From a virus: 34,056 nt of DNA. Within the stretch, counting starts at the first letter, position 1. Every line of letters begins with the position of its first letter. The stretch lies in IMG/VR virus record IMGVR_UViG_3300029775_000395, positions 1-34,056 of that record. One strand, written 5' to 3'. Positions 1 through 34,056 of this stretch are shown here, piece by piece. The notes below the pieces were generated by a model. It had not been told where the DNA came from. It saw only the letters and a list, made by a program, of their open reading frames with translations, and did no database searches. The position numbers and the translations under genes were made by a program.

Positions 1-1224
1 ATGCTTGAAGCTCCTACCCTCAACGACTCAAAGTTCCACGGCGATCGCGTGGGGTACGCTGTCCGGTCATTGGACCGGGCCGAACAAGAGGGGGGGCTCT
101 CCCCGGCCGACCGGGGCTATATCCTCGAGTTCGTCAACGATTTAAGAGCCTGCCGCGGGATCACCGTCAGCCGGCAGAACAAGATTACGACGCACCTCTG
201 CCAGTGGCGGCGCTGGATCGGGCCGTTCGACCAGAACACCATCGGGGATCTCCTCGCCGGGGTGAACGCAGTCCGGTCGGGGACCAGCATCCGATCCGGG
301 AAGCCGTATAAGACCAACACGATAATCGACTACATCACGATCTTAAAGCAGTTTTACACCTGGATGAACGACCGGGGCTACACTGAGATCCCGGAGAAGC
401 GCCTGGCGAAGATCCACCCGCCGCCGAAACCGAGGATGACAAAAACCGCAGCGGATATCCTCTCCCCCGACGAGGTCACATCATTTTTGTCGGCCTGCAC
501 GACAAGCCGGGACCGTGCCCTCTTCTCGCTGCTCTACGAGGCCGGGCTCCGGGCGGGGGAGGCTGCGACCCTGACCTGGAGGCAGTTAGACTTCGACGAA
601 TATGGTGCGATCGTCAACCTCGACTTCAAGACCGGCCGGCCGCGATACGTGCGCCTGGTCATGTCGACGGAAGCGCTGGCGGCCTGGCGGCGAGACTACC
701 CGCTGCAGCAGTCGCCCGACGCCCTGGTGTTCCTGAACGCCCGGAATAAGCCCCTGGCGCATGCGGCGATGGCGAAACAGATGCGCGTGATCGCCCGTCG
801 GGCCGGGATTAAAAAACACCTGACGCTGCACCTGTTCCGACACAGCCGCATCACGCACCTGATCCGTGAGGGCGTCTCGATCTCTGTCGTGGGGATGCTG
901 TTCTGGGGCGACCCGACGGCAAAGGAGCTGGAGACCTACCTCCACCTGGTCAACACCGACGTCGATCGGGCGCTGCTCACTCACTACGGCCTGGCTGATC
1001 GGCAGATGGCCGAACCGGAGCGGGTCGAGATCCACGAGTGCCCCCGGTGCCACACGATCGCCGGCCCCGGCGCCCGGTTCTGCGGCCGGTGCGGCTGCGA
1101 GTTGACCGAGGAGGCGGCGAGATCTATAGAGGCGTCAAAAGGGTTCCTCGCGGACGACGCGGCGATCCAGAAAGAAGAGATGCGGAGGATGATCTTGGAG
1201 ATGAAAGAGTTGGGGGAGATCTAG
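1..1224 (+). CDS. int: Tyrosine integrase/recombinase with C-terminal zinc ribbon
   Basis: RDRALFSLLYEAGLR (box I Arg), FKTG, HLFRH (HxxR), LFWG...ETYLH (catalytic Tyr), then CPRC...CGRC. The start is at base 1 and may be clipped. Confidence 0.93.
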   Translation: MLEAPTLNDSKFHGDRVGYAVRSLDRAEQEGGLSPADRGYILEFVNDLRACRGITVSRQNKITTHLCQWRRWIGPFDQNTIGDLLAGVNAVRSGTSIRSGKPYKTNTIIDYITILKQFYTWMNDRGYTEIPEKRLAKIHPPPKPRMTKTAADILSPDEVTSFLSACTTSRDRALFSLLYEAGLRAGEAATLTWRQLDFDEYGAIVNLDFKTGRPRYVRLVMSTEALAAWRRDYPLQQSPDALVFLNARNKPLAHAAMAKQMRVIARRAGIKKHLTLHLFRHSRITHLIREGVSISVVGMLFWGDPTAKELETYLHLVNTDVDRALLTHYGLADRQMAEPERVEIHECPRCHTIAGPGARFCGRCGCELTEEAARSIEASKGFLADDAAIQKEEMRRMILEMKELGEI

Positions 1225-1550
1225 ATGGGGATCGCCGTGGCGATCTCGCCCTCGACCTCATCAACAATCTCCTCCAAGCACGCGATCGGGATGCAATACA
1301 CCAAGGAAACTTCATCGATGATCTCATTACGGGAGGCCCCTGCGTGGAGCATACCTGCGATGGTGTGTTTCACGTCGTGGGCGACCTCCTCCTCCTCATA
1401 GATCCCGTCAACCCGGGCGTTTTTTAGGTGGAATTGGATAACGTCCTCGGAGCGGCCGGCAACCAAGTACTTCTCGTAAAAAAAGGATACGTCTACCCAC
1501 ACGCGGCGTCGGGGGGAGACCCTGACTGGTAGCAGCATTACGGTATCCAC
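1221..1550 (-). CDS. Hypothetical protein, co-oriented with the repressor
   Basis: 109-aa ORF overlapping the repressor stop and converging on int with a 4-bp overlap. Confidence 0.6.
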   Translation of the reverse strand: MDTVMLLPVRVSPRRRVWVDVSFFYEKYLVAGRSEDVIQFHLKNARVDGIYEEEEVAHDVKHTIAGMLHAGASRNEIIDEVSLVYCIPIACLEEIVDEVEGEIATAIPI

Positions 1551-1819
1551 TCCCCACCTATTTTGACCCTTTTTAGAGAAGATTTCTGCTCTAATTCATT
1601 CAGATCATCCTGCATTTTGGCTCTGAGTAATTCGAGTGCCTGTAAGGCAGCGTAATACGCTTCGGGGGTGCTTGGAGGCTCGTGCGCAGCGATGTACAGA
1701 GCGCAAGCATGGATTACTTCGCCGCTCTGGCTGCGATGATGAGATTTCGCGAGAGTGTTCATTTTTTCAATCAGATCTACTGGCATCCGGACGCCCACAT
1801 GGTTTGTTTCGTCAGACAT
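1538..1819 (-). CDS. Arc/MetJ-like ribbon-helix-helix repressor (probable immunity repressor)
   Basis: MSDETNHVGVRMPVDLIEKMNTLAKSHHRSQSGEV is an RHH pattern. The start was reassigned to ATG 1819, which has a GGGGAG RBS upstream on the minus strand. Confidence 0.8.
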   Translation of the reverse strand: MSDETNHVGVRMPVDLIEKMNTLAKSHHRSQSGEVIHACALYIAAHEPPSTPEAYYAALQALELLRAKMQDDLNELEQKSSLKRVKIGGEWIP

Positions 1820-1930
1820 TTTCTCCCCCATTGTTGCATTTTGCATTAGTTCACGCCGTGAAACGATGTAAAACCGGAATGGATATATACTTATGTGAAA
1901 AATAGTAAAATGGAGTGAAACATTGTGAAA
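1820..1930. promoter_or_regulatory. Divergent promoter/operator region (lysis-lysogeny switch)
   Basis: AT-rich gap between divergent RHH genes. ATATATAC near 1883-1890; palindrome TTCACGcCGTGAA at 1850-1862; GT(G/A)AAA at 1858, 1868, 1895, 1905, 1915 and 1925; TTGCATT twice at 1834-1847. Confidence 0.75.
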
Positions 1931-2122
1931 CACGGTGCCCATAGTGACTCACTGCGGCACGTAGGGTTCAAAGTCCCTGTGTGGATGCTGGATGCGATCG
2001 ACAAGGTGCAGGCTAACCAGAAGCTAGTCACCCGCACCGAGGCGGCGCGGCTTATCATTGTTCGAGGGTTGGATGCCCTCGGTATCGACTATGACCCTGC
2101 AGATATGGAGGCGACGGCATGA
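1925..2122 (+). CDS. Small RHH (CopG/Cro-equivalent) regulator
   Basis: RHVGFKVPVWMLDAIDKVQANQKLVTRTEAARLII is an RHH pattern. First gene of the rightward operon, GTG start. Confidence 0.75.
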   Translation: MKHGAHSDSLRHVGFKVPVWMLDAIDKVQANQKLVTRTEAARLIIVRGLDALGIDYDPADMEATA

Positions 2123-2265
2123 CCCCGCCGCTTGTAATCAATCGTGATCTGCACGATGCACTGATGAAAGATCCCCTCTACGCCCGGAGGTTAACGATCG
2201 GAATCGAGATCGGGCGAGTTATCGTGAAAGACGGTGAAAACGTATGTCAAAAAGCGAATGTTTGA
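2119..2265 (+). CDS. 48-aa hypothetical protein (MTPPLVINRDLHDALMKDPLYARRLTIGIEIGRVIVKDGENVCQKANV)
   Basis: Translated manually. ATGA overlap with the upstream gene and a GGAGG RBS. Confidence 0.6.
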   Translation: MTPPLVINRDLHDALMKDPLYARRLTIGIEIGRVIVKDGENVCQKANV

Positions 2266-2696
2266 ATGGCAGCCCTGCATGTTCCCCCGCCTGCAAGCTT
2301 CGGGAAACCCGGGCCGCCTCTGAGGTATTGTCAACAGAGAATATATTGGTTCGCACGCGCGCGAACGCGCCGGCGAACGACGATCTCCTGCACGGGCGGG
2401 CGCGTCTGTGCCGCTCCTGCGGTGCCGAGACCACGAACGATCGCTACTGCGATGCATGCCTCGCGGACGGGACGGAGTTCCGGACGTGCACCCGCTGCGG
2501 CCAGGGGTTCGATGCGTTCGGGCCGCGGAAGGCGGCGAGCGACGGCCTCTGCCTGCAGTGCCTGGACGATGATGCCAGGCGCGAGGAGCGAGCCGCGACT
2601 CTGCGTGAGCAATGCCGGATCCACCGGGTGCGGCGGGTCGAGGGCCTCCCCGTCTCCGTGCTCGCGGAGATGCAGGCAGAGCGGGGGCGGTGCTGA
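2244..2696 (+). CDS. Cys-rich double zinc-ribbon protein
   Basis: CRSC...YCDAC...CTRC...CLQC; GGTGA RBS; TGATG coupling to the next ORF. Confidence 0.6.
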   Translation: MSKSECLNGSPACSPACKLRETRAASEVLSTENILVRTRANAPANDDLLHGRARLCRSCGAETTNDRYCDACLADGTEFRTCTRCGQGFDAFGPRKAASDGLCLQCLDDDARREERAATLREQCRIHRVRRVEGLPVSVLAEMQAERGRC

Positions 2697-2866
2697 TGGA
2701 CGTCGAGGTCTACTGCCCGCGCCAGGTCTGCCCGGATGACGGGGGACTCTGCCCCTGTGTCGGTGCCGATTGCGCGCTGTGGGATCCTGATCGGGATCAG
2801 TGCGGCGACCTGACGAGTGCGCAATCGCTCGCGAGGGTTGCTGAGGTGCTCGGGGGGCGGTGCTGA
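2696..2866 (+). CDS. Small Cys-rich protein (56 aa)
   Basis: MDVEVYCPRQVCPDDGGLCPCVGADCALWD...; TGATG overlaps at both ends. Confidence 0.65.
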   Translation: MDVEVYCPRQVCPDDGGLCPCVGADCALWDPDRDQCGDLTSAQSLARVAEVLGGRC

Positions 2867-3051
2867 TGCCGGGCCAGTGGTGCGTGCTCTCGCAGGTTAT
2901 CGATCACACGCGGTTATACGCGGCCGGTCGCCTGCGGGACCCGACGCAACCCCTCCACGGAGGGAACGTCGAATTCTCCGGCGGATACATCCCGGACCGA
3001 GACGTGATCGAACAGCGGGTCGCGGAACTCAACGCCGGGGGGTGCGCCTGA
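2866..3051 (+). CDS. Hypothetical protein (61 aa)
   Basis: Coupled by TGATG at both ends. Confidence 0.6.
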   Translation: MPGQWCVLSQVIDHTRLYAAGRLRDPTQPLHGGNVEFSGGYIPDRDVIEQRVAELNAGGCA

Positions 3052-3395
3052 TGTCCGGCGACCAGGAGATCCGGATCTCCCTCGACGGCAACAAGTGGTG
3101 TGCCCTCTGCGGCCCCAACCTCCAAGAGGGCTTATCGGGATTCGGCGATACGCCGGAGGAGGCGCTCATGGACCTGATCGGACAGACCGATGACCGGTTC
3201 GCCGCGACCACCGCCAGCCATGAGACGATCGCGGGGGCACTCCATACTGCCCTCGCCGTGCTCAACCGCGCTGAGAGTGTCTGCAATACGATACCATGCG
3301 GCGGTTGCCTGGCGGATGTCGCCTGCGGAGGGTATTGTCTCATACAGGGGATTCGCGACGACCTGACCGAGCGGCTGTCTCAGGAGGGATCCTGA
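3051..3395 (+). CDS. HicB-like N-terminal domain plus Cys-rich tail
   Basis: WCALCGPNLQEGLSGFGDTPEEALMDL resembles the HicB G-x-T-x-E-E-A motif; the C-terminus has CxxxxCxxCxxxxxC. Confidence 0.5.
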   Translation: MSGDQEIRISLDGNKWCALCGPNLQEGLSGFGDTPEEALMDLIGQTDDRFAATTASHETIAGALHTALAVLNRAESVCNTIPCGGCLADVACGGYCLIQGIRDDLTERLSQEGS

Positions 3396-3901
3396 TGCAC
3401 TGCGACTGCGAAAACCCCTGCCGCGAGTGCAAGGGGGATGGAAGCGAGTGCAGCATGGATCCGGCAGAGTGCGGCCACGCGGTTCTGCCCGACAACCTCC
3501 TGGAGCGGGCGTTCGTGGCTCGGATCCGGGCCGACGAGCACCGGGCCGAACTCAAGGCGCTACAGGACGAGTTCAACGAGCGCGAGGATGTTATCGAGAT
3601 CAAGCGCAAGATCGACCGCTGCGAGGAGGAGCGGCACAACTGCATCGAGCAGGCGAAGATCGCCGGCGTCAGCAAGATAGGAAACTATCTCCTCAAGATC
3701 CGCACCCGGAAAACCCGCACCATCGTACCGAAACTGTTTTTCGCCAAGCACGGTGCAGAGGCATTTGTCGAGTGCTGCACGGTCGCAATCGGAAAAGCGG
3801 AGGCGCTGCTTGGCAAGGGGACGTTCGACGACTGCTGCGAGGTCGAGGTCAAGGACATCGGCACGACTGTCGAGTACGAGCGCCCGGAGGGATCGGAATG
3901 A
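3395..3901 (+). CDS. Hypothetical protein: N-terminal Cys cluster plus coiled coil (position typical of Gam/Gp157-like genes)
   Basis: MHCDCENPCREC, then a helical charged region; lies upstream of bet. Confidence 0.6.
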   Translation: MHCDCENPCRECKGDGSECSMDPAECGHAVLPDNLLERAFVARIRADEHRAELKALQDEFNEREDVIEIKRKIDRCEEERHNCIEQAKIAGVSKIGNYLLKIRTRKTRTIVPKLFFAKHGAEAFVECCTVAIGKAEALLGKGTFDDCCEVEVKDIGTTVEYERPEGSE

Positions 3902-4203
3902 TCGACATCATCGAGCTCACCACGACCGCGACATACAACGAGAAGGCCGAGATGTGGATTGCCGACATCAAGGGGTATCCAATCATCGGCCAGGGTGAGA
4001 GCCCTGACGAGGCCGTGATGAACGCCCGCGACAAACTCCAGACGTTTTTCCTGTCGATGGCCGGGCGGCGCTACGTCTCCGTGGTGTATGCTCCCGTCTC
4101 GCTCAAGGCAGAGTTAGAGGTCAGGATCGAGTCCGACCGGGGCACGTCGCTCTCTGAGTTTGGGCTCGGCACCGGCCGCGAAGAGCAGGAGGGAGAGGAA
4201 TGA
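3898..4203 (+). CDS. HicB-like (UPF0150-type) protein
   Basis: TATYNEKAEMWIADIKGYPIIGQGESPDEAVMNARDKL matches the HicB N-terminal alpha/beta pattern; start ATG 3898 after GGAGG. Confidence 0.6.
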   Translation: MIDIIELTTTATYNEKAEMWIADIKGYPIIGQGESPDEAVMNARDKLQTFFLSMAGRRYVSVVYAPVSLKAELEVRIESDRGTSLSEFGLGTGREEQEGEE

Positions 4204-4607
4204 GCAGCGAGTTCCAGCCCGCTGGCCGCGCCCTACCCCTCACTACAGTCGAGGGCTCGATTCAGATCGTGGAAATGGCCCCGTCTCGCGTCATCGGTAT
4301 AGGTACGCTCTCAGGCGGGTGCCTGGGGGTCCAGTACTCCCTGCAGCATCTCCGTGACGCGATCGATGCGGCGATCGCCCGACTCTATCCTCTCGGGGAC
4401 TCTGAGGACGCCGGGGCGTGCTCGGCGGATATCCAGATCGTCCACCCGAACTATGGGATCGTGGGTCCGACCGCCCCGATGCTCCTGATCAGCCGGCCGC
4501 GAGAAGGGGCCGAGGATGTGCCGTGCGTCATGGTCGCGGGCATTATCCCCGACCTCGACAACCCCCGCGTCGTCCGCGACGCCGTCGAGGCCCGGGAGGT
4601 GGACTGA
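4200..4607 (+). CDS. Hypothetical protein
   Basis: 135-aa ORF with ATGA/TGATG coupling. Confidence 0.7.
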   Translation: MSSEFQPAGRALPLTTVEGSIQIVEMAPSRVIGIGTLSGGCLGVQYSLQHLRDAIDAAIARLYPLGDSEDAGACSADIQIVHPNYGIVGPTAPMLLISRPREGAEDVPCVMVAGIIPDLDNPRVVRDAVEAREVD

Positions 4608-5284
4608 TGTCAGACCTACCCGCGACCCTCAACGCTGGCGGCATCGTCCCGGCACAGTACAACCAGCAGCAGATCCAACTCATCCGGGATATGTGTGCCC
4701 GGGACTGCACCGACAACGAGTTTTTGCTCCTGATGCAGCTCGCGAAGACCTACCAGCTCGACCCGTTCACGAAGCAGATCTGGGCGATCAAGTACGGCAA
4801 CAACCCCGCCGCGATCTTCGCAGGCCGCGACGGGTTCCTCGCGATCGCGCACCGCTCCGGGGTTTTCGACGGCATGAAAACTGGCGCGAGAAAAGAAGGG
4901 GACGATACGATCGGGTGGTGTGAAGTCTATCGCAAGGACATGAAATATCCGTTCGTCGCAGAAGTCAAATTATCAGAGTATTCGGCCGGAAAGAACCTCT
5001 GGCAGACGAAACCCGAGACAATGATTAAGAAGGTCGCCCAAGCACAGGCGCTCCGGCAGGCGTTCAACATCTCCGGCCTCTACTCCCCCGAGGAGATCGA
5101 CACTGGCGACCGCGCCCCGCGCTACGTGGGCGAGGTGCCCCAGGCGACCCCGACATGCTGCGAGGTCTGCGGGGTCCCGGTGCCGGAGGAGATCCGCGAG
5201 AAGACCAAGCCGCACACCGACCGGGTGCTGTGCGTCGAGCACTTTGGCGAGTGGTGGAACTCGCGGACGGAGGTGAGCAAATGA
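4607..5284 (+). CDS. bet: Single-strand annealing protein, Bet/RecT family
   Basis: QIQLIRD...EFLLLMQLAKTYQLDPFTKQIWAIKY...GRDGFLAIAHRSG...W QTKPETMIKKVAQAQALRQAF; C-terminal CxxC...LCxxH finger. Confidence 0.9.
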   Translation: MSDLPATLNAGGIVPAQYNQQQIQLIRDMCARDCTDNEFLLLMQLAKTYQLDPFTKQIWAIKYGNNPAAIFAGRDGFLAIAHRSGVFDGMKTGARKEGDDTIGWCEVYRKDMKYPFVAEVKLSEYSAGKNLWQTKPETMIKKVAQAQALRQAFNISGLYSPEEIDTGDRAPRYVGEVPQATPTCCEVCGVPVPEEIREKTKPHTDRVLCVEHFGEWWNSRTEVSK

Positions 5285-5808
5285 CCTCCCCAAAATCCGT
5301 CTCCTGGTCGGCGCTCGTCAACGTCGGCAACAACGAGTCAATCGCGCTCACGGTCTCCGGCGAGGCAGCGAACCCCGACGAGGCGCGGGACATGTTCGCG
5401 TTCGCGTGCGGGCAGTTGCTCGGCATCGCGAACTCAGCCGACGAGGCCACGGCGCCCCTGATCCGGGCGTATGTCTCCCGGCTCGTCCAGACCGAGGAAG
5501 CGGCGAAACAGGACGCCATGCCCGCGACACCGCCATCTGCAACGGATCAGGCGGCGGCCGCGGCTGCACGGTGTGTCAAGCCGCAGCCGCCCGCGAAGAC
5601 CTCTCCGCCCACTGCGGCAGAGCAGGCGGCGGCGGCTGTCGCACAGATCGTCAAGCCGCCCGCCGCACCGCCCAAATCGGAGACCTCTGACCCGTACGAT
5701 ATCGTGATCTGCGAGCGGTGCGGTGCGGAAACGACCAAGGCACAGGCGAAGCTCTCGCAGCTGTTTATGAGCAAAACGTTATGCAAACAGTGCATGGAGG
5801 CGCCATAA
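5281..5808 (+). CDS. Ala/Pro-rich protein with C-terminal zinc finger
   Basis: Start ATG 5281 after GGAGGTGA; internal repeat QAAAA(A/V)AxxVKP twice; CERCG...LCKQC. Confidence 0.7.
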   Translation: MTSPKSVSWSALVNVGNNESIALTVSGEAANPDEARDMFAFACGQLLGIANSADEATAPLIRAYVSRLVQTEEAAKQDAMPATPPSATDQAAAAAARCVKPQPPAKTSPPTAAEQAAAAVAQIVKPPAAPPKSETSDPYDIVICERCGAETTKAQAKLSQLFMSKTLCKQCMEAP

Positions 5809-6719
5809 TGATCCTCATCGGCAGCCCCGACGAGATCCGGGCGCTCGTCACTCCCTCACTGGAGACGCAGCCCATCCTCCTCCGGCCGCAGGAGAGCGGC
5901 CCGTGCGTGCATTGCGAGGACGGTACTCCGTATCGGTGCACCTATCCCTACGACGACGGGCGGTGCCCCCACCTCGACAACCCTGAGATCCTCTGCCCCG
6001 TCAAGGGGGCCTGCTACGCGATACAGGAGATCGCCCGGATGCGGGACGCCTGCGAGGCCGAGCAGGAGGAGCAGGACGCAGATATGGCCGCCCAAGATGC
6101 GGTCTACGAGACGGAGGCGCCAGCGATCGCCGACCCGGGGCGGCTCCACACCTACGTAGTAGAGCCGGAACCCGAGTTCCCGGAACCGGTCCCGGAGGAG
6201 GAGTCGGTCTACGAGGCATCACCCTTGGTGGATGAAGTGCGTCTGGATGCTCGGGGGTGGACCCCGGAGGAGGAGGGGGCTATGCGCGAGGCCACTACTC
6301 CGACGGAGGCTGTCGCACTCTACCGGGCCGCGTACCCTGGCTCCAGCCGCACCGATGCAGCGATCAAGAGCCGATACCACCTCAAGATCTGGCCGCAGCG
6401 GGGGGCCACCCCCGCCCCGGATTTCGCCGGCGACGCCGTCCCGGTGACGCAGTGCGAGGAGCCGGCCAGTAAGGGCCTCTATGGCGACGCCCGGGCGCTA
6501 CACGCGGATATGATGGACGGCATGATGTGCGACCGGCCGATCGATGCGTGTGGGCCGATAGTCCGCGGCGACCGCGTCGCCCTGGTCGATGACCCCGGCC
6601 TCGTCGGTACTGCGGTTATCGTCAACGTCCGCAGCAAATTCGCGTCGGTGGAGTTCCCCGGCGACCGTGGCCCGGCCCGGGTCTACCCTCTCAGTGCCCT
6701 GCGGCGGGTGATCGTGTGA
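5808..6719 (+). CDS. Multidomain hypothetical protein: Cys cluster, acidic linker, Myb/SANT-like HTH, SH3/KOW-like C-terminus
   Basis: WTPEEE...RTDAAIKSRY resembles a Myb/SANT repeat; GDRVALVDDPGLVGTAVIV...VEFPG resembles KOW/SH3. Confidence 0.65.
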   Translation: MILIGSPDEIRALVTPSLETQPILLRPQESGPCVHCEDGTPYRCTYPYDDGRCPHLDNPEILCPVKGACYAIQEIARMRDACEAEQEEQDADMAAQDAVYETEAPAIADPGRLHTYVVEPEPEFPEPVPEEESVYEASPLVDEVRLDARGWTPEEEGAMREATTPTEAVALYRAAYPGSSRTDAAIKSRYHLKIWPQRGATPAPDFAGDAVPVTQCEEPASKGLYGDARALHADMMDGMMCDRPIDACGPIVRGDRVALVDDPGLVGTAVIVNVRSKFASVEFPGDRGPARVYPLSALRRVIV

Positions 6720-6889
6720 CCGACCACCTCGTGCCTCGGGCGCGGGTGCAGGTCATCGCCCCCTCCGGTCTCCGGGGATTTACCGGGACGATTCTGAAGC
6801 ATTACCCGGTCACCGGACCGTGCCTCGTCGAGTTCCCCGCGAGCAAGGGCCTCTCCTGGATCGCGGATGAGTGCCTGGAGGTGTACTGA
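6716..6889 (+). CDS. 57-aa SH3/KOW-like protein (MTDHLVPRARVQVIAPSGLRGFTGTILKHYPVTGPCLVEFPASKGLSWIADECLEVY)
   Basis: Translated manually. GTGA and TGATG overlaps fill the gap exactly. Confidence 0.65.
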   Translation: MTDHLVPRARVQVIAPSGLRGFTGTILKHYPVTGPCLVEFPASKGLSWIADECLEVY

Positions 6890-7107
6890 TGGGCCGCAGG
6901 TTCCCGGAGCTGCACAATCCCGAGTGGCTCCGGCAGCAGCACGGCGTGGAGTACCGATCCGTAAAGGAGATCGCCGAGGTGATCGGGTGCTCTGAGAGCG
7001 CGGTAAATGGGGCGCTCCGTCGGGCGGGGGTGCCGAGGCTACCGAAATTGATGCGGGCGGCACTCCAGGCGCGGCGTGCCCGCGAAGATGGGGAGGTGGA
7101 GGCGTGA
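6889..7107 (+). CDS. Small helix-turn-helix protein
   Basis: SVKEIAEVIGCSESAVNGALRRAG. Confidence 0.75.
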   Translation: MGRRFPELHNPEWLRQQHGVEYRSVKEIAEVIGCSESAVNGALRRAGVPRLPKLMRAALQARRAREDGEVEA

Positions 7108-7481
7108 CCGGGGCGAAGCGTTGCCCGGGGTGCGGGAAGGTCAAGCCGTTTGATGAGTTCCACGTCGACCGATACCGGGCGGACGGACACACTGCGCGGT
7201 GCAAGTCGTGCAATAACGCGGCGTCTGCGGTGTGGCGGAGGGGGGGCGAGGCCCCAACTCCGCGCCCAACGTTTCCTCTGCTACGCGACCACGAGATGCT
7301 GAAACAAATGCACTTGCACGAGTACCTGTCTCCCAGGGAGATCGCGGACCGGATCGGGTGCAACGAAGCCACAGCATGGAGAGCGCTCCGCCGGGCCGGA
7401 ATCACGATAATCCCGAAAGGGCCGAGAGATACACTCAGGGCCCGGAGGGCGCGAGAAACCGGAGGGGATGTATGTATCTGA
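7104..7481 (+). CDS. Zinc finger plus HTH protein
   Basis: KRCPGCGKVKPFDEFH...CKSC (EndoVII-like N-terminal finger), then SPREIADRIGCNEATAWRALRRAG. Confidence 0.75.
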   Translation: MTGAKRCPGCGKVKPFDEFHVDRYRADGHTARCKSCNNAASAVWRRGGEAPTPRPTFPLLRDHEMLKQMHLHEYLSPREIADRIGCNEATAWRALRRAGITIIPKGPRDTLRARRARETGGDVCI

Positions 7482-7870
7482 ACTGTGGCCAACTCATCCC
7501 CGAATCCGAGACCCGTACGGTCGCCCTGGAGATCTGGGACGGTGAGACGGCCTACCGGTTCGCGGCGGGGGTCTCTGATATCTCGGCGCTCCTCCAGGAG
7601 CGGACGGCTCAGATACCGCTCTCGCAGTGGTTCGGTCTCTACGAGACGAGAGAGCGCGGCCGGGCGAGGCTGTCGACGACAGGGAAGGGTGTGGTATTCT
7701 GGTTTGATGCCCTCCCTGGGCGGGCATTTACGGTTACCCGATCGAGGGTTGCCGGGGTTGCGCGTATGGCGGCGCGTGCCCCGGGCGAGAGGTGGCTCGA
7801 TGCCGTGGTGTCGGAGATCCTCCCTGACCCGGTACCCCGCGCCGGCACGATCCGGAGGCGATGCCGGTGA
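7472..7870 (+). CDS. Hypothetical protein
   Basis: ATG 7472 after GGAGGGG; ends IRRRCR*. Confidence 0.65.
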   Translation: MYLNCGQLIPESETRTVALEIWDGETAYRFAAGVSDISALLQERTAQIPLSQWFGLYETRERGRARLSTTGKGVVFWFDALPGRAFTVTRSRVAGVARMAARAPGERWLDAVVSEILPDPVPRAGTIRRRCR

Positions 7871-8076
7871 CGTCTCGTCGTAAAATCAGATCTCTCCGGG
7901 CCAGAATTGAGGCATTAGAATTGATGGCCCGAACCTGGGGCGAAGGAGGTGCGGAGAGGGGGCCCTGCCCCTACTACGCCCTGGCGACAATCGAACCGCG
8001 CGAGGATGCCTGTGGCAACCCCAATAAGAGATGCCCTCCCGGGATGGAATGCCCGATCCGGAGGGGGTGCCGATGA
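7861..8076 (+). CDS. Small Cys-rich protein
   Basis: 71-aa ORF ending CPPGMECPIRRGCR*. Confidence 0.6.
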   Translation: MPVTSRRKIRSLRARIEALELMARTWGEGGAERGPCPYYALATIEPREDACGNPNKRCPPGMECPIRRGCR

Positions 8077-8162
8077 CCTTTTTACCCGCAGGCGCGGCGC
8101 GGCTCGACCTCTACAGAGACGCGCTGCTGCTCTTCCTGCTCGTGCGAGTGGTGGTCGCGTGA
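8073..8162 (+). CDS. 29-aa hydrophobic peptide (MTFLPAGAARLDLYRDALLLFLLVRVVVA)
   Basis: ATGA and GTGA overlaps fill the gap exactly. Confidence 0.45.
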   Translation: MTFLPAGAARLDLYRDALLLFLLVRVVVA

Positions 8163-8653
8163 CCCGACCGATCCTCTACATCAGCGGCCCCTACTCGGCC
8201 GGGAATGGTCGGATGGTCGCGGAGAACATCGCGGTCGCCCGATCGTATGCGGTCGCGGCGGCGCGGAAGGGCTGGATGCCGTTTACACCGCACCTCAATA
8301 CAGCGCACTTCGAGGTCGACTGCCCGGAGGTCCCGAACGAGGACTGGATCGACGGCGACCTCGCGATCCTCCGGCTCCTGCCCCGGGCGCGCGCAGCGGT
8401 GCTGCTGCTGCCGGGATGGGAGCAGAGCAAGGGCGCGCGGCTTGAGCGCGATTGGGCGATCCACCTCAATCTAGAGGTCTTCGACCCGCCCGCGACACCG
8501 TGGGATATCCCGCCCGCGAGCATCTACGGCGAGTGCCGATACTGCCGCCAGGTGCATTACGAATGCGACAGCCGGGATACATGCAGCAGGTCGCGCCACT
8601 GGGATCGTTGCCCCTCGGGCGCGACCTGCCCGATCCGGAGGCGGTGCCGATGA
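8159..8653 (+). CDS. DUF4406/DUF1937-like protein (nucleoside 2-deoxyribosyltransferase-like fold) with Cys-rich tail
   Basis: LYISGPYS...PFTPHLNT...WIDGDLAIL...LLPGWEQSKGARLE. Confidence 0.8.
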   Translation: MTRPILYISGPYSAGNGRMVAENIAVARSYAVAAARKGWMPFTPHLNTAHFEVDCPEVPNEDWIDGDLAILRLLPRARAAVLLLPGWEQSKGARLERDWAIHLNLEVFDPPATPWDIPPASIYGECRYCRQVHYECDSRDTCSRSRHWDRCPSGATCPIRRRCR

Positions 8654-8796
8654 GGTCGGGCGACGCGCTTGTCGTATTCGATATCAGCGGTCTGCCGGTC
8701 ACCCTCGTCCTCCCTGAGCGGGACATCGATCTCGTGGCGCTGCCGCACCGTGCGAACCGGATCCTGGCAGAGGGGAGAGATAAGGGGGCGGTCTGA
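8650..8796 (+). CDS. Hypothetical protein (48 aa)
   Basis: ATGA and TGATG coupling. Confidence 0.5.
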
Positions 8797-8912
8797 TGTC
8801 ACTCACTCACCTCTCCCTCTTCAGCGGCATCGGCGGGCTCGATCTCGCCGCCGAGTGGGCAGGGTTCCGCACCGTCGGGCAGGTCGAGGAGGAAAAGGCG
8901 TGCCGACAGTAA
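8796..8912 (+). pseudogene. N-terminal remnant of a C5-cytosine DNA methyltransferase
   Basis: [31 protein letters not shown] contains motif I (FxGxGG) and motif II, then EEKACRQ* after 38 aa. No catalytic PC motif in any downstream frame. Confidence 0.85.
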
Positions 8913-9076
8913 GAGAGGTAAAGGCCGACCTGCGGGCTGCGCTTGAGTCCCTTGAGAAGTTCGACGATGACATGCCGTGCCGGATTGCCTGGTGGGTCGG
9001 CGAAGGCGACCGGATGACCGGCGCATACCTGATCAGCGACTCAAAGCAGGGCGGACCTGTCGTAGAGGTCGGATGA
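8900..9076 (+). CDS. Hypothetical protein (58 aa)
   Basis: GTG 8900 after GAGGAGG; ATGA overlap with the next ORF. Confidence 0.55.
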
Positions 9077-9168
9077 GGGGGCTCTGGTTCACAGCCGGGT
9101 TCCTGCTCGGGGTCGTCGCGACGGCGCTCGGGCTCCTGTGGATGATGGCGCTGGCGGTGGTCGCGTGA
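9073..9168 (+). CDS. 31-aa single-transmembrane peptide ([31 protein letters not shown])
   Basis: Hydrophobic; ATGA and GTGA overlaps. Confidence 0.55.
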   Translation: MRGLWFTAGFLLGVVATALGLLWMMALAVVA

Positions 9169-11564
9169 CCGGCAACGGCCTCGCCGCGCCGCCGTGGTGC
9201 CTCGGGTGCCCGTATCCGATCTACGACGACCGCAAAGGCGAGTGGGATTGGTACTGCCGGCAGCACTCGCCGACGGGGATCAAGTGCAGCAACGTCGCGG
9301 TGCTACCGCGTACAAGAATATTTCGCCCGCAAGGAGGCGACACAGTGAGTTCTATCGTGCTAAAAATACCAACCGAATCACAATCATTCCGCGCCGCGCT
9401 GACCGACGCGACGCTCCGGGATCGTGTCCAGGAGTGGATGGCCGCCGCTGTCGCGCTCGACGACGCGATCTACATCCCGCTCCGGACGGACTGGATGCCG
9501 AACGGCACCCGCCGCACCACCGACGGCGTGGAAGTGCTCCTCGCGGGCCGGTGGCCGCCGGAGGTTGTCGCGGAGCAGGGGCCCCGGATCAGCGGGGCTG
9601 TTTTCGGCCGGGTGTGGGAGATTGTGTGCGGCGCGAGCGGTTCTCCGGATTTTTCCGGTATAGCGACATGTGGTTCATATGAGGAAAACAACGAGCAATC
9701 GGAAAACAGCGGTCAGAATGAGGCGCCCGAGGTGGCGCAGAAGTCCGTATCGGACGAGCATGTTCTCCCCCAGAATCCAGTGGCGGACCATAAAACCCCG
9801 GATAGCGCAGTTGAGGAGATCTACCCCGAGGGGGAGATGGATCAGGATGCTCCGGCAGCACGGATTCTAAACGTCCCGGCCGAGGTGATCGAGCCGGTTA
9901 TCTCCGACGAGGTGATCGACGGGCTGACCCTCGACGCAGGAGGACTCGACGACCTCACGCGGACCGTCAAGACTCTGGAGCACTGCGGCGCGAAGTTCCC
10001 GCCGTGGTTCTGCGAGCAGCCCGTCGAGGTTGTCCGGGCAGGGCTCAAGGAGGCGGCCCGGTCCGAGAGGGTCATGCGAAGCTACCGCCTGGAGCGGGAG
10101 GATATCGAGAGGCGGCGGGCCGCGCTCGTGGCACAGTGGGCGATCGATGTCGGGGTAAGCCTCCCGGACCCTGAGCCGGCGATCGGGCTGGCATTCCCCT
10201 GCACTGACGACGGCAACGGGGATCGGCTCGTCGCGCAGTACCGGGACTCGATCCGGTTCTGCAAGACCTTCGATGCATGGTTTTTGTGGGACGGCTCGCG
10301 GTGGGAGCGCGATGAGACCTGCCGGATGCTGGCGCTCGCTAAGCGGGCCGCGAGGACGATCCACATCGAGGCGTCCGCGACCACGGACGACCGGCGCGAG
10401 AAGGTCGGGAAGTGGGCGCTCTCGTCGGGGATGCTCTCGCGACTCAAGGCCATGATCGCCTGCGCCTGCCCTGCGGTCGCGGTGACACCGGACGAGTTCG
10501 ACGCGCACCCGACGCTCTTGAACTGCCAGAACGGGACGCTCGAACTCGATACGCTGACGTTCCGGGAGGCGCGGCGGGAGGATCTCCTGACGAAGCAGGC
10601 CGGGGTTGCCTACGATCCCGCGGCGGCGTGCCCAACCTGGCTCGCACACCTGGACCTAGTGTTCGGCGAGGACACAGCCTATATCGAGGGGTTCCAGGAG
10701 CTCTGTGGGTATTCGCTGCTCCAGGAGAACCCTGAGCAGATTATGGCGATCCTCTACGGCATCGGGAAGAACGGTAAGAGCGTTACCATCGGGGCACTGG
10801 CGCGAGTATGGGGCGATTACGCAGTCAATATCGCCGCCGAGAGCCTGATGGTGCGCCGGAACGACGGCCCGCGCTCGGACCTGGCGCGGCTGCACGGCGC
10901 CCGGCTCGTCACGGCATCAGAGGGGGAGAGCCGGGCATCCCTCGCAGAGAGTGTGGTCAAGCAGATCACCGGCGACGACGCGATCACCGTCCGGCGGCTC
11001 TATGAAAATGAGTTCCAGTTCCGGCCCGGGGCGAAGATCTTCCTCGCGACGAATCACGAGCCCCGGATCAGGGGGACGGACGAGGGGATCTGGCGGCGGT
11101 TGTGGTTGCTGCCCTTCACTGTGACTATCCCCGAGGGGAAGCGCGACCCGGCCATCCTCGAACGGCTGGAAGCGGAGGGAGCCGGTATCCTGAACTGGTG
11201 CCTGGAAGGGCTCCGGCGGTATCAGGAGAACGACTGCCGTCTCGCGCCACCGGAGAAGGTGCTCGCGGCCACGGCCCGGTTCCGGTCGGAGAGTGATATG
11301 GTCGGGCGGTTCCTGGCGCAGGAGATGAAGACGGACCCGATGGGAACGATCGAGCGGACGGTGCTCTATAAGATCTACCTCAAGTGGTGCGAGGACGAGG
11401 GCGAAAAACCGGTCAGCAACCGGGCAGTGATCAAGTATCTCCGGGAGCGAGGGTTCGATGAGAGGAAGCTCGGCGGGGCCATGTGCTGGACGGGTATACG
11501 CATAAAGAGTGCTATCGAAGAGGAAGAAGATGCTACAGCGGGATCGGTACAGGGAGGTCTCTGA
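9165..11564 (+). CDS. P4/D5-type replication protein: D5_N, SF3 helicase and winged helix, with an unassigned N-terminus (alternative start GTG 9345)
   Basis: TDDGNGDRL...WFLWDGSRW (D5_N), GIGKNGKS (Walker A), RLVTASE (Walker B), ATNHEP (motif C), LYKIYLKWCEDEG (wHTH). Confidence 0.9.
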   Translation: MTGNGLAAPPWCLGCPYPIYDDRKGEWDWYCRQHSPTGIKCSNVAVLPRTRIFRPQGGDTVSSIVLKIPTESQSFRAALTDATLRDRVQEWMAAAVALDDAIYIPLRTDWMPNGTRRTTDGVEVLLAGRWPPEVVAEQGPRISGAVFGRVWEIVCGASGSPDFSGIATCGSYEENNEQSENSGQNEAPEVAQKSVSDEHVLPQNPVADHKTPDSAVEEIYPEGEMDQDAPAARILNVPAEVIEPVISDEVIDGLTLDAGGLDDLTRTVKTLEHCGAKFPPWFCEQPVEVVRAGLKEAARSERVMRSYRLEREDIERRRAALVAQWAIDVGVSLPDPEPAIGLAFPCTDDGNGDRLVAQYRDSIRFCKTFDAWFLWDGSRWERDETCRMLALAKRAARTIHIEASATTDDRREKVGKWALSSGMLSRLKAMIACACPAVAVTPDEFDAHPTLLNCQNGTLELDTLTFREARREDLLTKQAGVAYDPAAACPTWLAHLDLVFGEDTAYIEGFQELCGYSLLQENPEQIMAILYGIGKNGKSVTIGALARVWGDYAVNIAAESLMVRRNDGPRSDLARLHGARLVTASEGESRASLAESVVKQITGDDAITVRRLYENEFQFRPGAKIFLATNHEPRIRGTDEGIWRRLWLLPFTVTIPEGKRDPAILERLEAEGAGILNWCLEGLRRYQENDCRLAPPEKVLAATARFRSESDMVGRFLAQEMKTDPMGTIERTVLYKIYLKWCEDEGEKPVSNRAVIKYLRERGFDERKLGGAMCWTGIRIKSAIEEEEDATAGSVQGGL

Positions 11565-11599
11565 GATGGATTATCACCAGCCCGGACGGGGGTTTTCGG

Positions 11600-11875
11600 C
11601 AGGGCAGGAAAGGCAGGAAAAAACAGAAAGTGTTTCAGATGTTAGAGGTCTGAAAAACTTTCTGAAATTTGGTGCCCCAAATACCCCAAAAGGCACGAAG
11701 GGTATGGGGTTTCAGGAGTTTCTAAACTCCGTGTTTCGGAAAAGTTTTCAGAATTTTGTGCCCTTCGTGCCCGTGAGAGGGTTTTGGGCATATAGGGCAT
11801 ATAGGATCGTAATTTTCCCATGTGGGGGGGGTATAGTAAAAGTTACGAAACTATGTGCCCTAAATACCCCACTCG
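11600..11875. repeat. AT-enriched direct and inverted repeat cluster; candidate replication origin (overlaps a 108-aa ORF at 11566-11892)
   Basis: GTGCCC(C/T)AAATACCCCA at 11672 and 11855; GGCACGAAGGG (11692) inverted with CCCTTCGTGCC (11761); GGCAGGAAA twice at 11603; GGGCATATA twice at 11786. Confidence 0.6.
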
Positions 11876-11892
11876 TACCGGGGGCGATCTGA

Positions 11893-12153
11893 GTGCGTAT
11901 CCTCTGCACTGTCGACCGGCACTTCGACACCATCACAAATCGAGAAAGTGTTACTCGGGGCGGCGGGTCGCTCACGAGCACCTCAACCCGCGCCATAGCG
12001 CGCCACCGGGACTGCTCTGCATCGGTCGGTATGTCACCCCACCCCGACCTCTCCCGGAGATCCTCGATCCCGGTAGAGCATCCCCGCCCCTCGTGCCCCT
12101 CGTCGAATCTGGGACAATGCATGCGGGACAATGTCACCGCAGGGGTGGTCTGA
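11893..12153 (+). CDS. Possible hypothetical protein
   Basis: Fills the gap exactly, but has a weak RBS and low-complexity composition. Confidence 0.3.
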   Translation: MRILCTVDRHFDTITNRESVTRGGGSLTSTSTRAIARHRDCSASVGMSPHPDLSRRSSIPVEHPRPSCPSSNLGQCMRDNVTAGVV

Positions 12154-12684
12154 GTGGTCGCTACTACTCCTGCCTCCCGCAAGGCCAAGGGCCGGCGGTT
12201 CCAGCAGGCGGTCCGGCAGGACCTGATCGATCATCTCGGGGTCCCGGAAGGCGACGTCCTCTCGACGGCGATGGGACAGTCCGGGTGCGACCTCTACCTC
12301 TCCCCGGCCGCCCGGGCGCTCTTCCCATATGGGGTCGAGTGCAAACATCAGGAAGCGATCGCGCTCCCGGCGTGGTGGCGACAATGCACCGCGAACGCCG
12401 AGAAGGAAGGGTTGACCCCGCTCCTCCTGGTGAAGCAGTCTCGCAAAGAGCCTCTCGCGGTGCTCCGGTGGTCGGACCTCCTCGGGCTGCTGCAGCAGAT
12501 CCATCTGATGCAGGGGTGGGGTGACCTCGTCGCCGAGAGTATCCGGGCCGCGGATACGTGTCCGACAGATGTCGGCGAGTGGCTTTCACTCCGAAGCCTA
12601 GCTATGCATTACCGTGACCATCTCCGCGGCGGCGACCATCGCTGGGAGAACCTCGCCGAGGGGCTGACGGGAGGCCGGACATGA
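12154..12684 (+). CDS. Holliday junction resolvase (Hjc-like PD-(D/E)xK nuclease)
   Basis: SRKAKGRRFQQAV...SGCDLYL...GVECK...WWRQ is the viral Hjc-type pattern. Confidence 0.82.
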   Translation: MVATTPASRKAKGRRFQQAVRQDLIDHLGVPEGDVLSTAMGQSGCDLYLSPAARALFPYGVECKHQEAIALPAWWRQCTANAEKEGLTPLLLVKQSRKEPLAVLRWSDLLGLLQQIHLMQGWGDLVAESIRAADTCPTDVGEWLSLRSLAMHYRDHLRGGDHRWENLAEGLTGGRT

Positions 12685-12872
12685 GGCACGTCTCTGTCGG
12701 TCTCGTCCTCCACGTAGAGGACGACGTCGCTGCAGACCACGAGGCTCTGATCGCATACCTCGAATCGCACATCTTCGATGATGGGCTCATAGGGTCCATC
12801 GTCACGACCGCAGACATCACCGATCAGGTCGAGGCACGACTGGAGGAGATGCGGAGGAGGCGGTCGCGATGA
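12681..12872 (+). CDS. Hypothetical protein
   Basis: ATGA coupling at both ends. Confidence 0.6.
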   Translation: MRHVSVGLVLHVEDDVAADHEALIAYLESHIFDDGLIGSIVTTADITDQVEARLEEMRRRRSR

Positions 12873-13057
12873 CCCGGCTCATCCGCGTCGAACTCTGCGA
12901 CGAGTGCCCACATGGCACCGACCGTGCCCGGGGCTGCCGGGCGACCCTGTGGTGTGATGAGGGGGCCCTCCGGCTCAAAAAATTCGGCGCTAATTACCCC
13001 CTGATCCCCGACTGGTGCCCCCTCCCTCTCAACGGTCAGGATGGAGGCCGGCCATGA
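12869..13057 (+). CDS. Small Cys-rich protein
   Basis: CDECPH...C...C...PDWCPL; coupled. Confidence 0.65.
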   Translation: MTRLIRVELCDECPHGTDRARGCRATLWCDEGALRLKKFGANYPLIPDWCPLPLNGQDGGRP

Positions 13058-13395
13058 CAAGCCACCAGCACGTGCGGGGGCACCCGGCGACTTGGGTCTA
13101 CAGGGACACCTGGGAAGAGGTCGGCGCCTGGGACCGCCCGTGCGCCCGCTGCGGCCGCCCCCCGATCGCGGCCGAGGGGCAGGTCGGGTATGATGCCTGC
13201 CTCGGTCACATCCCCGGCGCCGTCAGCGCTTGCTGCGGGCACGGGGTAGAGGGGCCGTACGTCCTGTTCGAGGATGCCGCCGAGTTGCGCGGTGAGGTCG
13301 GGGACGCCATCGTCCGGTGTAGGTATTGTGGTGGAGAGGGATGCGTGATCTGCGCTCACCGTGGCGTCGTACTAGAGCGAGGCGAGCAGCCATGA
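13054..13395 (+). CDS. Cys-rich hypothetical protein
   Basis: RPCARCG...DACLGHIPGAVSACCGHG...CRYC...CVIC. Confidence 0.7.
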   Translation: MTSHQHVRGHPATWVYRDTWEEVGAWDRPCARCGRPPIAAEGQVGYDACLGHIPGAVSACCGHGVEGPYVLFEDAAELRGEVGDAIVRCRYCGGEGCVICAHRGVVLERGEQP

Positions 13396-13844
13396 TCCCG
13401 CCCCCCTCCAGCCACGAGGTCATCTACTGCCTGGCCCACTGTCAGCACCGGGCGCACCGCCCCGACGGCGAGGCTTGCCGGACCGCCTGCCCCCTGGACC
13501 TCCCATACCTCATCCGCGGCAGGGACGGGATCGAGTTCCACATGGAAGGGGAGGTGCACCTGCTCGACCCTGCCGCCCTGAGCACCCTGTTAGATGACAA
13601 GTTCATGATCCATGTCTTCCGGCTCGGCCCGGAGGTCCTCGCGCCGGGGCGCATCACCCCGGACCGGGAGACTATCTACACCGGGACGGTCGTCCTGGAC
13701 GTGGACGGAGAGTGGGTGCTGCTGCGGCTCTACGGCAAGACCCTGCGAACCTGGGCGACGGCGCCGGGCTGGCTTCGCGGGCTCGTCGCCAGGAAAGTTG
13801 TCCTGGCCCCGGTCCGGGAGCTGCTGGAGGAGGTGCTACGGTGA
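13392..13844 (+). CDS. Hypothetical protein
   Basis: ATG 13392 with ATGA and GTGA overlaps. Confidence 0.65.
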   Translation: MIPPPSSHEVIYCLAHCQHRAHRPDGEACRTACPLDLPYLIRGRDGIEFHMEGEVHLLDPAALSTLLDDKFMIHVFRLGPEVLAPGRITPDRETIYTGTVVLDVDGEWVLLRLYGKTLRTWATAPGWLRGLVARKVVLAPVRELLEEVLR

Positions 13845-14200
13845 GGGTCTTGTACATATCCGGGCCGTTCAGCCACCACGATCTCATCCACCAGGTCGAG
13901 GTGAACATCCTCCGGGCCTCGACCGTCGCCCTCGAGGGCTGGCGGAAGGGATGGAGTGTCTTTTGTCCCCACAAGAACACGGCCGGCTTCCAGCACGCCC
14001 ACGACGTCGACTGGGAGACCTGGGTCCGGGGGGACCTGGAGATCCTGCTGCGGATGGACCCGGGCAAAGGAGATGCGATCTGCATGCTCCCCGGCTGGCG
14101 ACAGAGCGACGGCGCCAGGTGGGAGAAGCAGTTAGCAGAGAAGAGCGGCCTGCGGATCATCGACTACGAGACCGAAGGGCTGCCGGAGGCACCAAAGTGA
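13841..14200 (+). CDS. Second DUF4406/DUF1937-like (NDT-like) protein
   Basis: LYISGPFS...VFCPHKNT...WVRGDLEIL...MLPGWRQSDGARWE. Confidence 0.8.
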   Translation: MRVLYISGPFSHHDLIHQVEVNILRASTVALEGWRKGWSVFCPHKNTAGFQHAHDVDWETWVRGDLEILLRMDPGKGDAICMLPGWRQSDGARWEKQLAEKSGLRIIDYETEGLPEAPK

Positions 14201-14394
14201 AGTTCCGTTTCCCGAAGATCGAGAACGCCCTGGTCACCAAGATGACCGTCACGCCGTCAGGGGCGATCAAGTACATGACGCTCGAATCGTTCGCCGACGA
14301 AATAGACCTGTCCGGGGTGATGCTCGACAACTATGCGGAGATCACCATCGAAAGGATCCACCAGTGGCCCGACGCTCGCGAGGAGACGTCATGA
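14197..14394 (+). CDS. Hypothetical protein (65 aa)
   Basis: GTGA and ATGA coupling; GGAGG RBS. Confidence 0.65.
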   Translation: MKFRFPKIENALVTKMTVTPSGAIKYMTLESFADEIDLSGVMLDNYAEITIERIHQWPDAREETS

Positions 14395-14630
14395 CCCCGT
14401 CCGCCTCCCGCCGCCCCCCGCTCCGGCGCCGGACCGTCGGCGCCCTCGACATCGTCCGGGCCACCCGGCAGGACCTGGACCTGAAGACCTACGACGATAT
14501 CGTCGTCTGCCTCCTCGAGGAGTACGCCGATGCACACGGGATCCCCCGGTCCCGGCTCCTCCTCGACGACAGTGCCGGATCTGACAGTTGCGCCATTTCT
14601 GCCAGATCTGGCAAAACTGGCAAAAACTGA
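14391..14630 (+). CDS. Small possible DNA-binding (RHH-like) protein
   Basis: Basic N-terminus, then LDIVRATRQDLDLKTYDDIVVCLLEEY (TYDDxI-like helix pair). Confidence 0.5.
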   Translation: MTPSASRRPPLRRRTVGALDIVRATRQDLDLKTYDDIVVCLLEEYADAHGIPRSRLLLDDSAGSDSCAISARSGKTGKN

Positions 14631-14640
14631 TTCTTTTTCA
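14630..14640 (+). terminator. Possible archaeal oligo-T terminator ending the early operon
   Basis: TTCTTTTTCA immediately after the stop at 14630. Confidence 0.4.
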
Positions 14641-14664
14641 CCATAGCGACCCCACACCCTCCTG

Positions 14665-15096
14665 ATGTCTGATTCGCCCCGTGCAGAGGATGCAACGGCC
14701 GTGCGGGCGGCCCTTGAGGCCAGGGGGTACGTCTATCTCGACGGACAGATCGCCCGGGACACCAGGGAGGTGCGGATGAACTTCGTCCGCCCTGGCGCCG
14801 GCACGCTCTGGATAAACCTCCGCGACAAGTCACCGTCGCTCCTCGAGGAGTGCTGCAACGTTTACGAAGAGGTGCACGCCGTTGGCATCGGCCTCATCCA
14901 CACCTGCACCCGGCTCCGGCCGCTCGGGTACAGTGAGATCGCGAAGGAGGACCTCTCGCCGGAGCTCAAGCGGGACCTGGAAACCGAATACCATTACTAC
15001 AAGGCGGCGTTCTGGGTGCCTCGAATTGTCGTCGCCCTGGCGATCCTCGTGGCCACCGGCAGCCTGGAGACGGTTGGGCATCTGCTCGGGTGGTGA
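14665..15096 (+). CDS. Hypothetical protein with C-terminal transmembrane segment
   Basis: 143-aa ORF with FWVPRIVVALAILVATG. Confidence 0.6.
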   Translation: MSDSPRAEDATAVRAALEARGYVYLDGQIARDTREVRMNFVRPGAGTLWINLRDKSPSLLEECCNVYEEVHAVGIGLIHTCTRLRPLGYSEIAKEDLSPELKRDLETEYHYYKAAFWVPRIVVALAILVATGSLETVGHLLGW

Positions 15097-15102
15097 TAGT
15101 CG

Positions 15103-15528
15103 GTGCCTCGGACAAACGTCGGTGCGGCCGCGAAGACCTCCACGCGGAAACTGGAGATCGCCGAGCGCCGGGCCGAAGTGCTCCGGCTCCGGAAGCAGCG
15201 CGATCCCCGGCTATCCATCCGGGACATCGCAAAACGGCTTGAGATCCCCCGCTCGGTCGTCCACAGGGACCTGATGCACGAGATTGGGATTGCTCAGGCG
15301 AAGCGCACGATGCAGGCCGAGAAACTGATCGACATCGAGATCCGCGAGCTCGAATCCCTTCTCATCGAGGCGAAGCTCCATATTGAGAACGGGAGCGAGA
15401 CCTCGATCGACCGGGCGTTGAAGATCCTCGAATCCCGGCGGAAGCTCCTCGGCCTCGACGCGGCGCAGAAGGTCAATGTGAATGGCATCGCGGAACTCCA
15501 CTTCGATAAGGAAGACGAGGACCTATGA
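15103..15528 (+). CDS. terS: Terminase small subunit (HTH type)
   Basis: LSIRDIAKRLEIPRSVVHRD HTH; RRKLLGLDAAQKVNV tail; directly upstream of TerL. Confidence 0.75.
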   Translation: MPRTNVGAAAKTSTRKLEIAERRAEVLRLRKQRDPRLSIRDIAKRLEIPRSVVHRDLMHEIGIAQAKRTMQAEKLIDIEIRELESLLIEAKLHIENGSETSIDRALKILESRRKLLGLDAAQKVNVNGIAELHFDKEDEDL

Positions 15529-16772
15529 GCGGCATCAAGAAGACCCCCAAGCAGCGCCGCGCGATCGCCCTCATGACGGACCCGGAGATCCGCACCATTC
15601 TGCTCTCTGGGGGGTCCCGGTCCGGCAAGACGTTCATCGCCTGCTATGCCATCGCGGTCCGGGCACTCAAGGCCGCAGGCTCCCGGCACCTGATAACCCG
15701 ATTCCACTTCCGCGACGTCAAGAACGCGGTCGGACGAGACACGATGCCGAAGGTACTCAAACTCATCGGCACCCCGTACACCCTCGACCGAACGGACTGG
15801 TTTTTCACGCTCCCCAACGGCAGCGAGATCTGGCTCGGCGGGCTCGACGACGACGAGCGGGTCGAGAAGATCCTCGGCATGGAGTATGCGACGATCTACT
15901 ACAACGAGTCGTCCCAAATCTCTTACCACGCTTACACCACGGCGCAGACCCGTCTCGCGCAGAAGACGGATCTCGTGAACAGGGCATACGTGGACTGCAA
16001 CCCGCCGACCAAATCCCATTGGCTCTACAAACTCTTTCTGGAACACATCGACCCGGAGACCCGCGTCCCCGTCCCGAACCCGGACCGCTATGCTGTCCTC
16101 AACATGAATCCGATCGACAACCGGGAGAACCTGCCGGACGGCTACATCGAGGACACCCTCGCCGCTCTGCCGGAACGCAAGCGGCGCCGGTTCCTCGAAG
16201 GCGAGTGGCTCGACGACCCTGAAGGCGCACTATGGAAGCGGAGCATGATCGACGAGCACCGGCACGTCGGCGCTCCACCCCCCCTCGCCCGGATCGTCGT
16301 CGGCGTGGACCCCGCTGTCACCGGGAGCGAGACGAGCGACGAGACCGGGATCGTCGTCGTCGGGAAAGATGCAGCCGGCCACCTCTACGTGCTCGGTGAC
16401 TACTCTGTCCGGGGCACCCCCCTCGACTGGGCGAAGCGTGTTACCTGGGCCGTCGACAAGCACGGTGCGGATCGCGTGGTTGGGGAGACCAACAACGGGG
16501 GGGACCTCGTCGAGGTCAACCTCCGCACCGTCTCGAAAAACCTCCCGTTCAAGAAAGTCTCCGCGAGCCGGGGTAAGTACATCCGGGCCGAGCCGGTCGC
16601 CGCGCTCTACGAGAAGGGGGAGGTCCACCACGTCGGCGCGTTCCCCGAACTCGAAGATCAAATGTGTGAGTGGCTCCCCGGCGACGAGTCCCCTGACCGC
16701 ATGGACGCCCTCGTCTGGGCAATCACCGAACTCTCCGAACCCGTCGAGGAGTTCGCCTGTTATGCATTGTAG
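15525..16772 (+). CDS. terL: Terminase large subunit
   Basis: SGGSRSGKT (Walker A), IYYNE (Walker B), DCNPP, nuclease VGVDPA...DETG...DRMDA. Confidence 0.95.
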   Translation: MSGIKKTPKQRRAIALMTDPEIRTILLSGGSRSGKTFIACYAIAVRALKAAGSRHLITRFHFRDVKNAVGRDTMPKVLKLIGTPYTLDRTDWFFTLPNGSEIWLGGLDDDERVEKILGMEYATIYYNESSQISYHAYTTAQTRLAQKTDLVNRAYVDCNPPTKSHWLYKLFLEHIDPETRVPVPNPDRYAVLNMNPIDNRENLPDGYIEDTLAALPERKRRRFLEGEWLDDPEGALWKRSMIDEHRHVGAPPPLARIVVGVDPAVTGSETSDETGIVVVGKDAAGHLYVLGDYSVRGTPLDWAKRVTWAVDKHGADRVVGETNNGGDLVEVNLRTVSKNLPFKKVSASRGKYIRAEPVAALYEKGEVHHVGAFPELEDQMCEWLPGDESPDRMDALVWAITELSEPVEEFACYAL

Positions 16773-16779
16773 GAGGATC

Positions 16780-17130
16780 ATGACATACAGACAGAAACTC
16801 ATTGAAACACTCGCCCGGCTCCTCCGCGTCGAGCCCCCGGTCCGGCTCGTGCCGGAGATCCACGAGGTCCGGGTGCCGCGGCCGGCAGACCCGGTCGAGT
16901 ACGTCGAGACCCTGCACGACGCCCCGGACCGCGTCTACGTCTGGATCTGCAGAGAGGGCACGACCGACGACCAGATCGCAAGCATCGCCGAGAGGCTCAG
17001 TGAGAGAGATGGCAAGGCTCTGCATGTCGTCTGCCGGGACATCGCCGAGATCCGCAAACTCTCCCCGGAGGACGTCCGGCGACACCTCGCCCCGGTTGTG
17101 CAGCGAGCACAGGAGGCCGGATGGCAGTAA
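16780..17130 (+). CDS. Hypothetical protein between TerL and portal
   Basis: ATG 16780 after AGGAGG; 116 aa. Confidence 0.7.
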   Translation: MTYRQKLIETLARLLRVEPPVRLVPEIHEVRVPRPADPVEYVETLHDAPDRVYVWICREGTTDDQIASIAERLSERDGKALHVVCRDIAEIRKLSPEDVRRHLAPVVQRAQEAGWQ

Positions 17131-20100
17131 TCGCGCCAGGTATCAAGCAAGCCGGTGCCCGGGCACTCAACGGCGCCGGAACCCCGCGGGCGCTCGACCT
17201 CTCGCAGTCGATCTGGTATACTCCAGGGAGAGGCGTCCCGCGCTACGAGGACCTCTACACGATTCGGCGATTCTCCCGCTCGCACACCGTCTCTATCCCC
17301 ATGCTCGCGATCAAGGGGCAGGTGACGACGACTGAGTGGGGCGTGGTCCCGACCGTCGACGCCCCGACGAGCAAGCATTTCGCCGCCTGCGACGCCGTGG
17401 TCGATTTCCTTGACGGAGGTTTCTCGCGGAACCCAGCGACATTCGACACGCTGTGCAAGGAGGTCCTCGCCGATATCCTCACCATTGACGCAGGGGTGCT
17501 GGAGCTCGTGCCGGACTCGTCCGGATTCCTCCGCGAGATCTACGCCCGCGACGGAGCTACGTTCACGAAAAACCCCGACGAACACGGCATTCTTCCGGAC
17601 CCTGGCACCGGGACCCCGGCATACTACCAGGTCGGGGCGCAGGCATCGATCGCACAGGGCGCATTCGCCGCCGGGCTCCCGGGCATGTCGTCGGCAGCCT
17701 CGCTCCTCGACGCCCCGCTCTATCGGGCGATCACGCCGATCCCATTCTCCCGCGACCAGATCGTGTGGATCGAGGAGAACCCCTCGACGGACCGGCAGTA
17801 CGGGTGGAGCCGGGTGCAGATGGCGCACCGGCTCATCGAGATCCTGCTCAACCAGGACATATCGAATCTCAAGTACTTTCCGCAGAACGAGGTCCCGGAG
17901 GGCATCCTGAACCTCCCCGGCTTGTCAAACGACAACCTGACCCGGTTTCGGGAGTACTGGAAAGAGGAGATCGTCGGCAAGCCCCACAAACTCGCCTTGA
18001 TGAACTCCGCGGACGCCAACTGGATTCCGTTCCGGGCATCACCGAAAGAACTGGAGTTCCTCGCCTCGCAGGAGTGGTATAATAATCTCGTCTGGATGTG
18101 CTTCGGCGTCAGTGCCAACGAGGTCGGCTACGTGCAGGACGTCAACCGCAGCTGCTACAGCGAGGATACCGAGGTCCTCACCGAAAACGGCTGGAAGTTG
18201 CACCCGGACGTGGCGCCAGGAGAGCGGATCGTGGTCCACGACCTGGAGACAGGCGAGTGCCGCCTGGAGGTGCCCGGCCCCCTGCACGCGTATTATGCCG
18301 ATGAGGAACTGGTGAGGTTCGCGAACAACGGCCAAGACATCCTGGTCACACAGGAGCACACGATCCTCTACCGCGGCGGGAAAACGCAAAACAACACGCC
18401 GAGAGGGCCCCGCCCCAAGATCGTCCCCCGCGCCTGGAAAGTCGCGCCAGCAAAGGATCTGGTTGGCGCATCCCGCGTGAACGTCAAGAGTGGGGCGGAT
18501 GCGTGGGTCGGGGAAGACATGGAGATCTCCGATGACTACCTACGGTTCCTAGGATGGGCGATCGGCGAAGGCGGGCTGAGCAGCGTTCACCGTGCCATGG
18601 GGAAGAAGCGGAAGGTGCGGTCTGACCGTCTCCTAGGCTACTCTGTGATGACCCTGGCCCAGAGCAACAAGAGCTCGGAGAATGTGGCAGAGATCCGCCG
18701 GGTACTGAAAGCAGTCGGGGCGGAGTATCGGGAGTATCAGGACGTCCGTGACAACACCACGCGCTGGAATGTTTACGGCGACCAGCTGATAGAACCCCTG
18801 TTCGATAGCATCGGGGCCTACTGCGGCGAGAAGCGGATCCCGCGCCCGTGCCTGAACCTGCCGCCCGACAGGCTACGCCCCTTGTTCGAGGCCCTCATGG
18901 CTGGCGACGGCAGCTGGGACGCCCGGGAGAACCGCGCCTGCGGTTACTACTCCACCACCAGTCCGGGGCTCGCCGATGACATCCAGGAGCTCGCGTTCAA
19001 ACTGGGATATGGGACGAAACGGACGGTCCACTATGATGGCGACGGGCGGCGGCAGACATGCTACCGCATTCTCATCCGGGAAGACCACGAGAGGACGGTC
19101 TACCGCCCGCGGTTGGAGCCCTATACAGGATTTGTCTACTGTTTCTCCACCAGCACCGGATTCTACGTCACGCGAAGGAACGGGTGTGTCGCCGTTCAGG
19201 GGAACACCGCGCAGGAGCAGGCAGAAGCGGTCTGGCGGCGCACCACGGTCCCGCTCCTCGAGCTCCTCGCTGGCGCGATCAACCGCTCGATCCTCCCGTT
19301 CCTTGAAGAATACTGGGACGTCGGCGGGGAGATAGAGTTCCGGTGGGACCCGCACAACCCGATCATCGAGAAGCAGAAGCGGCTTGAGCAGGAGAGCGAC
19401 CTCCGGCTCGGCCTGTCCACCCCGAACCGCATCCTCGTCGAGCGCGGGGAGGAGCCGGTCCCGTGGGGCGACATGCCGCTCGCGCTCGTGGACTCCCTCG
19501 CCCGGATGCACCCGGAGTGGTTCGCCGGGGAACTCCTCGGGATGCCAAACGCCCCGGAGCCACTCTACGGCGGCGGGCTCCTGCTCTCCTCTCCAGACCC
19601 CGTGACGAAAGCCCTCGCCGACATCAAAGCGGCACCTGAGGACGAGCCGGAAGAATGGAAGAGCCGCATCGAGGCGCTGCACCGCCGGGTTTCTGGCGTG
19701 TTCGACGACGCCCTACAGAGCCTCCGGCCGGCAATCGAGGCGGCGTTCCCGGCGGAGCGGAGCGAGGACGGCGCGAAACCGCTCGTAGACCTCGACGCGG
19801 TCCTCGACCAGGTCGCGATCGCTGAGGACCTCCTCGCGGTCACCGCCGACCCTCGGGCCGATGCCCTCCGGCACGGGATTGATCTCGAATCCCGCCGGCT
19901 GGAGGGGGAACTCGAGTCCAGGGTCGGTAAGGGGCTCTACCGAGTCCACATCACCAAAGACTTCGACGTCACCCAGACCTTCGCCTACCGCCTCCTGCAG
20001 CAGCGTGCGGCGCGGAACATGCGGGGCGTCGAGGACTCGATCCGGGATCTCGTCCGCACCTCGCTCACCGGAGTGGTCGAGCGGGGCGGCAATGTCAGCG

Positions 20101-20669
20101 ACGCATGGCTGGCACTCCAGCGCGACGTCGCCGGCATGACGAGCGACCACGCCCGCCTCGTCGCGAGGACCGAGATCATGGGGGCGCAGCGCTACGGCAA
20201 GCAGGTGCTCGCCGAGGAGACGGAGCACCTGCTCAAGGGCAAGACCTGGCGCTCCCGCGGTATCAAGGGGCGGTCGAGAGAATGGCACACGGCGATGAAC
20301 AACGTCACCGTCGGCGTCCGCGAGTCGTGGACCGTCCCGGCAACCGGAGCAAAGGGGCAGCCGCGAGACTATCCCAAAACCTGCTACGTCGTCGGGGAGG
20401 ATCAGCCCTACAACTGCATGTGCGACCAGCGCCTGGCGCTCGCGGACGATCTCCCCGACACCGCGCAGGAACTCCGCTCCGTCAAGGGGTTGGCCCTCGA
20501 ACCGCTGACCAAACAGGCCGCCGTCCTGCTGGGGTATGGGCGGCCGCATGAATCGCTAAAAGACCTCCTCGTGAGGATGGAGACTATGAGCAAGAACCAG
20601 GCGGCCGAGCATCTCGGCATCAGCAAGGCCACCCTCTACGAGTGGCGGAAGTCAGAGGGGATTGAATGA
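17121..20669 (+). CDS. Portal protein interrupted by an intein and fused to a MuF/SPP1-gp7 head morphogenesis domain and a C-terminal HTH
   Basis: Portal: DILTIDAGVLE, YFPQNEVPEGIL, KELEFLASQEW. MuF: ARLVARTEI...KTW...REWH...PYNCMC. HTH: SKNQAAEHLGISKATLYEW. Confidence 0.88.
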   Translation: MAVIAPGIKQAGARALNGAGTPRALDLSQSIWYTPGRGVPRYEDLYTIRRFSRSHTVSIPMLAIKGQVTTTEWGVVPTVDAPTSKHFAACDAVVDFLDGGFSRNPATFDTLCKEVLADILTIDAGVLELVPDSSGFLREIYARDGATFTKNPDEHGILPDPGTGTPAYYQVGAQASIAQGAFAAGLPGMSSAASLLDAPLYRAITPIPFSRDQIVWIEENPSTDRQYGWSRVQMAHRLIEILLNQDISNLKYFPQNEVPEGILNLPGLSNDNLTRFREYWKEEIVGKPHKLALMNSADANWIPFRASPKELEFLASQEWYNNLVWMCFGVSANEVGYVQDVNRSCYSEDTEVLTENGWKLHPDVAPGERIVVHDLETGECRLEVPGPLHAYYADEELVRFANNGQDILVTQEHTILYRGGKTQNNTPRGPRPKIVPRAWKVAPAKDLVGASRVNVKSGADAWVGEDMEISDDYLRFLGWAIGEGGLSSVHRAMGKKRKVRSDRLLGYSVMTLAQSNKSSENVAEIRRVLKAVGAEYREYQDVRDNTTRWNVYGDQLIEPLFDSIGAYCGEKRIPRPCLNLPPDRLRPLFEALMAGDGSWDARENRACGYYSTTSPGLADDIQELAFKLGYGTKRTVHYDGDGRRQTCYRILIREDHERTVYRPRLEPYTGFVYCFSTSTGFYVTRRNGCVAVQGNTAQEQAEAVWRRTTVPLLELLAGAINRSILPFLEEYWDVGGEIEFRWDPHNPIIEKQKRLEQESDLRLGLSTPNRILVERGEEPVPWGDMPLALVDSLARMHPEWFAGELLGMPNAPEPLYGGGLLLSSPDPVTKALADIKAAPEDEPEEWKSRIEALHRRVSGVFDDALQSLRPAIEAAFPAERSEDGAKPLVDLDAVLDQVAIAEDLLAVTADPRADALRHGIDLESRRLEGELESRVGKGLYRVHITKDFDVTQTFAYRLLQQRAARNMRGVEDSIRDLVRTSLTGVVERGGNVSDAWLALQRDVAGMTSDHARLVARTEIMGAQRYGKQVLAEETEHLLKGKTWRSRGIKGRSREWHTAMNNVTVGVRESWTVPATGAKGQPRDYPKTCYVVGEDQPYNCMCDQRLALADDLPDTAQELRSVKGLALEPLTKQAAVLLGYGRPHESLKDLLVRMETMSKNQAAEHLGISKATLYEWRKSEGIE
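18153..19205 (+). other. Intein (351 aa) with LAGLIDADG homing endonuclease, within the portal gene
   Basis: Extein NRS|CYSEDTEVLTENGWK (block A); FLGWAIGEGGL and LFEALMAGDGSW (LAGLIDADG); VYCFSTSTGFYVTRRNGCVAVQGN|T (blocks F/G, Thr+1). Confidence 0.93.
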
Positions 20670-20748
20670 GTGCAGAGAAGTATGGCGCGGTCGGCGGCCA
20701 CCGACCGGACTGAACCCATCCCCTCAGACAGCAAATAGGTGATCAGAG

Positions 20749-21711
20749 ATGCCAGAACTGAAAACAAAATCCCTCGACGCGGCCCCCGGACAGGTGAAGG
20801 TCTGGAAGGCGCGCCTCGTCGAGAGCGGCCCTGAGGTGACGCTCATCCGCGTCCCGATCTCCTCCACTACCGAGGACCGGGACGGCGACGAGTTCTCCTC
20901 GGCCGGGCTGGAGAGCCTGCTCGCGGCCCTGAAAACCGGGAAAATTCCGTATTTCCTGGACCATGGGTTTACGGACACGGGGGTCAGGAACTACGGCGCG
21001 CTCGATATGATCGGAGCGTGGGTCAACGGCGAAGTCGAGGGCAATGTCCTGTATGGGACAGCGTTCATCGAGCCGGGAAATTGGCGTGGTGAGGAGCTGG
21101 CGCGAAAACTCGAGATGGGGATGCCGATCGGACACTCCGTTGGGTTTGGCGACATCAAGGGCCGCGACAAGCCGAATGGAGGGACGGTCTTCGACGAGGT
21201 CTCTCTCTGGGAGGTCTCCGCTGTCGGGATCCCCTCGAACCCCGACGCAGTGAACTCGGCTGCTGTGCAGGCGGTCGTGAAATCGCTCCGCGTGAAGGCG
21301 GGGCTGGAACCAGAAGACATGAAGCGCAAAACGAAGGAAACCGAAGAAGAGCGGTCCGAAGAGGAAGAGGAGGAGCAGAAGCAGACCCCTGAGACCTCCG
21401 AGGAAGAAGAGGAAAAACAGCCGGAGGAGGAGCCCCCTGAGGAAGACGAAGAGGACGATGAGGAGAAATCCTACGAGGTCCTCGACGAGGCGAAGCTCCG
21501 GACACTCATCGCCGAAGAGGTCGGCAAGGCGCTCGCCCCGATCACCGAGGCACTCAAGTCGCTCGCCGCCCTCGACGAGATCAAGACTGCCGTGACGAAG
21601 GCCGCCGCGACCCGAAGCAAGGGGCCGCGGGGGATCGTTGTCGCCCGCGAAGTCAAGGAACCGCAGAAGAACGAGACCCCGGCGGCGTCCCCCTACAAGC
21701 CGCTGTACTGA
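20749..21711 (+). CDS. HK97-family prohead protease with acidic scaffold-like C-terminus
   Basis: DRDGD, FLDH, GHSVGF, LWEVSAVGIPSNPDA, followed by a long Glu-rich tract. Confidence 0.9.
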   Translation: MPELKTKSLDAAPGQVKVWKARLVESGPEVTLIRVPISSTTEDRDGDEFSSAGLESLLAALKTGKIPYFLDHGFTDTGVRNYGALDMIGAWVNGEVEGNVLYGTAFIEPGNWRGEELARKLEMGMPIGHSVGFGDIKGRDKPNGGTVFDEVSLWEVSAVGIPSNPDAVNSAAVQAVVKSLRVKAGLEPEDMKRKTKETEEERSEEEEEEQKQTPETSEEEEEKQPEEEPPEEDEEDDEEKSYEVLDEAKLRTLIAEEVGKALAPITEALKSLAALDEIKTAVTKAAATRSKGPRGIVVAREVKEPQKNETPAASPYKPLY

Positions 21712-21723
21712 GAGCGATCAACT

Positions 21724-22878
21724 ATGATGACTGCAAAATCTATCTTTGGACTGAATGCCCGCGAGCAGATGTTCGACCACTTCTGGAAGAGCCAGGGGTT
21801 CCGCGCAGACAACGAGGGTCTGACCCCCTCTATTCAGAGTGCAATGCGCGACCCCGCGACCCGCGAGAAATTCAAGGGATTCCTGGGAAGAGCGTTCAAG
21901 GCGCAGATGGAGCCGGAGAGGGTGAAGGCAACCTCGACCACCGTTGCCAGCGCAATCCCGCTCGTATTCGACCCGGATGTGATCGACATCCTCCGCACCG
22001 ACGCCCCGCTCCTCGCCCGGCTCCCCATGCGCGGATACTCCGGTAACCCCGTTCGCGTGAACTGGATCTCTGCCCGTGCCGCCCCGGTGGGGATGGTCAA
22101 CGAAGCGACGGCGCTCACCCTGAACACGCAGGCGAGCAACGACTTCACGCTCTCCAACACGGACTACGACCACAAGATCTACGCCGACCGCGTGGACATC
22201 TCCGACTTCGCCGAGCGTGTCGCCGCAGATGGTCCCGTGAACGTCCGTGAGACCGCGCTCGGTGCCCGGATCAGCGAGTGGGCGCAGTTCAAGGAACAGC
22301 AGATCCTCTACGGCGACCACGCGCAGGCGCTCAACGATGGCTCGCCCGGTGACGCCAACGCCTTCGACGGTATGATCGTCGAGACTGCGGCCGGAAACAT
22401 TGTCGACAAGACAGCCGTCAACCTCGCGGACACGCAGGCACTCCTCAAGGATGTCAAGTCCGAGATCAAGAGCCTCCTCCAGACCCGCGGGATCTACAAG
22501 GGAGATCTCGAAATCTGGACCAGCCACACGCTCTTCGACGAGCTCGAAAACGAGCTCCAGACCCGGGCGATCCTCGATCAGAACACCTCCTCAGTGAACT
22601 TCGGTTACGAGGTGATCTATATCAGCGGCGTGCCGGTGATCGCGAGCCACAACGTCGACCAGCACACCTACGGCAACGGAGCCTACACGCCCGGTGATGA
22701 GGGAGACGTGTTCATCATGAACAAGCGCGCCAACGCCTTTGCGAGTCTCGCACCGCTCTTCACGGTCCCGCTCGGCCGCGCCGGTCTCGGGGACATGATG
22801 GCAATGGGCGAATACGGTACATATATCGACCGTGCTGGCGGCCAGATGAGCAAATATCTCCAGGCGTATGCAATCTAA
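21724..22878 (+). CDS. Major capsid protein (HK97 fold)
   Basis: Follows the protease; 384 aa; AIPLVFDPDVID...PLLARLP; QQILYGD...NAFDG; ISGVPVIAS. Confidence 0.88.
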   Translation: MMTAKSIFGLNAREQMFDHFWKSQGFRADNEGLTPSIQSAMRDPATREKFKGFLGRAFKAQMEPERVKATSTTVASAIPLVFDPDVIDILRTDAPLLARLPMRGYSGNPVRVNWISARAAPVGMVNEATALTLNTQASNDFTLSNTDYDHKIYADRVDISDFAERVAADGPVNVRETALGARISEWAQFKEQQILYGDHAQALNDGSPGDANAFDGMIVETAAGNIVDKTAVNLADTQALLKDVKSEIKSLLQTRGIYKGDLEIWTSHTLFDELENELQTRAILDQNTSSVNFGYEVIYISGVPVIASHNVDQHTYGNGAYTPGDEGDVFIMNKRANAFASLAPLFTVPLGRAGLGDMMAMGEYGTYIDRAGGQMSKYLQAYAI

Positions 22879-22890
22879 GGGGGGTAAAGG

Positions 22891-23556
22891 ATGACAGTCC
22901 TTGTACCTCCCGGAGCGCAGGCAAATATCAACTGCGCGGTGGAGGGGTTCTCCCTCTCCGCCACTATCGGCGGCACCCCGCAGGTCATGACGGCCACGGT
23001 CGCCACGCCCTCGGTCGCTGACGGCGATGTGGTTGTCACCGTCACCGCCGTAGGCCTGGCCACCGGCACGAAAGACGTCACCGTCACAGTCAAGGATAAG
23101 GACACGGTTGAAGCCGTCGCCGCTCTCCTCGCTGCCGCACTCGAAGATGACGATGACGTCGGCGCGTTCTTCGATGTCGGGGTCGCCGGTGCGGTCGTAA
23201 CCCTGACCCGCAAGACGCACACCGCCGTCGACAACACGATGGCGCTCGCAGTCAAGACCGACGCATCGTCCACCGGCGTCACCGTCACCAGCGCGATCAC
23301 GGTGCAGGGTGCGCTCGCATCCTCCACCACGATCACCTTGACGCCCGAGGTCACCTACGCGGCCGTCCCGGTGCTCGTCGGCCACCCGCAGCATGTCAAG
23401 GACGCCGGGTCCGCTGCCACGTCGATGTCGTGGGCGATCACCTCGCAGGCAAAGACCGGCGTCACGATCACCGTCACGCTCGACCAGGCCCCCGGCGCCG
23501 GCAAGACCGACACGATCGTGTTCAACGGCGGCCTGATCGGCGTCCCGGCGAGGTGA
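22891..23556 (+). CDS. Probable virion decoration or beta-rich structural protein
   Basis: Directly after the capsid gene; Thr/Val/Ala-rich beta-strand pattern. Confidence 0.6.
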   Translation: MTVLVPPGAQANINCAVEGFSLSATIGGTPQVMTATVATPSVADGDVVVTVTAVGLATGTKDVTVTVKDKDTVEAVAALLAAALEDDDDVGAFFDVGVAGAVVTLTRKTHTAVDNTMALAVKTDASSTGVTVTSAITVQGALASSTTITLTPEVTYAAVPVLVGHPQHVKDAGSAATSMSWAITSQAKTGVTITVTLDQAPGAGKTDTIVFNGGLIGVPAR

Positions 23557-23561
23557 TCTCG

Positions 23562-23798
23562 ATGCAGTGGAAACACCCAACGCTGAAGAAGGGTCGGATC
23601 GCATTCGACCTGCGGGCGCGGGCGGATATCGTCGAGGGGGTCTTTGAAGCCCCGGACGACCCCGCACTCGCTGACCGCCTACGCGCAGCCGGATGCGTCC
23701 CGGCCACTGTGGTCGCGGCAGAACCTCGCGAAGAGATCCCTGAGGAGATCCCTGACGAACCCCCGGCCGACAACCCTCGTGGCAAGAAAGGCCGGTGA
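23562..23798 (+). CDS. Small head-associated hypothetical protein
   Basis: ATG 23562 after AGGTGA; acidic/Pro tail ending RGKKGR. Confidence 0.7.
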   Translation: MQWKHPTLKKGRIAFDLRARADIVEGVFEAPDDPALADRLRAAGCVPATVVAAEPREEIPEEIPDEPPADNPRGKKGR

Positions 23799-23803
23799 TC
23801 GCG

Positions 23804-23896
23804 ATGGCACACGTAATGCGGATGAATAACGGCGTCCCGGTGCCGGTAGACTGGGAGGAGGACGACGATGACGAGGGGCATCCCACCGATACCTGA
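23804..23896 (+). CDS. Possible 30-aa acidic peptide
   Basis: GGTGA RBS, but overlaps the next ORF by 29 bp. Confidence 0.3.
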   Translation: MAHVMRMNNGVPVPVDWEEDDDDEGHPTDT

Positions 23897-24278
23897 AACG
23901 ATCCCGGTCCCGGACGCGAACGACATTTACTCGACGATCGCCGACCTCCGGACGATCGGGGATGCGATCTGCAAGGTGAAGAACAACACCGATAAGGCGC
24001 TCGACGCAACGCTCCAGCTCGCGCTCGGCGACGACCCGACGATGACCGACCCCTATGAGGGCGGAGAAGGGACGGCCACCGGCGAGTATACCATCTCGGG
24101 CGCAATCTCGACGACGGCCGGGATCGCGAAGGCGACGATCGCCGCGTCGGGAGGCTCGGCATACTTCCGCGTCCGCGGCCCGTGGGCATACGCCCGAATC
24201 AAGGGCGAACCCTCTGCCGCGCCGGGACCGGACGGCACCCTCACGGTCGTCTGGAGCTACAAACACCGGGGGGACTGA
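23868..24278 (+). CDS. Hypothetical virion protein
   Basis: GGAGGAGG RBS; 136 aa; in the head module. Confidence 0.7.
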   Translation: MTRGIPPIPETIPVPDANDIYSTIADLRTIGDAICKVKNNTDKALDATLQLALGDDPTMTDPYEGGEGTATGEYTISGAISTTAGIAKATIAASGGSAYFRVRGPWAYARIKGEPSAAPGPDGTLTVVWSYKHRGD

Positions 24279-24281
24279 TCC

Positions 24282-24875
24282 ATGTCGGCCTACGGTGACC
24301 CTGCCCGGACGCTCACCCGGTCCGGCATCACGTACGCCGACCTGGCGCTCGTGGACGACGACGCTCTCGCGTCTCTCGTCGAGGATCTCATCGGGCAGGC
24401 ATCCGACATCGTCGACCAGTACTGCGGTCGGGATTTCGCCAACCACGTTGATACGTCAGAGCGTTACGACGGCACCGGCCGCCCCCGGCTGCGGCTCAAG
24501 GGCTGGCCGATCTTGTCTGTGACGTCCGTCGAGGTCGGCGGGGCCGCGCTCACCGAGGGCACCGAGTTCGAGGTGGTCGCCGGATCGGGCATCCTGGAGC
24601 GCATCGACGGCGCGGTGTGGCCCGCAGGGCTGCGGAACGTCTCGGTCGTCTACTCCCACGGCTACGTCTCGCCGCCGGGCGCGATCGTCAGCATCGTCGA
24701 GGATCTCGTCATCGGGGCGCTGACCCACGCCGCCCGCAACCGGGCCGTCAAAGGGGCGTCGAGCATGAGCATGGATGGCTACAGCGTCGCGTACTCGGAA
24801 CTCTCCCGGCTGATGGGGCTCGTCCCGGAGCAGATGCAGATCCTCGACCGCCACCGGGTGGCAGGAGCGGCTTGA
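24282..24875 (+). CDS. Head-tail connector/adaptor (HK97 gp6/SPP1 gp15-like)
   Basis: LIGQASDIVDQYCGRDF...VVYSHGY...P...SMSMDGYSVAY. Confidence 0.8.
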   Translation: MSAYGDPARTLTRSGITYADLALVDDDALASLVEDLIGQASDIVDQYCGRDFANHVDTSERYDGTGRPRLRLKGWPILSVTSVEVGGAALTEGTEFEVVAGSGILERIDGAVWPAGLRNVSVVYSHGYVSPPGAIVSIVEDLVIGALTHAARNRAVKGASSMSMDGYSVAYSELSRLMGLVPEQMQILDRHRVAGAA

Positions 24876-25099
24876 TGAACTCCCCCGTCACGCATGCAGA
24901 GTGCGAGAAACACCGTGAGAAGATGGAGGGGATGGTCAAGGATCTCGTCCGGGAATCCGAGGCGCGGACACGGCGGGAGATCGCAGGACTCCGGGAGGAT
25001 ATCCAGGGGATGCGGGCGAAGATCGACCAGCTCCCCTGGCAGCTCGTCGGGATGTGCGTCGTCATCATCGGCGCGATCGTCTATCTGGCGGTGGCGTGA
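24875..25099 (+). CDS. Small coiled-coil plus C-terminal TM protein (holin/XhlA-like candidate)
   Basis: 74 aa; heptad region then LPWQLVGMCVVIIGAIVYLAVA. Confidence 0.6.
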   Translation: MNSPVTHAECEKHREKMEGMVKDLVRESEARTRREIAGLREDIQGMRAKIDQLPWQLVGMCVVIIGAIVYLAVA

Positions 25100-25100
25100 G

Positions 25101-25586
25101 ATGGTCGGTGCGATCGTCTCGCGCCACGGGACTCCGATGATCGTCGTCCGCTGCACTACCGCAGCGTTCGACGACTACGACGGGTTCGATGCAGACGCCT
25201 CCGTCTGGGAACTCCAGGCGGTTCGGGCGATCCTCTCCGCGCCGTCGGACAAGGAGTCTCGTGACCTGGTCGGCCGGGGCATCACCGCCTCGCGCCGTGC
25301 CACGATTGCCGGGACGAATGATATCCGATCTGATCGAGAGGGGCGAGCTGACCTCATCATCGAGATCCCGGGCGCGAAGACCCTCGCGCTCGGCGGAACC
25401 CCAAGTGCCTGGACCGTCTCGATCGACGGTGACCCGGCGAAGGCCCTCACGGCCACTGACGAGGCGGTCCGTATCGCCGATACTCCCTGCCGTGTCTACC
25501 GGGTTGCTGATGTCAAGGACGATCGGCATCCGTTCACCGGCGTCGAGAAATTCAGCGTCTTCCTGCAGGAGGTCCCGAGCGCATGA
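25101..25586 (+). CDS. Probable head closure/stopper protein
   Basis: Position after the adaptor; beta-rich; YRVADVKD. Confidence 0.6.
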   Translation: MVGAIVSRHGTPMIVVRCTTAAFDDYDGFDADASVWELQAVRAILSAPSDKESRDLVGRGITASRRATIAGTNDIRSDREGRADLIIEIPGAKTLALGGTPSAWTVSIDGDPAKALTATDEAVRIADTPCRVYRVADVKDDRHPFTGVEKFSVFLQEVPSA

Positions 25587-26086
25587 GCTACAACGTTGAG
25601 ATCGTGCTCGCCCCGGCACCGGACGTCGAGCGGATCGTCTCGGAAGAGCTCTGGAAAGCGGCTGAGAGGACGCGGCAGCAATACCAGGAGAATCTCGAAA
25701 AGGGACTCGGCGCCGATGGCTCGCACGGCCGCCCCTACGTCGGCACTGGCGAGGCTATTGCCCGGACCACAGTGTCCCCGGAACTACCGGGAGCCGATGA
25801 GTATCTCGTGAAGGGCGAGACGATGCAGCACATTATCGCCGAGTATGGCCGCGAGCCGGGAAAGCGGATGCCGCCGCCGGAACCCATCGAGAGATGGGCG
25901 CGGGAGGCCGGGCTCGTGCCTCGTGAGGGCGAGACCTTCGACGATATGATCCTCAACATCCGACGGCATATCGGCGCTCACGGGCTCAGGGGGTTCGCCC
26001 CCGGATTGCTCGCGATGCAGACCGTCGCACCGACCGTCGAAGAATCAATCAAAGCCAGATTCAAACGCGAACTGGAGGAACACTGA
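25583..26086 (+). CDS. HK97 gp10-like neck protein
   Basis: IAEYGREPGKRMPPPEPIERWA...GLRGFAP; position. Confidence 0.7.
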   Translation: MSYNVEIVLAPAPDVERIVSEELWKAAERTRQQYQENLEKGLGADGSHGRPYVGTGEAIARTTVSPELPGADEYLVKGETMQHIIAEYGREPGKRMPPPEPIERWAREAGLVPREGETFDDMILNIRRHIGAHGLRGFAPGLLAMQTVAPTVEESIKARFKRELEEH

Positions 26087-26116
26087 TGCACACCGCTCCA
26101 AACGAGGAGGGATTCT

Positions 26117-26593
26117 ATGGGGACGACCGTCCCATCTGATTCTCTCTCGACGTCGATTGTCGTCGACTTGTGGCGCGATAATCTCCGCGCCGCCGTGACT
26201 GCAACCACGATCACCGATCCTGATGCAGCAACGCGGCCGCCGAAGTCGCAGATGGTCGTGACCGAGTACCCCGACCGCGCCCGCCACTACCCGCATATCG
26301 TGATCACCGAGGCCGCAGACGTGTCCCGCCGCCCGGATATCCGGGGCGATGTGTGGCTGCACACCTACACCGTCGGGATCGAGATCGCCGCGAAGACCTC
26401 GACGCAGATGTTCAAACTCCGCGATCAGGTGCGGGGTTGGATCGAATCGAACACCGCCACGCTGAACCAGCTCAACTTCCACGACGCCGCGATCGTCTCC
26501 TCGACTGCGATGTCGTGGGACGCGGCCGAACAGGTGCGGCGGTGGCGAATAGCCGTCCGGGGCACGGTGTATACAGCCCCGCCCACAGAGTGA
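26117..26593 (+). CDS. Probable tail terminator/completion protein
   Basis: Position before the tail tube; YPHIVITE, YTVGIEI. Confidence 0.65.
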   Translation: MGTTVPSDSLSTSIVVDLWRDNLRAAVTATTITDPDAATRPPKSQMVVTEYPDRARHYPHIVITEAADVSRRPDIRGDVWLHTYTVGIEIAAKTSTQMFKLRDQVRGWIESNTATLNQLNFHDAAIVSSTAMSWDAAEQVRRWRIAVRGTVYTAPPTE

Positions 26594-26597
26594 GACA

Positions 26598-27569
26598 ATG
26601 ACAAGTAGATACCTACATGCAGCAAAAAGCCAGGTCTACTGGGGGGTGGAGGGGACGCCCTACACAGTCGCAGACCCCCTCGCCACCCCGTTCGGCCTGA
26701 TCCAGGGCGATATCGATTGGCCACAGGCGAACCCGAAAACCGCGGTCGCCGCATCCGGTCACCGGAGAGCGCCCTACGTGTACAGTAAGGACGAATACGA
26801 TCTCACGTTCTCGATCGCCTACCAGATCCTCGGGAAAGAGCAGCCGTTCGCGTGCTGTTTCGGCCCGCGGTCCAATGCGAACGGCACAGGATACACCGGC
26901 TACGACTGGACGGACGAGGACGGCACATCCGACATCCTCGGGACGATCTCCATCCGCCGGGACCAGACGGACACAATCCTGCAGGAGACGTACGTCGGGT
27001 GCAAGGCGGACCTGTCGCTCTCCGCCCGGGCCGGTGAACCGGTCGTCACCTCGCTCGATGTGGTCGCGGCACAGCGGATCCCGGTCACGAGCGGCACGCC
27101 GACCTATCCGACTCTGTCGATCCCGTCGGTCCAGCCGTATCGGTTCTGGATGCTCGGTGAGGTCACGATGGCCGACGGGTTGACGAAGACCCTCGCGACC
27201 GTGAACTCGTTCGACCTTCGGTGGGCAAATGGTCTTGCCGCCCGGCACCACGGCGGGGGGAGGAACGCCTACTCGATCGTCGAGGAGGAGGTCGCGAACC
27301 GCTACGACACGAAACTTGGGATCACAGTGGTCGACACGTCGCTCTACGCAGCCGCACTCGAGGACGCCGGCAGCATCGACGTGACGATCCCCCTCATCCG
27401 GGACGGAGCGGCATCGCTGGCGGTGTCGAAAGACGCGATGGTGATCTACCTCAACGACTGCGATATCCTGGACGCTCCGATCCCGACGAAAGAGGCCGGT
27501 GACGTCCAGGGCGATATCGTACTCGCGCCGAAGTCGACCAAGATCCATATCCGGGAGCCGACATCATGA
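26598..27569 (+). CDS. Major tail tube protein
   Basis: 323 aa, beta-rich; YVGCKADLSLSARAGEPVVTSL; precedes the chaperones and tape measure. Confidence 0.75.
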   Translation: MTSRYLHAAKSQVYWGVEGTPYTVADPLATPFGLIQGDIDWPQANPKTAVAASGHRRAPYVYSKDEYDLTFSIAYQILGKEQPFACCFGPRSNANGTGYTGYDWTDEDGTSDILGTISIRRDQTDTILQETYVGCKADLSLSARAGEPVVTSLDVVAAQRIPVTSGTPTYPTLSIPSVQPYRFWMLGEVTMADGLTKTLATVNSFDLRWANGLAARHHGGGRNAYSIVEEEVANRYDTKLGITVVDTSLYAAALEDAGSIDVTIPLIRDGAASLAVSKDAMVIYLNDCDILDAPIPTKEAGDVQGDIVLAPKSTKIHIREPTS

Positions 27570-27964
27570 CGTTGACGTGGGACGAGGCGCTCGCGGAGTT
27601 CCAGCGGCAGCGCGAGGAGACGAAGGTAATCGAGTTCCTGGTCGGAGCCGGCACCGTCCAGTTCCGTATCCGACAGCTCACACAGGCGGACAAAGATCGG
27701 ATCGAGGAGCGGGCGCTCCGGGCGCGGGGGCGGGGCGGGGCAATCTCCGCCGCAGAACTCGCCCGGCTCAAACGGGACTATATCCGCGCCGGGGTGGTCG
27801 AGGGGCCGCCCGGGTTCGCGTTGACTTCCGAGCATCTCGACGCGCTCCCGGTCTACATCCGGGACGGTCTCGCGGACGCGATCGAGAAGTGGCACACGCT
27901 CGACGAGGAAACCGAGGCCGACTTTCGTCTTGTTGGGGAAGGGCGAGGCGATTGCACCGACTGA
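27566..27964 (+). CDS. Tail assembly chaperone (G-like)
   Basis: FRIRQLTQADKDRIE; lies between tube and tape measure. Confidence 0.75.
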   Translation: MTLTWDEALAEFQRQREETKVIEFLVGAGTVQFRIRQLTQADKDRIEERALRARGRGGAISAAELARLKRDYIRAGVVEGPPGFALTSEHLDALPVYIRDGLADAIEKWHTLDEETEADFRLVGEGRGDCTD

Positions 27965-27983
27965 GGTCTGGGAGGCACGGGTG

Positions 27984-28145
27984 ATGCAGGACGCCGTGTT
28001 CTGGAGCGAATACGGCTGCCCATTCGACGCCCGCGCTGTCTTGCCCGCCCGGGAGTATCAGGCGCACGTCGCGATCCTGCGCGGGAAGGCGGCCCGGATC
28101 GAAGAGGAGGAACGGAAGATGAAACAGCGCACACGGAGGAGATAG
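27984..28145 (+). CDS. Second tail chaperone ORF (T-like); either its own ATG at 27984 or reached by frameshift
   Basis: +1 frame, open across the end of the G-like ORF; GGAGG at 27971. Confidence 0.65.
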   Translation: MQDAVFWSEYGCPFDARAVLPAREYQAHVAILRGKAARIEEEERKMKQRTRRR

Positions 28146-29273
28146 ATGGGACTACTCGGCAGTCTGGTCTTACGTTACGCGGCCGAAGGGCACCATGATG
28201 TGATCCGGGCCGACAAGCGCGTCCGGGACAGTCTCTCGACGACCGCCCGCCACGCGAAACGCGACGAGGCCGCGACGAAAGGGTGGATGCAGCGGCACAT
28301 GACGGCGCTGCTCGCGGTCGCCGGGACGATCGGGGCGGCGATGTACACGATCGCCCGAGAGTCGCCGTCGATGAGCGCCGCGATCGGGGAGATCCGGCTC
28401 GCGTTCTCCCTGTTCTTCATGGACGTTGGGGAGCGGGCAGCGCCGTTCTTCGATGGGTTGGCCGATCTGGCCTGGGGGTTCCTCGAAGAATGGGAGAAAC
28501 TCCCGGACAGCATGAAGGACGCGCTCGTCAGGGGCACGCCTGCGATCCTCGAAAACTGGGATCAGATCTTCTTCGATCTCGCCGCCACCGTGGATCGCTA
28601 TCTCGGCACCGGGGATACGTTTCAGACGTTCGCTCAGAAAATACTCAATGCATGGAACTGGCTCAAGGAAAACGCCCCGCTGGCCGTCTCGGCGATGTTC
28701 ACCCGCATCGGAGAGGAGTGGAGGAAGTTCAAGGAGGATCCGATCGCGTGGGGGGCGGATCTCGTGGCCAAGTTCGTTGCCGGCATCCGGAACCTGGCTC
28801 CCGTCCTGTACAACTACGTGATAGGGGTCCTCGGCACGGTTGCCGGCAAGTTCCTCGGATGGCTACCGGGCGCCCGGCAGTGGGGCGTCGACATGATGAA
28901 CAACTTCATCGGCGGTATCCGGTCGATGTTTGCCTGGCTGGACAGCACGATCGCGACCATCAAGAGCAAGATCGAGGCGGTGATGTCGTTCGACATCTCG
29001 GCAAACGATCGCATGGCCTATCGATGGGGTTCGGACCTGGTCCAGCATTTCGAGGCTGGCATGCGATCAGTGCAGTTCTCCCCGGCCCTGCCGGTCGCTT
29101 CACCGGCGCCTGTGGCTGTGGGTGCCGGCGGCGGGACATCGCAGACGGTATACGTCGATATTGGGGGGATCACGGTGTCGGGAGCGGCCGCACAGTCCCC
29201 GCTTGACGAGGGAAAGATCGCCCGAATGGTGCGGGACGAGATCGGGCAGGCGCTCCGGGAGCGGGCACGATGA
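28146..29273 (+). CDS. Tape measure protein (short, 375 aa)
   Basis: Helical, with periodic Trp/Phe (WEKLPD, WNWLKE, WGADL, WGVDM, WGSDL); position. Confidence 0.8.
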   Translation: MGLLGSLVLRYAAEGHHDVIRADKRVRDSLSTTARHAKRDEAATKGWMQRHMTALLAVAGTIGAAMYTIARESPSMSAAIGEIRLAFSLFFMDVGERAAPFFDGLADLAWGFLEEWEKLPDSMKDALVRGTPAILENWDQIFFDLAATVDRYLGTGDTFQTFAQKILNAWNWLKENAPLAVSAMFTRIGEEWRKFKEDPIAWGADLVAKFVAGIRNLAPVLYNYVIGVLGTVAGKFLGWLPGARQWGVDMMNNFIGGIRSMFAWLDSTIATIKSKIEAVMSFDISANDRMAYRWGSDLVQHFEAGMRSVQFSPALPVASPAPVAVGAGGGTSQTVYVDIGGITVSGAAAQSPLDEGKIARMVRDEIGQALRERAR

Positions 29274-29794
29274 CGCACACTAGTGTCCGGTTGGAGAGAG
29301 ACGGGGTAGTCGTCGCCTATCTCGCGCCCACGACCCAGATCACCCCTGTCTCGAAAAACGACCTATATGTCGGCAACCTCGCCCGGGGAAAGGGGGCAGT
29401 TGCCCGCGACGTCCGGCGGTGGTACTGGGAGGTCACGATCCAGGGCACGTTCCAAAGTTCCGACGGCCTGCCCACGGAACATCGGGACGCGCTGCAGAAC
29501 TTGTTCGGATACTCGGAGGTGACGGCGGAGATGCAGATGCGCCGGATCTACCAGTACGCCTTCGGGGTCGGCGGAAACTTCGACCTCTACACTCCACAGG
29601 TCGTGTATACTGCCCGCGACGAGACCGAACTCCGGTTCGATCCTGCGAATCCCGGGGACTCGCTCCGACTCCCGCAGGTCGCGTTCGATGAGATCCGGGG
29701 GCCGTATGTGGCCGGGAAAGACCGGATAGACTGGATGCTGAAGTTCATCAGCGGGTTCTCGCGACAGGAAGAGGAAGAGGAGGAAGAGGAATGA
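29270..29794 (+). CDS. Probable distal tail (Dit-like) protein
   Basis: Directly after the tape measure; VTIQGTF. Confidence 0.55.
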   Translation: MTHTSVRLERDGVVVAYLAPTTQITPVSKNDLYVGNLARGKGAVARDVRRWYWEVTIQGTFQSSDGLPTEHRDALQNLFGYSEVTAEMQMRRIYQYAFGVGGNFDLYTPQVVYTARDETELRFDPANPGDSLRLPQVAFDEIRGPYVAGKDRIDWMLKFISGFSRQEEEEEEEE

Positions 29795-30048
29795 CGCGAT
29801 TTATCGAGATACTCAAGACACAGACCGACGAGCAGATCGAACGCGGCGAACCGCAGGAGCAGATCCGGGTGAGGATCGCCGACGATCTGGAGGGCCCCGA
29901 GATCCTGACGTTGATCGACGCGCTCCGAACGCAGAGCGAGTGGGCTCCGGAGGAGGCCCCGGCACGGCTCCACATCTGCCGCCACGACGAGGTGCCGCCG
30001 CAGCCGTGCGAGCTCATCCCGGAAGACGTCCTCCGGGCGCAGGAGTGA
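29791..30048 (+). CDS. Hypothetical protein (85 aa)
   Basis: ATGA coupling; LHICRHDE...PC. Confidence 0.65.
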   Translation: MTRFIEILKTQTDEQIERGEPQEQIRVRIADDLEGPEILTLIDALRTQSEWAPEEAPARLHICRHDEVPPQPCELIPEDVLRAQE

Positions 30049-30050
30049 TC

Positions 30051-32336
30051 ATGCCGCCGGTGCCGCCGCCAGGATTCGAGCACGCCCAGGTCGTCCCGAT
30101 GCGGGTCGACCACTCGCGCATACAGGAGGCGCTGGAGGACTTCCCGGCGGCGCTGATCCTCTCGGCAACCAAGAAAACCCGGGCGCATCTCAGCGACCTC
30201 TTCTTCGAGATCTGGGACCGCCGCAAACAGATCGCGGTTGCCTTAGAGGACGGGACACAATGTTACGTCGAGATTAAGGAGTGGCAGCCGGAGCGGCTGT
30301 ATGCGGTCCTCTTCGTCCGGATTCCTGAGGTATCCTCGGACGCGGATACTCCGCTCTACCTTTGGTACTCTCGCACCGCGCCCGAAAACACCTCCTGTGT
30401 CGGGGATACCGGGGAACCGGCGGCGCAGCAGGTGTGGACGAACGGCTACGCGGGCGTGTGGATGAAGCCTTCCGGCGGGCTGCTGCTCGACTCGTCGCCG
30501 AACGCGAACCATGCGACGATCTACGGGGCGACGGAGACGGACGGCCCGCTCGGGGCGTGCTACTCGTATGATGGGGTGGATGATTACGGAGTTATCCCCG
30601 CATCGTCCACTCTTGATATGGGGGGGAAGAGTTTCTCGGTCCAAACATTATTCCGCATCGATCGAACTGTCGCGAGCGAGCGCCTGATCCTCGAACATGG
30701 GGTTTGGGCGGGCGCAGGGGTATATCAGCTGGCGAGTATGGGTAATGGGGACCTACGGTTCTTTGGCGTCGGAGATATCATCTACGCGGATTACCGTCCC
30801 GATTACGCCGGGGCGTGGCATGATGTCTGGGGGGTACTCGACCAACAGGCTGCTGCATCATACCTCTACTATGACGGGGGCGTCGGCACTGTTGCGCCGG
30901 GCAGTACGGGTATACCGAGCAGCGGAGCGGTTCTGACGTATCTCTGCTCCAGAGCAGGCGCCGGGTTATTTTTAGAATGTAATCTGGCACTCGTTTCGAT
31001 CTCCTCCACCCCCCGCTCCCCCGCCTGGATCGCCGCGACCAACCTCGCGCTCCGGGACGAGTTGATCGTCTACGACCCCCCGTCCCTCCCAGGGGGCGAC
31101 ACCGGGTCGATCTGGCACGCGGCGCATGGTAGTCTCGGCGAACTCGCGGGTGTGACTCGAATCCGAGTGCAGGACGCCTACTCGCGGTTCGCCCGGAAAG
31201 CGACCGTCGAGATCATCGATCCGGACGGTGCGATCGCCGCTGATACGCCGCGAGATACATCGATCCTGCTCTACGCCGCCCCGTCGCCCCGGAGCCCGCT
31301 ACAACTCCGGTTCGGCGGGTTTGTCGTCGACGTCCGGACAAACGAGAACGTCACGACGCTTGACCTCCTCTCGTACGACTTCTGGCTCAAGCGCCGCGTC
31401 GTCTATAAAACCTACACCGATACCGGGCTCCGGGACATCGCCCATGACCTCGTCACGACCCTGACCCCGCTCGTCTGGGACCCGGCACAGGTCGACCTCA
31501 CGAACGATATCGTGATCTCGCAGGTCTGGAAAGGCGAGGCGCTCGACTCCGTGCTCGCGGAGATTGCCGCGATGAGCAAATCGGAGGAGTGGGGGGCCGA
31601 CGACGAAGGCAAGTTCTTCTTCCGGGAGTGGGACGTCCGGACGAGTCGGCGCCATTTTACCGAAGGCTGGTACACCGATGCCCGGTTCGAGGAGGACGGG
31701 CGGATGGAGGTCAACCGGGTCGTGATCTATTACGGGCAGCCGCCGAACACCGGCGCGGTGGCCGTGCAGGACCTGGCGGCGCAACTCGCGCTCCAGAACC
31801 GGTACGGTGCGCCGCGCCCTGTGGTGATCGAGGTCGCCCGGACCTACCCGGAGATCACGACGGAGGAGGGTGCCCGCAACCGGGCGGCGGCGATCCTGGC
31901 GAACCGGACAGTGATCCGGACGGGGGAGATTGAGACCTGGGGCGCGGTCCGCGTCCGGCCGGGCGACGTCTGCGCCGTCCGGGTCCCCGACCAGAGGATC
32001 GATGGATCCTACCGGGTGGCGCAGATCGAGTACGCCTATCCAGAGGACCAGACCGTCGTAAAACTCGCGGAGAACAACGAGGGCGTGGTCGACGTCCTGG
32101 TCGAGCTCTCGGACGAGGTCTCACGAATCGATGCCCGGGACGCCGACCCGGACGCGACGCCCCTCGAGGTCGTCAACCTGCTCGAAGAGGTCGAGATCGA
32201 GACGGAACTCGCGGTCTACGTGATCCATGTCGCCGCGGGCGTGTTCCTGTTCGGCGAGCCGGGCGGCAACCTCGGCGATCCGCATGTGGGCGGCGGCGTG
32301 CTCGGTGACCCGGGCGGCAGGACGAGAGTGATCTGA
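30051..32336 (+). CDS. DUF2341 plus LamG (concanavalin A-like) domains fused to a baseplate hub/Tal-like minor tail protein
   Basis: DGTQCYVEIKEW...LFVRIP...LYLWY (DUF2341); GVW...DSSPNANHATIYG...YSYDGVDDYG (LamG_3); then RVQDAYSRFARKATVEI...FGGFV...FFFRE (hub-like). Confidence 0.72.
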   Translation: MPPVPPPGFEHAQVVPMRVDHSRIQEALEDFPAALILSATKKTRAHLSDLFFEIWDRRKQIAVALEDGTQCYVEIKEWQPERLYAVLFVRIPEVSSDADTPLYLWYSRTAPENTSCVGDTGEPAAQQVWTNGYAGVWMKPSGGLLLDSSPNANHATIYGATETDGPLGACYSYDGVDDYGVIPASSTLDMGGKSFSVQTLFRIDRTVASERLILEHGVWAGAGVYQLASMGNGDLRFFGVGDIIYADYRPDYAGAWHDVWGVLDQQAAASYLYYDGGVGTVAPGSTGIPSSGAVLTYLCSRAGAGLFLECNLALVSISSTPRSPAWIAATNLALRDELIVYDPPSLPGGDTGSIWHAAHGSLGELAGVTRIRVQDAYSRFARKATVEIIDPDGAIAADTPRDTSILLYAAPSPRSPLQLRFGGFVVDVRTNENVTTLDLLSYDFWLKRRVVYKTYTDTGLRDIAHDLVTTLTPLVWDPAQVDLTNDIVISQVWKGEALDSVLAEIAAMSKSEEWGADDEGKFFFREWDVRTSRRHFTEGWYTDARFEEDGRMEVNRVVIYYGQPPNTGAVAVQDLAAQLALQNRYGAPRPVVIEVARTYPEITTEEGARNRAAAILANRTVIRTGEIETWGAVRVRPGDVCAVRVPDQRIDGSYRVAQIEYAYPEDQTVVKLAENNEGVVDVLVELSDEVSRIDARDADPDATPLEVVNLLEEVEIETELAVYVIHVAAGVFLFGEPGGNLGDPHVGGGVLGDPGGRTRVI

Positions 32337-32678
32337 ATGACTACACTGAACCAGGGGCTGAATGCCTACAGAGACCTGATACGGGCGGCGATTGCGACGG
32401 TGGAGATCGGGACCGGCACCACGCCGGAGACGTCCTCTGATACCGCGCTCCAGTCGCCGCTCGCATCAAAACCAGCAACGACGTTCAACCGGCTGACGGG
32501 CGAGTTCGTCGCCCGGGGCCGGCTCGGCGCAGCGGAGGGGAACGGGTCGTACCTGTCGGAGGTCGGGATAAAGACCGCGACGACCCTGACGACCCGGAAA
32601 ACCCACGCGGCACTGCTGAAGACCAACCTGATCGAGGTAGAATACGAGATTCTCACGAGGCTGAGGAACAAAGCATGA
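32337..32678 (+). CDS. Minor tail protein (tail-collar/fibre attachment-like)
   Basis: EIGTGTTPETSSDTAL...EGNGSYLSEVG pattern. Confidence 0.65.
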   Translation: MTTLNQGLNAYRDLIRAAIATVEIGTGTTPETSSDTALQSPLASKPATTFNRLTGEFVARGRLGAAEGNGSYLSEVGIKTATTLTTRKTHAALLKTNLIEVEYEILTRLRNKA

Positions 32679-33586
32679 AGACATTCCAGGATGGCGACCC
32701 TCTTTTCGGGGTCATGATGAACGCGATTGCGAACCTGTGGCCGAACGGCACGGCGGTCCTGTCGGGGTGCACGCAGACGGGGTCGGGGGCGGCCCGGCAG
32801 ATCACGGTGGCCGCCGGCACGGTGGTGATCGGCGGGACGGTGAGACCGGTCTCGCAACAGACGAAGACGCTCGACGCAGCGACATTCGACCGGTATGACT
32901 TGCTCAGCGTGAATTCATCCGGTACGGTCGTCGTGACGAAGGGAACGGAGGAGCGGCGCGTGCCCGCGCTGCCCGCGAACAGTGTGCCGGTCGCGGTCTG
33001 CCTGATCGAGACCGGGCAGACGACGCTCCCGGCGGACAGGATCTATGATGCCCGGATGCTCGCGTCACGGCTGGTGGCGGCGGCGATCCGGTGCAGCACC
33101 GAGGTCTCCGGAGCCACCCTCCAGAGCCAGACGGGGAACATCGGCGCCCTGTCGCAGTTCGTGGACGTACCTGGTACGACAGTGCGGAAGGACGTTAATA
33201 TATCGGAATCGGTCAGCGGCACATGGAAAACGTTATACACGATAACGGTTCCGCCGACTTACAGCAGTATCCCAATGTCGTCAAATCTTCGTGCATCGAT
33301 TACAAACGCGGCACCCGGAGTGGCCGGCTACTCTCCCGTGTTAAACGTTCAGGTTTTGAGGGATGGGGAGGTGATCGGGACTTCATCAATCGGCGGGGAT
33401 GCAATCTCAGTTACGGCATCAGTAGACACAACTGGGGGGTTTTGTGCGGGTAACACGCTCGTAATCCAGGGCTCCTGGAGTGACAATGTAACTAACGCCG
33501 TCACAATCACAAACGTCAAAATTATGTCGAATCGGAGCACCATCACTCCGGCGACGAAAGTGTTTGTCGAGGCAGGTAGCTGGTAA
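32675..33586 (+). CDS. Probable tail fibre/receptor-binding protein
   Basis: GC-rich N-terminal fibre-type region (ITVAAGTVVIGG...RYDLL...PALPANSVPVA) and an AT-richer beta C-terminus. Confidence 0.6.
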   Translation: MKTFQDGDPLFGVMMNAIANLWPNGTAVLSGCTQTGSGAARQITVAAGTVVIGGTVRPVSQQTKTLDAATFDRYDLLSVNSSGTVVVTKGTEERRVPALPANSVPVAVCLIETGQTTLPADRIYDARMLASRLVAAAIRCSTEVSGATLQSQTGNIGALSQFVDVPGTTVRKDVNISESVSGTWKTLYTITVPPTYSSIPMSSNLRASITNAAPGVAGYSPVLNVQVLRDGEVIGTSSIGGDAISVTASVDTTGGFCAGNTLVIQGSWSDNVTNAVTITNVKIMSNRSTITPATKVFVEAGSW

Positions 33587-33666
33587 CCCCTATATATCCC
33601 CCGCCCCCTATTCTCTCACATGACTGATACTAAAACCTCTTTCTGGACCCCGTCGCGACCACTAGA

Positions 33667-34056
33667 CTACACAATCACCCGGATCTCGTCGACCTCGACG
33701 CGGTCTGCAAATCCCTGATACGCGATCGTGAGCCGGGCAGTCTCGCCGGGTCCGAGGTCCCGGACCGTCTCCCGGCCGTCGCCGACCAGCGCCTCGCCGT
33801 CGTAGAACTTCGCGAGGATCTCCACGGATGACAGTGGCTCGTCGTGGATGTTTTTCAGCGTGATCTCGCCGACCGTGTTGTATCCGGAGCTGAGGGCGTC
33901 ACAGTACCGGATCTCGACCAGATCCGACCGCTCACCGTCTGCGTAGTCGGTCTGCTCTGCGGTGCATCCGGCTACGGCGATCGCTAGGACAAGCACCACG
34001 AGAACGACCGCGAGGAATTTAGCTTCGCGGTCGGAGATGTATTTGCATTCGGTCAT
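33667..34056 (-). CDS. Secreted lipoprotein with FxLYD-type Ig-like domain
   Basis: Hydrophobic signal FLAVVLVVLVLAIAVAG-C (lipobox); VGEITLKN...VEILAKFYD...LGPGET. Confidence 0.8.
   Translation of the reverse strand: MTECKYISDREAKFLAVVLVVLVLAIAVAGCTAEQTDYADGERSDLVEIRYCDALSSGYNTVGEITLKNIHDEPLSSVEILAKFYDGEALVGDGRETVRDLGPGETARLTIAYQGFADRVEVDEIRVIV

Follow-up and report, generated by a model that had tools for sequence, protein, structure and literature searches.

Introduction

Roughly one in three tailed phages encodes a MuF protein (Jamet et al., 2017), but what these proteins do at their core is poorly understood. The data on gp7 and gp44, the best available, suggest DNA-end binding by an ill-defined C-terminal region. 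In the viral DNA analysed here (the window, all 34,056 nucleotides of IMG/VR record IMGVR_UViG_3300029775_000395), a portal gene runs on through a MuF domain into an apparent helix-turn-helix (HTH). Are this gene and its tail real, and what would a DNA-binding motif do at the end of a head protein? A first-pass annotation had proposed that fusion to the portal fixes the HTH at 12 copies, where it could grip the genome end or be cleaved off as a regulator.

Architecture of the portal gene

The open reading frame at 17121-20669 (+ strand) contains no stop from the portal through to the HTH. Its product starts with a portal, interrupted by a LAGLIDADG intein of 351 aa, and continues through a linker and a MuF domain to a C-terminal HTH. 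The gene, its parts and its neighbours are:

15103..15528, + strand: small-terminase-like HTH protein, 141 aa (HTH_IclR and HTH_23 matches; directly upstream of TerL, overlapping)
15525..16772, + strand: terminase large subunit, TerL (Terminase_6N, Terminase_6C; phrog_979, E 3.8e-74)
17121..20669, + strand: portal(+intein)-linker-MuF-HTH gene, 1182 aa plus stop (single ORF; Pfam Phage_portal, 60.4 bits; PHROG portal and head-morphogenesis matches)
17121..18152, + strand: portal N-extein, aa 1-344 (Phage_portal at aa 110-349; phrog_2662 portal, E 4.6e-36)
18153..19205, + strand: LAGLIDADG homing-endonuclease intein, aa 345-695 (Cys1, Gly-Asn, Thr+1; LAGLIDADG_3, 28.2 bits)
19206..19568, + strand: portal C-extein, aa 696-816, its end the presumed crown region (conserved in all fused homologues; phrog_37955 portal at aa 760-788)
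19569..19730, + strand: portal-to-MuF linker, aa 817-870 (GGGLLLSSPDP..., acidic; no domain match in Pfam or PHROG)
19731..20450, + strand: MuF/gp7-type head-morphogenesis region, aa 871-1110, long helices then core (phrog_2468 head morphogenesis, E 2.8e-13)
20451..20507, + strand: connector, aa 1111-1129, a short helix and a strand (pLDDT 96-98 in the 312-aa model, strand at model residues 254-258)
20508..20666, + strand: C-terminal four-helix HTH, aa 1130-1182 (HTH_17, 30.3 bits with the tail alone; AlphaFold helices; structural neighbours)
20511-20537, 20556-20585, 20592-20615 (positioning) and 20625-20654 (recognition), + strand: HTH helices (AlphaFold)
20749..21711, + strand: prohead protease with a scaffold-like C-terminal part (weak Peptidase_S78; phrog_80 head maturation protease)
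21724..22878, + strand: major capsid protein (phrog_25898 major head protein, E 5.6e-18)

The match to Phage_portal (PF04860) reaches 60.4 bits (cut-off 39.1) over aa 110-349 and resumes after the intein, and the gene lies where a portal gene is expected, with TerL upstream and the protease and major capsid protein downstream. The end of the C-extein is assigned to the crown because of known portal structures, and probably forms it. The intein is of class 1, with Cys1, a C-terminal Asn, a Thr nucleophile at +1 and an endonuclease domain. Intein-less homologues (~830 aa) lack exactly aa 345-695 and join precisely as ...VNRS/TAQEQ.... The first-pass annotation started its feature at 19206, precisely where the sequence downstream of the intein begins. 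The motifs it named were found in place (KTWRSRG at 20241, REWH at 20277, PYNCMC at 20406 and SKNQAAEH at 20589), and its count of four functional units in one gene is borne out, as portal, intein, MuF and HTH are all real.

The same continuous architecture is present in 27 homologues (48-90% identity), which are mostly ~830 aa long, without the intein, and whose starts (MAV.APG.K) coincide with residue 1 of our ORF. In the cultured virus HRTV-28, too, a single annotated CDS spans this arrangement. Because these co-linear homologues and HRTV-28 share the single frame, sequence comparison indicates that the fusion is not an assembly artefact, which bears out the continuous frame of the first-pass annotation. 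In a metagenome-assembled genome of one 90% cluster the gene is split as 596 + 226 aa, but the idea that a sequencing or assembly error joined separate portal, MuF and HTH genes can hardly be entertained, since dozens of contigs of independent origin and the genome of a cultured virus keep a single frame, with homologue alignments showing continuous conservation across the junctions.

Relation to known portal-MuF fusions

Since 2013 the annotation of HSTV-1 gp3 has read 'Portal (N-terminus) and Mu F-like (C-terminus)', HRTV-28 gp9 is the source of the genus name Pormufvirus (Liu et al., 2021, S1/S2 Tables), and a portal-MuF fusion cluster, PC_06175, occurs in five halovirus families (Liu et al., 2021). 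The fusion itself is thus already known in haloarchaeal viruses, a fact overlooked in the first-pass view that MuF proteins are normally separate; the HTH tail is the less-described part. Its sequence relationships identify our gene as the portal gene of a tailed provirus of haloarchaeal type, belonging to the described Pormufvirus type, with an intein added in the portal part.

HRTV-28 gp9 (Halorubrum tailed virus 28, Suolaviridae, Pormufvirus; MZ334528) likewise combines an N-terminal portal, a C-terminal Mu gpF-like domain and the same terminal tail, and aligns with our protein to the last residues at 35-36% identity over MuF and tail. The gene order, TerS-TerL-...-portal/MuF-protease-MCP, is also shared. 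Unlike our protein, gp9 has no intein, and its portal-MuF linker is extended by a long insertion, by inspection several hundred residues of low-complexity and Cys-rich sequence; its Pfam portal match extends to aa 439 and its MuF match starts at aa 917. The HRTV-28 record and paper name only 'portal' and 'Mu gpF-like domain' and leave the HTH unmentioned. HSTV-1 (Haloarcula sinaiiensis tailed virus 1), also a haloarchaeal virus, shares the annotated fusion in gp3, but this protein ends ~20 acidic residues past the CxC motif and has no HTH tail. Linker length varies among the relatives in general.

The gene following the fusion is the prohead protease, 80 nt away; an orthologue of it scores 26.1 bits with Peptidase_S78. 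In relatives, large unknown genes or fibre-like and fibre-chaperone genes follow.

The MuF region and its connector

The protein itself scores below the cut-off of Pfam PF04233 (Phage_Mu_F; 15.7 bits against 29.6). Its MuF-family membership is nevertheless secure by transitive homology, because it is linked to the family through phrog_2468, through the 47 of 62 aligned relatives that match PF04233 (best 2.5e-16) and through HRTV-28 gp9, which scores 42.9 bits with Phage_Mu_F and aligns with our protein at 35% identity (E 3e-54). Residues W1043, H1056, C1099 and C1101 of the core (the W...H...N-C-x-C motif) are invariant in 59 sequences, and bacterial MuF matches finish in the same NCRC motif. 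AlphaFold predicts the region with pLDDT of 92-98. The connector drops to pLDDT of only 63-73 when folded without MuF, and in the model it probably packs on the MuF core. A Foldseek search of the PDB with the 312-aa model of MuF plus tail returned nothing below E 0.8, its matches dominated by the long helices, and VIA-align found no solved structural relative of the MuF core.

The tail is predicted to be a four-helix HTH

Searched alone against Pfam, the tail matches HTH_17 (30.3 bits, cut-off 27, E 5e-7) and HTH_8 (22.4 bits, cut-off 22), and also HTH_Tnp_1_2, HTH_23 and HTH_28; within the full-length protein HTH_17 falls under its cut-off at 22.9 bits. HTH families are matched in the tails of many relatives. 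The predicted structure has four helices with pLDDT of 91-98, and the 312-aa model has a pTM of 0.88. The tail superposes on the NtrC4 DNA-binding domain in complex with DNA with an rmsd of 1.6 Å over 39 residues (28% identity), and its other structural neighbours are the NtrC1 DNA-binding domain, Fis, Tn3 resolvase and a phage repressor. A PDB profile search with the tail retrieved HTHs only, the best being 2ao9 (E 0.005), the small terminase HTH protein of prophage phBC6A51 (PMC7672466). In absolute terms the fold matches are weak (Z 4-5, Foldseek E above 0.3), which is to be expected of a domain of ~45 residues, so that the likeness is to HTHs in general. The ESM Atlas gave no usable match to the tail. 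The provirus's own small-terminase-like HTH (15103..15528) was considered as a paralogue of the tail and rejected (BLASTP E 8).

Conserved residues agree with the prediction. A basic residue at 1131, R1152, S1157, K1169, T1171, Y1173 and W1175 are kept in 77-97% of 62 sequences, and conserved polar or basic residues occupy the usual contact positions (S1157-[KR]1158, S1168-K1169, T1171, Y1173). The resulting pattern, S-[KR] ... G-[IV]-S-K-x-T-[LV]-Y-x-W, is that of a classic DNA-binding HTH. The net charge of the tail is about neutral, against a median of -6.4 per 100 aa over the remainder of these proteins. Profile matches, fold prediction and retention in relatives all point to the last ~53 residues being a genuine four-helix domain, and so to the first-pass annotation of an HTH being right.

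The tail is a trait of an archaeal MuF clade

A survey of MuF C-terminal domains, which the first-pass annotation had suggested for archaeal relatives, found the tail in ~45 archaeal MuF clusters at the 50% identity level, HRTV-28 included. It ends both portal-fused proteins (800-920 aa) and standalone MuF proteins (313-404 aa), one of the latter encoded in a complete Halosimplex chromosome, where PHROGs gave no annotation for the surrounding genes. It is absent from HSTV-1 gp3, bacterial MuFs and some close MuF relatives. Because fused and standalone MuFs both carry it, the tail is, on this distribution, a property of an archaeal MuF clade and not of the portal fusion, to which the HTH had initially been tied.

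Distant pairs are 60-63% identical over the tail and 49% over the MuF core, and the segment LGISKATLYEW does not vary among 15 sequences, the most divergent of them at 48% identity. In most pairs, 41-74% of the conserved tail residues are encoded by different codons. Selection on the tail acts at the peptide level, and this abundant synonymous change rules out an overlapping RNA or DNA element as the cause of its conservation. A hairpin across the stop codon (20655-20725, z -1.2) is conserved only in the closest relative. A tblastn match in Streptococcus phage IPP25, obtained with a relative as query and reaching the tail, lies in the middle of a 526-aa MuF protein and is therefore no terminal HTH. 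The proposal that an HTH replaced a basic tail as an adaptation to high salt is weakened by relatives from Methanomicrobiales and from an anaerobic digester.

A proposed DNA-binding module at the portal crown

Staphylococcus phage 80alpha gp44 has a MuF domain (Phage_Mu_F, 47.2 bits), as does our protein. Both gp44 and Bacillus phage SPP1 gp7 are encoded beside the portal gene, are recruited by the portal (in 80alpha by its crown domain) and combine a helical N-terminal part with a small DNA-binding region at the C-terminus (PMC7290940, PMC12889711, PMC6316719). The DNA-binding activity of gp44 resides in a 60-aa C-terminal domain, and DNA ends are bound and protected (PMC7290940); its incorporation requires the portal crown (PMC12889711). 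SPP1 gp7, which binds DNA as well, is attached to the portal and supports infection (PMC6316719). Unlike our fusion, gp44 and gp7 are separate proteins, present in 1-2 copies and ejected; the DNA-binding end of gp44 is a Lys/Arg-rich tail instead of an HTH, and outside the Pfam profile neither protein has detectable pairwise similarity to ours. The first-pass annotation described the known MuF extensions as mostly polymorphic toxins and this one as a DNA-binding motif. Its reading of the tail as HTH-like and not a toxin stands, but gp44 is an experimental precedent for a MuF protein with a DNA-binding C-terminal domain (PMC7290940).

On this analogy, we lean by a modest margin of belief towards the tail being the DNA-binding module of an internal head protein, a counterpart of the gp44 C-terminal domain held at the portal crown. 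Once the intein is spliced out, the protein would assemble as a portal of twelve subunits. The portal C-terminus points into the capsid, which would place a ring of up to twelve MuF-HTH modules inside the head at the channel mouth; the earlier figure of 12 copies per virion follows reasonably from portal stoichiometry. The HTH would bind the packaged genome with little regard to sequence, probably close to a DNA end or at the end itself, and may hold or protect that end and support the start of infection, as the gp44 C-terminal domain and gp7 do. The peptide bond of the fusion would stand in for the non-covalent crown-MuF contact of 80alpha, and any proteolytic release would likely occur at the variable portal-MuF linker, not at the MuF-HTH junction.

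Four observations weigh against DNA binding: the weak fold matches, with their likeness to HTHs generally; the rigid packing of the tail on MuF that the 312-aa model predicts; Y and E at the positions that, unaligned, presumably correspond to the two basic DNA contacts of the Fis recognition helix; and the fact that HSTV-1 gp3 and some close MuF relatives manage without the tail. The analogy may also be incomplete, since gp44 and gp7 leave the head in one or two copies and a portal-fused protein would be retained unless cut.

A more specific arrangement, which we put forward as a doubtful variant, is a fixed ring of twelve HTHs on the inner portal face that grips the genome end at the channel mouth, as an in-capsid counterpart of the small-terminase HTH ring. 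It could serve, for example, in headful sensing, as a retention clamp or as an ejection release gate, and standalone MuF-HTH proteins would do the same job at lower copy. The best profile and structural neighbours of the tail are nonameric small-terminase HTHs (phBC6A51 2ao9; SF6/G20c type) and Fis/NtrC C-terminal HTHs (HTH_8, HTH_Tnp_1_2). Small terminases carry their HTHs on a ring-shaped oligomer, as predicted for the fusion. However, these neighbours match the tail only marginally (E 0.005; Z 4-5), the tail would sit inside the capsid and not in the packaging motor, and the provirus has its own, unrelated small-terminase-like gene.

Alternative functions of the tail

The tail could instead belong to a pilot protein or regulator that is set free. 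The portal-MuF linker would be cut, by the prohead protease or by a different one, and MuF-HTH or the HTH alone would be ejected with the DNA, to act in the new host on DNA ends (protection, circularisation) or to regulate early-gene transcription. The gp7 and gp44 homologues are ejection proteins (PMC7290940, PMC12889711), the protease gene lies just downstream, the linker varies and in HRTV-28 accommodates a large insertion, and standalone MuF-HTH forms could be freely ejected. We nevertheless consider release unlikely. No cleavage site is identifiable in the sequence, and the tail is generic and nearly invariant across viruses with differing early regions, which suits non-specific binding better than operator recognition. 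The form in which the HTH is cleaved off as a regulator, raised in the first-pass annotation, is disfavoured, as the 312-aa model predicts a rigid junction that includes a strand (pLDDT 96-98), and not a linker.

Slightly less probable again is a structural or protein-binding role, in which an HTH-like helical bundle would form part of the MuF fold and touch the portal crown, scaffold, terminase or a neighbouring MuF, not DNA. The pTM of 0.88 and the high-confidence connector suggest one compact unit, the net charge of the tail is only about zero, and the recognition helix lacks the basic run typical of Fis/NtrC. Yet the conserved residues fit the classic DNA-binding pattern, the sequence and structure neighbours are all DNA binders, and MuF relatives bind DNA through their C-terminal part (PMC7290940).

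MuF polymorphic toxins resemble our protein in having a C-terminal extension and a gene beside the portal (Jamet et al., 2017; Zhang et al., 2012), and an HTH-fold toxin, 'Tox-HTH', is among the MuF-fused cargo, with archaea in its taxonomic range (Zhang et al., 2012, PMC3482391). That the tail is such a toxin head, aimed at competitors or hosts, is very improbable: it is the most conserved and not the most variable part of the protein, and no small immunity-like gene follows (a protease here, a fibre-like cassette in relatives). Of the stated Tox-HTH motif (RxxY, R, [ST]; Zhang et al., 2012), RxxY is absent from the tail of our protein by inspection, and Pfam scans gave no toxin family match. 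Because it is not polymorphic and has no immunity partner, the tail is not regarded as a toxin, as the first reading also held.

Implications for MuF proteins

The practical gain is modest: the annotation 'portal' becomes portal-MuF-HTH, and the fusion itself is no discovery. An archaeal MuF clade with a recognisable, confidently folded HTH, which includes the cultured HRTV-28, provides a concrete and mutable candidate DNA-binding module. The fused form fixes its stoichiometry and its position at the portal crown, and the module should therefore be visible by cryo-EM. If the ring of twelve HTHs is true, MuF proteins, long enigmatic, would acquire a defined mechanism of DNA handling in the viruses of archaea.

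Organization of the provirus and the portal-MuF gene

The window is an IMG/VR provirus record of 34,056 bases, with an estimated completeness of 88% and a G+C content of 54-68%.

Main genes in the window
1-1224, tyrosine integrase
9138-11564, D5-type primase-helicase
15103-15528, 141-aa HTH protein occupying the small-terminase position
15525-16772, terminase large subunit (TerL)
17121-20669 (+ strand), portal-MuF-HTH gene
20749-21711, prohead protease
21724-22878, major capsid protein
26598-27569, tail tube
29940-32336, LamG-bearing tail protein

A gap of 348 nt (16773-17120) lies between TerL and the portal gene. The frame remains open for 39 more codons upstream of the portal ATG (open frame 1221 aa), and the homologues use the same start Met. 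The portal-MuF-HTH gene is an ORF of 1182 codons without interruption.

Regions of the encoded protein
aa 1-344 and 696-816, portal
aa 345-695, intein (Cys1, terminal Gly-Asn, Thr+1, LAGLIDADG_3 match)
aa 817-870, acidic linker
aa 871-1110, MuF-type region
aa 1111-1129, connector
aa 1130-1182, terminal HTH

The first-pass annotation described a gene with no stop across portal, MuF and HTH and with an intein inside it, and both descriptions hold. A word-indexed search found 27 co-linear proteins, 48-90% identical to the last 363 residues of the window protein. Almost all of them have ~830 aa, equivalent to the window protein minus its intein, and run uninterrupted to the same C-terminus. In IMG/VR there are 29 related loci. 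By these comparisons the frame is real and under selection.

Some relatives depart from this organization. In a Methanonatronarchaeia MAG the gene is in two pieces of 596 and 226 aa on one contig (P0157/P0158), and most members of the same 90%-identity cluster, that of P0068, are 869-aa fusions; the split may be genuine or stem from a frameshift or misassembly. A Methanomicrobiales MAG protein (P0031; 55% identity over MuF and tail) has 1177 aa, ~350 aa above the usual fusion, and may therefore carry its own intein or insertion. [quoted passage not shown] They include low-complexity and Cys-rich segments, have no Pfam match and may represent a cargo insertion in the linker.

HRTV-28 is the nearest cultured relative of the gene. 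Its gp9 is annotated as 'portal protein; C-terminal region contains Mu gpF-like domain', and gene 3 of HSTV-1 as 'Portal (N-terminus) and Mu F-like (C-terminus)'. Liu et al. (2021) list the cluster with this fusion for five families of haloviruses. Iyer et al. (2017; PMC5512222) also describe bacterial proteins in which MuF and portal domains carry effector domains. The earlier statement that MuF proteins are normally separate is correct for most phages but does not argue for novelty here, since the fusion is annotated in both haloarchaeal viruses. The window gene adds a member to the HRTV-28-type portal-MuF family. What is recognisable and apparently unreported is the HTH tail that an archaeal MuF clade conserves; neither the HRTV-28 gp9 record nor the portion of the paper text searched mentions it.

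Fold and conservation of the C-terminal tail

Scanned alone, the last 78 residues match HTH_17 above the Pfam cut-off (30.3 bits, E 5e-7), as well as HTH_Tnp_1_2, HTH_8 (Fis family), HTH_23 and HTH_28. Among 62 relatives, HTH_23, HTH_Tnp_1_2, HTH_28, HTH_17, HTH_7 and HTH_Tnp_1 are each matched by 10-19. An AlphaFold2 model of aa 871-1182, based on a 59-sequence alignment, has a mean pLDDT of 95.5 and a pTM of 0.88, with tail helices predicted at aa 1131-1139, 1146-1155, 1158-1165 and 1169-1178. Modelled alone, the tail retains a pLDDT of 93-96 in the four helices. Structural alignment of the tail against representatives returned DNA-binding domains: DNA-bound NtrC4 (rmsd 1.6 Å over 39 residues, 28% identity), NtrC1 (32% identity), Fis (29% identity), a mycobacteriophage repressor-DNA complex (rmsd 2.0 Å over 41 residues), Tn3 resolvase, GcrA and VirB. 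With the tail model as query, Foldseek placed Fis, NtrC1, DeoR, resolvase, lambda cII and 2ao9 at the top. A ten-tail profile matched only HTH proteins among PDB sequences, the top one being 2ao9 (E 0.005), a putative nonameric small terminase from a Bacillus cereus prophage. These matches are each weak, as expected for ~45 residues, yet unanimous in kind. Profile and model evidence agree with the first-pass annotation of an HTH: the extension is a genuine domain of this kind.

The segment L-G-I-S/G-K-A-T-L-Y-E-W is essentially invariant in 15 relatives. In 62 sequences reaching down to ~21% identity, the best-kept tail positions are basic 1131 (97%), T1171 (94%), Y1173 (90%) and W1175 (97%), together with E1144, R1152, S1157, G1166, S1168 and K1169. 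In the most distant DNA-level comparisons, protein identity is 60-63% in the tail versus 49% in the MuF core. Different codons are used at 41-74% of conserved tail residues in 8 of 10 comparisons, so the target of selection is the peptide rather than a nucleic-acid signal embedded in the gene. The tail is approximately neutral, and elsewhere these proteins are acidic (median -6.4 per 100 residues).

Used as an HMMER query in an exhaustive search, aa 871-1182 had 126 matches among 1.84 billion representatives. The first-pass annotation had suggested surveying related archaeal MuF C-termini; inspection of the printed C-termini revealed the HTH at the extreme C-terminus in ~45 clusters, including fused proteins of 800-920 aa and standalone proteins of 313-404 aa. 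Among the named sources are Halobacteriales, Methanomicrobiales and Methanonatronarchaeia MAGs, and an anaerobic digester. A standalone copy of 359 aa is encoded upstream of a tail-tube gene in the complete Halosimplex aquaticum chromosome; its alignment begins in the MuF core and takes in the tail (E 4e-14). HRTV-28 gp9 carries the tail as S-K-S-G-V-V-D-D-L-G-M-S-K-T-T-V-G-K-W, aligned up to the last residue. A few close relatives, HSTV-1 gp3, the MuF protein of Halorubrum lacusprofundi virus DL1 and all bacterial MuF matches end soon after N-C-x-C. As judged from these sequences, the tail is a property of a MuF clade, not of the portal fusion.

Sequence downstream of the tail

In relatives, the interval between the portal-MuF-HTH gene and the protease holds 1.7-4.3 kb of extra genes, beginning at an ATGA stop/start overlap. 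The interval at L008:5663-7625 contains an uncharacterised 567-aa gene; four genes lie at L006:9546-13784, and a Phage_tail_APC (fibre assembly chaperone) domain is present in one of them. The window (20666-20748) and the near-identical locus L005 keep just a 15-codon remnant, with its ATG at 20666, still alignable to the inserted gene's start. ORFs of 57-85 aa whose last 35 residues duplicate the HTH tail (L008:7428-7625, which is P0097; P0080; P0088; P0091) have the junction '...IADDLL|(L/R)RME...', MuF aa ~905 being fused to aa ~1150. Because the L008 remnant lies beyond the inserted gene, the tail-coding 3' end seems to be a recombination junction for cassette exchange. At 20655-20725, the stem GAGGGGAU / AUCCCCUC joins the last codons of the gene to intergenic sequence, with a GC hairpin inside it (-31 kcal/mol, z -1.2). 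The stem is common only to the window and L005, so a k-turn element ahead of the protease gene finds no support here.

Possible role of the tail

SPP1 gp7 binds DNA and is directed by the portal to the inside of the procapsid; full infectivity requires it (PMC6316719). 80alpha gp44, a Phage_Mu_F protein in Pfam, shows non-specific binding to blunt DNA ends and shields them against exonuclease, an activity that maps to its C-terminal 60 residues (PMC7290940); its incorporation depends on the final residues of the crown in the portal (PMC12889711). The crown-MuF contact between separate proteins in 80alpha is replaced by a peptide bond in the archaeal fusion, where the HTH holds the position of the Lys/Arg-rich tail in gp44. 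By analogy, knowledge of MuF proteins fits a DNA-binding tail. Because of the gp7 and gp44 precedents, we infer that the tail would serve an internal head protein as its DNA-binding end, with up to twelve copies ringing the inner mouth of the portal channel inside the capsid, where they may act at the genome end.

Cleavage within the variable linker could instead release MuF-HTH for ejection, which we consider fairly unlikely. A purely protein-binding role for the modelled domain is only slightly less likely than that. The first-pass annotation had also proposed that the HTH is cleaved off and delivered. Its release alone is unlikely from the 312-aa model, in which the connector is predicted with a pLDDT of 96-98 and includes a strand; the connector's confidence drops once MuF is left out. 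A toxin reading fails: the tail lacks polymorphism, there is no immunity gene downstream, and the window's tail has no RxxY of the Tox-HTH motif (Zhang et al., 2012).

The HTH tail would not surprise a specialist, but it helps annotation and offers a handle on MuF function.
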